A DNA stretch of 64,000 nt from Rhodobacterales bacterium (lineage in GTDB: Bacteria > Pseudomonadota > Alphaproteobacteria > Rhodobacterales > Rhodobacteraceae): contig JBBQHC010000002.1 in NCBI GenBank assembly GCA_038323615.1, positions 5,015-69,014 on the forward strand, read 5' to 3'. Both the position numbers and the translations under genes were made by a program. This document shows, piece after piece, positions 1 to 64,000 of the stretch. The first letter of the stretch is position 1, and each line of letters starts with the position of its first letter. Under the pieces are notes generated by a model. It had not been told where the DNA came from. It searched no databases and saw nothing but the letters and a program-made list of their open reading frames with translations.

Positions 1-222
1 GGTCAGGCCGCCCTTGGATGTCAAATTGGAAAGCATCGTTTTCACTCCTGTCCAAAGGCCCCTTTGGCCTGTTGCAGAAGTTTGACGGGTCGCATCCCGC
101 GATCCTTGGAGGGCGGCGAAATTTTCCTGCGCCAGCCGCAGGTGTGCTGCCCGCGTCGCGGGATCCGGGCGGGGGGTGGCGCGGGTCAGCGCCGATTTCA
201 GGTCGTCGAGGTCGTCTGTCAT
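1..222 (-). CDS. putative anti-sigma factor, N-terminal 74 codons only (gene continues past left edge)
   Basis: The minus strand is open from ATG 222 to the window edge (MTDDLDDLKSALTRATPRPDP...GLWTGVKTMLSNLTSKGGLT). Its ATG overlaps the TGA of the upstream ECF sigma gene (ATGA at 219-222), the usual sigma/anti-sigma arrangement. It is absent from the ORF track because there is no stop in the window. Confidence 0.55.
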   Translation of the reverse strand, partial: MTDDLDDLKSALTRATPRPDPATRAAHLRLAQENFAALQGSRDATRQTSATGQRGLWTGVKTMLSNLTSKGGLT

Positions 223-761
223 AGCGCCTCCTCCGTTTCCTTGATGCCGCGCAGCCGTTTCTTGGCTTCGGATATGCGCCAGCTGATCGTGCCTTCGCTG
301 ACGCCCAGAATCTCGGCGGCTTCGGCATGGGTCACATCATCGAGAACCAGCGCGAGGGTATCACGCAGGTCGTCGTTCAGATGCGCCATCGCGCGGTGCA
401 GCCAGTCAAGCTGATCGCGACCTTCGTCGATGACGGCCTGCCGGTTCAGCTCCCAGTCGCCCCAGCCGTCACTGGCCTTAGCATGGGTCGCACGGCGGCG
501 CCGCCGGTCGTGCGCGGCATTGACGGCGACGCGGTAGAGCCATGTCGTGACCCGCGCCTGACCCCGGTAACTCCCCAGTTTGGCAGGCAGGGCGGCGCAG
601 ATGTCTTGCGTCAGATCCTCGGCCTCGGCCCGGTGGCCGGTCAGCCGAAAGCACAGAGCGAACAGGCGGTCGTATTGTCGTTCCAACAGGCTGGCGAAGG
701 CCTGCCCGTCACCACCCGCGGCCGCAAGGGCCAGATCCTCGTCGCTGGTTTTCATGCGCAT
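219..761 (-). CDS. ECF-type RNA polymerase sigma-70 factor
   Basis: Sigma-70 region 2 (AEDLTQDI...TWLYRVAVNAAHDRRRR) and a region 4 HTH (THAEAAEILGVSEGTISWRISEAKKRL). The track ORF starts at TTG 863. ATG 761 or 755 gives the typical ~180 aa. An ECF-like GAAC-N15-CGT motif lies upstream at 808-830 (minus strand). Confidence 0.85.
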   Translation of the reverse strand: MRMKTSDEDLALAAAGGDGQAFASLLERQYDRLFALCFRLTGHRAEAEDLTQDICAALPAKLGSYRGQARVTTWLYRVAVNAAHDRRRRRATHAKASDGWGDWELNRQAVIDEGRDQLDWLHRAMAHLNDDLRDTLALVLDDVTHAEAAEILGVSEGTISWRISEAKKRLRGIKETEEAL

Positions 762-920
762 CACCTGACTAAGACGCAAGCGCTGCGTCAATCCTTGGCG
801 GTGCGGCACGATTTTTTCCCCTGCGGTTCGCCCGATCACGGATTTGTCGGATTTTCGCGACAATCCCGCCGCCTTTGACCCCTAGCATCCAACCAGCAAA
901 AACCATGCAAAGGAGAAACC

Positions 921-1064
921 ATGTCTGTTGTTTTTGACTGGGTCGGCGCGAATTCGCTGCTGACCATCGCCATCGCCGCTTTCGCCTGCGGTGTTGCCCT
1001 GTTCTATCTGGTCATGCGCCGCACCCAGAAACACCGGATCGCAGCGGCCAAGTCGGAGGCCTGA
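921..1064 (+). CDS. small single-pass membrane protein (47 aa)
   Basis: ATG 921 lies 6 nt after AAAGGAG. Product MSVVFDWVGANSLLTIAIAAFACGVALFYLVMRRTQKHRIAAAKSEA has one hydrophobic helix and a basic tail. It is below the ORF-track size cutoff and divergent from the ECF sigma gene. Confidence 0.5.
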   Translation: MSVVFDWVGANSLLTIAIAAFACGVALFYLVMRRTQKHRIAAAKSEA

Positions 1065-1121
1065 TGGCCAGTCCCGGGCAGGTCGCGCCAGATTGCACGG
1101 CCTGTCCGGAACGCGCAGAGA

Positions 1122-1475
1122 TCAGTCGAGCCTGAAATCGAAGTGCTTGCGCACTGTTTCGTGGATTTCCCACGTGCCTTTGAAATCCTTTTCCACGACG
1201 AACGCGTCGCCGGGGCCGACATCGACCGGGGTGCCGCCATCGGGCGTGATCGTGATCCGCCCTTCGATCATGTGGACAAATTCGTAAGCCGTGTAGGTGG
1301 CGTGCCAGGTGCCCGGTGTCGCCTCCCAATGGCCGGCCATCATGGTGCCGTCGGCGGCGGTGTGCAGCACCCAGGTTTTCATCGTCGGGGTGCCTGCGGT
1401 CACCACCCAGCCGTCAAGCGTGGCGTCGGACGGGGTGACAGTGGTCAGGGCGGGCAGTTTGGTGATCGTTTGCAT
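1122..1475 (-). CDS. cupin domain protein (DUF861/EutQ-like)
   Basis: 117 aa with a cupin-type core (GTWHATYTAYEFVHMIEGRITITPDGG...GDAFVVEKDFKGTWE). Confidence 0.7.
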   Translation of the reverse strand: MQTITKLPALTTVTPSDATLDGWVVTAGTPTMKTWVLHTAADGTMMAGHWEATPGTWHATYTAYEFVHMIEGRITITPDGGTPVDVGPGDAFVVEKDFKGTWEIHETVRKHFDFRLD

Positions 1476-1488
1476 ATGCGGCTTTCAG

Positions 1489-1514
1489 GTAAGATGGGTT
1501 CAAACCCATCCTAC
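1489..1514. repeat. REP palindrome (GTAAGATGGGTTCAAACCCATCCTAC)
   Basis: Near-perfect 26-nt palindrome in the gap between two minus-strand genes. It belongs to the same family as the hairpins flanking the RAYT gene at 43.2-43.9 kb. Confidence 0.75.
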
Positions 1515-1552
1515 GCAGGACCGCGCGGCGGCGATACGCCAAAACCGGCGTG

Positions 1553-2143
1553 TCAGTATTCGTTAAGCCCCTTGCCCTCGAATATCTTGGGCGCGGCGCG
1601 GTCGATCCTCGCGGTGCGGGTCGCCGACTGTTTGGCTGCCTCGATGTGCATGACATAGGACCGTTGCCGTCCCGGCGTCAGGGCCTTGAATGCTTCGCGA
1701 AAAGCGTCGTCCTCATCCATCCGGGCCTGTAATTCGGCGGGATAGGTCAGTTCCTTGACGGCCTTGAAATCGACCTTTTCACCGGACTTGTGGATGCCGA
1801 TGGCCTCGGCCACGTACTCCCGCACGGTGGGGGCCTTTTCGGCAATCTCGGCCAACGAGGTAAAGACCATGTGCCGGACAGACTGTGAATTCGGGCCGGG
1901 CTGTTGCAGCAACCCGGCGGGGTCTTTCATCAGCGCACCGCGAAAGAACCCGACGGTCGCCCCGGCCTTGAACGCACTAAGGATCAGGAAATTTTCGCCC
2001 GCGACCTGATACACCGGTTGTCGCCAGCGCAGCACCTCGTCGACTGGAAATTCCAGCACGATCTCGCGCAGCGCGGCCAGTTCGGGACGCCACTTTATGT
2101 CCTTGGCGAAATAGGTCTCGAACCGGGGATTGCGACCAGACAT
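1553..2143 (-). CDS. YdeI/DUF1801 family protein
   Basis: 196 aa. The C-terminal TPGRQRSYVMHIEAAKQSATRTARI motif is typical of YdeI/OmpD-associated proteins. Confidence 0.6.
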   Translation of the reverse strand: MSGRNPRFETYFAKDIKWRPELAALREIVLEFPVDEVLRWRQPVYQVAGENFLILSAFKAGATVGFFRGALMKDPAGLLQQPGPNSQSVRHMVFTSLAEIAEKAPTVREYVAEAIGIHKSGEKVDFKAVKELTYPAELQARMDEDDAFREAFKALTPGRQRSYVMHIEAAKQSATRTARIDRAAPKIFEGKGLNEY

Positions 2144-2152
2144 TGCGACCCC

Positions 2153-3631
2153 TCAGACACTCGTGCAGATGTATTTCATCTCAAGGTAATCCTCGATCCC
2201 GTGGCGTGACCCTTCACGGCCCAGCCCCGATTGTTTGACGCCGCCGAACGGCGCCACCTCGGTCGAGATGATGCCGGTGTTGACGCCGACGATCCCGTAC
2301 TCCAGCGCCTCCGCCACACGGGTGACGCGGGAGATGTCCTTGGCGTAGAAATAGGACGCGAGGCCGAAAATCGTGTCGTTGGCCTGTGCGATCACATCGT
2401 CCTCGTCTTCGAACATGAACAGCGGCGCGAAGGGGCCGAATGTTTCGTCCGTCGCGACCAGCATGTCGGGGGTCGCGTGGGTGACGATGGTCGGTTCAAA
2501 GAACTGGCCGCCCAGTTTGTGGTCATGGCCGCCGGTCAACAGCTTGCCGCCTTTGGCAAGTGCGTCAGCCAGATGTTCGCGGACCTTGTCGAGAGCCGCA
2601 GGTTCGATCAGCGGGCCGAGGGTGACACCATCCGTCAGGCCATCGCCGACTTTCAGTTTCTCGACGGCGACCTTCAGCTTGGCCGAAAACGCCTCATAGA
2701 CACCCTTTTGCACGTAAATCCGGTTGGCGCAGACGCAGGTCTGGCCGTTGTTGCGGAATTTGCAGGCGATGGCGCCGATCACCGCTTCGTCCAGATCGGC
2801 GTCGTCGAACACGATAAACGGCGCGTTGCCGCCCAGTTCCATCGAGCATTTCATTACCTGATCGGCGGCCTGTTTCAGCAGGATGCGGCCGACTTCGGTC
2901 GAGCCGGTAAACGTCAATTTGCGCACTTTGGGGTTTTCGCAGAATTCCTTGCCGACTTCGGAGGATTTCGACGAGGTGACGATGGACAGCACGCCTTTGG
3001 GCACGCCCGCTTCCTCGGCCAGTTTCGCCAGCGCCAGCGCCGACAGCGGAGTCAGGGACGCCGGGCGCAGCACGAAGGCGCAACCGGCGGCCAGCGCGGG
3101 TGCGGCCTTGCGGGTGATCATCGCGGCGGGAAAGTTCCACGGGGTGATCCCGGCGGCGACGCCGATCGGTTGCTTGATAACGGTGATCCGTTTGTCAGGC
3201 ATGTGGCCGGGGATGGTTTCGCCATAGATGCGTTTGGCCTCTTCGCCGAACCATTCGATGAACGACGCGGCATAGGCGATCTCGCCCTTTGATTCGGCCA
3301 GCGGTTTGCCCTGTTCGGCGGTCATGATGATCGCCAGATCGTCCTGATTGGCCATCATCAGGTCGAACCATTTGCGCATGACATTGGCCCGCGCCTTGCC
3401 GGTCAGGGCGGCCCATTTCTTTTGCGCGGTATAGGCCACGTCAATGGCCCCGGCGATTTCGGCGCGGCTCAGATCGGCCACTTGGGCGATTTCGTCGCCG
3501 CGCGCCGGGTTGGTGACGGCAAAGGTCTTGCCGTCTGCCGCAGCCTTCCACTCGCCGCCGACAAAGGCCTTGTCGCAGACCAGTGACGGGTTCTTGAGCA
3601 TGGATTTCAGGTTTGTGACGTGATCGAGCAT
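2153..3631 (-). CDS. gabD: succinate-semialdehyde dehydrogenase [NAD(P)+]
   Basis: ALDH superfamily with MELGGNAPFIVF (catalytic Glu) and FRNNGQTCVCANR (catalytic Cys). The N-terminus MLDHVTNLKSMLKNPSLV...FVGGEW is GabD-like. The start is moved to ATG 3631 (492 aa), because the 656-aa track ORF has an implausible Arg/Pro-rich extension. Confidence 0.85.
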   Translation of the reverse strand: MLDHVTNLKSMLKNPSLVCDKAFVGGEWKAAADGKTFAVTNPARGDEIAQVADLSRAEIAGAIDVAYTAQKKWAALTGKARANVMRKWFDLMMANQDDLAIIMTAEQGKPLAESKGEIAYAASFIEWFGEEAKRIYGETIPGHMPDKRITVIKQPIGVAAGITPWNFPAAMITRKAAPALAAGCAFVLRPASLTPLSALALAKLAEEAGVPKGVLSIVTSSKSSEVGKEFCENPKVRKLTFTGSTEVGRILLKQAADQVMKCSMELGGNAPFIVFDDADLDEAVIGAIACKFRNNGQTCVCANRIYVQKGVYEAFSAKLKVAVEKLKVGDGLTDGVTLGPLIEPAALDKVREHLADALAKGGKLLTGGHDHKLGGQFFEPTIVTHATPDMLVATDETFGPFAPLFMFEDEDDVIAQANDTIFGLASYFYAKDISRVTRVAEALEYGIVGVNTGIISTEVAPFGGVKQSGLGREGSRHGIEDYLEMKYICTSV

Positions 3632-3706
3632 GACAGCCTCCGCAAAATTTGACCTTATGAGAACCACGGGGCGGGCCAAAGGTCCAGCGGGAACGGGGAA
3701 GCGGGT

Positions 3707-4483
3707 TTGGGACAGCTGGACGATGCCTATGCCAACGGCGCATACATTGCGAACGGCGCGGCCTATCCGGGTCTGTGGACCGCACGGGCGGCGGCGTTTC
3801 GGGCTGGCGCATTGGGCCGACTGGATCAGCCATACGGGCCACGGGCACGCGAGCGGTTCGATCTGTTCCTGCCCGACGGTCCGCCGTTGGGGACGGTGGT
3901 GTTCGTGCATGGTGGCTATTGGCTCGAGGGCGACAAATCGCTCTGGTCGCATCTGGCGGCGGGGCCGGTGGCCCAGGGTTGGGCCGTCGCGGTGCCCTCC
4001 TATGATCTGTGTCCGACCGTGCGGATTGCCGACATTACCCGGCAGATCGCACTCGCCATTGCGGTGATCGCCGACCGGATGCCGGGGCCGCTGCGCCTGT
4101 GCGGTCATTCGGCGGGCGGGCATCTGGTGGCGCGGATGGCTTGCGACGATCTGGCACCCGATTGGCGCGACAGGGTGCAGCGGATCGTCCCGATCTCGGC
4201 GCTGTCCGATCTGGCGCCGCTGATGCAGACAGGCATGAACGCAGTGCTGCGCCTTGATCGGGCCGAGGCGCGGGCCGAAAGTCCGCTGTTGCTTGGATGG
4301 TCCGGGGTGCCGGTGACGCTGTGGGTCGGGACGGACGAACGGCCAGCGTTTCTGGACCAGTCACGGCAGTTGTCGGCGCGGTGGCAGGTGCCGGTGGTGG
4401 TCGATCCGGGGCGGCACCATTTCGATGTGATCGAAGGATTGTCGGATCCGCGCAGCCAATTGACGGCGACGCTGTTGGGGTGA
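3707..4483 (+). CDS. alpha/beta hydrolase (esterase/formamidase-like)
   Basis: HGGYW oxyanion motif and GHSAGGH nucleophile elbow. TTG start at 3707. Confidence 0.7.
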   Translation: MGQLDDAYANGAYIANGAAYPGLWTARAAAFRAGALGRLDQPYGPRARERFDLFLPDGPPLGTVVFVHGGYWLEGDKSLWSHLAAGPVAQGWAVAVPSYDLCPTVRIADITRQIALAIAVIADRMPGPLRLCGHSAGGHLVARMACDDLAPDWRDRVQRIVPISALSDLAPLMQTGMNAVLRLDRAEARAESPLLLGWSGVPVTLWVGTDERPAFLDQSRQLSARWQVPVVVDPGRHHFDVIEGLSDPRSQLTATLLG

Positions 4484-4488
4484 GTCTT

Positions 4489-4540
4489 GGGGCGCTGCCC
4501 CAAACCCCGGAATATTTTTAGCCAAAAGAAGCTGGAAGTG
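4489..4540. repeat. mosaic intergenic element, copy 1 (GC hairpin plus AT-rich block)
   Basis: GGGGCGCTGCCCC hairpin followed by CCGGAATATTTTTAGCCAAAAGAAGCTG. The same blocks recur at 11.8, 23.8, 34.9 and 52.8 kb. Confidence 0.75.
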
Positions 4541-4542
4541 GA

Positions 4543-5517
4543 TCAGCCAAAGCGGGATTTCCAGGTGGGGAACGGGTCGCTGTCTGCCGGGGTCGCGAGG
4601 TAAACCGCGCGGGCGATGGCGCGGGCCATGCAGGTGGCGGCCGCATGGCCAAGCAGGACTGCGTCCGTGGCGGCCCGTGCTCTGGTGCTGGCGGCAAAGA
4701 TCAGATCGCCGTCGAGCGGCGTGTGGCTGGGCAGCAGAGCGCGGGCGAAACCGTCGTGGGCGGCGGTGGCGAGGCGGGTGCATTGGCTTTGGGTCAGTGT
4801 CGCGTCGGTGGCGACGATGCCGATGGTGGTGTTGCGGCCGGGGCCGGTTTTGGTCGCGGGCGGGCCTTTGGGGAAGGTGGGGGCGGGGCCAATCCCGCCG
4901 AATTCGCCGCCCTCTTCCCAAGGCGCGGCCCAGAAATGCGCCCCATCGCCCACCGTCGCCGACCCCAGCGCGTTGACCGCGACCAGCGCCCCGACCGTCG
5001 TGCCATCAGGCAAAACGCAAGAAGCCGAGCCGAGGCCGCCCTTGAGCGTGGCGGTGGTTGCCCCGGTTCCGGCGCCGATTGTGCCAAGGGCGAAACCGGC
5101 GGTCGCGGCGGTCAGGGCGGTGCGGCCAAGCGCGTTGTAGGGGTTGGCCACCCAACCTTTGTCCCCGCCGTTCAGCAGATCGAACAGGATCGCCGCCGGG
5201 ACGATCGGCACCCGCACGGGACCGACCGGAAAACCGCGCCCGATCTCGCGCAGCCCGTCCGCGACCCCTGACGCCGCATCAAGGCCAAAGGCCGATCCGC
5301 CAGCCAGCACCAGCGCATCGACCTGTTCGACCAGCCGGTCGGGGGCCAGCAAATCGGTTTCGCGGCTGCCCGGTGCGCCGCCCATGACAAAAACGCCCGC
5401 GGTAAAGGGCGCGTCGGCGACCAGCAAGGTGACCCCGGATTTAAGCCGGGCATCATTGGCATTGCCCACCCGCAGGCCCGCCACATCGGTGATCAGGTTG
5501 CGCTGTCCCGGTCTCAT
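4543..5517 (-). CDS. P1/S58 family peptidase (DmpA-like L-aminopeptidase/D-esterase)
   Basis: MRPGQRNLITDVAGLRVGN..., GGAPGSRETDLL and GRNTTIGIVATDATLT are typical of the DmpA/BapA family. The start is set at ATG 5517 (324 aa) rather than the 485-aa track ORF. Confidence 0.85.
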   Translation of the reverse strand: MRPGQRNLITDVAGLRVGNANDARLKSGVTLLVADAPFTAGVFVMGGAPGSRETDLLAPDRLVEQVDALVLAGGSAFGLDAASGVADGLREIGRGFPVGPVRVPIVPAAILFDLLNGGDKGWVANPYNALGRTALTAATAGFALGTIGAGTGATTATLKGGLGSASCVLPDGTTVGALVAVNALGSATVGDGAHFWAAPWEEGGEFGGIGPAPTFPKGPPATKTGPGRNTTIGIVATDATLTQSQCTRLATAAHDGFARALLPSHTPLDGDLIFAASTRARAATDAVLLGHAAATCMARAIARAVYLATPADSDPFPTWKSRFG

Positions 5518-5933
5518 GCCGGCACCAGATAGGGGCCGACGTAGGTCAGGCGCGGCGTGTTGTTCAGGGTATAGGGCAGGCCTGCGAACGCGTCCTCGGC
5601 TACCACGACCAGCGTATCGGCGCCGTGCATGTGCAACATCATATCCTCGACCAGCCCGGGATCGAACCAGCCGTCCAGCATCGGGCGCACCGCCGGGCCA
5701 AAGGCGACGGTGACATGGGCCGGGTCGACGAAAGCCCCCGGCAGGTCGATGGTCAGTTGCACCGGGTGCATCTCGTCGGCGCTGGCGTAGCAATAGGCGC
5801 GGGCGTTCGACTCGGACCGGAACTTGCCGTGGAAAAGGTGCAGCCGCGCCTTGCCCGGTGGGGGTGGTGTGGCGATGTCGGGGATCGGCGGGCGTGGCGT
5901 CAGCAGGGCGGCAAGGCGTGACCAGACTGTCAT
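5514..5933 (-). CDS. hypothetical protein (139 aa)
   Basis: ATG 5933. Its stop overlaps the peptidase start (ATGA at 5514-5517). Codon use is typical of the host. I recognise no motif with confidence. Confidence 0.6.
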   Translation of the reverse strand: MTVWSRLAALLTPRPPIPDIATPPPPGKARLHLFHGKFRSESNARAYCYASADEMHPVQLTIDLPGAFVDPAHVTVAFGPAVRPMLDGWFDPGLVEDMMLHMHGADTLVVVAEDAFAGLPYTLNNTPRLTYVGPYLVPA

Positions 5934-6074
5934 GGCGGCCCTCCCTTTCGTGACTGTGCCCCGGTGCCAGACTGGACCGGGATCGTTGTTTTGTCATCAC
6001 GGTTTTGTGGGTGCCTTGTGCCGGGACAGTGCCGTGATACCTCTGGCCCCCAAACCCGCATCAGGAGCAGCGCG

Positions 6075-6926
6075 ATGACCGACACCTACACTCCGCCCAA
6101 AGTCTGGACCTGGGACAAGGACAGCGGCGGCACCTGGGCCAGCACCAACCGGCCGATTGCCGGGCCAACGCACGACAAGGTGCTGCCGGTCGGCAAGCAT
6201 CCGTTCCAGTTGTATTCCCTCGCCACGCCCAACGGCGTCAAGGTGACGGTGATGCTCGAGGAATTGCTCGCGGCAGGTCACGCCGCCGATTACGACGCAT
6301 GGCTGATCAAGATCAGCGACGGCGACCAGTTCGGCAGCGGTTTTGTCGAAGTGAATCCGAATTCCAAGATCCCGGCGTTGATGGACCGCTCCGGCCCGAC
6401 CCCGGTACGGGTGTTCGAAAGCGGCGCGATTCTGTTGCATTTGGCCGAGAAATTCGGGGCGTTTCTGCCCAAAGACGGACCGGAGCGCACCGAGGTGATG
6501 AACTGGCTGTTCTGGCAGATGGGCAGCGCACCCTATCTGGGCGGCGGCTTTGGCCATTTCTACGCCTATGCGCCGGAAAAATACGAATACCCGATCAACC
6601 GTTTCGCGATGGAGGCCAAGCGCCAGTTGGACGTTCTGGATCGGCAACTGGCCGAAACCGTATTCATCGCCGGTTCCGATTATTCCATCGCCGACATGGC
6701 GATCTGGGCTTGGTTTGGCAATCTTGCCTTGGGGCGGCAGTACGATGCGGGCGAATTCCTTGACGTTCAGTCCTACAAAAACGTCCAGCGCTGGGCGCAG
6801 GCCATTGATGCGCGTCCGGCGGTGATCCGCGGCAGGATGGTCAACCGCACATGGGGCGAGCCGTGGGAGCAACTGCCCGAACGCCACGCCGCCAGCGATT
6901 TCGACGCAGTGCCGAAAAAGCCCTAG
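6075..6926 (+). CDS. yghU: Nu-class glutathione S-transferase-like protein
   Basis: 283 aa, collinear with my recollection of E. coli YghU (WTWDK..GG.WAS.NRPIAG, FQLYSLATPNGVKVT, NPNSKIPAL). Confidence 0.85.
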   Translation: MTDTYTPPKVWTWDKDSGGTWASTNRPIAGPTHDKVLPVGKHPFQLYSLATPNGVKVTVMLEELLAAGHAADYDAWLIKISDGDQFGSGFVEVNPNSKIPALMDRSGPTPVRVFESGAILLHLAEKFGAFLPKDGPERTEVMNWLFWQMGSAPYLGGGFGHFYAYAPEKYEYPINRFAMEAKRQLDVLDRQLAETVFIAGSDYSIADMAIWAWFGNLALGRQYDAGEFLDVQSYKNVQRWAQAIDARPAVIRGRMVNRTWGEPWEQLPERHAASDFDAVPKKP

Positions 6927-7080
6927 CGCAAGACCGCGCCGGGGATTATGAGGTTGCTTGAGCATATGGCGATGGCGTCGCCAAGGGTTCCGACCCGTCG
7001 CTTGGTGCCCCACTTGCACCCCCGTCCTGAACGCCCGGACCTTTCGGGGCTCCATCGGCCCCGTTTCTATGAGGTCGACA

Positions 7081-8286
7081 ATGACAAACCGTCCCGAATT
7101 CTACCGCTTTCATCAAGGTGACAGGGTGCTGCCCTTTGCCGCCGCCGAATATGACGCCCGCCTGACAGGGCTGCGTGCGATCATGGCGAAAACCGGGGTT
7201 GATGCCTGTGTTTTCACCTCGATGCACAACATCGCCTATTATTCCGGGTTCCTGTATTGCAGCTTTGGTCGGCCCTACGGGCTGGTCGTCACTGCTACCG
7301 AAAGCGTCACCATCAGCGCGGGTATCGACGCGGCGCAGCCGTGGCGGCGCTGTCATGGCGACAACATCACCTACACCGACTGGCAGCGCGACAATTACTG
7401 GCGGGCGATCCTGTCGGTGACCGGACCGAGCCGCGTCATCGGGATCGAAGCCGATCACCTGACCCTGTTGCAAAGCCAAAAGCTGACGGCGTTCCTGACG
7501 CCTTCGAAAACGGTGGACATCGCCCCCGACACCATGCGCCAGCGGATGCACAAATCGCCCGCCGAATTGGCGATCATCCGGGCCGGGGCGCATACCGCCG
7601 ATGTGGGCGGCTATGCGATCAAGGATGCGATCAGCGTCGGCACCCGCGAGATCGACGTGGCGATGGCAGGGCGTGACGCGATGGAAACCGAGATCGCGCG
7701 GGCCTTTCCCGATGCCGAATACCGCGATACCTGGGTCTGGTTCCAGTCCGGGATCAACACCGACGGGGCGCATAATCCGGTGACATCGCGGACCCTGGAA
7801 CGCGGCGATATTCTGTCGCTGAACACATTCCCGATGATCAGCGGCTACTACACCGCGCTGGAGCGGACGCTGTTCGTCGGTGAGGCCGATCCGGCCAGCT
7901 TGCGGGTCTGGGAGGCCAACGTCGCCGCCCATGAATACGGCATGTCGCTGCTGCTGCCGGGGGCGAAATGTTCGGACATCACCAGTAAAATCAACGATTT
8001 CCTCGAACAACGCCAATTGCTGCAATACCGCACGTTTGGTTATGGGCATTCGTTCGGCGTACTGTCGCATTATTACGGGCGCGAGGCGGGGCTGGAGCTG
8101 CGCGAGGATATCGACACGGTGCTGGAACCCGGCATGGTGATTTCGATGGAACCGATGCTGACCATCCCCGAAGGTCAGCCGGGCGCGGGGGGCTACCGCG
8201 AACACGACATCCTGATCATCACCGAGGACGGCAACGAAGATATCACGAAATATCCTTATGGGCCGGGCTTCAACATCGTCGGCTAG
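7081..8286 (+). CDS. creatinase (creatine amidinohydrolase), M24 family
   Basis: Collinear with Pseudomonas creatinase as I recall it (YYSGFLYCSFGRPY, ITYTDWQRDNYW, WFQSGINTDGAHNPVT, LQYRTFGYGHSFGVLSHYYGREAGLELREDIDTVLEPGMV, GAGGYREHDILI). The start is ATG 7081 or 7069. Confidence 0.85.
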   Translation: MTNRPEFYRFHQGDRVLPFAAAEYDARLTGLRAIMAKTGVDACVFTSMHNIAYYSGFLYCSFGRPYGLVVTATESVTISAGIDAAQPWRRCHGDNITYTDWQRDNYWRAILSVTGPSRVIGIEADHLTLLQSQKLTAFLTPSKTVDIAPDTMRQRMHKSPAELAIIRAGAHTADVGGYAIKDAISVGTREIDVAMAGRDAMETEIARAFPDAEYRDTWVWFQSGINTDGAHNPVTSRTLERGDILSLNTFPMISGYYTALERTLFVGEADPASLRVWEANVAAHEYGMSLLLPGAKCSDITSKINDFLEQRQLLQYRTFGYGHSFGVLSHYYGREAGLELREDIDTVLEPGMVISMEPMLTIPEGQPGAGGYREHDILIITEDGNEDITKYPYGPGFNIVG

Positions 8287-8306
8287 GCCTGTTGCCTGAC
8301 CGGATT

Positions 8307-8348
8307 AACCCCGCGCAGAAACGCAAATTTCGGGCGCGGGGCTTTTGC
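8307..8348 (+). terminator. probable intrinsic terminator after the creatinase gene
   Basis: AACCCCGCGC...GCGCGGGG stem followed by CTTTTGCTTT. Confidence 0.5.
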
Positions 8349-8400
8349 TTTGGCGGATCTACATGCTAGGAAAGCCTGATTCTTTTGCCGAGAGGGCTTC

Positions 8401-9243
8401 ATGACGCTTTTCATACCAAATCGCCGGGCCTTTCTGGCGCTGGCTGGTTCGGCCACGCTGGGCGCCTGCGCCGGGGCCGCACCCGTGTCCGGGCCGATGT
8501 TGCAGCCCAGGGAACAGTTCCTTGACGGCTACGGGCCAATCTACGATTCCGGCTATGAATTGCCCGGCGTCCCGGCCGAATACCTTGTTCCGCCGAACCG
8601 GCAGATCACCGGGCAATATCTGGGCGAACAGCCGCCCGGCACGCTCGATGTCGATCCCTATGCCAAGTTTCTGTATCTGGTCCGCGAGGGGAACAATTCG
8701 GTGCGCTATCCGGTCGGGGTCGGGCGCGCCGGGCGCAGTTTCCGCGGCGATGGCACGATCCAGTTGAAACGCAAATGGCCAAGCTGGACGCCAACCCGCA
8801 ATATGCTGCGCACCGAGCCTGAAATCTATGGCCCGTTTGCAAGCGGCATTCGGGGCGGCTTGCGCAATCCGCTGGGGTCGCGGGCGCTGTATCTGTTCAA
8901 GGGCGGGCGCGACACATACTACCGGATTCACGGCACCAACGATCTGGGTTCGGTCGGCAATTCCGGGTCGGCCGGCTGTATCCGGATGTTCAATCAGGAC
9001 ATCATCGGGCTGTTCGAACTGATCAATATGGGCATGCGGGTGCATGTGCGCGGCGAAGAAGAATCGCAGCGCGTTGATCCCGAGAATTTCAACCGGGGCG
9101 TTGAATTGCCTGCAAAGCAGATCAATCCGGACGAGATTTACAGCGCCGAAGCGATCGCCAACGATCCGCCGCCGATATTTGACGACCCGCGCGACGGGCA
9201 GACGCCGGGCGAGGCCCTGATTGCATCGGACGTGCCGCTTTAG
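8401..9243 (+). CDS. L,D-transpeptidase lipoprotein (YkuD domain)
   Basis: Tat/lipobox-like N-terminus (NRRAFLALAGSATLGAC) and the YkuD catalytic motif HGTNDLGSVGNSGSAGCIRM. Confidence 0.85.
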   Translation: MTLFIPNRRAFLALAGSATLGACAGAAPVSGPMLQPREQFLDGYGPIYDSGYELPGVPAEYLVPPNRQITGQYLGEQPPGTLDVDPYAKFLYLVREGNNSVRYPVGVGRAGRSFRGDGTIQLKRKWPSWTPTRNMLRTEPEIYGPFASGIRGGLRNPLGSRALYLFKGGRDTYYRIHGTNDLGSVGNSGSAGCIRMFNQDIIGLFELINMGMRVHVRGEEESQRVDPENFNRGVELPAKQINPDEIYSAEAIANDPPPIFDDPRDGQTPGEALIASDVPL

Positions 9244-9446
9244 ACGGATCACGGGTGGTCGGGATTACCGCCCAAATACCAGCAAAGCCGGGGTGCAGTA
9301 CGAAACTGCCTCCGGCTTTGCCCGTTCCGGGGGCGGGCTTTGGCGCCAGCAAAATGGGCTGTCTGCGCCAAAACCGGGTGACGCCCCTTTGTAAATCCGG
9401 CTAACATCCCATAGATCAACAACACGTTATTTCAGCGAGGACCGTC

Positions 9447-10526
9447 ATGGCCGACTTTGACACCCAAATTCGTGAATCCCAGGAACAGGTTGCGCAGGCG
9501 CAATCCAAGATCAGCGATCTGACAAGCCGGATCGAAATTGCCCGCCAAAAGATGGCGCAGGGCACCGATATCGCGGTCGATATCGAGAACGCCTCGCTTG
9601 AGGATGTACACGCGCATACCGAACTGATGAACGCCAACATCGCCGAACTGATCATGGGGCTGGACGATGTGACATCCGGCTTTCAGCAGGATTTCGATGA
9701 GATGCGGTCGAAGACGGGCATGGAGAGCTTCATTGGCTTCTTTTCCAAGGCCAAATCGGATTCGATGCGCGGCGAACGGATGCGCACGGCGTCCGTGGAC
9801 GACAAGTTGCAGGATCTGATCTCGAAATCCAACGTGATCCAGAAACTGCTGGAACAGCAGTTGACCATTCTGAACGAGCAAAAGGTCAAGGTCGAAGGCA
9901 ACCTGACCGAGACGCTGGAAGAGCGCGAGGTCACGGTGGGTGAATTGGAGGCATCGCGGGCCGAGATTTTGGGTATGGACCCCAAAATCATCACCCTCGA
10001 AGGGCAGATTTCGGTTGAACAGGACGCTGCCAAGCGCACCAAACTGGAAACCGAACTGGCGGCGCTGAATACCCAATACAATGCGCTGGTGCAGGACGAG
10101 CAGGTCAAGCTGGCGAAATCGCAGACGCTGGAACGCTATATCGAAAAGGGCAAGACCTGGATCGACTCGTTGCAGAACCAAGCGGCAACCCAGATGGTGC
10201 TGATCAACAAATTGCAGACCGATACCAAACAGCGGGTGGTCTTGTATGACGCCCTGACCAAATCGCTGAAGACCGCCCAGCAGCAGGACGTGGCGCACCG
10301 GATCAACGAGATCGGGGTCAAGACCGACCAGGAGGCGCAGACCGCGATGGCGGCGATCGGGTCGGCGACCAACGCCAAGATGGCCGACATGCTCGAGGCG
10401 CACGAGGACCACATGGTCTTCGCCCGCGAGGTGCTTGAGCAAAAGGCCAAGGCGGACGAACGGTTCATCCGGCGGTTTCAGAAGATCGTCGAGAAGCACG
10501 ACAAGAACCTGTATGGGGCCGAGTAG
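9447..10526 (+). CDS. all-helical coiled-coil protein (possible TelA/PspA-like architecture), first gene of the 8-gene operon
   Basis: 359 aa, with ATG 9447 preceded by GAGGA. Rich in E/Q/K/L/A, no Cys, one Pro, one Trp, and long heptad-like stretches. An FIGFFSKAKSDSMRGERMR linker separates the helical blocks. The family cannot be confirmed without an HMM search. Confidence 0.8.
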   Translation: MADFDTQIRESQEQVAQAQSKISDLTSRIEIARQKMAQGTDIAVDIENASLEDVHAHTELMNANIAELIMGLDDVTSGFQQDFDEMRSKTGMESFIGFFSKAKSDSMRGERMRTASVDDKLQDLISKSNVIQKLLEQQLTILNEQKVKVEGNLTETLEEREVTVGELEASRAEILGMDPKIITLEGQISVEQDAAKRTKLETELAALNTQYNALVQDEQVKLAKSQTLERYIEKGKTWIDSLQNQAATQMVLINKLQTDTKQRVVLYDALTKSLKTAQQQDVAHRINEIGVKTDQEAQTAMAAIGSATNAKMADMLEAHEDHMVFAREVLEQKAKADERFIRRFQKIVEKHDKNLYGAE

Positions 10527-10604
10527 GATGGGCGATTTCGTCCATTGTGACGGCGGGATGGGCAAATTGCCTGTCCTGCGGACCGGACAACCGTCGCGCC
10601 GCTA

Positions 10605-11729
10605 ATGACCGCGCTCGACACTCCCCTCGACCATTTCAAGCTGGAGGACACCCGTGTCACCCGGCGCTATTTCGGCAAGTTCGAAAAGATCACCGGCTAT
10701 CTGGGCAAGGTCGCCGCGGTGATGGAGGCGGAGGGTAGCTATTCCCGCGCCGACATCGCCATTATTGCCCGCTATCTGATCGGGCTGAATCTTACCTTTC
10801 GCGCATTGGCCCACAAATACCATTTCGCCGGCCGGTTCGCCCATGCCGGACAACTGACGTTCGATCGGGTCGAGTCAGGCTTTCCGGTCTTTTCGGAACT
10901 GATGGAAATGGCCAATGACGCGCATCAGGCGGCGCGGCATCTGGAAGCCATGCCGACCCAAGAGGCGCTGAAGGATCAAATGGTGCGCACCATTGTCGGG
11001 GAGCAGTCGATCCCGACGAAATTGCAATACGCGCTGTCGCAGCGGCTGTATTACGAAGAACTGGTCAAGGGCGAATTGTTCTGGGCGCGCAATGACCCGC
11101 AGGCGGTCTGGATCGGCAATGCGCCCGACGGGCGGCGGACCTTTCAGGTGCATTGGGCGGTCTATGACAGTCAGGTCAACCTGCCGGTGATCTACCTGAT
11201 GGACCTCGAAGATAGCGGCCGCATTGGCCTGCCAAAAGACGAGCGCCGCTGGCCCGAGGCGCAGGCGCATCTGATGGCACAATCGCTGGACGGGCTGAAA
11301 CTGCTGACCATCGCAACCGGCTTTGACACCGATTTCGACGACCTGCACCCGGTCCGGCTGCGCCGGTTCCATATCGGCCCGATGTACAGCCACGCCTTTA
11401 CCCGCCAAGACGGCCCGTTGCGCGAGGTGCTGGAGGCGGCGCAGGCCCCGGTGGGCGAAGACTGGGCGCTGGTCTGGACCGAAGAGGATCTGGTGACCGA
11501 CCGGGTGGACACGGTGAAATCGGGCTGGTTCGGGTCGGTTGAACGGCAGATTTTCGCGCTCGACCCGCTGCTGGGGCGCGGCGACATGCTGGGCGCGACC
11601 CGGATGGAGCGGTCGCTGATCATGCCGGAACGGCCGTTTCAGGCCTTGGCTGAGAAAAAGCCGAAGGGGTTCGAGGATGTGCGCAAGTTCGTCGTCAGCC
11701 CCGGCGGTAAGGTGTTGAGTTATCGCTAG
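10605..11729 (+). CDS. hypothetical protein (374 aa), operon gene 2
   Basis: ATG 10605. Host-like third-position GC. Soluble-looking, with no motif I recognise. Confidence 0.75.
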   Translation: MTALDTPLDHFKLEDTRVTRRYFGKFEKITGYLGKVAAVMEAEGSYSRADIAIIARYLIGLNLTFRALAHKYHFAGRFAHAGQLTFDRVESGFPVFSELMEMANDAHQAARHLEAMPTQEALKDQMVRTIVGEQSIPTKLQYALSQRLYYEELVKGELFWARNDPQAVWIGNAPDGRRTFQVHWAVYDSQVNLPVIYLMDLEDSGRIGLPKDERRWPEAQAHLMAQSLDGLKLLTIATGFDTDFDDLHPVRLRRFHIGPMYSHAFTRQDGPLREVLEAAQAPVGEDWALVWTEEDLVTDRVDTVKSGWFGSVERQIFALDPLLGRGDMLGATRMERSLIMPERPFQALAEKKPKGFEDVRKFVVSPGGKVLSYR

Positions 11730-11835
11730 GGGCGACGGGTTGAAACCCGCCGTGACGGGCGCGGATTGCGACGGTCGCGAAGCCGGACAGTGCGGATGCC
11801 TCCGGCGGGAATATTTAAGGCCAAAAGAAGGTGAA
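11730..11835. repeat. mosaic intergenic element, copy 2 (REP-like hairpin plus AT-rich block) inside the operon
   Basis: CGGGTTGAAACCCG hairpin (11736-11749) and GGGAATATTTAAGGCCAAAAGAAGGTG (about 11807-11833). It fills nearly the whole gap between operon genes 2 and 3. Confidence 0.75.
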
Positions 11836-11843
11836 TCAGGACC

Positions 11844-13778
11844 ATGAGCCAGACGAGCGATCAGATGGAACTGCGCGAGGCGGATGTGCGCAAGCACTAT
11901 CCGGCGGCTTTGGCCCTGCTGGAAGGGTTCGATCACAGCCCGCGGATTGCGACGGGCACTGTCGCCGCCCCGGTTGAACGGTCCGATGGGATCGGGACGC
12001 GCCGCGCGTTCCGGTCGACCACACCGGGGCTTGTTGGGCGCAGGGTGGCGCGAACCGAAGGGATTCAACTGCTGACGCGGATTGCCGGGGTCGAAGGTGG
12101 CGAGGGGCTGACCTCGCCGGTGCAGGCCGCGGTGATGCAGGTCTTGCGCCGCGCTGTCGCCATCGCCATGGCCGTGGCCGAACAATACGCCGACCGTACC
12201 GGGTTGACCGACCTCAAGCGCGCCAACCTCGAAGGGGCGCTGCCCACCGCCAAAGGGTCGGAGTTTTCCGAATTGCTGACCGCCGAGGCATTGATCACGC
12301 TTTATGTTTTTGGGTCAGCCACGGCGTTTCTGCTGGCCTCTCACGCCGGGACCGAAACCGTCGAAGTGGGCGAGGTCGAGGAGGTTTTGACCGACAACGG
12401 CCAACTCGCTTTGCACGGCGCGCTGTGGGAGTTGGATCAGGACATCGGCGCACTGGCCGCGTCCGAGCCCAAACTGGTCGCCACCGTGCTGGCATTCGCC
12501 GAGGCGCTGATGGACAAGGTCAGTGCGCGGGCCAGCACCGCCGCCCGGCTGGAACCCTTCAACGCGGCAAGCTGGAAAGTTGAAGCCGACGGGTTCAGCG
12601 TGCGCGGTTTCACCCCCGCCCGGGCCGCCAGATCGACCACGCTAACAATGACCTTCAAGCAACCCAACGAGGTGATCGGCAATCACATCGCTAAATATCA
12701 GGCAATGAAACTGTCCAAGATGATCATGGCCTATGATTTCGACCGGCGCTTGAATCCCTTTGCCGAATTGGGCGGTTTCATTTTCACCTTCATGGGCGAC
12801 GGCGCACCGGGGACCGGCAAGACGACGCTGATTCAGATGATGGCCGGGCTGATCAATGGCTATTGTCAGACGGCGGGCTATCCGTTTCGGTATCAGAACC
12901 TGTCGACCGACAATATCGACAGTTATCAGGGCAAATCGGGGCAGAACGCCAAGGCGTTCATAACGTCTATTATCGACCCCGCCGTGATCGGATTTGGTAC
13001 CATCGACGATATTGACCAACTGGCCGGCAAGCGCGGCGATCGCCAGTCGAGCGCCGGTCAATTGGAAATTACCGCGGTGTTGATGGAAAGTTTCGCCGGG
13101 GCCAATACGGTCGTGCGCGGGAACTGCACGTTCGGGATGTTTTCCAATTATCCCGAAAACGTCGATGACGCCCTGCGCCAGCGGGCCGGGGCGCGGTTTC
13201 TGGTCGACGGGCCGATCACGCGCGACGATTATATCGACATTCTGTATCTGCTGATGGGCAAGAACCACAAGATCCCGGTCGGCGATCATCAGGTCTATGC
13301 CGCGCAGGAGATCAAAAAGGCTGTCGCGGACAGCTTTGAAAGTCATGCAAAGCCGCATGAGGAAGGACTGGAAAAGGTCTATAACCGGGTCAGCAGGGAT
13401 ATTGGCAAGCTGGATACGATTACCAAGCTCGGCACTTATCTGAAGGGTATTCAAGAGGCCGACCCCCGTTTCACCGGTCGCGCGATCAAGAATATCACCG
13501 ACGCGGTCAAGGTGCGGGCGATGGATTTCGAATTGCCGGACGAATGGATGGAAACCCCCGATCTGTTTCTTTTCAGATCCTACGACGAGAAGATGGGCAT
13601 GATCGAGGAACTGCGCCAGCCGATCACCGTCGAGATGGTGATTCAGGAAATCAACCGCTATGCGGATTCCGAATTCCGCTATGCCGATAAATCCGACGAG
13701 GTCGCGATTGCCGATATGGTGCGCGACTATGCCCGGCAGGAAGAGGCGAAGCGGCGCTATCTGGAGGGCAGGGAATGA
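11844..13778 (+). CDS. AAA+ ATPase, classic AAA clade, with unique N- and C-terminal regions
   Basis: 644 aa. Walker A GAPGTGKT (nt 12801-12824), Walker B GTIDDID (nt 12996-13016), and the second region of homology NYPENVDDALRQRAGARF. The ~300-aa N-terminal and ~170-aa C-terminal regions carry no motif I recognise. Confidence 0.9.
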   Translation: MSQTSDQMELREADVRKHYPAALALLEGFDHSPRIATGTVAAPVERSDGIGTRRAFRSTTPGLVGRRVARTEGIQLLTRIAGVEGGEGLTSPVQAAVMQVLRRAVAIAMAVAEQYADRTGLTDLKRANLEGALPTAKGSEFSELLTAEALITLYVFGSATAFLLASHAGTETVEVGEVEEVLTDNGQLALHGALWELDQDIGALAASEPKLVATVLAFAEALMDKVSARASTAARLEPFNAASWKVEADGFSVRGFTPARAARSTTLTMTFKQPNEVIGNHIAKYQAMKLSKMIMAYDFDRRLNPFAELGGFIFTFMGDGAPGTGKTTLIQMMAGLINGYCQTAGYPFRYQNLSTDNIDSYQGKSGQNAKAFITSIIDPAVIGFGTIDDIDQLAGKRGDRQSSAGQLEITAVLMESFAGANTVVRGNCTFGMFSNYPENVDDALRQRAGARFLVDGPITRDDYIDILYLLMGKNHKIPVGDHQVYAAQEIKKAVADSFESHAKPHEEGLEKVYNRVSRDIGKLDTITKLGTYLKGIQEADPRFTGRAIKNITDAVKVRAMDFELPDEWMETPDLFLFRSYDEKMGMIEELRQPITVEMVIQEINRYADSEFRYADKSDEVAIADMVRDYARQEEAKRRYLEGRE

Positions 13779-14128
13779 CCGGCATCACTCAGGCCTTTGC
13801 CGGCGGGCTGATCTTGCCGGCCGTCTGTGTTGCGGCGCTGGGCTGGGTCGTGCCGCGTCTGTTGGCGTTGATATTCCCCGAAGGCGTCACGGCGCTGATG
13901 CTACTGGCCTTGACGGCAACGGTTGTCATGCTGGCGTTTGGGGCCGGGTTTTTCGCGCTGCTTTATGTCTGGCAGGGCGTCCCGTTCGACATGCTGTTCG
14001 AGGGGGGCATCGCGGCGGGTGTGCTGCATTTCGGGCAACTTGGCCTGATTTCAGCCCTGTTATGGGCACCAATCCTGGTGCTGTCGGTGGCGGGTCTGCC
14101 GAAAAACTGGGTGACGATGGTATGGTGA
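13775..14128 (+). CDS. small polytopic membrane protein (117 aa), operon gene 4
   Basis: 3-4 hydrophobic helices. ATG 13775 overlaps the TGA of the ATPase gene (ATGA). Confidence 0.7.
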   Translation: MTGITQAFAGGLILPAVCVAALGWVVPRLLALIFPEGVTALMLLALTATVVMLAFGAGFFALLYVWQGVPFDMLFEGGIAAGVLHFGQLGLISALLWAPILVLSVAGLPKNWVTMVW

Positions 14129-14430
14129 ACTGGTTTCTTGCGATCCTGGTTGTCGGCCCCTGTCTGATCGGGGCCTTTGCCGGTTGGCGCGGCGGCCGGG
14201 TTGAAATGACTGTGCCCGCCGACATCCTGCGCCCGCTTGGCCTGACGCTGCTTGCGGCTCTCGCATGGTCGGCGGTGTTCGTGCTGGGGGTCCACGGTGT
14301 GACCAATGCGGCGCTGGGCGGGGCGTTCACCTGGACCGCGTTCCTGCCGTTTCTGGGGGTCGCCCTGCCGTTCGCGATCCCGTTGACGGTGATCGCCTTT
14401 TTCGTCAGTGCAAGGGCGTATCAGCGATGA
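14122..14430 (+). CDS. small polytopic membrane protein (102 aa), operon gene 5
   Basis: ATG 14122 lies 7 nt inside gene 4. Product MVNWFLAILVVGPCLIGAFAGW... has about three hydrophobic helices. The track ORF 13660..14430 is the same frame with a spurious upstream extension. Confidence 0.65.
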   Translation: MVNWFLAILVVGPCLIGAFAGWRGGRVEMTVPADILRPLGLTLLAALAWSAVFVLGVHGVTNAALGGAFTWTAFLPFLGVALPFAIPLTVIAFFVSARAYQR

Positions 14431-15779
14431 ATCTGCTGATTGAAAAGGGGCTGATGTTCGGCAATCTGATCCGGGTCGATAGCCCGGTATTGGTTGATCG
14501 CTATAACCGGGCGCTGAAACATCTGACCGGCAAAACCACCACGCTGAAAGAGTTTCATATCGACATTTCCGGCTATTCGCCCGAGGTCGGGGATGAATTG
14601 AACGACCATTTGTATCTCAACCACAACGGGGTGAACCGGCAATTCATTCTGCTGACGACAGAACAGACGACGGCGCCGCTGCTGAACGCCAACTTTTCCA
14701 CCTCGCGCGGCATCCTGCGCCAGTTTTATACCGCCAATGCGGCGCAACTGTTCGCCCTGACGGCCCGCGACGCGGTGGCGGGCGAATTGATCAATTCGGT
14801 CTATGTCGCGCCCACCGCCGCCGCCCTGTTCGACATCCGCAAGATCACGGTCGAGGCGGATACCACCGACGGCACCGTCGCGACGGCAGCGAAATTGGGG
14901 GCAATGATCGACCAGTTCAAAACCGAAAAGGACGCGTGGTTTGACGATGTGCTGATCGCGCAGATGATCGGGCTGGCCAAGGAAACCGGCGATCTGACGC
15001 GCAATCCGGTGGCCCTGCAAAAGATGAGCTTTGCGCAGGATAATTTCTGGACCGGCCTGTTCGGCGGCCTCTATCTGTTTCGCGGTGTCACCCATCCGGC
15101 GGCGATTGCCGCGACGGACAAGGCCAAACTTGGCGATCTGCCGATCCCCTATGTCTTTGATTTCAAGGACCGGTCGGCCATTGCCAAATTTCTTGAATTG
15201 AACGGGCTTGCCGAACCCATCGTCAAGGCGCGGGGCATCGATGCCGCTGCGATCCTGCATCAAAAGATGGATTTCGTCGTCGCCGAGGTCGCCAGCAAAC
15301 TGGGCGAGGATATGGCGGGGGCCACCCGGCGCGACCTGCGCAATCTGGGGCGACGTTATGCTGACAAACTGCCCGCCGAATGGCAGGGTCTGGCGGCGCT
15401 GGCCCGCTGGGCCGAGGATGGTGGCGACTGGCCAACGATCACATCCAACCATCCGGCCTATTTCTACACCCTGCGGGCGACGGCCCACCCCGACGCCGAT
15501 CTGGTGAATATGCTACTCGCTGATTTGGCTCCGCTGGACATCCGGCAGTTGTTTATCTGCCATAAAGAGGCGTTTTATGCGGCCTATGCCGGCTGGCCGG
15601 TTGAAAAGCAGGCCTATGTGGCGGACTTTCTGGAGCGCGAATATCAGGTGGACAAGGCCGGGACCCGCGCGGCGCTGTTCGGACACGAGGCGGCGATGGA
15701 AGAACCGGCACCGGTGACCCGGCCAAAGGTTGATATCGTCGATCTGGTAGGGCCCTGGGGCGCGATCAAGAGGAGATAG
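14427..15779 (+). CDS. hypothetical protein (450 aa), operon gene 6
   Basis: ATG 14427 overlaps the preceding TGA (ATGA). Soluble-looking, with no motif I recognise. The track ORF starts upstream at 14265 in the same frame. Confidence 0.75.
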   Translation: MNLLIEKGLMFGNLIRVDSPVLVDRYNRALKHLTGKTTTLKEFHIDISGYSPEVGDELNDHLYLNHNGVNRQFILLTTEQTTAPLLNANFSTSRGILRQFYTANAAQLFALTARDAVAGELINSVYVAPTAAALFDIRKITVEADTTDGTVATAAKLGAMIDQFKTEKDAWFDDVLIAQMIGLAKETGDLTRNPVALQKMSFAQDNFWTGLFGGLYLFRGVTHPAAIAATDKAKLGDLPIPYVFDFKDRSAIAKFLELNGLAEPIVKARGIDAAAILHQKMDFVVAEVASKLGEDMAGATRRDLRNLGRRYADKLPAEWQGLAALARWAEDGGDWPTITSNHPAYFYTLRATAHPDADLVNMLLADLAPLDIRQLFICHKEAFYAAYAGWPVEKQAYVADFLEREYQVDKAGTRAALFGHEAAMEEPAPVTRPKVDIVDLVGPWGAIKRR

Positions 15780-15782
15780 GCA

Positions 15783-16058
15783 ATGGCGTTCATCAAACTT
15801 TTCGTTTTTGGGTTTATCTTTCTCAGCGTGATCTACCTGTCGATTTCGATCTATTCGCGCTCGGTCCGGCGTGAAAAGCTGGAAAAACGCTGGGATGCAA
15901 ATCCGCCCGAGGGGGCCGACGCCGCGGCGCGGGATGCCTATATCGCGGAAGGCATGGCCGTCTATCACCACGGTTTGCGGCGCAAGCTGATTGCGCTGGT
16001 CTATGTCGTGCCGACCCTTATTATCGCGGTGATCCTCTACATCACGAACGCCAACTAA
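15783..16058 (+). CDS. two-TM membrane protein (91 aa), operon gene 7
   Basis: Starts 3 nt after the gene 6 stop. It has N- and C-terminal hydrophobic helices around a charged loop (RSVRREKLEKRWDANPPEG). Confidence 0.7.
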   Translation: MAFIKLFVFGFIFLSVIYLSISIYSRSVRREKLEKRWDANPPEGADAAARDAYIAEGMAVYHHGLRRKLIALVYVVPTLIIAVILYITNAN

Positions 16059-16070
16059 AGGACTGATTCC

Positions 16071-16748
16071 ATGCGCTATGTCAGAATGACGTTTCGGTTG
16101 ATTGTCGTCGTGATCCTGTTCAGCTTTTTCCACTACGTCCTGCCACAGCACGATATTGCCAAGGTGACCGGCACCTCGATCATTCCGACCGATCTGGGGG
16201 GTTTGAACAGCATCTTTTATGCGCAGACTGACAGCGGCAACGCGACCCTGCCAACGCGCAGTTTGCGGCTGATCAACACAACGAAACGGAACACGTTCCT
16301 GCTGGGGTTCATCCCGCGCGATAGCGAAAGCATCATGGTTTATCGCAACGAGGATACCGGCTGGATCTGGCCGCCCTATTTCAAGTTCGACAGTTCTGAT
16401 TTGCAGGCGACGGCAGACGCAAATGTGTCGACTGCGGACAATCCGCGCTGGGTCGTCATCACCCACTACGGCTGGCGCAACCGATTCTTTACGATCTATC
16501 CCAATGCTATCGGCATCCGTCCGGTATCGGGGCCGGATGTGCGGATCATCCCGTGGTTCAACATCTTTTTCTTTATCTTCCTGGCCATCGCTTACGTGTT
16601 TCTGCGGGCGATGTGGGCGCAGTTCCGCGAACGATCGGTCGATCCGCTGCTCGATTCGGCGGGCAACCGGATGGACGAGGTCAGCGCAGGCGTGGCCGAG
16701 CGGCGCAGCCGGATCAGTCGGTGGTTTGATTCGTGGCGGCGCAAATAG
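16071..16748 (+). CDS. DUF1523-like membrane protein (225 aa), operon gene 8
   Basis: N-terminal TM helix, a central domain with VVITHYGWRNRFFTIYPN, a second TM helix (IIPWFNIFFFIFLAIAYVFL) and a basic tail. It matches my recollection of the DUF1523 family. Needs an HMM check. Confidence 0.7.
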   Translation: MRYVRMTFRLIVVVILFSFFHYVLPQHDIAKVTGTSIIPTDLGGLNSIFYAQTDSGNATLPTRSLRLINTTKRNTFLLGFIPRDSESIMVYRNEDTGWIWPPYFKFDSSDLQATADANVSTADNPRWVVITHYGWRNRFFTIYPNAIGIRPVSGPDVRIIPWFNIFFFIFLAIAYVFLRAMWAQFRERSVDPLLDSAGNRMDEVSAGVAERRSRISRWFDSWRRK

Positions 16749-16793
16749 GGGGGAGCTGCCCCCCGGCGGGTTGCGGTCAGAAAAAACCGCGGA

Positions 16794-19133
16794 TCATTCG
16801 CCGTAGGGGATCCAGATATTCTTGACCTCGGTCGCGGCGGTCAGGAACGCATGGCCTTCGCCTGCCGACCCTGACCAATCGCGGGCCTTGGCGTGGTTCA
16901 CCCAGGTCCGTTTCAAATTGCCCGCGCTGCGCTTTTCGATCTCCACCGACAGCGGTGCCGACGAAAACGACCAGACCGCGTCGATGTCCAGATGGCTGGC
17001 AAGGGTCGGGGCCAGATCGGTATGACTGCCGGTCAGGATATTGACGACGCCCGCAGGCACGTCCGAGGTTTCGAGGATTTGCACGAAGTCCGTCGCGGCC
17101 AAGGGGTAGGGGTCCGACGCCACCAGCACGCTGCGGTTGCCCATCGCCATTGCCGGGGCCAAGACGCTGATCAGACCCAGCAGCGGGGCCTCGTCCGGGC
17201 ATAGCACGCCGATGGTGCCGACAGGTTCCTTCATCGCCAGCGCGACACCCCGGATCGGCACGTTATGCACCTGACCGTCGTATTTGTCGGCCCATGCGGC
17301 ATAGGTGAACAGACGGCGGATCGATGCCTCGACCTCTTTCGCGCCGCCCTTGGTCCCGGTCAGATCGTCGATCCGGCGGGCGAATTCGCTGGCGCGGGCC
17401 GACAGGTTTTCGGCCATGTAAAACATGATCTGGGCGCGCAGGTGGCCGGTGGTCTTGCCCCAGCCCTTTGCCGCATTCGCCGCCTCGACCGCGTTCCTGA
17501 CATCCTTGCGGTTGGCCAGTGACGCATGCCCCAGCAGCGCACCCTTGGCCCCGTAAACGGGCCGCGAATAGCCGCCATCGGGGCGCGCCTGTTTGCCGCC
17601 GATGTACAATTTCGCGGTGCGGTCGAGCGGGTCGGCGGGGGCGCCGTCGCCAGCGAACGCGACGATTTCCTTCAGGGGTTTCAGGGCGTCGCGCGGTCGG
17701 GTGTAGGCCTGTAACCCTTCCCAGCCGCCTTCGCGCCCAAAGCCGCTTTCGCGCACCCCGCCAAAGCCCGCAGCCGCGTCGAACATATTGGTCCCGTTGA
17801 TCCAGACCACCCCGGCAGCCAGTTTCGGGGCCACATCCAACGCCAGATTGATGTTTTCCGACCAGAGCGTCGCGGCCAGCCCATAGCGGGTGTTGTTGGC
17901 GATCTCGACCGCTTCGGCCGGGGTGCGGAACGTGGTTGCGGCCAGAACCGGGCCAAAGATTTCCTCTTGCATCAGGGTCGATGCGGGCGCGAGACCGGTG
18001 ATCAGCGTCGGCGGATAGTAGCAGCCCGTGACGGGCAGGGGCGTCGCGGCGACGTAGGTCTGCCCTTCGGTGTTGGCGCCCACCATTGCGGTGATCTGCG
18101 CCAGCTGCACCGGATCGACGATGGCCCCGACGTCGATACATTTGTCCAGCGGATCGCCAATGCGCAGCCCGTCCATCCGGGCCCGCAGTTTGGCATAAAA
18201 CCGGTCGGCGATGCCTTCCTGCACCAGCAGGCGCGACCCGGCGCAGCAGACCTGCCCCTGGTTGAACCAGATCGCATCGACCAGCCCTTCGACAGCGGAA
18301 TCCACGTCCGCGTCATCGAACACGATATAAGGCGATTTGCCGCCCAGTTCGAGGGTCAGGGATATGCCCGACCCCGCCGTCGCCTCGCGAATCCGGCGGC
18401 CCACGGCGGTGGATCCGGTAAAGGCGATCTTGTCCACTTCGGCGTTGACGATCATCTCGCCCACCGCGCCGTCGCCGGTGACGATGTTGACGACGCCCTT
18501 GGGCACCCCGGCCTGACGGCAGATGTCGGCGAATAGCAAGGCTGTAAGCGAGGTATATTCGGCGGGTTTCAGGACCACCGTGTTGCCCATCGCCAAGGCG
18601 GGCGCGATTTTCCATGCCAGCATCAGCAGGGGAAAGTTCCACGGCACGATCTGGCCGCAAACGCCAAGCGGTTCACGGTCGGGCCGTTCGGCGTCCATCA
18701 GTTGCGCCATGCCCGCGTGATAATAGAAATGCCGCTGCGCCAGCGGCACGTCGATATCGCGGCTTTCGCGGATCGGTTTGCCGTTGTCCAGCGTTTCAAG
18801 GACGGCGAACAGGCGCGATTGTTTCTGCATCAGCCGGGCGATGGCATAAAGGACGCGGGCGCGGGCGTGGCCGTCACGCGCCCAATTGACTTGCGCCTTG
18901 CGGGCGGCTTTGACCGCCGCGTCAACGTCGCTTTGCGTCGCCTGCGACACGGCGGCCAGAACCGCGCCGGTCGCGGGGTTCTTGGTATCGAACGTCTGTC
19001 CCGGTTTGGTAAACGCCCCGTCGATGAAATGCCCGAACCGGCCACCGTGACCCGCCAGCCACGCCAGCGCCTCGGCTGCCGATTCCGGGGCCGGGCCATA
19101 GTCCATCGTGTCGAAGATTTCCTTGACGGTCAT
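16794..19133 (-). CDS. aldehyde dehydrogenase with an extra C-terminal partial ALDH-like domain (779 aa)
   Basis: The N-terminal ~490 aa are a complete ALDH (LELGGKSPYIVF, FNQGQVCCAGSR). The C-terminal ~280 aa repeat the ALDH N-terminal/NAD-binding pattern (LYIGGKQARP...ANRKDVRNAVEAANAA) without the catalytic Cys motif. Confidence 0.85.
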   Translation of the reverse strand: MTVKEIFDTMDYGPAPESAAEALAWLAGHGGRFGHFIDGAFTKPGQTFDTKNPATGAVLAAVSQATQSDVDAAVKAARKAQVNWARDGHARARVLYAIARLMQKQSRLFAVLETLDNGKPIRESRDIDVPLAQRHFYYHAGMAQLMDAERPDREPLGVCGQIVPWNFPLLMLAWKIAPALAMGNTVVLKPAEYTSLTALLFADICRQAGVPKGVVNIVTGDGAVGEMIVNAEVDKIAFTGSTAVGRRIREATAGSGISLTLELGGKSPYIVFDDADVDSAVEGLVDAIWFNQGQVCCAGSRLLVQEGIADRFYAKLRARMDGLRIGDPLDKCIDVGAIVDPVQLAQITAMVGANTEGQTYVAATPLPVTGCYYPPTLITGLAPASTLMQEEIFGPVLAATTFRTPAEAVEIANNTRYGLAATLWSENINLALDVAPKLAAGVVWINGTNMFDAAAGFGGVRESGFGREGGWEGLQAYTRPRDALKPLKEIVAFAGDGAPADPLDRTAKLYIGGKQARPDGGYSRPVYGAKGALLGHASLANRKDVRNAVEAANAAKGWGKTTGHLRAQIMFYMAENLSARASEFARRIDDLTGTKGGAKEVEASIRRLFTYAAWADKYDGQVHNVPIRGVALAMKEPVGTIGVLCPDEAPLLGLISVLAPAMAMGNRSVLVASDPYPLAATDFVQILETSDVPAGVVNILTGSHTDLAPTLASHLDIDAVWSFSSAPLSVEIEKRSAGNLKRTWVNHAKARDWSGSAGEGHAFLTAATEVKNIWIPYGE

Positions 19134-19136
19134 CGC

Positions 19137-20168
19137 CTATCCCATCGCATGCCGCCACGACGCCGAATAGGCACCCGTGACGTGGTGTTCCAACTGCCGC
19201 TCGATATCGCCCAGCAGCGACGAGGCGCCGAACCGGAACAGGTCGGGTTGCAGCCAGCGGTTGCCCAATTCGTCCTTGATCATCGCCAGATACACCAGCG
19301 CGTCCTTGGCCTTGCTGATCCCGCCTGCGGGTTTATAGCCGACGCGGGTGCCGGTCCGGTCGTGGTAATCACGGATCGCCCGGATCATCGTCAGGGTGAC
19401 GGGCAGGGTGGCGTTGACGCTTTCCTTGCCGGTCGAAGTCTTGATGAAATCGGCCCCCGCCATCATGCAGACGAGGCTGGCGCGGGCGACGTTGCGCAGG
19501 GTGCCAAGCTCTCCGGTGGCAAGAATCGCCTTGATGTGCGCCTCGCCACAGGCGGCCCGCATTTCCGCCATTTCATCATAGAGCGCCTGCCAGTTGCCGG
19601 TCAGCACATGGCGGCGGGATATCACGATATCGATCTCGCGGGCTCCGGCGGCGACGCTTTCGCCGATCTCGGCGATGCGCAAATGGAACGGCGACAGCCC
19701 GGCGGGAAAGCCGGTGGAAACAGCGGCGACCGGGATGCCTGACCCGTCGAGCGCCTGCACCGCCGTTGCCACCATGTCATGATAGACGCAGACCGCGCCC
19801 ACCGTCAGGCCGGTCATCCCCAAGGTTTCCAGCAGCGCGGGTGACGCCGGTTGGCGGGCCTTGGCGCACAAACGTCGGACCCGCGCGGGGGTATCGTCGC
19901 CCGACAGCGTCGTCAGGTCCATCAGGCTGACTGCCTTGCACAGCCAGGCGGCCTGCCAGTCCTTCTTGACGCTGCGCCGCCCCGGCAGGGTGGCCGCGCG
20001 GCGTTCGATGGCGGATGTATTTGCCTGCACTGACGCCACCCAATCAAGGTCGAGCGGCAGGCCCGCGTTGCGCGGTTCGTGGACCTGCGGCAAGTGGTTT
20101 GCGGCGCGTGTCGGGGTCGGGTGATCGGTCTGCAAGGGGGCCTCCTGCATGCCAGTGAAACCTGACAC
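19137..20168 (-). CDS. deoC: deoxyribose-phosphate aldolase (long form)
   Basis: DERA motifs (MDLTTLSGDDT, REIDIVI, FIKTSTGK with the Schiff-base Lys, YKPAGGI). Starts at GTG 20168 or ATG 20150. Lies 3 nt upstream of the ALDH gene. Confidence 0.85.
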   Translation of the reverse strand: MSGFTGMQEAPLQTDHPTPTRAANHLPQVHEPRNAGLPLDLDWVASVQANTSAIERRAATLPGRRSVKKDWQAAWLCKAVSLMDLTTLSGDDTPARVRRLCAKARQPASPALLETLGMTGLTVGAVCVYHDMVATAVQALDGSGIPVAAVSTGFPAGLSPFHLRIAEIGESVAAGAREIDIVISRRHVLTGNWQALYDEMAEMRAACGEAHIKAILATGELGTLRNVARASLVCMMAGADFIKTSTGKESVNATLPVTLTMIRAIRDYHDRTGTRVGYKPAGGISKAKDALVYLAMIKDELGNRWLQPDLFRFGASSLLGDIERQLEHHVTGAYSASWRHAMG

Positions 20169-20207
20169 GCGGGCGGGGGTTTGGCAAGGTTTGACCGGAT
20201 GGTCAAA

Positions 20208-21062
20208 TTAGTTGCCGGGTTGAGCAGATGGCTGCACCACGTTGCGCTGAAACCGCTGGCGATACTGCGCCGGGGTCTGACCGTGTTGGGCGCGAAACAG
20301 GCGATGAAAATGCGACAGATTCGGGATGCCGCAGTCGGCGGCGATCTCGGCCAAAGGCTCGGCGCTGCCCGAAAGCTGGCGGGCGGCGTGGGCCATGCGG
20401 ATGGCCTTGACGTATTCCGATGGGCTTTTGCCAAGAAATCGCCGCGCGGTGCGGCTGACATGCGGATGGGCATGGCCCGCGATACGGACGAATCCGGCGG
20501 CACCGTCGCGGTAAACTTCGGGGCGCTGGGCCGCGAGACACGCGTCGATCAACCACGTGGGGGCATTGTCGGGAATCTCGGGGCTAGCATCGCGCAGGTC
20601 GGCGATCAGGGGCATCAGGAACGCCTCGGCATCCAGCGTCCCAAGGGCGCTGCGTTCGAGCCGCAGGGCAGCGTGGTTCAGCGTGGCAAGGGCGCGGCTG
20701 TCGCGGTGCAGCCGAACCGGGGCATTTGCCCAGAACAGATGACCCGCCAAATCCGGATGACGGGCAAGGATTGTCGCCATCAGGTCGGGGTGCAGGACCA
20801 GCGACACCACCATCGCCGCCTCGCCGCGCCCTTGCAGGGCGTGGGCATGGGCCGGGCCAAGGCAGAGCAAGTCGCCTTCGGTCAAATCGTCGGTGCGATC
20901 CGGCAGGTGATGGCGCACGCGGCCGTTCTGGACCCACAGAAGCTCAAAAAAATCGTGGTTGTGCAATGCTTTGGGGCGGGCACGTTCCAGCGACGCGCGG
21001 GCCAGATGCACGACCCGTCCGGGGCGCAGAATATCGGCGTGATGCAGGGTGATCCGGTCCAT
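20208..21062 (-). CDS. AraC family transcriptional regulator (cupin plus HTH)
   Basis: N-terminal cupin (HNHDFFELLWV) and a C-terminal AraC double HTH (...IAADCGIPNLSHFHRLFRAQHGQTPAQYR). Confidence 0.85.
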   Translation of the reverse strand: MDRITLHHADILRPGRVVHLARASLERARPKALHNHDFFELLWVQNGRVRHHLPDRTDDLTEGDLLCLGPAHAHALQGRGEAAMVVSLVLHPDLMATILARHPDLAGHLFWANAPVRLHRDSRALATLNHAALRLERSALGTLDAEAFLMPLIADLRDASPEIPDNAPTWLIDACLAAQRPEVYRDGAAGFVRIAGHAHPHVSRTARRFLGKSPSEYVKAIRMAHAARQLSGSAEPLAEIAADCGIPNLSHFHRLFRAQHGQTPAQYRQRFQRNVVQPSAQPGN

Positions 21063-21176
21063 GCCGTCAAATTAGCACATTCACCGGCGATGTCCCGCGC
21101 CATCCCGACAGGCAGCACGTGACCTTGGCCGTTTTCCGCGCTAAACCGCCCACCAAACCCCCAAAGGACTTGGCCA

Positions 21177-21860
21177 ATGACATTCGACCGCACTTTGAAA
21201 ATCGCACCCTCGATCCTGTCGGCGGATTTCGCAAATTTCGGGGCCGAGTGCGCGGCGATCGAGGCGCAGGGGGCCGATTGGGTGCATGTCGATGTGATGG
21301 ACGGGCATTTCGTGCCCAACATCACGTTCGGTCCGGCGATGTGTGCGGCGCTGCGCCCCCACATCAAGGGGGTGATGGACGTGCATCTGATGATCGCGCC
21401 AGTGGATCCATATATCGAGGCCTTTGCGCGGGCCGGGGCCGATAATATCAGTGCGCATCTTGAGGCGGGGCCGCATATCCACCGCACCCTTCAGGCGATC
21501 CGTGGGGCCGGCGCCAAGGCCGGGCTGGCGATCAATCCAGGGACGCCGATTGACGCGCTGGCGCATCTTTTGGACGTGGTGGATATGGTCTGTGTGATGA
21601 CCGTGAACCCCGGTTTCGGCGGGCAGAAGTTCATTCATAGCCAGATCGACAAGGTTCGCGCCCTGCGGGCGATGATTGGCGACCGGCCGGTGCATATCGA
21701 AATTGACGGCGGCGTCACGCCGGACACCGCGCCGCTGGTGGTGGCTGCCGGGGCCGACGTTCTGGTCGCCGGATCGGCAGTGTTCAACGGCGGATCGGTC
21801 GCCAATCCGGCACCTTACGGGGCGAACATCCGGGCGATTCGCGCAGCGGCGACCGCCTGA
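21177..21860 (+). CDS. rpe: ribulose-phosphate 3-epimerase
   Basis: IAPSILSADF, HVDVMDGHFVPNITFG, MTVNPGFGGQKFI. Confidence 0.95.
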   Translation: MTFDRTLKIAPSILSADFANFGAECAAIEAQGADWVHVDVMDGHFVPNITFGPAMCAALRPHIKGVMDVHLMIAPVDPYIEAFARAGADNISAHLEAGPHIHRTLQAIRGAGAKAGLAINPGTPIDALAHLLDVVDMVCVMTVNPGFGGQKFIHSQIDKVRALRAMIGDRPVHIEIDGGVTPDTAPLVVAAGADVLVAGSAVFNGGSVANPAPYGANIRAIRAAATA

Positions 21861-21863
21861 GGT

Positions 21864-21902
21864 TCTGCACAAAAACTGCACAATCACGGCGCCGTTTCTG
21901 CA
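21864..21902 (+). promoter_or_regulatory. three CTGCAC direct repeats phased 11 and 22 bp apart (candidate response-regulator site)
   Basis: CTGCAC at 21864, 21875 and 21897, in an AT-richer gap upstream of the OmpR-type regulator gene. Confidence 0.3.
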
Positions 21903-22151
21903 CGGCCCGACTCTAGACCTTTGCCAGAGCAGCAAAAGCAAAGGATAACAAATGCAACGCTTTACCTTGCGCGGGGTGCCACAGTGCCTGCGCCGCGATG
22001 GCTGGTGGCTGTCCCCGCCCGAAACAAAATCTGCGACCTGTCCCAAGGAAACCGGCGTTGCCCGCGTCTCAGTGTTTAAGGGCTACCGCAACCATGCGGT
22101 TGCCCGTAACCTTGCGGCAGACGATGCCGCCCCGGCCAAGGGACAGTTAAG

Positions 22152-22841
22152 ATGAACCGCCATATCCTTCTTGTCGACGACGACCCGCAAATCCGTGACG
22201 TGCTGCGGATCACCCTGACCCAAGCCGGGTTCGACGTGACCGAGGCCGCAGACGGTGCCGCCGCAATCGCCGCGACGCACCGGGCGATGCCCGACCTGAT
22301 TGTTCTGGATATCGGAATGCCCGAAATGGACGGGCTCGAAGTTTGTCGGCGGTTGCGCAAATCGTCCAGCGTGCCGATCCTGTTCCTGACCGCCCAGGGC
22401 GACGAGATCGACCGCGTTGTCGGGTTCGAGATTGGCGGCGACGATTATGTCGCCAAGCCGTTTTCGCCGCGCGAACTGGTGGCCCGGATCCGGGCGATTC
22501 TGAAACGGACAGGCACCGCGCAGAACGATCCCGCCAGCCTGCGGCGCGGGGTGATCGAACTCGACGCGACGCGCCACATCTGCCGGGTGAACGGCGCACA
22601 GGTACATCTGACCGCCCGCGAAATGGACTTGCTGACCCGTCTGATGGCGCGACCCGACCACGTGATGCCCCGGCCCAAGCTGGTCGATGCGGTCTATGGC
22701 ACCAACATTCACGTCAGCGACCGCACATTGGACAGCCACCTGCGCAACCTGCGCTTCAAACTGGGTGGCGCGGGCTGCGGCGATGCCATCGACACGGTGC
22801 ACGGCGTCGGCATTCGGATGGGGCCATGCCGGGGCGCATAG
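22152..22841 (+). CDS. OmpR/PhoB-family response regulator
   Basis: Receiver domain (LLVDDD...DLIVLDIGMPEMDG...LTA) plus a winged-helix output domain (LTAREMDLLTRLM...VSDRTLDSHLRNLRFKL). Confidence 0.9.
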   Translation: MNRHILLVDDDPQIRDVLRITLTQAGFDVTEAADGAAAIAATHRAMPDLIVLDIGMPEMDGLEVCRRLRKSSSVPILFLTAQGDEIDRVVGFEIGGDDYVAKPFSPRELVARIRAILKRTGTAQNDPASLRRGVIELDATRHICRVNGAQVHLTAREMDLLTRLMARPDHVMPRPKLVDAVYGTNIHVSDRTLDSHLRNLRFKLGGAGCGDAIDTVHGVGIRMGPCRGA

Positions 22842-23788
22842 CCGCCAAGTGGCGACCGTCGCTGGCGATGATCGTGGGCTTTACGCTGGCGGCAGTGCTG
22901 TGTCTGCCGGTCGCGGGTATTGTCGCAATGCGGTATTTGTCGCCGACGCTGGGCTACCGCGAGGCGATGATTATCGCCGGGGTCGGGATCGTTCTGGCGA
23001 CGGTCTATGTCGGTTATGTGTTGTGGCGGATCATCCTGCGGCCGATCCGGACGCTGGCCGCGCGGGCCGACGCGATCGCGCATGGGGCAACCGGGGCGCT
23101 TGACCCGTTACCCCATTACGGCACCCGCGAGACCCGCGATCTGGGGCAGGCGATGCTGGACATGGGCCGCGTGTTGCAGGGGCGCGAGGCGGTGCTGCGG
23201 TCCTACGCCGACCATGTGACGCACGAGTTGAAATCGCCGCTGACGGTGCTGCGCGGGGCAGCAGAGCTGCTGGATTCGCCGGGGCTGAAGCGGCCCGAAC
23301 GGCGCGCCCTTTTGACCCGGATCGACGATGCGGCGGATCGGATGACCGCCCTGCTTGAGGCGCAGCGGGAACTGGCCCGCGCACAGGAACCGATGGCGGG
23401 CGGCCATGCGGCGGTGGCCGATCTGGTGGACGGGCTGGCGGCGCAGTTTCCGGGTTTGGCGCTGACCGTGGCGGGCGATCATCCCCTGCCGATCGCGCGT
23501 GACGGGCTGTGGCTGGTTCTTGAACACCTGCTGGGCAATGCGCAGGCACACGGGGCGACGGCGGTGACGCTGACCACCGGCGCGGATACCCTGACGGTCG
23601 CGGATGACGGCCCCGGTGTGTCGGCCGGCAACCGGGCGCGGATATTCGACCCGTTCTTTACGACCCGGCGCGATTCGGGTGGCACCGGCATGGGGCTGGC
23701 GATTGTGCGGCGCATGTTGCAGGCGCACGGGGCCGAGATTGCGCTGTTGGAGAACGCGCCGGGGGCGGTGTTTCGGATCGTATTTTAG
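22826..23788 (+). CDS. sensor histidine kinase, intramembrane-sensing type
   Basis: Start moved to ATG 22826 (320 aa), overlapping the regulator gene by 16 nt. Two TM helices with an ~8-residue loop, a HAMP-like segment, the H-box HVTHELKSPLTV, and an HATPase domain (DDGPGV...GGTGMGLAI). Confidence 0.85.
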   Translation: MPGRIAAKWRPSLAMIVGFTLAAVLCLPVAGIVAMRYLSPTLGYREAMIIAGVGIVLATVYVGYVLWRIILRPIRTLAARADAIAHGATGALDPLPHYGTRETRDLGQAMLDMGRVLQGREAVLRSYADHVTHELKSPLTVLRGAAELLDSPGLKRPERRALLTRIDDAADRMTALLEAQRELARAQEPMAGGHAAVADLVDGLAAQFPGLALTVAGDHPLPIARDGLWLVLEHLLGNAQAHGATAVTLTTGADTLTVADDGPGVSAGNRARIFDPFFTTRRDSGGTGMGLAIVRRMLQAHGAEIALLENAPGAVFRIVF

Positions 23789-23908
23789 GTGGACCGTGGG
23801 TTGAAACCCACGGGACCGTTGCCGCTGAGGACAGGAGGGGGCGCTGCCCCCGCCCTGCGGGCCCCCAAGAGCGGGCCCCCCGGAATATTTTTAGCCAAAA
23901 GAAGCTGA
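23789..23908. repeat. mosaic intergenic element, copy 3
   Basis: GGACCGTGGGTTGAAACCCACGGGACC hairpin (23791-23817), GGGGGCGCTGCCCCC hairpin (23837-23851), then CCGGAATATTTTTAGCCAAAAGAAGCTG. Confidence 0.8.
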
Positions 23909-23912
23909 AGGA

Positions 23913-24821
23913 TCAGGCGGCCCCGATGCCCTTGCGCGACAGGAACGCGGGCAGTTTGCCGGTCTCCTTGGGGCTCTCTTGCGTGGACGCGCCGCCGCTC
24001 ATCGCCTTGATCCCGGCGATCCCGCTTTCGCCCAATTTCACGCTGGCAAACGGGCCGCCCAGCCGCGTGTGTGCCGGGTTCTGCGGGTCGAACTTTTCAC
24101 CCTTGGCCAGCAGTCTATCCGCCCAATCCTCGGCATTGTCCTGCGGGCGATAGCCCAGAAACCCGACCTTGTGGTTGGACACGGGCGCACGGGTGTTGGC
24201 GCTGACCCCGTAGACGATCGTGTGCCCGACCGTGGCGGTTTGCACCGACCGCACGACCAGTTGCACCATGTCGCGGTACGACAGCCAGGTTTGTAACGCC
24301 CGCACGTTCTGCGGTTCCGGGGTGCATGACATGATCCGCAGGCAGACCGATTCCAGCCCGCGCTTTTCCCAATACATCCGGCCCAGATCTTCGGAAAAGC
24401 ACTTGGCAAGGCCATAGAACGTATCGGGACGGTGCGGCGCGTTGGTGTCGATTCCGGCGTTGGTTTCGCACATTCCGACGGCATGGACGGACGAAGCATA
24501 GATCACCCGGCGGGCGCCGTGCTGAAACGCTGCCTCCCAGACGTTATAAGCGCCGACAAAATTCGGGCCGAGCAGTTCGGGGAACGGTTTTTCATCCACG
24601 ATGGCGCCGAAATGCACGACCATTTCCGCGCCCTCGATCAGTGGTCCGATCTGGTCCATCTGTGCCACATCTGCGCGCACATAGGTTTCGTTGTCGGCCA
24701 ATGTGTCGGGGGCGTTCAGAATGTCGGTCGAGACCAATTTGCGGCACATCTTTGCGAGGGGGGCGCGCAATTCGTGCCCCAGATTGCCCCGTGCCCCGGT
24801 CAGTACGATCTTGCCCAGCAT
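23913..24821 (-). CDS. NAD-dependent epimerase/dehydratase family, uronate dehydrogenase-like
   Basis: GARGNLG Rossmann motif, the YGLAK catalytic pair, and RIMSCTPEPQNVRALQTWLSYRD and FLGYRPQDNAE, which parallel Agrobacterium Udh as I recall it. Confidence 0.75.
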   Translation of the reverse strand: MLGKIVLTGARGNLGHELRAPLAKMCRKLVSTDILNAPDTLADNETYVRADVAQMDQIGPLIEGAEMVVHFGAIVDEKPFPELLGPNFVGAYNVWEAAFQHGARRVIYASSVHAVGMCETNAGIDTNAPHRPDTFYGLAKCFSEDLGRMYWEKRGLESVCLRIMSCTPEPQNVRALQTWLSYRDMVQLVVRSVQTATVGHTIVYGVSANTRAPVSNHKVGFLGYRPQDNAEDWADRLLAKGEKFDPQNPAHTRLGGPFASVKLGESGIAGIKAMSGGASTQESPKETGKLPAFLSRKGIGAA

Positions 24822-24832
24822 CGCGTATTTCC

Positions 24833-26023
24833 TTAGATGACGGCCCGTTCGATCAGCGGGCGATTTGCCGCGACACGGTCATACCCCAGCGCCGAAAGGT
24901 CAAGGCTGCGGAATTCGCCGTAGCACACCAGTTCGGCGATTCCCCGCCCCATTGCCGGTGACTGCTGCAAGCCGTGGCCGGAAAACCCGTTGCAGAACAG
25001 GAAATTACTGACCTCGGGGTGGGGCCCGATAACCGCGTTCTGATCCAGCGTGTTATAGGCGTAGTGGCCGACCCATTCGTTGATGACCTTGACCTGCTCG
25101 AATGCGGGAACGCGGGTGGCGATGGCGGGCCAGACTTTGTTTTCCCAGACTCCGTGATCCATCTGGAAATCGTCGAAATCTGCGGCTTGATCATCGTCGG
25201 GCGGACATCCGGTCATGTAATACCGCCCGTCAGTGCGCATATGCACGCCCGAGGGGTCGATGGTCAGCGGCAGATCACGGTCCAAAGGGCGGGCGGCGTC
25301 AAAGATAAAGGTATAGCGTCGGCGCGCCTCGACCGGGATATGCAGCCCGGCCATTTCGGCCGTGACGTTGGCGCGCGGACCAGAGGCGTTGACGATAATG
25401 CCGGCGCTGATCCGGGTGCCGTCGGCCAGTGTCACCCCGGTCACGCGGGCGCCGTCGCGGCTGATCCCCGTCACCGTCGCCTGGGCATATTCGACGCCGT
25501 TCTGGCGGGCCTTCTTGCGGAACCAGTCAAAGATCGTGCCGCCGTCGAAATAGCCTTCGTTCAGCGGGTTGTGTGATCCCAGAATGATCCCGTCGAGGTT
25601 ATAGAACGGCCACTTTTCAGCGATCTGATCGGGCGTGAGGATTTGCGTGCCCGCCCCCAGCGCGGTTTGAATTTTCTGGTTCCGGCGCAGGGTTTCGGCA
25701 AATCCGGGCGTATCGGCAAGGTAAAGGTAACCATAAGATTGCAGCGTGATATCAGGTGCTTCGGGGTCGCGCATGAAGCCCTTGAACCCTTTGATGAATT
25801 CGACGCCGAACTGGCTGATCCTGATGTTCACCTCGTTCGAAAACTGTTGCCGGATGCAGGAATTCGTGTGGCTGGTCGATGCAGTCTGATAGGTCAGATC
25901 ACGATCCAGCACCAGAATTCGCCCGCTGAAATCAGGGTTCTGCGAGGTCCAGAACGCGATCGATGATCCGATCATCGCGCCGCCGATGATAACGACGTCG
26001 TAAGAGCTGTGTTTGGGTGACAT
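24833..26023 (-). CDS. FAD-dependent oxidoreductase (DAO family)
   Basis: N-terminal dinucleotide fold DVVIIGGAMIGSSIAF. The length and C-terminal GFSGHGLQQSPAMG are typical of DAO/sarcosine-oxidase-beta-like enzymes. Confidence 0.8.
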   Translation of the reverse strand: MSPKHSSYDVVIIGGAMIGSSIAFWTSQNPDFSGRILVLDRDLTYQTASTSHTNSCIRQQFSNEVNIRISQFGVEFIKGFKGFMRDPEAPDITLQSYGYLYLADTPGFAETLRRNQKIQTALGAGTQILTPDQIAEKWPFYNLDGIILGSHNPLNEGYFDGGTIFDWFRKKARQNGVEYAQATVTGISRDGARVTGVTLADGTRISAGIIVNASGPRANVTAEMAGLHIPVEARRRYTFIFDAARPLDRDLPLTIDPSGVHMRTDGRYYMTGCPPDDDQAADFDDFQMDHGVWENKVWPAIATRVPAFEQVKVINEWVGHYAYNTLDQNAVIGPHPEVSNFLFCNGFSGHGLQQSPAMGRGIAELVCYGEFRSLDLSALGYDRVAANRPLIERAVI

Positions 26024-26104
26024 TGGGGTCGTCCTGCGCAGGTATTCAGGCGGACGCTAGTCAATCGCCGTGGCAATGGAAAGCCGATGCGGTTGGGGCC
26101 GGAG

Positions 26105-27718
26105 TCAGGCCTCCAGCACGGTCGTCTTGTCCGTCTCCAGATAGACAAACCCACGCGCGGGCAGTCTCAGGACCGTGCCGTCGATCATCGCCGCCTGCGG
26201 CCCGGTGGGTTGCGCCTTGCCCGCAATGGTCAGGGATTGCGGATGATCCGACAGGTTGAACACCGCCGTCAGGGCGTGCCCCTTGTGGCTGCGCACGATC
26301 CCCAGCAGTGGGTCGGGCAGGTCGAGAAACCGGGTCTCGCCAAGGCGCAGGGCATCTTGGGCGCGGCGGAACGCAATGGTTTCGCGGTAGCTGTGCAGGA
26401 CGGAATCGTTCGCCGCCTCTTGCGTCGCGACGGCGCGGGCGGCTTGGGGCGGCTTGATCGGCAGCCAGGGCGTGCCGGAGGTGAACCCGGCGTTGGGCTG
26501 ATCGGCGTCCCAGACCATCGGGGTGCGGCAGCCGTCGCGCCCTTTGTAATCGGGCCAGAACGCGATGTTGGCCTTGTCCTGCAATTCGTCGAACAGGATG
26601 TCGGTCTGGGTCTGCCCGACTTCTTCGCCCTGATAGATGCCAAGCGTCCCCGGAAAACTGCACAGCAGCGCGATCGCTTGTTTGGCGACTGCATCGGGGT
26701 CGCCGCCACCTTGGGTCCAGCGGGTGACATGGCGTTCAACGTCGTGGTTCGAAAACGACCAGCAGGGCCAGCCATCGGGGGCGACGTTCAGGAATGTCTC
26801 GATACAGGACCGGAAATGGTGCGGCGTGTGGTCGTGGCTGAGCATCGCAAACGAATAGGCCATGTGCAGGTGGCTCTCTCCAGCGGTATACTCGCCCATG
26901 ATCTCGACCTGTCGCTGGCCCATTTCCCCGACCTCGCCCACCATCATCCGGGCGTCGAATTGGTCGGTCAGGGTACGAAACCGCGCCAAGATGTCCAGAT
27001 TTTCGGGCTGGGTTTTGGAAGACAGGTGGTTCTGCGCCTCGTAGGGATTGCCCGGAAAGGTCGTCCAGTCGCCCGCCGGATTGTCGGGCAGACTGGCGTC
27101 GTGGACGTAGAAATTCACCGTATCCAGCCGGAACCCGTCGACCCCCCGGTCGAGCCAGAACCGCATTGCATCCAGCAGAGCATCGACGGCGGCGGGGCAA
27201 TGAAAGTTGATGTCGGGCTGTTCGGTCAGAAAGTTGTGCAGGTAGTATTGCCGACGGCGCGGGTCGAACATCCACGCCGAACCACCGAACACTGACAGCC
27301 AGTTGTTGGGCGGGCTGCCGTCTGCCTTTGGGTCGGCCCAGACGTACCAGTCGGCCTTGGCGTTTTGGCGGTCGGCGCGGCTTTCGATGAACCAGGGATG
27401 TTGATCGGACGAATGCGACAGCACCTGATCGATGATGACCTTGAGGCCAAGATCATGCGCCTTGGCGATCAGTGCATCGAAACCAGCTATATCGCCGTAG
27501 ATCGGGCTGACCCCGGTGTAGTCACTCACGTCATAACCCATGTCGCGGTCGGGCGAGGTAAAGAACGGTGACAGCCAGATCGCATCGACACCCAGGCTGG
27601 CCACATGATCGAGCCGCCGCACGATCCCGGCCAGATCGCCCATGCCGTTGCCATAACTGTCCTGAAACGACCGGGGATAGATCTGGTAAATCACTGCATC
27701 CCGCCACCATTCACGCAT
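26105..27718 (-). CDS. alpha-glucosidase (GH13)
   Basis: WWRDAVIYQIYPRSF, GVDAIWLSPFF, DGFRLDTVNF, and the catalytic regions of oligo-1,6-glucosidase-type GH13 enzymes. Confidence 0.9.
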   Translation of the reverse strand: MREWWRDAVIYQIYPRSFQDSYGNGMGDLAGIVRRLDHVASLGVDAIWLSPFFTSPDRDMGYDVSDYTGVSPIYGDIAGFDALIAKAHDLGLKVIIDQVLSHSSDQHPWFIESRADRQNAKADWYVWADPKADGSPPNNWLSVFGGSAWMFDPRRRQYYLHNFLTEQPDINFHCPAAVDALLDAMRFWLDRGVDGFRLDTVNFYVHDASLPDNPAGDWTTFPGNPYEAQNHLSSKTQPENLDILARFRTLTDQFDARMMVGEVGEMGQRQVEIMGEYTAGESHLHMAYSFAMLSHDHTPHHFRSCIETFLNVAPDGWPCWSFSNHDVERHVTRWTQGGGDPDAVAKQAIALLCSFPGTLGIYQGEEVGQTQTDILFDELQDKANIAFWPDYKGRDGCRTPMVWDADQPNAGFTSGTPWLPIKPPQAARAVATQEAANDSVLHSYRETIAFRRAQDALRLGETRFLDLPDPLLGIVRSHKGHALTAVFNLSDHPQSLTIAGKAQPTGPQAAMIDGTVLRLPARGFVYLETDKTTVLEA

Positions 27719-27995
27719 CGGCCCGTCCTTTTCCCTGTCGATTCGCTGCTTCTAGCAACATTGGCGGGGGGCAGGAACCGTTGCCTGACCGCGGGTCACG
27801 CAGCGGTCGCGAGGCTGCGCGGATTGGAGGCGGAAAGGCGATCGGGGCGGCGGGGCTGGGTAAACAGTGCGCGTTCGTACGGACGGTTGCCCGGGCCTTC
27901 AACTTTCGGTTCAGGGGCTGGACGGCCTCTGCCGCTGCACTAGACTTCCGGCAGGCTTGGCCACCTTGGCGTGAGCCTGATCGGGGAGCGAATCG

Positions 27996-28457
27996 ATGAA
28001 AATCCTGGGACTTGTCGCCGCCATGACTGCGTTGGCTGCGCCGGCCTTTGCCGAAGGTGACGCAGCAAACGGCGAATCCGTGTTTGGGCGCCAGTGCGTC
28101 GCCTGTCACGTGGTGCAGAATGATGCGGGCGACCTGCTTGCCGGCCGCAATGCAAAGGTCGGGCCGAACCTGTTTGGCGTGATCGGCCGCCAACCCGGCA
28201 CCTACCCCGATTTCAAGTATGGCGCGGACATGATCGCCTACGGCGAAACCGGCGTTGTCTGGGGTGAGGAAAACTTTGTCAAATATGTCCAGAACCCGAC
28301 CGCTTTTCTGCGCGAAGTGCTGAATAACCCCCGCGCCCGAGCCAAGATGGCTTTCCAGTTGCGCAACGAACAGGACGCAATGGACGTTTATGCCTTCCTC
28401 GCTACCTTTGCGACCGAAGGCGGCACCCCCACCGAACCGGCGCCCGCCAGTAATTAG
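27996..28457 (+). CDS. cycA: cytochrome c2-type monohaem cytochrome
   Basis: Signal peptide, the CVACH haem site, and GPNLFGVIGR and KMAF motifs of class I cytochrome c2/c550. Confidence 0.85.
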   Translation: MKILGLVAAMTALAAPAFAEGDAANGESVFGRQCVACHVVQNDAGDLLAGRNAKVGPNLFGVIGRQPGTYPDFKYGADMIAYGETGVVWGEENFVKYVQNPTAFLREVLNNPRARAKMAFQLRNEQDAMDVYAFLATFATEGGTPTEPAPASN

Positions 28458-28479
28458 GCCGCCCACGCTTGAAAATTCG

Positions 28480-28514
28480 GGCCGCGCATCAGGGATGATG
28501 CCGCGGCCTTTTCG
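28480..28514 (+). terminator. intrinsic terminator after the cytochrome gene
   Basis: GGCCGCGCATC...GATGCCGCGGCC stem with one bulge, followed by TTTTCGTT. Confidence 0.65.
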
Positions 28515-28546
28515 TTGCCAGTTGCGGCTTGCCTTGCCCCTGCCTA

Positions 28547-28648
28547 TAGCTTTTCGGGTTCAACCTGAAACATCCGGTGCCGGATTTCGCATTCGAGCGA
28601 AGCGAGAGGCAGCGAATATCCGATTCATGTTTAACCCGAAAAGCTTAA
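28547..28648. repeat. ~100-nt palindromic element, copy A (core AAGCGAGAGGCAGCGAAT)
   Basis: Terminal inverted repeats AGCTTTTCGGGTT.../...AACCCGAAAAGCT enclose a second imperfect hairpin. The 18-nt core is identical at 45181-45198. Confidence 0.7.
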
Positions 28649-28676
28649 TTGGTGGGATCAAACCGGGAGTAGTGCG

Positions 28677-29408
28677 ATGGGACGATTGGAAGGCAAGACC
28701 TGCCTGGTGACGGCAGCCGGGCAGGGGATCGGTCGGGCGTCTGTCATTGCGATGCAGGCCGAAGGGGCAAAGGTATTCGCCACCGACGTCGATGCGGCCA
28801 AGCTGGCGGATTTGCCGGGTGTCGAGGCTTTCGCGCTTGACGTGACCGACGACGCATCAGTGGCGGCGGCGCTGGCTAGGGTCGGGGAGCCCGACGTGTT
28901 GTTCAACTGCGCGGGCTATGTGGCGCATGGCACGATCCTGGATTGCGACCCCAAGGACTGGGATTTCAGCATGACCCTGAATGTCACCGCGATGTTTCGA
29001 ATGATTCGGGCGTTCCTGCCGGGGATGATTGCGAATGGCGGCGGGTCGATCATCAACATGGCGTCGGTCGTGTCGTCCATTGTCGCGATCCCCAATCGGT
29101 TCGCCTATGGCACATCCAAGGCCGCCGTGATCGGGTTGACCAAATCGGTCGCCGCCGATTTCATTACCCAAGGTATCCGCTGCAACGCGATCTGTCCGGG
29201 GACAGTGGAAAGCCCCTCGCTCGAAGGGCGGTTGCAGTCCACCGGCGACTATGACGCGGCGCGCAAGGCTTTCATCGCCCGACAGCCGATGGGCCGGATT
29301 GGTCGGCCCGAGGAGATCGCTGCGCTGGTCGTCTATCTGGCGTCGGACGAAAGCAAGTACACCACCGGGGTCGCGCATGTGATCGACGGTGGGTTGGCGA
29401 ATGTATAG
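28677..29408 (+). CDS. SDR family oxidoreductase
   Basis: TAAGQGIG cofactor motif, the YGTSK catalytic motif, and PGTV. Confidence 0.85.
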   Translation: MGRLEGKTCLVTAAGQGIGRASVIAMQAEGAKVFATDVDAAKLADLPGVEAFALDVTDDASVAAALARVGEPDVLFNCAGYVAHGTILDCDPKDWDFSMTLNVTAMFRMIRAFLPGMIANGGGSIINMASVVSSIVAIPNRFAYGTSKAAVIGLTKSVAADFITQGIRCNAICPGTVESPSLEGRLQSTGDYDAARKAFIARQPMGRIGRPEEIAALVVYLASDESKYTTGVAHVIDGGLANV

Positions 29409-29419
29409 GGGATAATCAT

Positions 29420-30265
29420 ATGAAACTGCTGCGTTTTGGCCCGCTGGGGCAGGAAAAACCGGGGCTTTTGGCCGATGACGGTACGATGCGCGATCTGTCG
29501 GGCGTCGTTGCCGATATCGGCGGCGATGTGCTGTCGGATGCGGGGCTGGCGGCGCTGCGCAAGGTCGATCCCGCGACCCTGCCGGTGGTGCCCGAGGGCA
29601 CCCGTTTGGGGGCTTGCGTCGCGGGCACCGGCAAAATGATCTGTATCGGGCTCAACTACTCCGACCATGCCGCCGAGACGGGGATGAAGGTGCCGCCGGA
29701 GCCGATCATTTTCATGAAGGCAACCAGCGCTATCTGCGGACCAGATGACCCGATCATCATCCCGCGCGGGTCCCAAAAGACCGATTGGGAGGTCGAGCTG
29801 GCCGTCATCATCGGCACCCGTGCCAAATACGTCACCAAGGCCGATGCGCTGAAGCATGTCGCGGGCTATGCCGTGACTAACGACGTGTCCGAACGGGCGT
29901 TTCAGACCGAGCGGTCGGGGCAGTGGACCAAGGGCAAATCCTGCGACAACTTTGGTCAGTTGGGGCCGGTTCTGGTGACCCGCGACGGGGTGCCAGATCC
30001 GCAGGATCTGGCGATGTGGCTGACGGTGAACGGGGTGAAAAGGCAGGACGGATCGACCCGCACGATGGTTTTCGGCGTGGCGCATCTGGTCAGCTACCTA
30101 AGCCAGTTCATGACCCTGCATCCGGGCGACGTGATTTCCACCGGCACCCCTCCGGGTGTTGGCATGGGGCAAAAACCGCAGGTGTTTCTAAAGCCCGGCG
30201 ACGTTGTCGAACTTGGGATCGCCGGGTTGGGCCAACAGCGGCAGAATGTGATCGCCGACACCTAA
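29420..30265 (+). CDS. fumarylacetoacetate hydrolase (FAH) family protein
   Basis: CIGLNYSDHA, WEVELAVIIG, GTPPGVG. Confidence 0.85.
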   Translation: MKLLRFGPLGQEKPGLLADDGTMRDLSGVVADIGGDVLSDAGLAALRKVDPATLPVVPEGTRLGACVAGTGKMICIGLNYSDHAAETGMKVPPEPIIFMKATSAICGPDDPIIIPRGSQKTDWEVELAVIIGTRAKYVTKADALKHVAGYAVTNDVSERAFQTERSGQWTKGKSCDNFGQLGPVLVTRDGVPDPQDLAMWLTVNGVKRQDGSTRTMVFGVAHLVSYLSQFMTLHPGDVISTGTPPGVGMGQKPQVFLKPGDVVELGIAGLGQQRQNVIADT

Positions 30266-31203
30266 GTCCAGAAAAACCGGGTAAGGTGATAAAAGACGGG
30301 CGCGGCGAAAACGACTGAATCGAGTTGATCAACAAATCCGCCCTGACCGGGGATCAGGTGCGACCAGTCCTTGACACCGCGATCCCGCTTGATCGCGGCA
30401 AAGACAATATTGCCGCCCATGCCGACCAGCGACGCCGCCCCCGCCATCGCCATCGCGGGCAGGATGCCAAAAGGCGTCAGCCAGGCCAGCGCGGCCCCGA
30501 TCAGCATCGCCGATCCGACGCCACAGATCATCCCTTCGAGGGTTTTCGGTGACAGGCCGTGCGCGATCCTAGTGCGCCCAATCCGGCGGCCAAAGAAGTA
30601 TTCGAGCAGGTCGCCGCATTGCACGACGATGACAAGGAACGGGATGAGAAGGATCGCCCGGTCGCCGTAGCCCGGGACGTCGAGCGTCATCAGCGCCGGC
30701 ACATGGCTGACGCAAAAGACGGTGATCATCAGCGCCCATTGGGTTTCAGCGACCCGGATCAGGAACCGATGCGCATCGCCGCGCAGGGCCGAGACGATGG
30801 GCAGCAGCAGGAAGGCATAGACCGGGATAAAGACGGTCAGCAGGCCGCTCCACCCCATGCCGACAAAGAGGTATTGCAGCGGCAGGACGACGAAGAACGC
30901 CAGTGCCAGCGACAGGTGATCGGCCCGGACCTTGGTCGTGAGCGTCAGAAATTCCCGCAGGGCGGCAAAGGATGCGAAGCCGAACAGCAGCACGACGCCA
31001 AAGCGCCCGATGATCAGCGCCAGCGACAGCAGTATGACCATGCCCCACCAGCTTTGAACCCGCAGCATATAGGTTTCGAGGACCGGGTTGACGGTGTCGA
31101 CGGGTTGGCGGGCGCGGACGAATTCGCCAAAAAACGTCAGCACCAGCAGGATGCCGCAACCGGCCAGCGACAACAGGATCAGGTCGAGGGTGGTTTCGCT
31201 CAT
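30262..31203 (-). CDS. phosphatidate cytidylyltransferase family protein (CdsA paralogue with variant signature)
   Basis: Polytopic membrane protein whose C-terminal signature is KRDRGVKDWSHLIPGQGGFVDQLDS, versus the canonical K-x-x-x-x-KD...PGHGG..DR.DS. Confidence 0.75.
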   Translation of the reverse strand: MSETTLDLILLSLAGCGILLVLTFFGEFVRARQPVDTVNPVLETYMLRVQSWWGMVILLSLALIIGRFGVVLLFGFASFAALREFLTLTTKVRADHLSLALAFFVVLPLQYLFVGMGWSGLLTVFIPVYAFLLLPIVSALRGDAHRFLIRVAETQWALMITVFCVSHVPALMTLDVPGYGDRAILLIPFLVIVVQCGDLLEYFFGRRIGRTRIAHGLSPKTLEGMICGVGSAMLIGAALAWLTPFGILPAMAMAGAASLVGMGGNIVFAAIKRDRGVKDWSHLIPGQGGFVDQLDSVVFAAPVFYHLTRFFWT

Positions 31204-31844
31204 GACGCCACCGATGGCGCGAGGGCGGCGAGGGATGCACTGGCGCGGGCCAGAAACGCATCTTTGGTTTCGTCAGTGTTGACCTTTATCGGGGGCCCGA
31301 AGGTCACGGTGCAGATCAACGGCAGCGGGATCACCTCGCCCTTGGGCATGATGGTGTTGAGGTTGGCGATCCATGTCGGCACCAGATCGACACCGGGGCG
31401 GGCCTTGCCGATGTTGTAGATGCCGGCCTTGAACGGCAGTAGCAGGTCGTCGCCCATGTTGCGCTTGCCTTCGGGGAAAATGATCAGCGATGACCCGTCG
31501 TCGATGGCGGCGATGATCTTTTCCATCGGGTTGTCATTTACCTCGGGGCGGCGATCAATCAGCACCGCCTTGAAAATGTCGCGCCCGGCAAAGGCGCGCA
31601 GGCGGCCGGTCAGCCAGTAATCGGCGGCGGCGACGGGCCTTGTCTGGCGGCGCAGGGCGGGCGGCAGGACTGACCAGATCATCGGCATATCGCCGTTGCT
31701 GGTGTGGTTGGCGAAATAGACGCGCTGGCGCGGCACAGGTTCGATGCCTTGCCAGTCGGCCCGCACAGCGGTGATGAAACCGGCAAACAGCCGGATCGCC
31801 TGTCCGGCGATTTCGGCTGCGACATTGGTGAGAAAGCGGTTCAT
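31200..31844 (-). CDS. lysophospholipid (1-acylglycerol-3-phosphate-type) acyltransferase family protein
   Basis: NHTSNGD (H-x4-D) and FPEGKR motifs. Start set at ATG 31844 (214 aa). Its stop overlaps the downstream cdsA-like start (ATGA). Confidence 0.75.
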   Translation of the reverse strand: MNRFLTNVAAEIAGQAIRLFAGFITAVRADWQGIEPVPRQRVYFANHTSNGDMPMIWSVLPPALRRQTRPVAAADYWLTGRLRAFAGRDIFKAVLIDRRPEVNDNPMEKIIAAIDDGSSLIIFPEGKRNMGDDLLLPFKAGIYNIGKARPGVDLVPTWIANLNTIMPKGEVIPLPLICTVTFGPPIKVNTDETKDAFLARASASLAALAPSVAS

Positions 31845-31873
31845 GGATTTACCCTGACGTGGCGGCGCGGCTT

Positions 31874-31914
31874 TGAAAAGGGGATGCCCCGCCCGTTTGT
31901 GGGGCAGGGCATCC
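31874..31914 (-). terminator. intrinsic terminator after yiaAB
   Basis: On the minus strand, GGATGCCCTGCCC...GGGCGGGGCATCC stem followed by CCTTTTC. Confidence 0.55.
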
Positions 31915-31920
31915 GGGGTC

Positions 31921-32205
31921 TTAGTTTTTGTCGACGTATTCAGAGAGCATCCGCTCGTTGCGGGCCTCCTCAAGCCGCTGGATGCGGTCTTCGGACAGGC
32001 GGTCGTCAAAGCGGTATTTGACGAAATTGACCAGCGCCATACAGAGCATCAGGACGCCGATGGCCCAGTAGCCTTTGGTCGACAGCGGCACGTCGGGGGA
32101 CATGTAAAGCGAGGCGGCCAGCATGAACAAGGCGACGATCACGCCGACGAGGTTGAACAGCATGATGACGGCATTATCGGAACGGGTGGGGTTCATTTTT
32201 ATCAT
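31921..32205 (-). CDS. YiaA/YiaB-type small inner-membrane protein
   Basis: Two hydrophobic helices (IMLFNLVGVIVALFMLAASLY; GYWAIGVLMLCMALVNF) and a charged C-tail. The likely true start is the second ATG at 32196, 8 nt after AAAGGA. Confidence 0.7.
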   Translation of the reverse strand: MIKMNPTRSDNAVIMLFNLVGVIVALFMLAASLYMSPDVPLSTKGYWAIGVLMLCMALVNFVKYRFDDRLSEDRIQRLEEARNERMLSEYVDKN

Positions 32206-32223
32206 CCTTTGATGGGGTTGAGG

Positions 32224-32904
32224 TTAGTGTTGTTTGGCTTTCAGCCGGGCCAGCACATCGTTGGCTGTGGTCCGGGTCGCGGTGCCGAAACCCTGATCCG
32301 ACATGCGGTCGGCAAGGCTGTCGTGGGTCAGGTCGCGGTCGATGTCGCGCAGGATTTCCGACTGTTCGAACGGGTCGTCGCGGCCAAGGACGCGGGCGAT
32401 CAGCTCTTCGGCCTCTTCGACCGAGGCTGACCCGCGATTGGTGGAATTCAGACGCACCTGAATATCCTGTTCGCGGCGCACCGCGCGGGCCTGAATCGCG
32501 CCTTGTTTCAGGTCGATGATCCGGCGATGCCCAGCTTCGATCGAGGTGCGCAGGCGCATCACCTTGTGGTCCAGCCGGGCAAGGGTTTCGGCCCTTATCG
32601 CCGCCTCGTTTTCCATCTGCGCGATGGCGCGGGCGGCCTCGGTCGTCATGTCTGCACGGTCGTTGTCCAGCGCATCCTGGGCGCGGGCCAGCATGTCGGC
32701 GATGCGCGAATCCAGCGCCTGTTTCTGCCGCTCTTCGCTGCGCTGCCTTTGGATCAGGCTGGCCAGCGTCGCCTTGGCGGCCTTGAGGCTGGCGTCGGCT
32801 TCGCGGATCTTCTGGTCGATCAGTTCGATGGCAAAGGCGTCGCGCACACGGTCTTCGGCGCGGGCATTGGCTCCGGTGATCAGGGTCGCAAGGGTCTTGA
32901 ACAT
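32224..32904 (-). CDS. pspA: PspA/IM30 family protein
   Basis: 226 aa starting at ATG 32904, after AAAGGAA. N-terminus MFKTLATLITGANARAED...IELIDQKIREA, followed by long coiled-coil heptads typical of PspA/Vipp1. Confidence 0.85.
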   Translation of the reverse strand: MFKTLATLITGANARAEDRVRDAFAIELIDQKIREADASLKAAKATLASLIQRQRSEERQKQALDSRIADMLARAQDALDNDRADMTTEAARAIAQMENEAAIRAETLARLDHKVMRLRTSIEAGHRRIIDLKQGAIQARAVRREQDIQVRLNSTNRGSASVEEAEELIARVLGRDDPFEQSEILRDIDRDLTHDSLADRMSDQGFGTATRTTANDVLARLKAKQH

Positions 32905-32919
32905 CGTCGGTTCCTTTCG

Positions 32920-32989
32920 TGAACACTGTTCATGAATTGCATATAGCAAGTCAGTGAACGTCGTTCAAGATAAAAATGAACGACGTTCA
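32920..32989 (-). promoter_or_regulatory. pspA promoter with three TGAAC-N3-GTTCA operators
   Basis: Palindromes at 32920-32932, 32955-32967 and 32977-32989. On the minus strand, TTGAAC (32968-32963)-N17-TATATG (32945-32940) forms a sigma-70-like promoter. One operator overlaps the -35 and one lies downstream of the -10. Confidence 0.55.
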
Positions 32990-33592
32990 GGAAACCGATT
33001 GTTTCTGGGTCAGTTGTCGCAGCAGCAGGCCGATCATCCGGTCGATCTGTTCAGCAGGGACGCCGGAACTGGCGCGATCCAACCCCAGCAGGACAATGCC
33101 GTGAACCGATGAAAACAGCGCACGGGTCATCAGCGCCCGGTCGTTGACCGCCATTTGGGGAAAGATTACCGCCAGCGGCGCGTCGATATAGGCCAGCAGG
33201 CGGGCCATGTCGCGCAGATACCAGTCGGGCGCGTCCTGCCCGGCAGGGCGGTCCACATCGAACAGCGCCCGCCAGACGTTGTGATTGTCGGTGGCAAAGC
33301 GGTGATAGCCGCCCGACATGGCGACCAATTGTTCAACCGGGTCCATCGGCGCCTCGGCGAGGGCCTCGCTCACCGTTGCGCCCAGACGTTCAAAGGTGCG
33401 GGCGTTGACCGCCAGCACAAGGTCGGTCAGGTCGCCAAAGACGTTGTAGATCGCCCCGACAGCGCAGCCCGCCTGCGCCGCAAGGTCACGCGCCCGCAGG
33501 GCAGGCAGCCCTTCGGCGGTGATCGTCGCCTCGGCGATGTCGATGAGTTTTTCACGCAGCGCCTTGCGACGCTTTTCGACGATGCCGGCCAT
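32987..33592 (-). CDS. TetR/AcrR family transcriptional regulator
   Basis: N-terminal HTH (LRARDLAAQAGCAVGAIYNVFGDLTDL), 201 aa. Confidence 0.9.
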   Translation of the reverse strand: MAGIVEKRRKALREKLIDIAEATITAEGLPALRARDLAAQAGCAVGAIYNVFGDLTDLVLAVNARTFERLGATVSEALAEAPMDPVEQLVAMSGGYHRFATDNHNVWRALFDVDRPAGQDAPDWYLRDMARLLAYIDAPLAVIFPQMAVNDRALMTRALFSSVHGIVLLGLDRASSGVPAEQIDRMIGLLLRQLTQKQSVS

Positions 33593-33603
33593 TGGATCCT
33601 CCT

Positions 33604-33616
33604 TGAACGTAGTTCA
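33604..33616 (-). promoter_or_regulatory. fourth TGAAC-N3-GTTCA operator, upstream of tetR
   Basis: On the minus strand TGAACTACGTTCA sits directly before the AGGAGG Shine-Dalgarno of tetR, implying autoregulation. Confidence 0.5.
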
Positions 33617-33654
33617 TGAATAGACCGCGCAGGCGGCAATTGAAACCCCCCCCG

Positions 33655-34881
33655 CTAGGCCTTGATCGGCGCACCGCCCGCAAAGTTGTTGGCGTCATGA
33701 TAGCTGATCGGCGCTTCCTGCATCTGCAAATGCAACCCGGTGTCGGTCAGCGGATGGGCGCGGGCCAACGCCTCGTCGAAATCAATGCCAAGGCCCGGTC
33801 CGGTCGGCAGTTCGATATATCCACCCTCGACCCGGATCGTGTTCTTGATCAGGGCGCTGTGGAACGGCGTCTCGATGGTTTCGGCCATCAGGATGTTGGG
33901 GATGCTGGCGGCAAGTTGGATATTCGCCGCCCATTCGACGGGACCGGCATAAAGATGCGGGGCCATCTGGGCGTTGTAGGTCTCCGCCAGCGCCGCAATC
34001 TTCTTGCCCTCCCAGATGCCCCCGGACCGCCCAAGTGCCGGTTGCAGGATGCTGACGCCGTGACGCAGCACTTCGGCGAATTCGGCCTTGGTCGTCAGCC
34101 GCTCGCCCGTCGCCACGGGGATCCGCACCGCAGCCGCGACCCGCGCCAAATCGGCGGGATTGTCGGGCGGCACGGGTTCCTCAAACCACAGCGGGCTGTA
34201 GGGTTCCAGCGCCTGCCCCAGCCGGATCGCGCCGCCGGTGGAAAACTGCCCGTGGGTGCCGAACAGGATGTCGGCCCGGTCGCCCACTGCCTGGCGCACC
34301 GCCTTGCAGAACGCGACCGACAGGGAAATGTCGGACAGCGCGGGCATGTGGCCGCCGCGGATCGTATAGGGTCCGGCGGGGTCGAATTTCACTGCCGTAT
34401 AGCCCTTGTCCACCATCGCCAGCGCCGCCTCGGCGGCCATGTCGGGGCTGGCCCAGAAATCGGGCAGGGCGTGGCCCTTTTGCGGATAAAGATAGGTATA
34501 GGCCCGCACCCGGTCGTTCATCCGGCCGCCGATCAGGGCATGCACCGGGCGGTCGCGATCCTTGCCCAGAATGTCCCAGCAGGCGATCTCAAGGCCACTC
34601 CACGCTCCCATCACCGTCAGATCGGGGCGCTGGGTGAACCCGGCGGAATAGACCCGGCGGAACATCAGCTCGATATTCTCGGGATTCTCGCCAGCCATAT
34701 GGCGTTCAAAAACGTCGCGGATGACGGCCTTCATCGCCTCTGGCCCGACGCTGGAGGCATAACATTCGCCATACCCAACGACGCCGGTGTCGGTCGTCAC
34801 CTTGGGGATGATCCAGTACCGCCCGCCCCAGCCGGGAGCCGGGGGCGAGGTGATGATGACATCGAGATCGGCGAGTTTCAT
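33655..34881 (-). CDS. enolase-superfamily protein (mandelate racemase/muconate lactonizing family; sugar-acid dehydratase-like)
   Basis: 408 aa with the family hallmarks (GYGECY, LEIACWDILGK, WFEEP, VATGERL). Confidence 0.85.
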   Translation of the reverse strand: MKLADLDVIITSPPAPGWGGRYWIIPKVTTDTGVVGYGECYASSVGPEAMKAVIRDVFERHMAGENPENIELMFRRVYSAGFTQRPDLTVMGAWSGLEIACWDILGKDRDRPVHALIGGRMNDRVRAYTYLYPQKGHALPDFWASPDMAAEAALAMVDKGYTAVKFDPAGPYTIRGGHMPALSDISLSVAFCKAVRQAVGDRADILFGTHGQFSTGGAIRLGQALEPYSPLWFEEPVPPDNPADLARVAAAVRIPVATGERLTTKAEFAEVLRHGVSILQPALGRSGGIWEGKKIAALAETYNAQMAPHLYAGPVEWAANIQLAASIPNILMAETIETPFHSALIKNTIRVEGGYIELPTGPGLGIDFDEALARAHPLTDTGLHLQMQEAPISYHDANNFAGGAPIKA

Positions 34882-34902
34882 GGCAGCGACCTTTTCTTAC
34901 AA

Positions 34903-34964
34903 CTTCTTTTGGCCAAAATTATCCCGGGGGGCGGCCCGGTACAGGACGGGGGGCAGCACCCCCC
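34903..34964. repeat. mosaic intergenic element, copy 4 (reverse orientation)
   Basis: CTTCTTTTGGCCAAAATTATCCCGGGG is the reverse complement of the AT-rich block. It is followed by the GGGGGGCAGCACCCCCC hairpin (34948-34964). Confidence 0.75.
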
Positions 34965-36056
34965 TCAGCCCTTGCCAAAGACGATGACATTGCGTTTGGC
35001 CGACCCGGTGCGGGTATCTGCGATGGCCTCGTTGATCTGCGCCAATGGATAACGCCCCGATATCAGCTCGTCCAGTTTCAGGCGCTTTTGCTGATACAGG
35101 TCCACCATCCAGGGGATGTCCCGCTTGATCACCGCATTGCCCATTTTCGATCCGACCATCCCCTGACTCCAGGCCGCAAGGTTGGTGATTTCATAGCTTG
35201 AGGTCTGCCCGGTATGGGGCATCCCGACCAGCACGATATTGCCGCCCTTGCCGATGTAATTGACCGCCTGTTCATAGGCTTTGGCCGACCCGACGGTGAC
35301 AAACACCGCATCCGCGCCGCGCCCCATGATTGCCTGCGCGGCGACCCAGGGTTCGGCCTCGGTCGCCAGCACGCCATCGGTCGCGCCGAATTCGCAGGCG
35401 ATCGCCAGTTTTTCCTCGGACATGTCCACCGCAATGATCCGCCGCGCCCCGGCGATCCGCGCACCCTGAATCGCGTTTAGTCCGACACCTCCGGCACCGA
35501 TCACGACGCAATCCTGCCCGGCCCGCAGTTTGGCGGCGTTAACCACTGCGCCGATCCCGGTGATCACGCCGCAAGCGAGCAGGGACGCCGCGTCAAGCGC
35601 CATATCCGCAGGCACCCGCACCACCTGGCTTTGATCCACGACCACCATCTCGGCAAAGGCCCCGCAGGCCATCGCCTGATGCAACTTGCCACCATCGGCG
35701 GTTTTCAAAGGTCCGTGGTCGCCGTCAAAGGCGGTGTCGCAGGCGGTCGGCTTACCCTCGGAACAGGGGGCGCAATGGCCGCAGGCGCGGATCAGCGTCA
35801 CCACGACCGGATCGCCGATACTGATGCCGCGCACCAAATCGCCCAGTGCCGTCACATGCCCCGCCGCCTCGTGGCCATAGACCGCTGGCAGCGACCCGCC
35901 CCAACCGCCGTCCATATAGGTGATGTCGGAATGGCAGATCGCGCAGGCGGCCAGCGTCACCTCGACCTCGGCCCCTTGGGGCGCGCGCAGGGCGACCTTT
36001 TCGATGGAAAGAGGTTGGCCGAATTCATGGCAGACGGCGGCGTCGATCAGCGGCAT
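34965..36056 (-). CDS. zinc-dependent alcohol dehydrogenase family protein
   Basis: CAICHSD catalytic Zn site, structural Zn cysteines (CGHCAPCSEGKPTAC), and the GAGGVG Rossmann motif. The start is ATG 36056 (or 36065). The track ORF is extended to 36335. Confidence 0.85.
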   Translation of the reverse strand: MPLIDAAVCHEFGQPLSIEKVALRAPQGAEVEVTLAACAICHSDITYMDGGWGGSLPAVYGHEAAGHVTALGDLVRGISIGDPVVVTLIRACGHCAPCSEGKPTACDTAFDGDHGPLKTADGGKLHQAMACGAFAEMVVVDQSQVVRVPADMALDAASLLACGVITGIGAVVNAAKLRAGQDCVVIGAGGVGLNAIQGARIAGARRIIAVDMSEEKLAIACEFGATDGVLATEAEPWVAAQAIMGRGADAVFVTVGSAKAYEQAVNYIGKGGNIVLVGMPHTGQTSSYEITNLAAWSQGMVGSKMGNAVIKRDIPWMVDLYQQKRLKLDELISGRYPLAQINEAIADTRTGSAKRNVIVFGKG

Positions 36057-36335
36057 TTTCAGCATCCTTGAGGAAAGTGTTTTGCGTGACATCCACTGCC
36101 GTGCGGGCAGGCGCAATCCCCAAACCGACGGTTCCGTCGCAGACATGACTTGGATCAGCGATGGCCGATCCGGATCAGGAAGCCTTGCAATGCCGCGGCA
36201 AAGGCGATGGGCTAATCGACGCAAGGCAGATGCGCGGCGCTGCGGATCAGGTTGAACGTCGCTCCGGGGATCTGCCATGCGCCCCCTGTCGTCGGGGTCG
36301 ATGGGCGCAACCTGGCCCACAGGGTCAAGCCGCAA

Positions 36336-36476
36336 TCAGGTCGACAGCACCCCGGCGCCAACAAGCACAATAAGGCCGCCCGCCACGTCGCGCCCGGTCA
36401 GTCTTTCGCCCATCCACGCGGCGGCCATCATGACAATCACCGACTGAACAGGCGGGAAAACCTGACCTGCCGAATT
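36336..36476 (-). pseudogene. possible remnant of the last TM helix of an EamA/DMT transporter
   Basis: The minus-strand frame reads ...QVFPPVQSVIVMMAAAWMGERLTGRDVAGGLIVLVGAGVLST*, a typical DMT C-terminus. There is no room for the rest of the gene, because the upstream gene stops at 36476. Confidence 0.3.
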
Positions 36477-37438
36477 TAGGCCAAGGCGCGGGCGAACACT
36501 ACCGGATCGACGTTGCCGCCCGATGCGACCGCGATCACCGCGTCACCCGCGATAGAGCCAGGATGATACAAGGCCGCCGCCAGCGCCACCGCCCCGCCGG
36601 GTTCGATGACGATGCGCAGATGGGCGAATGCGGCGGCCATCGCGCGCAGGCAATCGTCCTCGCTGACCACGATCCCGGGGCCGCAGAGGCGTTGCAGAAT
36701 CGGAAACGTCAGATCGCCGGGTTGCGGCGTGATGACCGCATCGCAGATCGATCCCGACAGGCGGGCATTGCGTTCGATCTTGCCACTGGCCAGCGACCGG
36801 GTCACGTCGTCGAACCCCTCAGGTTCGACCGGGCGGGCGCGCAGGCCGGGAGCGTCAGCCGCGAGTGCCAGCGCGATGCCCGACGTCAGTCCGCCGCCGC
36901 CACAACAGACCAGCACATCGGCGGTGTCGATCCCCAAGGCATTGGCGTCAGCCGCGATTTCCAGCCCGGTGGTGCCTTGCCCGGCGATCACCTGCGGGTC
37001 GTCGTAGGGTCTGATCAAGGTCAGGCCGCGTTCAGCCGACAGTTTCGCCCCAATGGCGTCGCGGTCTTCGCTGGCGCGGTCATACAGCACCACCTCGGCC
37101 CCCAAGGCCCGGGTGTTGGCGATTTTGACGGCGGGCGCGTCGGCGGGCATGACGATAACGCAGGGCGCGCCATGTGCCTGCGCGGCCCGCGCCACGCCCT
37201 GCGCATGGTTGCCGGATGAAAACGCGATCACCCCGGTTTTGAGGGCGTTATCTGTCAGCGCCGACACCGCCGACCAGCCGCCCCGCGCCTTGAAACTGCC
37301 GGTGAATTGCAGACATTCAGGTTTCACGAAAACCCGCCGCCCGGCGATGGCGTCCAGTGCCGGGTCGCACAGCAAAGGGGTGCGGCGCACATTGCCGTCA
37401 AGCCGTTTTGCGGCGGCGCGGATCATTTCGATGTTCAT
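36476..37438 (-). CDS. PLP-dependent threonine/serine dehydratase family protein
   Basis: PLP lysine motif FTGSFKARG, SSGNHAQG, and GGGGL. Confidence 0.85.
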   Translation of the reverse strand: MNIEMIRAAAKRLDGNVRRTPLLCDPALDAIAGRRVFVKPECLQFTGSFKARGGWSAVSALTDNALKTGVIAFSSGNHAQGVARAAQAHGAPCVIVMPADAPAVKIANTRALGAEVVLYDRASEDRDAIGAKLSAERGLTLIRPYDDPQVIAGQGTTGLEIAADANALGIDTADVLVCCGGGGLTSGIALALAADAPGLRARPVEPEGFDDVTRSLASGKIERNARLSGSICDAVITPQPGDLTFPILQRLCGPGIVVSEDDCLRAMAAAFAHLRIVIEPGGAVALAAALYHPGSIAGDAVIAVASGGNVDPVVFARALA

Positions 37439-38256
37439 GGCAGTTTCCCAATCCAGCGGTGCAGCACGTCCAGCGCCTGCGATTCATCCAAAAATGGCAC
37501 ATGGCCGCGCCCCGGCACATCGGCACGGATCATGTCGGGGCGGCGACGGGCCATTTCATCGGCGGTTTCCTTGGTCAGCAGGTCCGAATTGGCCCCCCGG
37601 ATCAGCGCCAGCGGCAATTCCTGAAGTGCGTCGAACAGCGGCCACAGATCGGGTGCCGGCTGCGCCCCGCTTGCCAGCACCGCATCGCGCAGTTTCGGGT
37701 CGTAACGGATCACCAACCCCTCGGGCGTTTCGCGGCACTGCTGTTCCACCTCGGCCCGCCAGCGCGCCAGCGGCACTTCCTTGAAGTGGGTCCACAGATT
37801 TGCCCGCGCATCTGCCGCCTCATCATAGGTCTTTTGCGCCGGATTGCGCCCGATATAGCCCTTGATGACCTCCAACCCCTTTGGGTCGATCACCGGGCCG
37901 ATGTCGTTCAGGGCGACCCCGGTCAGCCGGTCATGCGCCGTCGCCGCTAGCAGCATCGCGATCAGGCCGCCGCGCGAGGTGCCAAGGATCGCCGCCCGCT
38001 CCAGCCCCAGATGATCCATCAGGGCCAGCACATCCTGCGCCTCGACCGGGATCGTGTAGGTGGCGGGGTCGGCCCACTCGGACTGCCCGCGCCCGCGATA
38101 ATCGGGACGGATCAGGCGGACGCCAGACAGGTGCGGGGCGACATGGTTGAAATCTGCACCATTCCGGGTCAATCCGGCCAGACAGATCAATGGCTTGCCC
38201 GACCCCTGATCGGAATAGTGCAAGGTCAGGCCATCGGCGCTGCGGAACTCAGGCAT
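37435..38256 (-). CDS. alpha/beta hydrolase
   Basis: Start set at ATG 38256 (273 aa). Nucleophile elbow GTSRGG and a C-terminal GHVPFLD His motif. ATGA overlap with the downstream gene. Confidence 0.8.
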   Translation of the reverse strand: MPEFRSADGLTLHYSDQGSGKPLICLAGLTRNGADFNHVAPHLSGVRLIRPDYRGRGQSEWADPATYTIPVEAQDVLALMDHLGLERAAILGTSRGGLIAMLLAATAHDRLTGVALNDIGPVIDPKGLEVIKGYIGRNPAQKTYDEAADARANLWTHFKEVPLARWRAEVEQQCRETPEGLVIRYDPKLRDAVLASGAQPAPDLWPLFDALQELPLALIRGANSDLLTKETADEMARRRPDMIRADVPGRGHVPFLDESQALDVLHRWIGKLP

Positions 38257-38939
38257 CAGATCAGCTCCGGTATGGCGGTCAGATCGGGGATGATGTGGTG
38301 CGGCGTGGCATAGAGCCGGTCCACCGGGTCGCCCGCCCGATTGACCCAAACGGTGCGAAACCCGTACCCGGCAGCCCCGGCGGCGTCCCAGCCGTTGGAC
38401 GATACGAACAACACCTGCTCGGGCGCGCAACCGAACTGCGCCCCGACCAGATCGTAAACTCGCGCGTGCGGTTTGAACACGCCGACAGCTTCAACAGACA
38501 GCACCGCGTCCAGACTATCGGCGATCCCCGCCGACCCCACTGCTGCCGCCAACATGTCGGGCGTCCCGTTCGACAATATCGCGCAAGCAGTTCCCCGCGC
38601 CCGCAACGCCGCCAGCATCGCGGGCACTTCGGCAAAGGCGGGCAATTCGCGGTACAACGCCAGCAAGCGGTCGCGCAGGGCTGGGTCGTCCAGCCCCGAA
38701 GCCTCCAGCGCCCAATCCAGCCCGTCTTGCGTCACCTGCCAGAAATCGCAGTGCCGGTCAGCGACGGCGCGCAGCCAGGTGTATTGCAACTGCTTGGCCC
38801 GCCAATCCCGCGCCACCTGTGGCCAGACCGCGCCCAAGGCGGCGAAACGCGGCTCTTTAGCCGCCAATCGCGCCGCCGCATTGACGTCGAACAGGGTGCC
38901 GTAGGCGTCGAAAACGCAGGTGGTGATCGCCACGTTCAA
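38256..38939 (-). CDS. haloacid dehalogenase type II (HAD superfamily)
   Basis: VFDAYGTLFDV (nucleophile Asp), SNG, and VSSNGWDAAGA. TTG start overlapping the upstream stop. Confidence 0.8.
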   Translation of the reverse strand: MNVAITTCVFDAYGTLFDVNAAARLAAKEPRFAALGAVWPQVARDWRAKQLQYTWLRAVADRHCDFWQVTQDGLDWALEASGLDDPALRDRLLALYRELPAFAEVPAMLAALRARGTACAILSNGTPDMLAAAVGSAGIADSLDAVLSVEAVGVFKPHARVYDLVGAQFGCAPEQVLFVSSNGWDAAGAAGYGFRTVWVNRAGDPVDRLYATPHHIIPDLTAIPELI

Positions 38940-39358
38940 CCCATGTCCGGCGGGCCGGATTCAGCCGCCGCCGGGTCCATCCACAGCGGTTCCCAGATAT
39001 GACCATCGGGGTCGGCGAAGGCGCGGGAATACATGAACCCCATGTCCTGCGCGGGACGCGGTTCGTTGCCGCCTGCTGCCAGCGCCGCCGTCACGATCCG
39101 GTCCACGCCCGCCTTGTCGTCACAAGACAGGGCGATCAGGTGCTGACTTTGCTTGGCGGCGTCGCCAATCGGCAAGGGGGTGAATTCGGCGAATTTTGCG
39201 TGGGTCAGGATCATCACATAGATGTTCTCGGAAATCACGACGCAAGCGGCGGTCGGGTCTGAAAACATCTCGTTGATGGTAAATCCGATCGCTTCGTAGA
39301 ACGCCCGCGATCGTGGCAGGTCAGCGACCGGCAGGTTGACGAAAATACTGCGTGGCAT
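38936..39358 (-). CDS. VOC (glyoxalase/bleomycin-resistance) family protein
   Basis: Start set at ATG 39358 (140 aa). IFVNLPVADLPRSRAFYEAIGF and FADPDGHIWE are typical VOC strands. Confidence 0.8.
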   Translation of the reverse strand: MPRSIFVNLPVADLPRSRAFYEAIGFTINEMFSDPTAACVVISENIYVMILTHAKFAEFTPLPIGDAAKQSQHLIALSCDDKAGVDRIVTAALAAGGNEPRPAQDMGFMYSRAFADPDGHIWEPLWMDPAAAESGPPDMG

Positions 39359-39476
39359 GGCGAATCCCCCTTTGCATCTGGCAAATCCTCGACCTGTCGC
39401 AACTCCCGCGCAAGTCATTCTTCCGCGCCTAAATGCTGGCGGGGGTGTGGCGGCAGTCAGCCCCCCGCTGCGCCCG

Positions 39477-40268
39477 TCAGATCAGGTTTTCCGGCTGCGG
39501 CATCCCGATCACGTGATAACCGCCGTCGACATGAATGACCTCGCCCGATGTGAACCCGCCCGCGTCCGACGCCAGATAAACCGCCGTGCCGCCGATGGCC
39601 TCGAGCGTCGCGTTCGACCGCATCGGCGCGTTCTGTTCGGTATGGCGAAAGGTCCGGCGCGCCCCGGCGATGGCGGATCCGGCAAGGGTTTTCATCGGCC
39701 CCGGACTGATCGCGTTGACCCTGATCTTTTGCGGCCCAAGGTCGTTGGCCAGATAGCGCACCGCACTTTCCAGCGCCGCCTTGGCGACCCCCATGACGTT
39801 GTAGAACGGCGTCACCTTGTTGGCGCCCTCGTAGGTCAGGGTCAGGATGCAGCCGCCGTTGGGCATCAGGTCAGCGGCGCGGCGGGCAACATCGATCAGC
39901 GAAAAGCACGATATGGTCAGCGAATTCTGGAAATTGGCGCGGCTGGTGTTGATGAACCGGCCCGCCAACTCGGCCTTGTCGGAATAGGCGATGGCGTGGA
40001 CCACGAAATCGATTGTGCCCCAGCGGTCGCGCAGCATCGCAAAGGCGGCGTCCATCGATGCATCGTCATTCACATCGGTGTCGATCAACATGTCGCTGTC
40101 GACGGATGCGGCCAGCGGTTCGACCCGGCTGCGGAACATCTCACCCTGATAGCTGAAGGCCAGTTCGGCGCCGGCGGCGTGCATTTCGCGCGCGATGCCC
40201 CAGGCGATCGACCGTTCGTTGGCAACGCCCATAATCAGGCCGCGCTTGCCCTGCATGCCGATGGTCAT
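39477..40268 (-). CDS. fabI: enoyl-ACP reductase
   Basis: GKRGLIMGVANERSIAWGIA, YNVMGVAKAALE (Tyr/Lys), NAISPGP. Confidence 0.9.
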   Translation of the reverse strand: MTIGMQGKRGLIMGVANERSIAWGIAREMHAAGAELAFSYQGEMFRSRVEPLAASVDSDMLIDTDVNDDASMDAAFAMLRDRWGTIDFVVHAIAYSDKAELAGRFINTSRANFQNSLTISCFSLIDVARRAADLMPNGGCILTLTYEGANKVTPFYNVMGVAKAALESAVRYLANDLGPQKIRVNAISPGPMKTLAGSAIAGARRTFRHTEQNAPMRSNATLEAIGGTAVYLASDAGGFTSGEVIHVDGGYHVIGMPQPENLI

Positions 40269-40280
40269 AAGGTCATCCGA

Positions 40281-41510
40281 TCACTGGTTGAATTTCGACA
40301 GTAGCATCGACCCATTGGTGCCGCCAAAGCCGAAAGAGTTGGTCATGACGGTGTCCAGCCCTGCGTTTTCCACCAGCCGGGTCGCAATCTCAGCCGGTTT
40401 CAGCGCCGGGTCGAGGGTTTCGACATTGATCGACGGGGTGATGAAATCGCTCTGCAACATCAGCAGGCAATAAACCGCCTCGGAGGCACCTGTCGCGCCC
40501 TGGCTGTGTCCGGTCATCGATTTGGTGCTGCTGATCGGCGGCGTCTGGCCGTCGCCAAAGACCCGGCGCACCGCCTCGACCTCGCCCACATCGCCGACCG
40601 GGGTGCTGGTGCCGTGGGCGTTGATATAGCTGACTTTACGACCCTTGGGCAGCGTATCCAGCGCCAGCCGCATCGCCCGTTCACCGCCTTCGCCCGAGGG
40701 CGCGACCATGTCGTGCCCATCGCTGGTGGCGGCGAATCCGGTCACTTCGGCGTAGATTTTCGCGCCGCGCGCCTTGGCGTGTTCCAGCTCCTCAAGCACG
40801 ACCATCGCGCCGCCGCCCGCGATGACGAACCCATCGCGGCCCGCGTCAAAGGCGCGCGAGGCCTTGGTCGGCGTGTCGTTGTATTTCGACGACATCGCAC
40901 CCATCGCATCGAACAGGCAGGACAGGGTCCAGTCCAGTTCCTCGGCGCCGCCGGCGAACATGATGTCCTGCTTGCCCAGCATGATCTGTTCGCTGGCTGC
41001 TCCGATGCAATGCAGGGACGTGGAACAAGCCGAGGTGATCGAATAATTGATGCCTTTGATATGGTAGGCCGTGGACAGGTTTGCCGATATGGTCGAGCCC
41101 ATGCATTTGGGCACTGCGAACGGGCCGATCCGCTTTGGGCTGCCGGTTGACAATACGGTTTGGTGCGCTGCGAACATGGCGCTGGTCGACGGCCCGCCCG
41201 ATCCCGCAATCAGGCCGGTGCGCGGGTTGACCACGTCGGTCTCGTCCAGTCCCGCATCGGCAATCGCCTGCGCCATCGCGATATGGGCATAGGCCGCGCC
41301 GGGGCCCATGAACCGGAGGGCGCGTTTGTCGACGTGTTCGGCGGGGTCGATCTTGACGGTGCCTGCTATCTGGCTGCGAAAGTTCCGCTCGGCCATCTCG
41401 GCGCTGGCCTCGATGCCAGAGCGCCCGGCGCGCAAAGACACCTCGACCTCGGCCGCAGAATTGCCAATGGGCGACACGATCCCCAGACCTGTAACGACGA
41501 CACGGCGCAT
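40281..41510 (-). CDS. fabB: beta-ketoacyl-ACP synthase I
   Basis: Active-site ACSTS, HGTSTP and GHSQGATG. Lies downstream of fabA. Confidence 0.9.
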
Positions 41511-41642
41511 GGGCGCACTCCTTTGTCCTTGCGGGAACTATGTAGGGCAGGGGGACGTGAGGGGGCAAGGCGAAAGGGGTGGGGCGACCGATCGAGCCGG
41601 CGCGACAAGACTTGTCTGGTCACGGCGGACCGGGCAAACCAG

Positions 41643-42008
41643 TCATGCAGAGCGCAAAATTTTATCCATTTTTCGACCCTTTGCCAATTCATCGACAAGT
41701 TTATCCAGATACCTGACCTTTTGGGTCAGGGGATCGGTAATTTCCTCAACCCGGTGGCCACAGATAACACCTGTAATCAGAGAGGCACACGGATTCAGCC
41801 GGGCCTGATCAAAGAGGGTTTCAAAATTCGCTTCCGCCTCGATCAGTGCTTTGATCTGCAAGTCGTCAAAGCCGGTCAGCCATCTGATGACTTGGTGCAA
41901 TTCGTCCCGCGTCCTGGCCTTTTTCTCGACCTTCGCAAGATACAGCGGATAGACTTTGGCAAAGGACATTTTTGCGAAAGCCTGGTTTTGGGTGTTTGCG
42001 CCGACCAT
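41643..42008 (-). CDS. DUF2200 family protein
   Basis: 121 aa (FAKVYPLYLAKVEKKARTRDELHQVIRWLTGF). Visibly lower GC than its neighbours. Sits between fabA and fabB. Confidence 0.7.
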   Translation of the reverse strand: MVGANTQNQAFAKMSFAKVYPLYLAKVEKKARTRDELHQVIRWLTGFDDLQIKALIEAEANFETLFDQARLNPCASLITGVICGHRVEEITDPLTQKVRYLDKLVDELAKGRKMDKILRSA

Positions 42009-42128
42009 GAGATTTTCCGCTAGATTCGGGCCATGCGGGCCGTGAATTCGACAGTTCAGGCGGTCTTGTCAGTTGACATCGCGTTCAACAATGCTGTTGC
42101 CAACATCTGATGCGATGTTGGGCCGATT

Positions 42129-42638
42129 TCAACTCTCGCTTAATGCGACCTTCATGTCCTTGACCAGATAGATCACCTCGCCGTCCGCCTCGACCCGGCC
42201 ATCGGCGACGCCCATCGTCAGGCGGCGGGATTGGATCGCCTTGGTGAAATCGACGTGGTAGGTCAGCAGCTTGCGGTCAGGGCGGACCATCCCGGTCAGC
42301 TTGACCTCGCCCACGCCAAGGGCATAACCGCGCCCCTGCCAGCCGCGCCAGCCGAGGTTGAAGCCGGTCAGTTGCCAGAGGCCGTCGAGGCCCAGACAGC
42401 CGGGCATGATCGGGTTGCCGGGGAAATGGCAGGCGAAAAACCACAGGTCTGGCGCAATGTCGAATTCGGCCGTCACATGCCCCTTGCCGTGCGCCCCGCC
42501 ATCGGCGGATATGTCGGTGATCCGGTCCATCATCAGCATCGGCGGTTCGGGCAATTGGGCGTTGCCGGGGCCGAAAAGTTCGCCGCGGGCACATTGTAGA
42601 AGGGCGTCGCGGTCAAAGCTGTTGGGGTAGGTGGCCAT
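42129..42638 (-). CDS. fabA: 3-hydroxydecanoyl-ACP dehydratase/isomerase
   Basis: Start set at ATG 42638 (169 aa). [24 protein letters not shown] active-site region. Confidence 0.9.
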
Positions 42639-42796
42639 GCGTTGTCTTGTCCCGTATCGGTGCGAAATCGTCATCATTCATCGTCTAGCACCCTGATGTA
42701 AATAAGGGCAAGGGCGCTGGCCCCGCGCCGGTCTTGGTGGGATCAGGCACGATTCCATTTGAAACAGGGGCGAAATGCCCGATATGTTGACGCAGC

Positions 42797-43231
42797 ATGA
42801 ACGTCCAAGTGAACCCATCGCCCAGTGCGGCCGATCGCAGCACCGACTGGCTGGCCCGCGCCAACCTGCGCCCGACCCGGCAGCGGGTGGCCTTGGCGAC
42901 GTTGCTGGTAGGCGACGGCTGCGACCGGCATGTGACGGCGGAATGGCTGTTCGACGCCGCCAGTCGCGCCGGCGAACAGGTCTCGCTGGCGACGGTTTAC
43001 AACACGCTCAAGGCGTTCTGCGACGCCGGGCTGATGCGCGAGATCACGGTGGACGGATCGAAAAGCTATTTCGATACCAATATGTCGGATCATCCGCATT
43101 TCTATTGGGAAGATACTGCGCAACTGACCGACGCCCCGGCTGACCAGCTTGAGATCGCGCGGTTGCCGCAAGTGCCCGAGGGGGCCGAGATCGCGGCGGT
43201 CGATGTGGTGATCCGGCTGCGGCGAACCTGA
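42797..43231 (+). CDS. irr: Fur-family iron response regulator
   Basis: 144 aa Fur-family fold (LRPTRQRVALATLL...SLATVYNTLKAF). It lacks the C-terminal CxxC pairs and is divergent from fabA, as in other alphaproteobacteria. Confidence 0.75.
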   Translation: MNVQVNPSPSAADRSTDWLARANLRPTRQRVALATLLVGDGCDRHVTAEWLFDAASRAGEQVSLATVYNTLKAFCDAGLMREITVDGSKSYFDTNMSDHPHFYWEDTAQLTDAPADQLEIARLPQVPEGAEIAAVDVVIRLRRT

Positions 43232-43237
43232 CGCGCG

Positions 43238-43302
43238 GGATGGGTCGAGGCCCATCTTACCTTTTGGATTTTCGCACATCGCAAGCTGGGTCTTAACCCA
43301 GC
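43238..43302. repeat. REP hairpins on the left flank of RAYT
   Basis: GGATGGGTCGAGGCCCATCTTAC (43238-43260) and GCTGGGTCTTAACCCAGC (43285-43302). Confidence 0.8.
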
Positions 43303-43331
43303 CTTAACCACGCGCCCCGCAATCTGCCGAC

Positions 43332-43880
43332 ATGACAGCATACCGGCGCCTTTACATCCCCGGCGGGACCTTCTTTTTCACGGTGCGGCTGGCGGATCGC
43401 CGATCCGACCTGCTGGTCGCCCGCATCACCCTGCTGCGCGACTGTTTTGCCGCGGCCCAGGCCCGCTGGCCGTTCAGCATCGACGCCGCCGTGGTCCTGC
43501 CCGATCACCTGCACATGATCTGGACGCTGCCACCGGGGGACAGCGATTTTTCCGCCCGCTGGCGGCTGATCAAGGCGGCGTTCTCGCGCCATGTCGATGG
43601 ACCCGCGCACCTGCCGCCTTCGCTGGCGCGGCGCGGCGAAAAGGGGATCTGGCAGCGCCGGTTCTGGGAACACGCGATCCGGGACGATGCCGACTATGAC
43701 GCGCATCACCGCCTGATCCTGCAGGCCCCGGTGCAGGCCGGGCTGGTGGCGCGGGTGCAGGACTGGCCATATGCGTCGGTGCATCGCGATTTGCGGCGCG
43801 GGATGACGCTGCCGCAGGGGGCGGTGGCGGGGTTTGCGGGGCGCGATGGGTCAAGACCCATCTTACGCCACGCCGGGTAA
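43332..43880 (+). mobile_element. REP-associated tyrosine transposase (RAYT, IS200/IS605 Y1 family)
   Basis: 182 aa with a YRRLYIPGGTFFFT N-terminus, the HUH motif LPDHLHMIW, and the C-terminal Tyr-helix region (YDAHHRLILQAPVQAGLVARVQDWPYASV). It is flanked by REP palindromes, and the last ~12 codons run into the right-hand REP. Confidence 0.85.
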
Positions 43881-43897
43881 GTCGGGTTTTGAACCCG
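43845..43897. repeat. REP hairpins on the right flank of RAYT
   Basis: GATGGGTCAAGACCCATCTTAC (43845-43866) and GTAAG-TCGGGTTTTGAACCCG (43877-43897). Confidence 0.8.
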
Positions 43898-44186
43898 GGC
43901 TGCGCAAAGGCAGCGCGGTTGCATGGCGAAATCGTTTAGTTACAGGAGGCAGAATCCGCTGATTGTCCGGCGCGGCGAAACCGAAAGTAATATGAATGCG
44001 ACCAATGCAAGCGGTCGCCATCCCGTAACGCGGAAAGGCTTTCAACTGATTCGCAATTCGCCCCAAAATTGGGCGATTTGCGATCTGGCTTTTTCCATCA
44101 AAAGTAGTTCCGCGCGAGCGGTTCGGGTTCGCACGAAAACACCTCGGTTCGGAGCGAACTGCGATTTGTTCGAAAGTCATTCCGCT

Positions 44187-45062
44187 TTAGAACCACTGCC
44201 CGGGCTCCATCAACCCCAGATCAAGCAGTTGCTGCGAATGCCAGGTGAACGGGGCGGAATTGTGCCATTTGAAGGTGTGGATATCGAAGGTCGAACCGGG
44301 GTTGCGCTTTAGCGCCTTGGCGGTGCGGAACGAACAGATCGCTGCCGTCAGATTGTGGTGCCAGGGGCAGGCGTAGGTGTTGTATTCGGGGTCGTTGAAC
44401 GTGTGGTCGGCCCGGATTTTCAGCCCCGGCTTGGCCCGAAACATCGAGACCCGGTCGATCCGGCGTCGCGGTGCCGGGATATGTTCCTCGAACCGCCAAC
44501 GCAGGCCGCCAAAGAAATCCAGTTGACGTTCGCGCGGCTTGTTCTTTTCGTCGTTGCGGGCCAGCGCGTAATAGCCTGATTTGTCCAGATGCGCGTCGTC
44601 CAGCGACACTGCACCGGGGTGCTGCCCGAGATCGCCGGCGTAGAGGTCGATTACATAGGTCAGCACCGCGTCGCGGCGTTCTTCGACCATGAACTGCACC
44701 ATCTCGCCGACACTGCGGTGTTCGCTGAACGGATAAAACAGGTATTCGGCGTTGAAGCAGTAATAGAACCAGACCCCGGGTGCGGCCGCGATGACGCCAT
44801 TCACCACCTGCTCGAACGCGTGGTCACCCTGCATATCGCAGTCAACGCGTGTCACCAACGGCGTGACCCGGTCAGGAAACACGATTTCGGGCGAGGCAAA
44901 GGCGATCAGTTTGGCGAACCCGATGTCGGCATGGTGGCGGATCGTGGTTTCGATCTCGGTTGCGTCTTCGACCAGAATCAGGGCGACCGGGCCCTTGGCC
45001 AGATCGCCGCGCCCGTCCGCAAGAAAGGATTTGAGTGAGCCGTAGCGTGCCATCGGGTCCAT
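44187..45062 (-). CDS. hypothetical protein (291 aa)
   Basis: Long ORF with host-like codon bias and no motif I recognise. Confidence 0.7.
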   Translation of the reverse strand: MDPMARYGSLKSFLADGRGDLAKGPVALILVEDATEIETTIRHHADIGFAKLIAFASPEIVFPDRVTPLVTRVDCDMQGDHAFEQVVNGVIAAAPGVWFYYCFNAEYLFYPFSEHRSVGEMVQFMVEERRDAVLTYVIDLYAGDLGQHPGAVSLDDAHLDKSGYYALARNDEKNKPRERQLDFFGGLRWRFEEHIPAPRRRIDRVSMFRAKPGLKIRADHTFNDPEYNTYACPWHHNLTAAICSFRTAKALKRNPGSTFDIHTFKWHNSAPFTWHSQQLLDLGLMEPGQWF

Positions 45063-45127
45063 CGTTCAGCCAATAGGCGCAGAATCGGTTAATTCGGCGT
45101 GCATTGCAAGCCGCCGCCCCGGTTGCT

Positions 45128-45228
45128 AAAGCGGTTCAGGTTTTGATGGAACCACCCGGATCGGAAATCGGGTTCGCGCAAAGCGAGAGGCAGCGAATTT
45201 CGATTCCGTTGAAACCTGCACCGCACTG
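45128..45228. repeat. ~100-nt palindromic element, copy B (core AAGCGAGAGGCAGCGAAT)
   Basis: Outer inverted repeat GCGGTTCAGGTTT.../...AAACCTGCACCGC and the same 18-nt core as 28600-28617. Lies just upstream of miaB. Confidence 0.65.
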
Positions 45229-45257
45229 ACCAAACACCGACCCGACGCCAAAGGACC

Positions 45258-46571
45258 ATGCCGCCCCTGCCCGCCCCCAAAAAGCTGTTCATCAAGACTT
45301 ACGGTTGCCAGATGAACGTCTATGACAGCGAACGCATGGCCGAGGCGCTGAGCGGGCAAGGTTATACCCTGACCGACAGTCAGGACAGCGCCGACATGAT
45401 CCTGCTGAACACTTGCCACATCCGCGAAAAGGCATCGGAAAAGGTGTTTTCCGAACTCGGCCGCCTGAAACCGTTGAAAGACGCCCGCCCCGATCTGAAA
45501 ATCGGCGTCGCCGGCTGCGTTGCGCAGGCCGAAGGGGCCGAGATCATGCGCCGCGCCCCGGTCGTCGATCTGGTCGTCGGTCCGCAAAGCTATCACCGCC
45601 TGCCAGAAATGGCCGCCGCTGTGGCCCAAGGCGGGCGCGCCCTCGACACCGATTTCCCGGTCGAGGATAAATTCGCCGTTCTGAAATCCCGCCCCAAGGC
45701 CGCGCGTGGCCCCAGTGCGTTTCTGACCGTGCAGGAAGGCTGCGACAAGTTCTGTGCCTTTTGCGTTGTCCCCTATACCCGCGGGTCCGAGGTCAGCCGC
45801 GCCGCAACCCGTGTGCTGGCCGAGGCCCGCGATCTGGTCGCCGCAGGGGTTCGTGACATCACCTTGCTGGGCCAGAACGTCAACGCCTACCACGGTCATG
45901 CCGGTGGCCTTGCCGGGTTAATCCGCGATCTGGCGGCCATCCCCGATTTGGCGCGGATCCGCTACACCACCAGCCACCCCAATGACATGGACGCCGCCCT
46001 GATCGCGACGCATGGCGACTGCGAAAAACTGATGCCTTATCTGCACTTGCCGGTGCAGTCGGGCAGCGACCGGATCTTGCGGGCGATGAACCGCAAGCAC
46101 ACGGCGGCGCAGTATATCGACCTGATCGGGCGGGTCCGCGATGCCCGCCCCGACATCCTGCTGTCGGGCGATTTCATCGTCGGGTTTCCGGGCGAGACCG
46201 ACGCCGATTTCGACGCGACCCTCGATCTGATCCGCACGGTGGGCTACGGCATGGCCTATACGTTCAAATATTCCGGCCGCCCCGGCACTCCGGCGGCGGA
46301 AAAACCGCAACTGCCCGATTCGGTGGCGGACGCCCGGTTGCAGGCGGTGCAGGCGCTGGTCACGACCCAGCAAAAGGCCGCGCAAGATGCGATGGTCGGC
46401 AACGTGGTACAGGTGTTGTTCGAAAAACCGGGCCGTCAGCCAGGACAGATGGGCGGCAAGTCCGAACACCTGCACGCAGTCCATGTCACCGACCATCCGG
46501 CGATCGGCAGCATTGCGCCCGTCAGGATAATCGCCAGCGGGACGAACTCGCTGGCGGGCGTTATGGTGTGA
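45258..46571 (+). CDS. miaB: tRNA-i6A37 methylthiotransferase
   Basis: The UPF0004 domain ([10 protein letters not shown]), the radical-SAM [15 protein letters not shown] motif and a TRAM domain. Confidence 0.95.
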
Positions 46572-46592
46572 GGCGGCTGCCCCGACCTGGGC

Positions 46593-46919
46593 CTAGCTGC
46601 GCGGTGATGTTAGAACGATGCGGCGCACTTCGGAGATCATGTTCTCAAGATTGCCCACAAGACTTTGATCGCGGCACACGCGCTGACCAAGTGCATTGGC
46701 GGTGGCGGGCGAATATCCGGCAGCGACCAAGCTGTCATAGAAGACGGCGTTCGGTCGATCCCAGATCACCTCGCGCCAGGGCCCGCGAAAGCAACTGACG
46801 ACGATGGTCACCCCTTGAACCGTGTAACTGCCAGAGCCCGTCGCAAGCGCCCTGTTTTCAGCCGAAGCCACATTTGCAAACGCGGCGAACATCGCCGCGA
46901 TCAAGACCATTTTCTTCAT
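46593..46919 (-). CDS. small exported protein (108 aa)
   Basis: AGGAG Shine-Dalgarno, signal peptide MKKMVLIAAMFAAFANVASA, two Cys, and lower GC than the flanking genes. Confidence 0.65.
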   Translation of the reverse strand: MKKMVLIAAMFAAFANVASAENRALATGSGSYTVQGVTIVVSCFRGPWREVIWDRPNAVFYDSLVAAGYSPATANALGQRVCRDQSLVGNLENMISEVRRIVLTSPRS

Positions 46920-47302
46920 TCCCGTTACTCCTCGTTACGTTTATGCCCGGACCTCGGGACATTTCACAGCGGCGGTTACCCGGCCGATCGACGTTCGACA
47001 ATTGCATGACGCCCCCACGGATCGGACATTCTGCCCGCAAATGGTGGCGGGCCTGACGCACCACCATTTCGCCATCATTTCGCCATCTTTTTGTCTAAAA
47101 CTATCCGCACCGACAGGCCGAAGGCAATGATTAACGATGCTCTGCGCCTCATTGTTTCAAAACCGGAAACGAATGTCGTCATGATGCTGGATTGGTGCAA
47201 ACCGAACAGGAATGCTCCGCCGAACACCGCCGCCCGATCGTTCAAATCAGGGTCGCCGACCCCGGATACCCCCTGACCCTTGGCAATCCTGACCGAAATT
47301 TC

Positions 47303-47336
47303 AAAGGCCGCGGCGCGATCCGCGGCCTTTTTTGTC
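47303..47336 (+). terminator. orphan intrinsic terminator
   Basis: Perfect 11-bp stem AAAGGCCGCGG/CCGCGGCCTTT with a 6-nt loop. The T tract continues as TTTTTTG. No annotated plus-strand gene ends here. Confidence 0.55.
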
Positions 47337-47420
47337 ATTCCGCCCTCACAATCGGGTGCGATCCCTTGCACCCGGCCGTCACAAGCGCCACCATTGATCT
47401 GACAACCAAAGGAGCCGTGT

Positions 47421-48425
47421 TTGCCCGCCAGCATCCTGACCCCGCCCGCCGACGCCATCGAGCAGGCCATCGAATTTCCCAACAACTTTTTGCTGATCGA
47501 CCTTTGCGGTGAACACGACCGCAATCTGGCCGCGATCGAACAAAAGCTGACGGTGCAGATCATGCGCCGGGGCAACCATCTGTCGGTGATGGGTGACCCG
47601 GTTACGGTGGCCCTGGCCATCGACGTGCTACAGTCGCTTTATGCCCGGCTTGAATCCGGGCGCGGCATCGAACCCGCCGATATCGAACGCGAACTGCGCA
47701 TGGGCGGCCCGTCGCCGCAGCAAACCGGCGATCAGATCGAGATGTTTCGCGGCGAGGGCCCGGATGGCCGCGTCGAAATCAAGACCCGCAAGAAACTTGT
47801 CGAACCGCGCACTGCCGCGCAAAAGGCCTATGTCAAATCGCTGTTCGACAATGAACTGGCGTTCGGTATCGGCCCCGCTGGCACCGGCAAGACCTATCTG
47901 GCCGTCGCCGTCGGCGTGAACATGCTGATCGGCGGCCATGTCGACAAGATCATCCTGTCGCGCCCCGCCGTCGAGGCGGGCGAGCGTCTGGGATTCCTGC
48001 CCGGCGACATGAAGGACAAGGTCGATCCCTATATGCAGCCGCTGTATGATGCGCTGAACGACTTTTTGCCCGGCAAGATGGTCGCCAAGATGATCGAGGA
48101 AAAGGTCATCGAGATTGCGCCGCTCGCCTTTATGCGCGGTCGCACGCTGGCCAACGCCTATTGCGTGCTGGACGAGGCGCAGAACGCCACGACGATGCAG
48201 ATGAAGATGTTCCTGACCCGGCTTGGCGAAGGCTCGCGTATGGTCATCACCGGCGACCGCACCCAGATCGACCTGCCGCGCGGCGTCGCATCCGGTCTGC
48301 ACGATGCCGAACGTCTGCTGAAAGACATTCGCAAGATCAGTTTCAACTACTTCACCTCCAAAGACGTCGTGCGGCATCCGCTTGTCGCTGCGATTATCGA
48401 GGCTTACGAGGCCGATGCGGGCTAG
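47421..48425 (+). CDS. phoH: PhoH-like ATPase
   Basis: Walker A GPAGTGKTYLAV and the PhoH signature. TTG start 6 nt after AAAGGAG. Confidence 0.9.
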   Translation: MPASILTPPADAIEQAIEFPNNFLLIDLCGEHDRNLAAIEQKLTVQIMRRGNHLSVMGDPVTVALAIDVLQSLYARLESGRGIEPADIERELRMGGPSPQQTGDQIEMFRGEGPDGRVEIKTRKKLVEPRTAAQKAYVKSLFDNELAFGIGPAGTGKTYLAVAVGVNMLIGGHVDKIILSRPAVEAGERLGFLPGDMKDKVDPYMQPLYDALNDFLPGKMVAKMIEEKVIEIAPLAFMRGRTLANAYCVLDEAQNATTMQMKMFLTRLGEGSRMVITGDRTQIDLPRGVASGLHDAERLLKDIRKISFNYFTSKDVVRHPLVAAIIEAYEADAG

Positions 48426-48472
48426 TCTGATTGTCGCGCAAAGACCGGCCCGACGTTTGTCTGGACTTTGCG

Positions 48473-48967
48473 ATGCCCGCTGAGGTGGTGATCGAAGACG
48501 ACCGCTGGCTGGCGGTCGGCCTGCAATCCCTGGCCGATACCGCCGTCGCGGCCACCCTTGCCCATTTGTCCTTGCCTGTCGCCCACGAGGTCGCCGTTCT
48601 GGCCTGCGACGACGCCCGGATTGCGGCGCTCAACGCCGATTTCCGCGCCAAGCCGACCCCGACAAATGTGTTGAGCTGGCCCGCCGAGGAGTACAATACC
48701 GCCCCCGGCAAAACCCCCGCGCCGCCGACCGAAACCGAACTGGGTGATATCGCCATCGCCTATGACACCTGTGCGCGCGAAGCCGCCGCCGCCAACACAC
48801 CCCTCAGCGCCCACGCCACCCACTTGCTGATCCACGCCACCCTGCATTTGTTGGGCTATGACCACGAAACCGACCCTGACGCCACCGTGATGGAAGGGCT
48901 CGAGACAGAAATCCTTGGCAACTTGGGTCTTGCTGATCCATATGGGGCCGACCCATATAGGGATTGA
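48473..48967 (+). CDS. ybeY: rRNA maturation RNase YbeY
   Basis: HLLIHATLHLLGYDHE zinc motif. ATG 48473 is preferred over the TTG at 48431. Confidence 0.9.
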   Translation: MPAEVVIEDDRWLAVGLQSLADTAVAATLAHLSLPVAHEVAVLACDDARIAALNADFRAKPTPTNVLSWPAEEYNTAPGKTPAPPTETELGDIAIAYDTCAREAAAANTPLSAHATHLLIHATLHLLGYDHETDPDATVMEGLETEILGNLGLADPYGADPYRD

Positions 48968-49006
48968 ATATGCGCGGGGCCGATCCCCGCAAGAAAGCAG
49001 GAGACG

Positions 49007-49906
49007 ATGGGCGACACCACCGAGGGTCCTTTGAGTGCGGCGCAAAGCGCGCAACCGGACCTGATTGACGATACCGAACCCGAAGCCCAGGCGCGCGGGT
49101 TCTTCAGCCGGATATTCGAGGCGCTGACGCCAACGGATGCGGCCGCTGACGGGGATGCACCGCGCCAGCCTTCGGCGATGATCCCCAGCCCCGGCATTGG
49201 TAACCTGCGCCGACTGCGGGTCGATGACGTGGCGATCCCCAAGGCCGACATCACTGCGGTGCCCGCCAACATCGGCAAGGACGATCTGGTTCAGGTGTTT
49301 CGCACCTCCGGGATGACCCGGCTGCCGGTCTACGAGGGCACGCTCGATACCCCCATCGGCATCGCCAACCTCAAGGATTTCGCGCTCAAACACGGGTTCA
49401 ACGGCGATGGCGCGGCGTTCAACCTGCGCGACATGGTGCGCCCGCTGCTGTTCGTTCCGCCCTCGATGCCGCTGGGCGTCCTGCTGCAAAAGATGCAGGC
49501 CGAGCGCATCCACATGGCCCTGGTTATCGACGAATACGGCGGCACCGACGGGCTGGTGACGATCGAGGATCTGATCGAACAGGTTGTCGGCGAGATTGCC
49601 GACGAACATGACATCGAGGAAGCCAGCACATTCGTTCAGGAACGCCCCGGTGTCTATCTGGCGCAGGCCAAGACCGCGCTTGAGGAATTCGAGGCCGAGA
49701 TCGGCATGGACCTGACCGCGCACGACGAGATCGACGCGGAAGAGGTGGACACGCTGGGCGGCCTTGTCACCATGCTGGCCGGTCATGTGCCGGCAAGGGG
49801 CGAGGTCGTGGCGCACCCCGATGGTCCCGAATTCGAAGTGATCGATGCCGATCCCCGCCGGATCAAGCGTCTGCGGGTGCGGATGCCCGATGCGCAGAAC
49901 GTCTGA
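49007..49906 (+). CDS. corC: CBS-pair plus CorC/HlyC domain protein
   Basis: Tandem CBS domains and a C-terminal transporter-associated domain. Its position in the ybeZYX-lnt cluster supports the call. Confidence 0.85.
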   Translation: MGDTTEGPLSAAQSAQPDLIDDTEPEAQARGFFSRIFEALTPTDAAADGDAPRQPSAMIPSPGIGNLRRLRVDDVAIPKADITAVPANIGKDDLVQVFRTSGMTRLPVYEGTLDTPIGIANLKDFALKHGFNGDGAAFNLRDMVRPLLFVPPSMPLGVLLQKMQAERIHMALVIDEYGGTDGLVTIEDLIEQVVGEIADEHDIEEASTFVQERPGVYLAQAKTALEEFEAEIGMDLTAHDEIDAEEVDTLGGLVTMLAGHVPARGEVVAHPDGPEFEVIDADPRRIKRLRVRMPDAQNV

Positions 49907-49914
49907 CATGCGAC

Positions 49915-51459
49915 ATGGCTGAAACCGGGTTCGGCCCCGGACAGGTGTCCGGGTGGCTGATGCAGGCGCATTGGGCGATCCGCGGCGTCGTCTTTGCCCT
50001 GCTCGGTATGGGCATGGCGACAGCACTTGCGCCGTTTGACCAGCCGGTCGCACTGATCGTCGGACTTGGCATTGCCTTTGTCCTGTTCTTGCGTGTCGGC
50101 ACGTCCCGACGGGCGACCTGGATGGGCTGGGCACTGGGCACCGGCTATTTCGGCCTTGGTCTGCGCTGGATCGTCAATCCGTTCTACGTCGATGCGGCCA
50201 AAGACGGCTGGATGGCGCCCTTTGCCCTGATCCTGCTGGCGGCCGGTCTGGCGCTGTTCTGGGGCGTGGCCTTCGGATTTGCCCGTTGGCTGGGCGGCGG
50301 GGCTGGGCGGCAGGGACTGGCGCTGGCGGTTGGCTGGTCGCTGGCCGAACTGGCACGGGCGCATCTGTTCACCGGGTTTCCCTGGGCCGGGTTCGCCCAA
50401 GGTCTGATCGATACGCCTGCCGCATGGCTTGCGTCGTATCTGGGCGCCGACGGGCTGGCGGTGGGATTGCTTTTGGTGTTCGCGCTGTTCGTCTGGCTCG
50501 CCGACCGGGTCACGGCGCTGATCTATCCTTTGGGCGTGGCCGGGCTGATCGGTGTGGCGCTGCTGCCCCAATCGGAAGCCGCCACCCCCGGCGATGGCCC
50601 GATGATCCGGCTGGTCCAGCCCAACGCGCCGCAAAACGAAAAGTGGGATCCCGACCGGGCCCCGGTTTTCCTTGACCGGATGCTGCGGGCGACGGGTGCC
50701 GGGGCGGTGCCCGCGCTGGTGGTCTGGCCCGAAACCGCGATCCCCTATCTGCTCGAATACGCCGATCCGGTGCTGGCCGAGGTTGCCGACGCGGCCCGCG
50801 GTGCGCCGGTCGTGCTTGGGATCAACCGGCGCGACGGCCCGCGGTTTTACAACACGCTGGCAGTGGTGGGGCGCGGCGGCCTGGTGCAGTCGCTTTATGA
50901 CAAGGTGCATCTGGTGCCGTTCGGCGAATATATCCCCTACGGCGACTGGCTGGTGCCCTTTGGGATCACCGCCTTTGCGGCCTCGCAGGGCGGCGGGTTC
51001 ACCGCCGGTGAAACCTCGGGGCTGATCAACCTGCCGGGGATCGGCAAGGCGCGGGCACTGATCTGTTACGAAGGGATTTTCGGCGCCGAGGTCAACGTCG
51101 TCACCGAACGGCCCCGGCTGTTGCTGCTGATCACCAACGATGCGTGGTTCGGCCCCGACGCGGGACCGTTGCAGCATCTGGCGCAGGCGCGGCTGCGGGC
51201 TATCGAACAGGGGCTGCCGATGGTGCGGGTCGCCAATACCGGCGTGTCGGCGATGATCGACGGGCAGGGGGCGGTGGTGGCGTCATTGGGAATGGGGCAG
51301 ACCGGGGCGCTTGACGTGGCGCTGCCTGCGGCACTGCCGGTGACGATCTATTCCCGGATCGGGGATTGGCCGCTGCGGTTGCTGTTGGCCGTTGCCGCGT
51401 TGAACCTGATCGCGGGCCGGGTGCGGAAATCGGTTGACCCTGCCACATCGCGGCCTTAG
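49915..51459 (+). CDS. lnt: apolipoprotein N-acyltransferase
   Basis: Polytopic N-terminal domain plus a CN-hydrolase domain (VVWPE..., ICYE). Confidence 0.9.
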   Translation: MAETGFGPGQVSGWLMQAHWAIRGVVFALLGMGMATALAPFDQPVALIVGLGIAFVLFLRVGTSRRATWMGWALGTGYFGLGLRWIVNPFYVDAAKDGWMAPFALILLAAGLALFWGVAFGFARWLGGGAGRQGLALAVGWSLAELARAHLFTGFPWAGFAQGLIDTPAAWLASYLGADGLAVGLLLVFALFVWLADRVTALIYPLGVAGLIGVALLPQSEAATPGDGPMIRLVQPNAPQNEKWDPDRAPVFLDRMLRATGAGAVPALVVWPETAIPYLLEYADPVLAEVADAARGAPVVLGINRRDGPRFYNTLAVVGRGGLVQSLYDKVHLVPFGEYIPYGDWLVPFGITAFAASQGGGFTAGETSGLINLPGIGKARALICYEGIFGAEVNVVTERPRLLLLITNDAWFGPDAGPLQHLAQARLRAIEQGLPMVRVANTGVSAMIDGQGAVVASLGMGQTGALDVALPAALPVTIYSRIGDWPLRLLLAVAALNLIAGRVRKSVDPATSRP

Positions 51460-51477
51460 CGAGGGTCGATCAAACTC

Positions 51478-51524
51478 CCCGTCACAACGGCTTCCTGGCG
51501 TGACGGGCAAACATGAATGGAGCA
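51478..51524 (+). promoter_or_regulatory. SAM/SAH-binding riboswitch (metK leader pseudoknot)
   Basis: P1 stem CCCGTCAC/GTGACGGG (51478-51485 and 51500-51507). The loop AACGGCTTCCTGGC has GCTTC (51490-51494) complementary to GGAGC (51519-51523), the metK Shine-Dalgarno. The CACAACGGCUUCCUG loop matches my recollection of the Rhodobacterales SAM/SAH class. Confidence 0.7.
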
Positions 51525-51528
51525 TTTC

Positions 51529-52710
51529 ATGGCACGACAGAATTACATCTTCACCTCGGAATCCGTATCCGAGGGGCATCCAGATAAATTGTGCGACCGG
51601 ATTTCAGACGCTGTTCTTGACGCATTCCTGGCCGAGGAAAACGAGGCGCGGGTCGCCTGCGAAACTTTTGCGACGACCAACCGCGTGGTGATCGGCGGCG
51701 AAGTGGGGCTCAGCACCAAAGAAAAAACCAGCGCATTCATGGACCGGATCGACGGAATTGCCCGCGATTGTATCCGCGACATCGGCTACGAGCAGGACAA
51801 GTTTCACCACGAAACGGTGGAAATCACCAATCTGCTGCACGAACAGTCGGCCCATATCAAACAGGGCGTCGATGCCGCCGAAGGCAAGGCCGAAGGGGCC
51901 GGCGATCAGGGCATCATGTTCGGTTTTGCCACCACCGAAACGCCTGAACTGATGCCGGCACCGATCCACTACGCCCACGCGATCCTGCGTCGTCTGGCCG
52001 AAGTGCGCAAATCGGGGGAAGAACCAACCCTGCTGCCGGACGCCAAAAGCCAGCTGTCGGTGCGGTATGTCGATGGCAGGCCGGTTGGCGTCACCTCGAT
52101 CGTGCTGTCGCACCAGCACCGGCACGACACCCAGACCGGGGCCGACATCCGCGCCATCGTCGAACCCTACATACGCGAGGTTCTGCCCGAGGGCTGGATT
52201 GATGCCAGCACCGTCTGGCACGTCAACCCGACCGGCAAATTCGTCATCGGCGGCCCCGACGGCGACGCCGGGCTGACCGGGCGCAAGATCATCGTCGATA
52301 CCTACGGCGGAGCGGCTCCGCACGGCGGTGGTGCCTTTTCGGGCAAGGATCCGACCAAGGTCGATCGCTCTGCCGCCTATGCCGCCCGCTATCTGGCGAA
52401 AAACGTCGTCGCGGCGGGCATGGCCGGCAAATGCACGATCCAGTTGTCCTATGCGATCGGCATCGCTGAACCGCTGTCGATCTACGTCGACACGCATGGC
52501 ACCGGCGAGGTCGATCCGGCCGCGATTGAACGGGCGATCGGGCAGGTGATGGTGCTGACCCCCGCGGGCATCCGCAAGCATCTGGGGCTGAACAAACCGA
52601 TCTATGCGCGCACCTCGGCCTATGGCCATTTCGGGCGGGCACCGGATGCCGATGGCGGTTTCGGCTGGGAAAAGACCGATCTGGTGGCGGCGCTGAAAAA
52701 CGCATTGTAA
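51529..52710 (+). CDS. metK: S-adenosylmethionine synthetase
   Basis: [34 protein letters not shown] 51529 lies 5 nt after the GGAGC element. Confidence 0.95.
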
Positions 52711-52726
52711 CGGTGGATGTGACGGG

Positions 52727-52854
52727 GGATGGGTTGAAACCCATCCTACATCCCGGTTTCTTTTGGCCCTAAATATTCCGGGGGGCCCGAAGGGCGGGGG
52801 CAGCGCCCCCTCCAGACCCCCCGGCGATAGGGGTAAGGTGGGTTTCAACCCACC
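52727..52854. repeat. mosaic intergenic element, copy 5 (two REP palindromes, GC hairpin, AT-rich block)
   Basis: GGATGGGTTGAAACCCATCCTAC (52727-52749), reversed AT-rich block TTTCTTTTGGCCCTAAATATTCCGGGG, GGGGGCAGCGCCCCC (52796-52810), GTAAGGTGGGTTTCAACCCACC (52833-52854). Confidence 0.8.
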
Positions 52855-52897
52855 CCCCCGTTGCCAGCCGTCCGGCGCATTGCTATGGCCTAACCCC

Positions 52898-53602
52898 ATG
52901 TCCGACAGCCATCACCCCAAAGGCGCCCCGTGGCGCAATTTCTATGGCCGGATCCGGGGCAAGACGATCCGGGCCAGCCAGCACGACTATCTGGACAACG
53001 ACCTTGACCCCCTCAGTCCCGGTGCGGTCAGTTGGGAAGCCAACCCGGACCGCACCCCGCTGGACCTGACCGCGCTGTTTGGTGGGCGGGACGTCTGGTT
53101 GGAAATCGGTTTTGGCGGCGGCGAACATCTGGTCGGTGTCGCGGCGGCCAACCCGCAGATCGGCATCATCGGGGCGGAACCCTTCGTCAACGGCGTCGCC
53201 ATGCTGCTGGGCAAGGTGCGCCGCGCCGGTGTTACCAATCTGCGGGTGCATCCGGGCGACGTGCGCGATCTGTTCGACGTGCTGCCGGCGGGGTCGATCC
53301 GCAAGGCATTTCTGAACTATCCCGATCCCTGGCCTAAAACGCGCCACCACCGCCGCCGCTTTGTCACCCAGGACCATCTGCTGCCGCTGGCCGCCGTCAT
53401 GGCCAAAGGTGCGCAGTTCCACGTTGCCACCGACATCCCGGACTACGTTCGCCAGACCCTGAAAGATGTGCCCCTGGCCGGATTTGCGCGCGACGACGCC
53501 GACATTCACTCCCCTTGGGACGGCTGGATTTCCACCCGCTACGAACAAAAGGCTTTGCGCGAGGGCCGCGTGCCGCATTACATGACGTTCCGCAAGCCGT
53601 GA
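52898..53602 (+). CDS. trmB: tRNA (guanine46-N7)-methyltransferase
   Basis: EIGFGGGEH SAM motif and FLNYPDPWPK. Start set at ATG 52898. The longer track ORF would translate the repeat element. Confidence 0.9.
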   Translation: MSDSHHPKGAPWRNFYGRIRGKTIRASQHDYLDNDLDPLSPGAVSWEANPDRTPLDLTALFGGRDVWLEIGFGGGEHLVGVAAANPQIGIIGAEPFVNGVAMLLGKVRRAGVTNLRVHPGDVRDLFDVLPAGSIRKAFLNYPDPWPKTRHHRRRFVTQDHLLPLAAVMAKGAQFHVATDIPDYVRQTLKDVPLAGFARDDADIHSPWDGWISTRYEQKALREGRVPHYMTFRKP

Positions 53603-53707
53603 GTGCGGACGCTCCACCGGGAGTATTTTCGGCAAAATGATACCCCGGCGATTTACCCTGTCGGGGAGCTGGTCTATCAGGCGGGCAACCCTTGTGCGAG
53701 GCCGCCG

Positions 53708-55060
53708 ATGTCGCCCCATGCCACCCCCGTTCCGATGACCTCTCGCCGCGCCGGCCCGCTGACGGGTGCGGCGCATGTGCCGGGGGACAAGTCGATTTCG
53801 CATCGTTCGCTGATCCTTGGCGCGTTGTCGGTTGGCGAAACCCGGATTACCGGGCTGCTGACCGGCGAGGATGTGCTGGATACCGCATTGGCGATGCGCG
53901 CCTTTGGCGCCGAGGTTGTGGACCACGGCAACGGCGCGTGGTCGGTCCAGGGTGTCGGCGTCGGCGGTTTCGCCGAACCGGCGCGGGTCATCGACTGCGG
54001 TAATTCCGGCACCGGCGTGCGCCTGATCATGGGCGCGATGGCAACCTGTCCGATCACCGCTACCTTCACCGGCGACGCGTCGTTGAACGGCCGCCCGATG
54101 GGCCGCGTCACCGATCCGCTGGCCCTGTTCGGGGCAAGGGCGGTGGGCCGGGCCGGGGGCCGTTTGCCGATGACCATTGTGGGTGCAGCCGATCCGGTGC
54201 CGGTCCGCTATGCCGTTCCGGTGCCGTCGGCGCAGGTGAAGTCGGCGGTGCTGCTGGCCGGGCTGAACGCGCCGGGGCAGACCGTGGTGATCGAGAAAGA
54301 GGCGACGCGTGATCATACCGAACGGATGCTGGTGGGCTTCGGGGCCACCCTAGCCGTCGAGGAATTGCCCGAGGGCCGCGTCATCACCCTGACCGGCCAG
54401 CCGGACCTGAAACCCCAGACTATCGTCGTGCCGCGCGACACGTCCTCTGCCGCCTTCCCGGTCTGTGCCGCGATCATCACCGAAGGCTCGGACGTGCTGG
54501 TCCCCAATATCGGCCTGAACCCGACCCGCGCCGGGCTGTTCACCACCCTGCAAGAGATGGGCGCCGATCTGACCTATGAAAACCTGCGCGAGGAGGGCGG
54601 CGAACCCGTCGCCGATCTGCGCGCCCGGTTTTCCCCTGACCTGCGCGGCATTGCGGTGCCGCCCGCGCGTGCCGCAAGCATGATCGACGAATACCCGGTT
54701 CTGTCCGTCGTCGCCGCCTTTGCGCAGGGGCCGACCGAAATGCGCGGCGTCAAGGAACTCCGGGTCAAGGAAAGCGACCGGATCGACGCGATGGCCAAAG
54801 GCCTGCGTGCCGCTGGCGTCACCGTGGATGAGGGGCCGGACTGGTGGATCGTTCACGGCCGCGGCCACGGTGATGTGCCGGGCGGCGTGACGGTCGCCAG
54901 CCAGCTGGATCACCGCATCGCGATGGCGTTTCTGGTCATGGGGCTGGCAACCACGCAGCCGATGACGGTCGATGACGCCAGCCCGATCGCCACCTCGTTC
55001 CCGGTGTTCGAACCGCTGATGCGCGGCCTTGGCGCCGACCTGCGGCGCGACGTGGTCTAG
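53708..55060 (+). CDS. aroA: 3-phosphoshikimate 1-carboxyvinyltransferase
   Basis: [26 protein letters not shown]-type motif ([12 protein letters not shown]), [11 protein letters not shown] 53708. Confidence 0.95.
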
Positions 55061-55064
55061 CGCC

Positions 55065-55379
55065 ATGCTGGCCGAAGGCATCTGGGATATCGACCGGCCC
55101 AAAGATGGCGCGGTTTTCGCAGCTGTCTTGGTGATTGCGCAGGGGCCCAAGGGCTACCTTGTGCGGATGAATTCGGGCGTCGCTAAGGGCGATAATTTCG
55201 GGCAGGGCCAGAGCGATCAAAAACAGGGCGATAGCGTCACGACCAAGATCGACGCGGCGACCTGGACCTTTACCGCTGCCGAACTGGGCCGCAGCCTTGT
55301 CGTGACCCGGACCAGCCGCCTGTTCGGCCTGTTGCCCCGCCGCCAGACGGCAACCTATCGGCGGCGGCAATCGCCATGA
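55065..55379 (+). CDS. hypothetical protein (104 aa)
   Basis: ORF directly after aroA, with acceptable codon bias but no clear Shine-Dalgarno. Its stop overlaps the next small ORF (ATGA). Confidence 0.4.
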   Translation: MLAEGIWDIDRPKDGAVFAAVLVIAQGPKGYLVRMNSGVAKGDNFGQGQSDQKQGDSVTTKIDAATWTFTAAELGRSLVVTRTSRLFGLLPRRQTATYRRRQSP

Positions 55380-55492
55380 CGCCGCCACGTCCCAGACGCA
55401 ACTGGCGGGCGATCATCGTCGGCGTTGTGATCGTCGGACTAGGCCTGATCCGCCTGCTGGAAATGTGGGCCGGAACCGCGCGGATACCCTGA
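55376..55492 (+). CDS. small single-pass membrane protein (38 aa)
   Basis: MTPPRPRRNWRAIIVGVVIVGLGLIRLLEMWAGTARIP. ATGA overlap with the preceding ORF. Below the ORF-track cutoff. Confidence 0.4.
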   Translation: MTPPRPRRNWRAIIVGVVIVGLGLIRLLEMWAGTARIP

Positions 55493-55498
55493 ACCACC

Positions 55499-58321
55499 TT
55501 ACGACGCCTGCGCCCGCGCCGCGCCCTGTTCGATCGCCTCGCGCAGCTTGCGTTCCAGCGCGTCGCGCTTGGATTCGGAGTGGTATTTCAGGCCGAACAT
55601 GTCCTTGACATAAAACGCATCGACGACCTGTTCGCCATAGGTCGCGATGACCGCGCTGGCGATATAGACGTTGGCGTTGGCCAGGGTGCGCGTCAGGTCA
55701 TAAAGCAGGCCGGGTCGGTCGCGGGTATCGACCTCGATAATGGTGTAAATCTCGCTGCCGTCATTATCAAAGGTGATCGAGGTCGGCACCCGGAAGGCCC
55801 GTTCGCGTTTCTTGAGTTTATCCTTGTCTTTCAGCGCCTCGCGCGCCACCACCTCGCCGCGCAACGTGCGCAGGATCATATCGCGCAGGCGGGGCAGGCG
55901 GCTTTCTTCGAACGGGTGGCTGTCAGCGTCCTGGACCCAAAAGATCGCCGTGGCGAACCCGTCCTTGGAGGTATAGGTGCGCGCATCCACCACATTCGCC
56001 CCGGCCAGCGCCAGGGCCCCGGTCATCCGCGAAAACAGCCCCGGATGGTCGGCCATCGCAAAACAGGCGCGGGTCGCGTCGCGGTCGGGGTCGGGTTTGA
56101 TGTCGATGGCGATGGCATCCGGGCCAAGGTCGCGCAGCAATCCGGCAAAGACCACATGCGCGGCGTTCGGCAATCCCTGCCAATAGGGACCATAATGCCG
56201 CCCGGTTTCGGCGCGCAAATCCTTGGCGTCCCATGCCGCAAGCGCGTCGCGCAGCGCCCGTTTCGCCTGCGCCTCGCGGGTTTCGCGGTTCAGATCCTCA
56301 AGCCCGGTTTCCAGCGCTGATTTCGTCGCCGTGTATAACCCACGGATCAGCATCGCCTTCCAGTTGTTCCAGACGTTCGGCCCGACGCCGCGGATGTCAC
56401 AAACCGTCAGAACCGTCAGCAAATCCAGCCGTTCGACCGATTTCACCGCCTTGGCAAAGCCGCGCACTGTGCGTGGTTCGGCGATGTCACGCTTTTGCGC
56501 GGTGTCCGACATCAACAGATGATAGCGGACCAGCCATTCGGCGGTTTCGGTATCTTTTTTGGACAGACCCATGCGGGGGCCGACCCGGCGCACGATCTGC
56601 GCCCCCAGCACCGAATGATCCTCGGGGCGGCCCTTGCCGACGTCATGCAGCAGCAGGGCCAGATACAACACCCGGCGGTTGATGCCGCGTTTCAGGATGC
56701 CGGATGCAATCGGCAGTTCCTCGATCAGTTCGCCGCGTTCGATCCGGGCCAGATGGCCGATGCACTGGATGATGTGTTCATCGACGGTGTAGGAGTGATA
56801 CATATTGAATTGCATCATCGCGACGACCGGGGCGAATTCGGGGACGAAGGCACCAAGAATGCCCAGTTCGTTCATCCGCCGCAGCGCCCGTTCCGGGTTG
56901 GCATGTTTGAGCAGGGTATCGAAAAACAGCCGCGCCGCTTCGGGATTGTCGCGCATCCTGTCGTCGATCAGGTCCAGATTGGCAGCCAAAAGGCGCATCG
57001 CGTCGGGATGCAGCAGGGTGCCGGTGCGCAGGGCTTCCTCAAAGATCCGCAGCATGTTCAGCGGGTCGGACAGAAACGCCTTCGGGTCGGCCACGGTGAT
57101 CCGGTTCTGCTTGATCGCGTAGGGGGCCTTGGCGGTCTTTTTGCGGCTCAGCAGACGCTGCAACATCGGTTCGGTCTTGGTATGGGTCGCCTCGAGCGCG
57201 GTCAGGAAAATCCGCGTCAATTCGCCGACACGGGTCGCATGACGGAAATAATCCTGCATGAAATGTTCGACCGCGCGGCGACCGCCCTGATCGCGGTAGC
57301 CCAGTTTTCCGGCCACCTCGACTTGCAAATCGAAGGTCAGCTGGTCCATCGCCCGTCCGGTGATCAGATGCAGAGTGCAGCGGGTTGACCAGAGAAAATC
57401 TTCGGCGGTCTTGAAGGTGCTGAATTCGTCCTCGGTGAACACCCCAAGGCCGATCAGGGCAGCACTGTCCTGCACCCCGTAAACGTATTTGCCGATCCAG
57501 AACAGCGATTGCAGATCGCGCAACCCGCCTTTGCCCTCTTTGACATTGGGCTCGACCATGTAACGCTGGCCGCCTTGTTTGCGGTGGCGCTCGGTGCGCT
57601 CGGCCAGTTTGGCCTCGATGAAATCCGCGGCGGTGGATTTGAACAGATCGGACCACAGGCGGTCGCGCAGTTCGCCGGCAAGGGCGGCATTGCCCGCCAG
57701 ATAGCGTTGTTCGATCAGCGATGTGCGGATCGTATAGTCGTCGCGGGCCAGCCGGATGCAATCCCTGATCGTACGGCAGGCGTGGCCGACCTTCAGCTTG
57801 AGATCCCAGAGGATATACAGCATCGATTCGATCAGGCTTTCGGCCCAGGGGGTCGTCTTGTAGGGCATCAGAAACAGCAGATCGACATCGCTGAACAGGG
57901 CCATTTCGCCCCGGCCATAGCCGCCGACGGCGACAAGGGCGATGCGTTCGCCCTCGGTCCGGTTCGGGGCCGGATGCAGGGCGGTCTGGGCGACGTGCAG
58001 CACCGATGTGACGACCTGATCGGTCAGCCAGCTATAGGCGCGGGTGGTCGGGCGGGCGGCGAAGGGATCGGCGGCAAAGGCGGCGGCAATGGCGGCAAGC
58101 CCGGCAGTACGGGCCCGCCCGATGATCTGCACGGTGGCGGTGCGCACCGCCATGTTGTCGGTACACGCGGCGATCGCCGCGTCCAATTCGGCCCGCACCG
58201 CGGCGACATCGAAAATCGCCGCCTCGGGGCAGATCAGGCCGGCCCCCGGAGGGCTGTATTCGGGTGCGGTGGTCGCAGGCCTAGAGGCCGGCGCGACCAA
58301 AGCTGCGGGGGGCTGGGTCAA
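55499..58321 (-). CDS. glnD: [protein-PII] uridylyltransferase/uridylyl-removing enzyme
   Basis: Nucleotidyltransferase domain (GGYGRGEMALFSDVDLLF), an HD domain (LLLHDVGKG) and two ACT domains. TTG start at 58321 (or 58300), overlapping the upstream gene end. Confidence 0.9.
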   Translation of the reverse strand: MTQPPAALVAPASRPATTAPEYSPPGAGLICPEAAIFDVAAVRAELDAAIAACTDNMAVRTATVQIIGRARTAGLAAIAAAFAADPFAARPTTRAYSWLTDQVVTSVLHVAQTALHPAPNRTEGERIALVAVGGYGRGEMALFSDVDLLFLMPYKTTPWAESLIESMLYILWDLKLKVGHACRTIRDCIRLARDDYTIRTSLIEQRYLAGNAALAGELRDRLWSDLFKSTAADFIEAKLAERTERHRKQGGQRYMVEPNVKEGKGGLRDLQSLFWIGKYVYGVQDSAALIGLGVFTEDEFSTFKTAEDFLWSTRCTLHLITGRAMDQLTFDLQVEVAGKLGYRDQGGRRAVEHFMQDYFRHATRVGELTRIFLTALEATHTKTEPMLQRLLSRKKTAKAPYAIKQNRITVADPKAFLSDPLNMLRIFEEALRTGTLLHPDAMRLLAANLDLIDDRMRDNPEAARLFFDTLLKHANPERALRRMNELGILGAFVPEFAPVVAMMQFNMYHSYTVDEHIIQCIGHLARIERGELIEELPIASGILKRGINRRVLYLALLLHDVGKGRPEDHSVLGAQIVRRVGPRMGLSKKDTETAEWLVRYHLLMSDTAQKRDIAEPRTVRGFAKAVKSVERLDLLTVLTVCDIRGVGPNVWNNWKAMLIRGLYTATKSALETGLEDLNRETREAQAKRALRDALAAWDAKDLRAETGRHYGPYWQGLPNAAHVVFAGLLRDLGPDAIAIDIKPDPDRDATRACFAMADHPGLFSRMTGALALAGANVVDARTYTSKDGFATAIFWVQDADSHPFEESRLPRLRDMILRTLRGEVVAREALKDKDKLKKRERAFRVPTSITFDNDGSEIYTIIEVDTRDRPGLLYDLTRTLANANVYIASAVIATYGEQVVDAFYVKDMFGLKYHSESKRDALERKLREAIEQGAARAQAS

Positions 58322-59477
58322 GGACGACCACCTGATTGTTGCGGATCTGGGCGACCGCCAGACCCCGTTCGTTCAAGCCGTTGGACAGCAGGCGAAAGAT
58401 GCCGCCGGTGCCCTGAAAACCCTGCGACTGGGTCAGCGCGGCGCGGCCCAGCGCATTGGTCCGGCCCGACGAAACAAGGGCCCCGATGGCGGCGATCCCG
58501 TCATAGGCAAGGCCCGCAAGGGGGTGCGGGGTCGATCCGTAGCGGGCGTTGTAACGGGCTTCGAAACTCGCGGTGGTGGCACGGTCCGGCAGCGCGAACA
58601 GACCGCCTTGCAGGCCCGGCAGGGCAAGGGCCTGAGGGGCTGCATTCCAGCGGGTCAGGCCGATATAGCGGACGTTGGCGGGGTCAATGCCGGCTTCGGG
58701 CAGGGCGGTGGCAAGGATCGGCAGATCGGCACTCACCCCGGCGGTCAGGAATATCGCCTGCGCGCCTGACGCATTGACGGCGGCGGCGATGCCGGGGGCC
58801 GCGGCCTGAATCCCGGCCTGGGTCAGCGGATAGCTCTGGATTCCGGCAAGGGTGCCGCCACTGGCGCGGATCGCACCGGCGATGGCATCGCGCCCGAAAG
58901 TGCCGGCGGTGTCGTCGCCATGCACCACCATGATTTTGCCAAGACCGTTGGCGACGCTGTATTGCACCAGACGGCGGGCCGTCGAATCAAAGGTCTGGCC
59001 AAGGATAAAGACGTTGCCCCCGGCGATCGTTGGGGTGTTGGAAAATGAAAGAACGTTGATGTCGCGCCCGGCGACGGCGACGCCAACGGCGGCAGTCGCG
59101 TCCGACCGCAGCGGGCCAAGGATGATCATCGCGCCGTCATTCGCCGCACGGGTGGCCGCATCTGCGGCTTGTGCCTGGGTCGCGCCGGTGTTGTAGACGC
59201 GCAGGTCGATGCGCACCCCTTTCAGATCGGCAATGGCCAACCGGGCTGCGTTTTCCAGGTTCTGGGCAAGGAAGCTGTCGGCCGAATCGCCCGAGGCACC
59301 CGGTACCAACAAGGCCACCTGAACCGGGGCCGCGGGATCGACGGGTGGACCGCTCGATCCTGCGCCACCTCCGGCGATCGGTTCGCAGGCGGCCAGCCAG
59401 ATCAGCGACAGGAGGGCGAATATACGGGCAGCCGCCTTGCGGGCACTGAACAAACGGGCAAACATGGTATTCCTCAC
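58281..59477 (-). CDS. LpoA-like penicillin-binding-protein activator lipoprotein (type 1 periplasmic binding fold)
   Basis: Lipobox LIWLAAC and a Leu/Ile/Val-binding-protein-like fold. It is divergent from rsmI-yraN, as lpoA is in E. coli. Confidence 0.6.
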   Translation of the reverse strand: MRNTMFARLFSARKAAARIFALLSLIWLAACEPIAGGGAGSSGPPVDPAAPVQVALLVPGASGDSADSFLAQNLENAARLAIADLKGVRIDLRVYNTGATQAQAADAATRAANDGAMIILGPLRSDATAAVGVAVAGRDINVLSFSNTPTIAGGNVFILGQTFDSTARRLVQYSVANGLGKIMVVHGDDTAGTFGRDAIAGAIRASGGTLAGIQSYPLTQAGIQAAAPGIAAAVNASGAQAIFLTAGVSADLPILATALPEAGIDPANVRYIGLTRWNAAPQALALPGLQGGLFALPDRATTASFEARYNARYGSTPHPLAGLAYDGIAAIGALVSSGRTNALGRAALTQSQGFQGTGGIFRLLSNGLNERGLAVAQIRNNQVVVLDPAPRSFGRAGL

Positions 59478-59549
59478 GTGGTTGGTCGGCGCGGCTGCGC
59501 CATCGGGTCCGTGGGGTCATCATAGGGCGAGAGGCAAAAGGGTCTAGGG

Positions 59550-60410
59550 ATGAATTTCAGGGCCGCGCCACTGTCCGCCGGTTTGTATTTCGTGGCGACC
59601 CCGATCGGGGCGGCGCGGGACATGACGCTGCGCGGACTGGATATTCTGGCCAGCGTCGATCTGATCGCGGCCGAAGATACCCGCACGGCGCGTAAATTGA
59701 TGGAGATTCACGGGGTGCCGCTGAACGGGCGGCAGGTGGTGGCCTATCACGACCACAGTGGCGACGCGGCGCGAGACAGGCTGGTCAGGGCTGTGCAGGA
59801 TGGCAAATCGGTCGCCTACGTGTCCGAAGCCGGGACGCCGCTGGTGGCTGATCCGGGCTATGAACTGGGGCAGGCGATGATCGGGGCGGGGCTGGCGGTG
59901 CTGGCGGCGCCGGGGGCATCGGCGGTGCTGGCGGCGCTAACAGTGTCCGGGCTGCCGACCGACAGGTTCATGTTCGCGGGATTCCTGCCGTCGGGCAAAA
60001 CCCAGCGCGAGACCGAAATCGCCGCGCTGCGTGATATGGCGTTTACCATGATCTTTTATGAGTCCCCCAAACGCCTCAATGCTATGTTAACAAGTCTGCG
60101 CGACATTCTGGGGGACGACAGACAGGCCGTTGTCTGTCGCGAACTGACCAAACGTTTTGAAGAGGTGCGCCGTGGTACGTTGTCTGACCTGCATGATCTG
60201 TTCGCCGACCGCACTGTCAAAGGCGAAATCGTGGTGCTTGTCGGCCGTGCCGGTGCGATTGATGTCGATGATTCCGATGTCGTCGCTGCCCTGCGTGACG
60301 CCATGACGACCATGCGCATCAAGGATGCCGCGACCCTTGTCGCCGGGGCGATGGGCCTGCCCCGCCGCCAAGTCTATCAGCTTGCCCTGACACTGGGCGT
60401 TGGCAGATGA
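59550..60410 (+). CDS. rsmI: 16S rRNA (cytidine1402-2'-O)-methyltransferase
   Basis: LYFVATPIGAARDMTLRGLDIL...AAEDTR, SEAGTPLVADPG. Confidence 0.9.
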   Translation: MNFRAAPLSAGLYFVATPIGAARDMTLRGLDILASVDLIAAEDTRTARKLMEIHGVPLNGRQVVAYHDHSGDAARDRLVRAVQDGKSVAYVSEAGTPLVADPGYELGQAMIGAGLAVLAAPGASAVLAALTVSGLPTDRFMFAGFLPSGKTQRETEIAALRDMAFTMIFYESPKRLNAMLTSLRDILGDDRQAVVCRELTKRFEEVRRGTLSDLHDLFADRTVKGEIVVLVGRAGAIDVDDSDVVAALRDAMTTMRIKDAATLVAGAMGLPRRQVYQLALTLGVGR

Positions 60411-60841
60411 CGCAACTGGATCTGTTTGCCGATTATGCACCGCGCCTTGCCGTCTTGGCGGCCCGACCCACAACTGATCGACAGATCCGGGGTCGGGTCA
60501 GCTATCTGGCCGGACTTGCCGCCGAAGATATCGTCTCGCGTGATTATGCGCGTCGGGGCATGCCCGAAATTGCCCGGCGCTGGCGTGGTACCGGCGGCGA
60601 AATCGACCTGATCTGCCGCAATGGCGATGGCGTCGTCATCGTTGAAATCAAGAAGTCCTCGACCTTCGATCGCGCGGCGGCGCGGCTGACCCGGCGGCAG
60701 ATGGACCGCATTTATGTGACAGCCGGCGAATTTATCGGCACCATGCCGCGCGGCCAGCTGACCGACGTGCGGCTTGATCTGGCGCTGGTCGATGCAGGTG
60801 CTGCCCTGCGGGTGATCGAAAACGCCTTCTGGGATGCCTAG
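60407..60841 (+). CDS. yraN: YraN family (UPF0102) endonuclease-like protein
   Basis: GEIDLI...VVIVEIK core. ATGA overlap with rsmI. Confidence 0.8.
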   Translation: MTQLDLFADYAPRLAVLAARPTTDRQIRGRVSYLAGLAAEDIVSRDYARRGMPEIARRWRGTGGEIDLICRNGDGVVIVEIKKSSTFDRAAARLTRRQMDRIYVTAGEFIGTMPRGQLTDVRLDLALVDAGAALRVIENAFWDA

Positions 60842-60910
60842 GGCCGCCGCCCATTGAACCGGCCCCGCAGTTGCGCCATGTATCGGGCAACCTGATTTAG
60901 GGATCGCCCC

Positions 60911-61855
60911 ATGCCGCTGAACGTCGCCATCCAGATGGACCCGATCGGTTCCGTCAACATCGACGCCGACAGCACCTTCCGTATCGCGGAAGAGGCGCAG
61001 GCGCGTGGCCATGCGCTGTTCTACTACACCCCTGACCGGCTTGCCTATCAAGAGGGGCGGATCACCGCCCGTGGCTGGCCGCTGACGGTGCGCCGCATCA
61101 AGGGCGACCATTTCGAACTTGGTGACGAGGCCGAAGTTGATCTGGCGACTTTCGATGTCGTCTGGCTCAGGCAAGATCCGCCATTCGACATGGGCTATAT
61201 TACGACAACGCATCTGCTGGATCGGCTGCGCGCCACGACGTTGGTGGTCAACGATCCGTTCTGGGTGCGCAATTACCCCGAAAAGCTGCTGGTCCTCGAC
61301 TTTCCTGACCTGACCCCGCCCACCGCCGTCGCCCGCGATCTGGCCACCTTGCGCGCCTTTCGCGCCCGGCACGGCGACATCATCCTGAAACCGCTTTACG
61401 GCAACGGTGGTGCGGGGGTCTTCAAGCTGCACAGCGATGACGGCAACCTCGCGTCGCTGCACGAGATGTTCACCGGCATCAACCGCGAACCCCTGATCGT
61501 GCAGAAATTCCTGCCTGCGGTCGTCAAAGGCGACAAGCGGGTGATCCTTGTCGACGGCGAACCTGTCGGCGCGATCAACCGGGTGCCGGCGCATGGTGAA
61601 ACCCGGTCGAACATGCACGTCGGCGGCCGCCCCGAAAAGGTCGCCCTGACCGCCCGCGACCTCGAGATTTGCGCCCGAATCGGGCCGCTTTTGCGCGAGA
61701 AGGGCCAGATTTTTGTCGGCATCGACGTGATCGGCGACTGGTTGACCGAAATCAATGTCACCTCGCCCACTGGCATTCAAGAGCTTGAAAAGTTCGACAA
61801 CGTCAACGTCGCCGAAAAGATCTGGCTGGCGATCGAGGGACGCAGGGCGGCCTGA
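60911..61855 (+). CDS. gshB: glutathione synthase
   Basis: [31 protein letters not shown]. Confidence 0.95.
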
Positions 61856-61856
61856 C

Positions 61857-62750
61857 ATGTCGCTGCGTCTGTCAGCCCTGATCTTCTGGCTGCGACAGGT
61901 TGAACGCCCTGCCATCGTCAGCATTACCGACCCCGACAAGGCCCGCAACCGGATGGAACGGCAGGCGCGCTGGTTCGCGCGGTCGCCGCGAGGGACGTCG
62001 GCCACCTGGGGCAGCCTTGGCGACGTTCCTGCACTGCGCGTCGCGCCGCCCGATCCCCGGCGCGCCGGCACGATCCTGTTTTTCCACGGCGGTGCCTACG
62101 TTTTCGGGTCGCCCCGCACCCACGCCGCCATGCTGGCACGGATCGCCGCGCGGACCGGGTTGACGGCGATCCTGCCCGAATATCGCCTTGCGCCCGAACA
62201 CCCGTTTCCCGCCGCCGTCGATGATGCCCTGACCGCCTACCGCGCCTTGCTGGACACAACCGCCGACCCGGTTGTGCTGGGTGGCGACAGTGCTGGCGGC
62301 GGGCTGGTTCTGGCGCTGTTGGCCAAGATCATCGCGCTGGGCCTGCCGCAACCGGCGCTGACCTTTGCCCTGTCGCCCTGGACGGATCTGACCCTGTCGG
62401 GCGAGAGTCTGACGACCAACGCCCGCCCGGAATCGTTTCTGCCGGCCGAGCGGCTGCCGGAACTGCGCGATATCTATCTGTGCGGGGCCGACCCGGCAAA
62501 CCCCGCTGCTTCGCCCTTGCTGGCCGATTTCATCGGCGCGACGCCGGTTGCCATCTGGGTCGGCAGCACCGAAATTCTGCGCGACGATTCGCGCCGGATG
62601 GTCGCGCAGTTGCAGGCCCAGGGCGTGCAGGCGACCCTGACCGAGGCACCACGCCACCCGCATGTCTGGCCGATGTTTGCGCCCTTTTTGCCCGAGGCCA
62701 ACGCGACCCTTGACGACATCGCGGCGCGGATTGCTGTCGCGCTCACTTAA
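61857..62750 (+). CDS. alpha/beta hydrolase, HSL-type esterase/lipase
   Basis: FHGGAY oxyanion motif and the GDSAGG nucleophile elbow. ATG 61857 lies 1 nt after the gshB stop. Confidence 0.8.
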   Translation: MSLRLSALIFWLRQVERPAIVSITDPDKARNRMERQARWFARSPRGTSATWGSLGDVPALRVAPPDPRRAGTILFFHGGAYVFGSPRTHAAMLARIAARTGLTAILPEYRLAPEHPFPAAVDDALTAYRALLDTTADPVVLGGDSAGGGLVLALLAKIIALGLPQPALTFALSPWTDLTLSGESLTTNARPESFLPAERLPELRDIYLCGADPANPAASPLLADFIGATPVAIWVGSTEILRDDSRRMVAQLQAQGVQATLTEAPRHPHVWPMFAPFLPEANATLDDIAARIAVALT

Positions 62751-64000
62751 ACTTCGCGTGTCATCGCCAAGCGATAGCTGACCGCCTCGGCCACATGCGG
62801 CTGGCGCACCGCTGCGGACCCATCGAGGTCGGCAATCGTCCGCGCCACCCGCAACACCCGGTGATAGCCGCGTGCCGACAGCCCGAAACGCTGCGCCACT
62901 TTGGTCAGCAGCGCCTTGCCCTCGGCGTCGGGTGTCGCGATTTCGTCCAGCAACGCACCTTCGGCGTCGGCGTTCAGCCGCGCCCCGGCGACCCCGGCAA
63001 AACGCGCTGTCTGCACATCCCGCGCCGCCTGCACCCGTGCGGCCACCTGCGCGGAAGTATCGCCGGAGGCGGGCAAATCAAGGTCAGAATAGGCCACCGG
63101 CGGCACCTCGACCCGCAGATCGAACCGGTCCATCAGCGGCCCTGAAATCCGCCCCAGATAATCCTCGCCGCAGAGCGGCACCCGGGCACAGGCCCGCGCC
63201 GGATCGGCAAGGTAGCCGCATTTGCAGGGATTCGCGGCGGCGACCAGCATGAACCGGCAGGGATAGCGCACGTGCGCGTTGGCGCGGGCCACCACGACCT
63301 CGCCGGTTTCGATCGGCTGGCGCAGGGTTTCCAGTACGGTGCGCGGAAATTCGGGAAATTCATCCATGAACAGCACGCCGTTGTGAGCCAGCGAAATCTC
63401 GCCCGGTTTGGCGCTGCGCCCGCCACCGACGATGGCCGCCATCGATGCGGTGTGGTGCGGTTCGCGAAACGGCCTCTGGCGGCTGATCCCGCCTTCGTCG
63501 AGCAGCCCCGACAACGAATGGATCATCGAGGTTTCCAACGCCTCGATCGGCGTCAGCGGCGGCATGATCCCTGGAATCCGTGCCGCCAGCATGGATTTTC
63601 CCGATCCCGGCGAGCCGACCATCAGCAAATGATGGCGCCCGGCCGCGGCAATTTCCAGCGCCCGTTTGGCCCGTTCCTGGCCTTTGACATCGCGCAGATC
63701 GCGCCCAAACGCGCCGTGCGTCACCTCGCCGGGGACCGATGGCGCGATGACCGATTGGCCGGTGTAATGGCGCACCACCGCCGCCAGCGACGCCGCCGCG
63801 ATCACCTTGGCCGATCCGACCCATGCCGCCTCGGGTCCGCAGGCGCGCGGGCAGAGCAGGGTGCGGTCGTTTTCGGCGGCGGCCATCGCGGCGGGCAGGG
63901 CGCCGATCACCGGCACCAGCGTGCCGTCCAACGACAGCTCGCCCAAGGCGACCGTGTTGGCGACATCGTCATGCGGCAAAATCTCGAGCGCGGCCAGCAG
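62747..64000 (-). CDS. comM: YifB/ComM family Mg-chelatase-like AAA+ ATPase (C-terminal ~417 aa; N-terminus beyond right edge)
   Basis: Walker A GSPGSGKSMLA, Walker B VLFMDEFPEF, the zinc-ribbon-like CRFMLVAAANPCKCGY motif, and a C-terminal RGYHRVLRVARTIADLDG helix. The frame stays open to the window end. Confidence 0.9.
   Translation of the reverse strand: MLAALEILPHDDVANTVALGELSLDGTLVPVIGALPAAMAAAENDRTLLCPRACGPEAAWVGSAKVIAAASLAAVVRHYTGQSVIAPSVPGEVTHGAFGRDLRDVKGQERAKRALEIAAAGRHHLLMVGSPGSGKSMLAARIPGIMPPLTPIEALETSMIHSLSGLLDEGGISRQRPFREPHHTASMAAIVGGGRSAKPGEISLAHNGVLFMDEFPEFPRTVLETLRQPIETGEVVVARANAHVRYPCRFMLVAAANPCKCGYLADPARACARVPLCGEDYLGRISGPLMDRFDLRVEVPPVAYSDLDLPASGDTSAQVAARVQAARDVQTARFAGVAGARLNADAEGALLDEIATPDAEGKALLTKVAQRFGLSARGYHRVLRVARTIADLDGSAAVRQPHVAEAVSYRLAMTREV

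What the first reader, a model, noticed from the sequence alone, without database searches (positions are those of the whole stretch)
43238..43897. RAYT transposase flanked by its REP palindromes
The 182-aa ORF has the HUH motif (LPDHLHMIW) and the C-terminal Tyr helix of REP-associated tyrosine transposases. It is bracketed by GGATGGGTCGAGGCCCATCTTAC (left) and GATGGGTCAAGACCCATCTTAC (right), plus second hairpins on each side. The gene's last codons run into the right REP. This is the likely source or maintainer of the REP copies scattered through the window. It sits between irr and an AT-rich non-coding stretch.
Basis: partly seen in the sequence, partly recalled or inferred. Interest (0 to 1): 0.6.

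Follow-up and report, generated by a model that had tools for sequence, protein, structure and literature searches.

The report
Tyrosine-less RAYT inside its REP hairpins
The gene is a true relative of the REP-moving tyrosine transposases and still sits between its own REP hairpins, but it belongs to a conserved Rhodobacterales lineage that has lost the cutting tyrosine and two metal-binding residues, so it probably binds REPs rather than moving them.

Summary
The sequence features are real. The 182-aa ORF (43332-43880) matches the RAYT model NF047646 (175 bits, cut-off 80) and E. coli TnpA_REP (4ER8, E 1.9e-42). REP hairpins with a GTAAG head bracket it. The genome holds 42 such REPs; the reversed-pattern control finds 0.

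One claim fails. The "Tyr helix" has no catalytic tyrosine: E. coli Y115/N119/H123 align to L128/A132/A136.

This is a clade trait, not an error. Twenty-five Rhodobacterales homologues form one 100/100-supported clade, and none keeps N119. One of them keeps Tyr and six keep the first HUH histidine. All 66 canonical RAYTs keep every catalytic residue except one N119H. The DNA-contact residues stay conserved, and dN/dS is 0.06-0.14.

In 22 of the 25 the gene lies in the same slot, irr -> RAYT -> <- 291-aa gene. Relatives without it have an 18-38 bp empty site there. Among 41 relatives, this REP family occurs only in genomes that carry the clade.

Best reading (0.6): a domesticated REP-binding protein that does not cleave. 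I found no paper describing this. The scan has noted tyrosine-less RAYTs before on other DNA, including one unchecked note that appears to be this clade.

The parts
42797..43231 (+). irr (iron response regulator), the upstream neighbour. It is conserved with the RAYT-like gene in 22 of 25 clade loci.
   Evidence: NF045678/NF045677 at 209 bits, PF01475; synteny; the only promoter-like site in the region lies at 42759-42788, upstream of irr.
43239..43260 (-). Left REP. Read on the - strand it is GTAAG + GATGGGCctcgACCCATC.
   Evidence: A REP in the same position and orientation is present in most orthologous loci.
43281..43302 (+). Left second hairpin, a degenerate REP with head GCAAG (GCAAG-CTGGGTcttaACCCAG-C). 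Together with the left REP it forms a heads-inward doublet.
43304..43309 (+). TTAACC motif about 25 nt upstream of the ATG. It is conserved upstream of both tyrosine-less and canonical Rhodobacterales RAYT genes. Its function is unknown; it may be a promoter or operator element.
   Evidence: Read by eye in the flanks printed; not tested statistically.
43332..43880 (+). RAYT/TnpA_REP homologue, 182 aa. H59-L-H61 is kept. Y115 is replaced by L128 (43713-43715), N119 by A132 (43725-43727) and H123 by A136 (43737-43739). Residues beyond about 160 are encoded by the right REP and are modelled with low confidence.
   Evidence: NF047646 at 175.5 bits; 4ER8 at E 1.9e-42 with residue alignment; model pLDDT 85.5, best fold match 4er8_A with TM 0.79/0.86; residue tables; dN/dS 0.108 against G002.
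43845..43866 (-). Right REP (GTAAG-GATGGGTcttgACCCATC on the - strand), lying inside the 3' end of the ORF. It encodes ...DGSRPIL...
   Evidence: The same in-frame REP is seen in the G002 and Marivivens orthologues.
43877..43898 (+). Right second hairpin (GTAAG-TCGGGTTttgAACCCGG). Its GTAAG head supplies the gene's TAA stop. It corresponds to the downstream REP(+) conserved in Yoonia, Loktanella and Octadecabacter loci.
1489..1514 (.). Dispersed copy of the same REP family, a double-headed palindrome (GTAAGATGGGTTCAAACCCATCCTAC).
52728..52854 (.). Dispersed REP(-)...REP(+) doublet with a 105-nt start-to-start spacing, enclosing other repeat modules (TTCTTTTGGCCC..., GGGGGCAGCGCCCCC).
   Evidence: It resembles the REP-bounded element of Marivivens.

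Best explanation
The ORF descends from a REP-associated tyrosine transposase that inserted, with its flanking REPs, between the convergent genes irr and a 291-aa gene in an ancestor of several Rhodobacterales genera. It has been inherited vertically at that spot since.

Early in this lineage the active site degenerated. The two alphaD metal ligands (N119, H123) became Ala in all members. The nucleophilic Tyr was then replaced by Leu, Phe, Val or Met in almost all members, and the first HUH histidine was lost in many.

The fold, the hairpin-binding residues and the residues that grip the GTAG-type head were kept under strong purifying selection. The protein therefore most likely still recognises single-stranded REP hairpins with a GTAAG/GTAGG head. 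It cannot make the covalent 5'-phosphotyrosine intermediate, so it does not cut or transpose them.

Its selected role would then be a non-catalytic REP-binding one. Candidates are modulating REP structures in DNA or RNA near gene ends, or controlling REP stability.

Shown here: homology, loss of the residues, clade-wide conservation, synteny, and REP co-occurrence. Inferred: DNA binding, lack of cleavage, and the cellular role.
For: Homology:
- NF047646 at 175 bits.
- 4ER8 at E 1.9e-42 over residues 1-159.
- Fold TM 0.79/0.86.

Active-site loss:
- Y115/N119/H123 align to L128/A132/A136.
- The roles of these residues are taken from PMC3479197. Y-to-F mutants are dead in PMC8266576.

Clade trait:
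- Among 25 clade members, 0 keep N119, 1 keeps H123, 1 keeps Y115 and 6 keep H59, while all 25 keep H61.
- All 66 canonical RAYTs keep all five residues, except one N119H.
- The only core columns that discriminate the two groups are N119A and H123A.
- Q95, W99, R78, K81 and R97 are kept in 24-25 of 25 members; E100 and R104 in 22 of 25.

Single origin: the clade is supported 100/100.

Selection: dN/dS is 0.06-0.14 in seven within-clade pairs, 0.27 against Marivivens; one further pair was saturated at synonymous sites. Against G002 dS is 0.49 and dN/dS 0.108.

Synteny: fabA-irr-RAYT-dn291-miaB in 22 of 25 loci. Five relatives have empty irr/dn291 sites of 18-38 bp.

REP link:
- Flanking REPs are present in most orthologous loci, and the stems co-vary between genera.
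- The REP family was found in 5 of 7 relatives that carry the clade. In the 34 without it, it was absent or at 3 or fewer hits.
- Marivivens marinus, Yoonia sediminilitoris and Loktanella agnita have 180, 94 and 100 REPs with the tyrosine-less gene as their only RAYT homologue.
- In Marivivens the REP ends of a dispersed 190-bp element are 93-96% identical while its interior is 77% identical. That fits selection on the REPs themselves.
Against: - No biochemical data. DNA binding is inferred from conserved contact residues only.
- REP occupancy of orthologous intergenic sites differs between genera. At least one site (C57:2960) carries a REP doublet in G000 and G002 but is empty (11 nt) in Marivivens and Yoonia. 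So REPs were gained or lost within the lineage that carries the degenerate gene. That would be easier to explain if some mobilising activity persisted.
- Each genome's dominant REP stem variant matches the copies that flank its own gene, which also suggests turnover.
- The order of Tyr loss and these REP gains is unresolved. Ten of the 120 closest homologues still keep Tyr while lacking N119/H123.
- G000 is 89.7% complete, so a canonical RAYT could be unassembled. G001, of the same genus, has three.
Confidence: 0.6

Rival explanations
1. It is still the working mobiliser or maintainer of the REPs. It would use non-canonical chemistry, such as hydrolytic nicking with the remaining His/Glu residues or a nucleophile supplied in trans.
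For: - Strict co-occurrence of this REP family with the clade.
- Large REP populations rich in identical copies in genomes whose only RAYT homologue is the tyrosine-less one: 180 in Marivivens, 94 and 100 in Yoonia and Loktanella.
- Genus-specific REP stem variants that match the gene's own flanks.
- Site gains or losses between genera, and one doublet present in G000 but absent in G002.
Against: - Y115, N119 and H123 are all gone, and sister lineages also lose H59.
- Y-to-F alone abolishes activity in three RAYTs (PMC8266576).
- No clade-specific conserved replacement residue appears anywhere in the core.
- REP positions are mostly shared between G000 and G002 despite dS of 0.49. About 14 of the 17 loci that could be aligned across the site keep a REP there, so turnover is slow.
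Confidence: 0.17
2. The REPs are, or were, moved in trans by canonical RAYTs that come and go in these genomes. The tyrosine-less protein would be a binding-competent, cleavage-dead competitor, that is, an inhibitor or regulator of REP mobilisation.
For: - Canonical RAYTs coexist with the tyrosine-less gene in G001 (3 copies), G008, Octadecabacter G041 and G043.
- Their REPs have a related GTAGG head and similar GTGGGT stems.
Against: - The canonical copies are flanked by their own, different REP types.
- G002 (96% complete), Marivivens, Y. sediminilitoris and L. agnita have no canonical copy yet keep 36-180 REPs.
- Genomes that have only canonical RAYTs (G011, G012) have 0 hits to this REP pattern.
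Confidence: 0.13
3. It is a decaying relic, a pseudogene in the making with no function. The REPs would be fossils.
For: - Catalytic residues are lost.
- G023's copy has two in-frame stops.
- The two clade members in genomes without this REP family (G006, G007) sit on very long branches, 1.37 and 2.19.
Against: - dN/dS of 0.06-0.14.
- An intact ORF in the same chromosomal slot across several genera.
- 34 invariant columns in 38 homologues.
- The changes are confined to the active site.
Confidence: 0.05

Closest known systems
E. coli TnpA_REP / RAYT (YafM; PDB 4ER8), group 2 RAYT, class 2 of the TnpA_Y1 superfamily; the REPtron
   Same: - Same fold, with about 44% identity over 159 residues.
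- HUH motif at the same positions.
- Conserved hairpin contacts and GTAG-head contacts.
- A single-copy chromosomal gene bracketed by inverted REPs whose family is dispersed in the genome.
   Different: - Nucleophile Y115 is Leu; metal ligands N119 and H123 are Ala.
- The REP head is mostly GTAAG rather than GTAG.
- The C-terminal tail is not homologous to the regulatory tail that carries E161. Here it is the translation of a REP and is modelled as disordered.
Canonical RAYTs of Rhodobacterales (e.g. Sulfitobacter, Roseovarius, Sinisalibacter; loci L036, L042, L050, L037)
   Same: - 45-60% identity.
- REP doublets flank the gene.
- A TTAACC motif lies upstream of the start.
   Different: - They keep H59, H61, Y115, N119 and H123.
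- They lie at various loci, never at irr.
- Their REPs have GTAGG heads and other stems and loops.
IS200/IS605 TnpA (PF01797, NF033573)
   Same: Distant HUH/Y1 fold relatives (Foldseek E 1e-4 to 1e-6).
   Different: - Below both curated thresholds: 15.8 bits against 23, and 17.2 against 55.
- Single copy, no TnpB partner seen beside the gene, no catalytic Tyr.
RAYT loss-of-function cases in the literature (the N. gonorrhoeae frameshifted RAYT with decaying REPINs; Bertels and Rainey, bioRxiv 10.1101/2021.07.10.451892)
   Same: A RAYT that can no longer act as a transposase, in a genome that still holds its REPs.
   Different: There the gene is broken by a frameshift and the REPINs decay. Here the ORF is intact and under purifying selection across genera, and the REP family persists only where the gene does.

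Membership tests
RAYT / TnpA_REP (REP-associated tyrosine transposase) | Sequence and fold homology to the family | tested here: met
   NF047646 at 175.5 bits against a cut-off of 80; 4ER8 at E 1.9e-42; Foldseek 4er8_A at E 8.9e-20, TM 0.79/0.86.
RAYT / TnpA_REP (REP-associated tyrosine transposase) | HUH motif (two metal-binding histidines) | tested here: met
   H59-L-H61 is present in the window protein. In the clade as a whole H59 is kept in only 6 of 25 members, while H61 is kept in all 25.
RAYT / TnpA_REP (REP-associated tyrosine transposase) | Catalytic tyrosine on helix alphaD (E. coli Y115) | tested here: not met
   It aligns to Leu128. The same is true in the same-genus orthologue G002. 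Only 1 of 25 clade members keeps Tyr, against 66 of 66 canonical RAYTs.
RAYT / TnpA_REP (REP-associated tyrosine transposase) | AlphaD metal ligands (E. coli N119, H123) | tested here: not met
   They are Ala132 and Ala136. N119 is kept in 0 of 25 clade members and H123 in 1 of 25. In canonical RAYTs the figures are 65 of 66 and 66 of 66.
RAYT / TnpA_REP (REP-associated tyrosine transposase) | Single-copy gene flanked by inverted REPs of a family dispersed in the same genome | tested here: met
   One copy in G000. The flanks are REP(-)...gene...REP(+). There are 42 genomic copies against 0 in the control.
RAYT / TnpA_REP (REP-associated tyrosine transposase) | Cleavage and strand transfer of the cognate REP ssDNA | not testable with these tools
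   This needs in-vitro assays such as those in PMC8266576.
IS200/IS605 TnpA (Pfam Y1_Tnp PF01797) | Profile match above the curated threshold | tested here: not met
   PF01797 at 15.8 bits against 23; NF033573 at 17.2 bits against 55.
Domesticated, catalytically inactive transposase derivative (pseudoenzyme) | Catalytic residues lost while the rest stays under purifying selection, with vertical inheritance at a fixed locus | tested here: met
   Residue table; dN/dS of 0.06-0.14; synteny in 22 of 25 loci and empty sites in relatives; monophyly at 100/100.

The most novel reading that the evidence does not exclude
In this Rhodobacterales lineage the REP/RAYT partnership has outlived transposition. 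A RAYT with no nucleophile and a degraded metal site is kept by selection together with its own REP family. The REP family persists, and even turns over, only where this protein is present. That would mean the long-sought host-level function of RAYT-REP systems lies in REP binding, on structured DNA or RNA at gene ends, and not in DNA cleavage. Alternatively, REPs can spread by a route that needs RAYT binding but not its tyrosine.
Probability: 0.35. Interest if true: 0.75.

Novelty: new variant of a known kind. Interest (0 to 1): 0.58.

Why it matters
RAYTs are the textbook "domesticated" bacterial transposases, but what they do for the cell is unknown. Every model so far assumes an intact HUH/Tyr active site. 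The large survey of the superfamily deliberately discarded sequences that lack these motifs as non-functional (PMC6006769).

Here a large clade has lost exactly those residues. It is syntenic and under strong purifying selection. At least 118 of the 120 closest sequence clusters belong to it. It keeps the REP-contact residues, its own flanking REPs and a genome-wide REP family.

That gives a natural separation-of-function mutant. If the protein binds REPs without cutting, the selected function of the system can be studied free of transposition, in cultured marine bacteria such as Marivivens marinus, Yoonia sediminilitoris and Loktanella agnita.

It also matters for annotation. These proteins pass the NCBIfam cut-off and are named "REP-associated tyrosine transposase" although they have no catalytic tyrosine.

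Tried and rejected
This reflects the divergence of RAYTs from IS200, not absence of homology.
- **A second RAYT in the genome.** tblastn and the family search found none.
- **Two pairs of direct REPs about 750 bp apart** (C6:9932/10674 and C87:10022/10776) looked like further REP-bracketed cassettes. They enclose ordinary genes, a glyoxalase-fold gene and, by eye, a NYN-like gene. Rejected as RAYT remnants.
- **k-mer census.** This REP is not among the most abundant 16-mers. Other palindromic repeats are commoner.
- **Rfam** on 42600-45300: no hit at E <= 1.
- **Promoter scan:** no sigma-70-like site between irr and the gene. Own promoter versus read-through from irr is unresolved.
- **Polarising the G000-only REP doublet** (C75:12421) with outgroups failed, because the flanks were not found together in G008, G042 or G044.
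- **Covariation between loss of REPs and loss of head-contact residues** (G006, G007) was considered. It is not clean: G002 has R104T yet keeps its REPs. I do not rely on it.
- **Literature searches** for a tyrosine-less RAYT clade, or for RAYTs in roseobacters, found nothing relevant.

Full report
**1. What is in the sequence**

The region holds one long ORF, 43332-43880 on the + strand, 182 aa. Upstream on the same strand is irr (42797-43231; NF045678/NF045677 at 209 bits). Downstream, convergent, is a conserved 291-aa gene with no Pfam or NCBIfam match (44187-45062), followed by miaB.

- On the left are GATGGGTCGAGGCCCATCTTAC (43239-43260) and a degenerate copy in the opposite orientation (43281-43302, GCAAG-CTGGGTcttaACCCAG).
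- On the right are GATGGGTCAAGACCCATCTTAC (43845-43866) and GTAAG-TCGGGTTttgAACCCGG (43877-43898).

All four fold as hairpins. For the left and right doublets on the two strands, the z-scores against shuffles run from -2.3 to -4.3. Read from the conserved 5' head, the unit is GTAAG followed by a 7-bp stem and a 4-nt loop. On both sides the two units face each other head to head.

The ORF reads through the right REP, and its TAA stop is the TAA of the GTAAG head of the last hairpin (43878-43880).

**2. Is it more than chance, and is the family dispersed?**

The degenerate palindrome occurs 6 times in the window against 0.01 expected. With the pattern GTARGRTGGRTNNNNAYCCAYC and up to 1 mismatch, the 3.24-Mb draft genome has 42 hits in 30 loci. 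The reversed-pattern control has none. A looser structural search gives 79 candidate GTAAG-like-headed hairpins, an unfiltered list with no chance control; the family members among them show compensatory stem variants such as AT..AT, GT..AC and GC..GC. Doublets are always arranged REP(-) then REP(+), heads inward. This is the same arrangement that encloses the gene. So the flanks belong to the dispersed family.

**3. Homology**

- The protein matches the RAYT-specific NCBIfam model NF047646 at 175.5 bits (cut-off 80) over residues 4-147.
- It matches E. coli TnpA_REP (PDB 4ER8) at E 1.9e-42 over residues 1-159.
- An AlphaFold model built on 38 homologues has pLDDT 85.5 and pTM 0.80. Its best structural match is 4er8_A (E 8.9e-20, TM 0.79/0.86).
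- Pfam PF01797 is below threshold (15.8 bits against 23).
- It is the only RAYT homologue in the assembly, which is 89.7% complete.
- Residues beyond about 160 have pLDDT of 42-57. In this genus and in Marivivens they are simply the translation of the REP (...GSRPIL...).

**4. The active site is gone**

In E. coli TnpA_REP the active site is Y115 plus H59/H61 of the HUH motif, N119 and H123 on helix alphaD, and E161 (PMC3479197). Y115F, and the equivalent Y130F and Y125F in two other RAYTs, abolish activity (PMC8266576).

The pairwise alignment puts E. coli HHVDYIYINPVKHG against the window's HHRLILQAPVQAG. So Y115 becomes L128, N119 becomes A132 and H123 becomes A136. H59 and H61 are kept. 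The same-genus orthologue in G002 (89% identity) has the same residues, so this is not a sequencing error.

**5. It is a clade trait under selection**

I collected 96 RAYT homologues from named genomes and from relatives. After dropping five duplicate, partial or aberrant rows, 25 of these carry a degenerate site and 66 are canonical.

| Residue (E. coli numbering) | Degenerate clade (25) | Canonical RAYTs (66) |
|---|---|---|
| H59 | 6 | 66 |
| H61 | 25 | 66 |
| Y115 | 1 | 66 |
| N119 | 0 | 65 |
| H123 | 1 | 66 |

- The residues that contact the GTAG head (Q95, W99, E100, R104) and the hairpin (R78, K81, R97, K91) are conserved in both groups.
- Across the whole core, the only columns that discriminate the groups at 80% or more in each are N119A and H123A.
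- In an ML tree the 25 form one clade with 100/100 support. All are Rhodobacterales: Marivivens, Octadecabacter, Flavimaricola, Yoonia, Loktanella, Ascidiaceihabitans, plus unnamed relatives.
- Of the 120 closest 90%-identity clusters in the big protein collection, 118 lack N119/H123 and ten of these still keep Tyr. Among the 150 best 50%-identity representatives, 61 are fully canonical and several dozen are degenerate.
- dN/dS over the first 150 codons is 0.06-0.14 for seven within-clade pairs and 0.27 for G000 against Marivivens; one further pair was saturated at synonymous sites. For G000 against G002, dN is 0.053, dS 0.49 and the ratio 0.108.

The pattern is this. The metal ligands were lost once at the base of the clade. 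Tyr and the first His were then lost repeatedly. Everything else was held. This is the pattern expected of a protein that stopped catalysing but kept another job.

**6. A fixed chromosomal gene**

In 22 of the 25 clade loci, and in two partial ones, the order is fabA <- irr -> RAYT -> <- 291-aa gene, miaB ->. No canonical RAYT lies there. Five family members without the gene (G024, G016, G020, G011, G006) have irr and the 291-aa gene back to back, with only 18-38 bp between them and no REP. So the REP-gene-REP unit is an insertion between two convergent genes that has since been inherited vertically. Three clade members (L006, L007, L073) lie elsewhere.

**7. The REP connection persists**

- Most orthologous loci have a REP upstream ([stem]CTTAC) and a REP downstream (GTAAG[stem], often supplying the stop codon). 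The stems differ between genera by compensatory changes: GATGGGT, GGTGGGT and GGTGGAT.
- REP counts with the same pattern are G000 42, G002 36, G008 147, G023 17, G001 9, Octadecabacter 54, Marivivens marinus 180, Yoonia sediminilitoris 94 and Loktanella agnita 100. Controls are 0.
- The last three genomes, and G002 (96% complete), have no other RAYT homologue.
- Among the 41 relatives, the family is present in 5 of the 7 genomes that carry a clade member. In the 34 others the count is 0, or 3 in G024. That includes genomes with only canonical RAYTs.
- The two clade-bearing genomes without the REPs (G006, G007) have the most divergent proteins (branch lengths 1.37 and 2.19) and no REP flanks.
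- These genomes are related, so the counts are not independent tests.
- Canonical Rhodobacterales RAYTs are flanked by their own REP types, with GTAGG heads and other stems.

**8. Are the REPs still moving?**

The evidence is mixed.
- Of 29 G000 REP loci compared with G002, 17 could be aligned across the site and about 14 of those have a REP at the orthologous position. One doublet (C75:12421-12473) and one second REP (C178) are absent from G002.
- Across genera, occupancy differs at most of the eight sites examined. At C57:2960 the doublet is present in G000 and G002. The site is empty (11 nt) in Marivivens and Yoonia. In G008 it is occupied by the REP type that flanks G008's canonical RAYT.
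- Hence REPs were gained or lost within the lineage that carries the degenerate gene. The order relative to the Tyr loss cannot be resolved, because the base of the clade is a polytomy and some members keep Tyr.
- In Marivivens a roughly 190-bp element bounded by inverted REPs occurs at 16 or more unrelated sites. Its REP ends are 93-96% identical pairwise against 77% for its interior. That fits selection on the REPs better than very recent copying.

**9. Reading**

The best-supported explanation (0.6) is a domesticated REP-binding descendant of a RAYT that no longer cuts DNA.

The rivals are:
- residual non-canonical mobilising activity (0.17);
- a cleavage-dead competitor or regulator of canonical RAYTs (0.13);
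- a functionless relic (0.05), which the dN/dS values and the synteny contradict.

**10. What is known**

I found no paper describing a conserved tyrosine-less RAYT clade. Quentin et al. 2018 state that they removed sequences lacking the HuH or Y motifs as probably non-functional. Bertels and Rainey describe a frameshifted RAYT with decaying REPINs in N. gonorrhoeae, which is a different situation.

Earlier notes of this scan report tyrosine-less RAYT relatives in other phyla. One unchecked first-reader note (e1-4179233) describes a 177-aa protein reading KLH and HMHLIRSAPLHAGLV. This matches the Yoonia-type members of this clade. What is distinctive here is that the degenerate gene is still embedded in its REP flanks and tied to a living REP family.

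Noticed in passing
window 43901-44186 (core about 44026-44118): The lower-GC stretch downstream of the gene (53% GC) is specific to G000: G002 has only about 70 nt there. It contains a roughly 90-bp dispersed repeat with 18 other hits in the genome at 73-85% identity. The repeat carries the k-mer GCGAATTGCGATTC, which has 15 copies.
   Followed up: partly
L139-L154 (Marivivens marinus, G042); compare window 52728-52854 and G000 C35:8752-8930: A roughly 190-bp MITE-like element bounded by inverted REPs, with internal hairpin modules (GAGGGGCTCTGCCCCTC, GGGGGGCGAAGCGCCCCC, TTCTTCTTTGGGT). It occurs at 16 or more unrelated sites in both orientations, with subfamilies that differ by 15-16-nt indels. 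Related half-elements occur in the window's genome.
   Followed up: partly
window 43304-43309, and the equivalent position in loci: A TTAACC (sometimes TTTACC) motif sits about 25-30 nt upstream of the start codon of both tyrosine-less and canonical RAYT genes of Rhodobacterales. It may be a promoter or autoregulatory element.
   Followed up: no
G000 C87:10017-10040 and C87:10771-10794; window 43877-43881: Several genes end with a TAA that is part of the GTAAG head of a REP. Two adjacent genes on C87 do so, and so does the RAYT gene itself in many genera. REP insertion at gene 3' ends seems to supply or replace stop codons.
   Followed up: no
G000 genome-wide: Other short repeat families are more abundant than the REP: the palindrome GGGGGCAGCGCCCCC (about 12 copies), TTCGCTGCCTCTCGC (11), CCCGCCGGAGGCTCCG (10), TTTTGGCCAAAA-containing units (9) and CACTTTGCCATAACAA (8). 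They often lie next to REPs in mosaic clusters.
   Followed up: no
L006 (G023:C90:6372-6890): The clade member in G023 lies outside the irr locus and has two in-frame stops (TGA, TAA). It is an apparent pseudogene in a genome with only 17 REPs of this family.
   Followed up: no
L174 (G008:C81) compared with G000 C57:2960-2981: The same intergenic spacer carries the tyrosine-less-type REP doublet in G000 and G002 but the GGCGGGG-type REP doublet (the type that flanks G008's canonical RAYT) in G008. It is empty in Marivivens and Yoonia. This looks like independent REP insertions into one spot.
   Followed up: partly
window 44187-45062 (- strand): The 291-aa convergent neighbour has no Pfam or NCBIfam match. 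Yet it is conserved (48-86% identity) next to miaB in 17 of the 41 relatives searched; two more hold weaker matches (35-38% identity).
   Followed up: no
L026, L031, L043, L033, L028, L029 (Yoonia/Loktanella): In six loci about 870 bp of extra sequence, probably another gene, lies between irr and the upstream REP of the RAYT-like gene.
   Followed up: no
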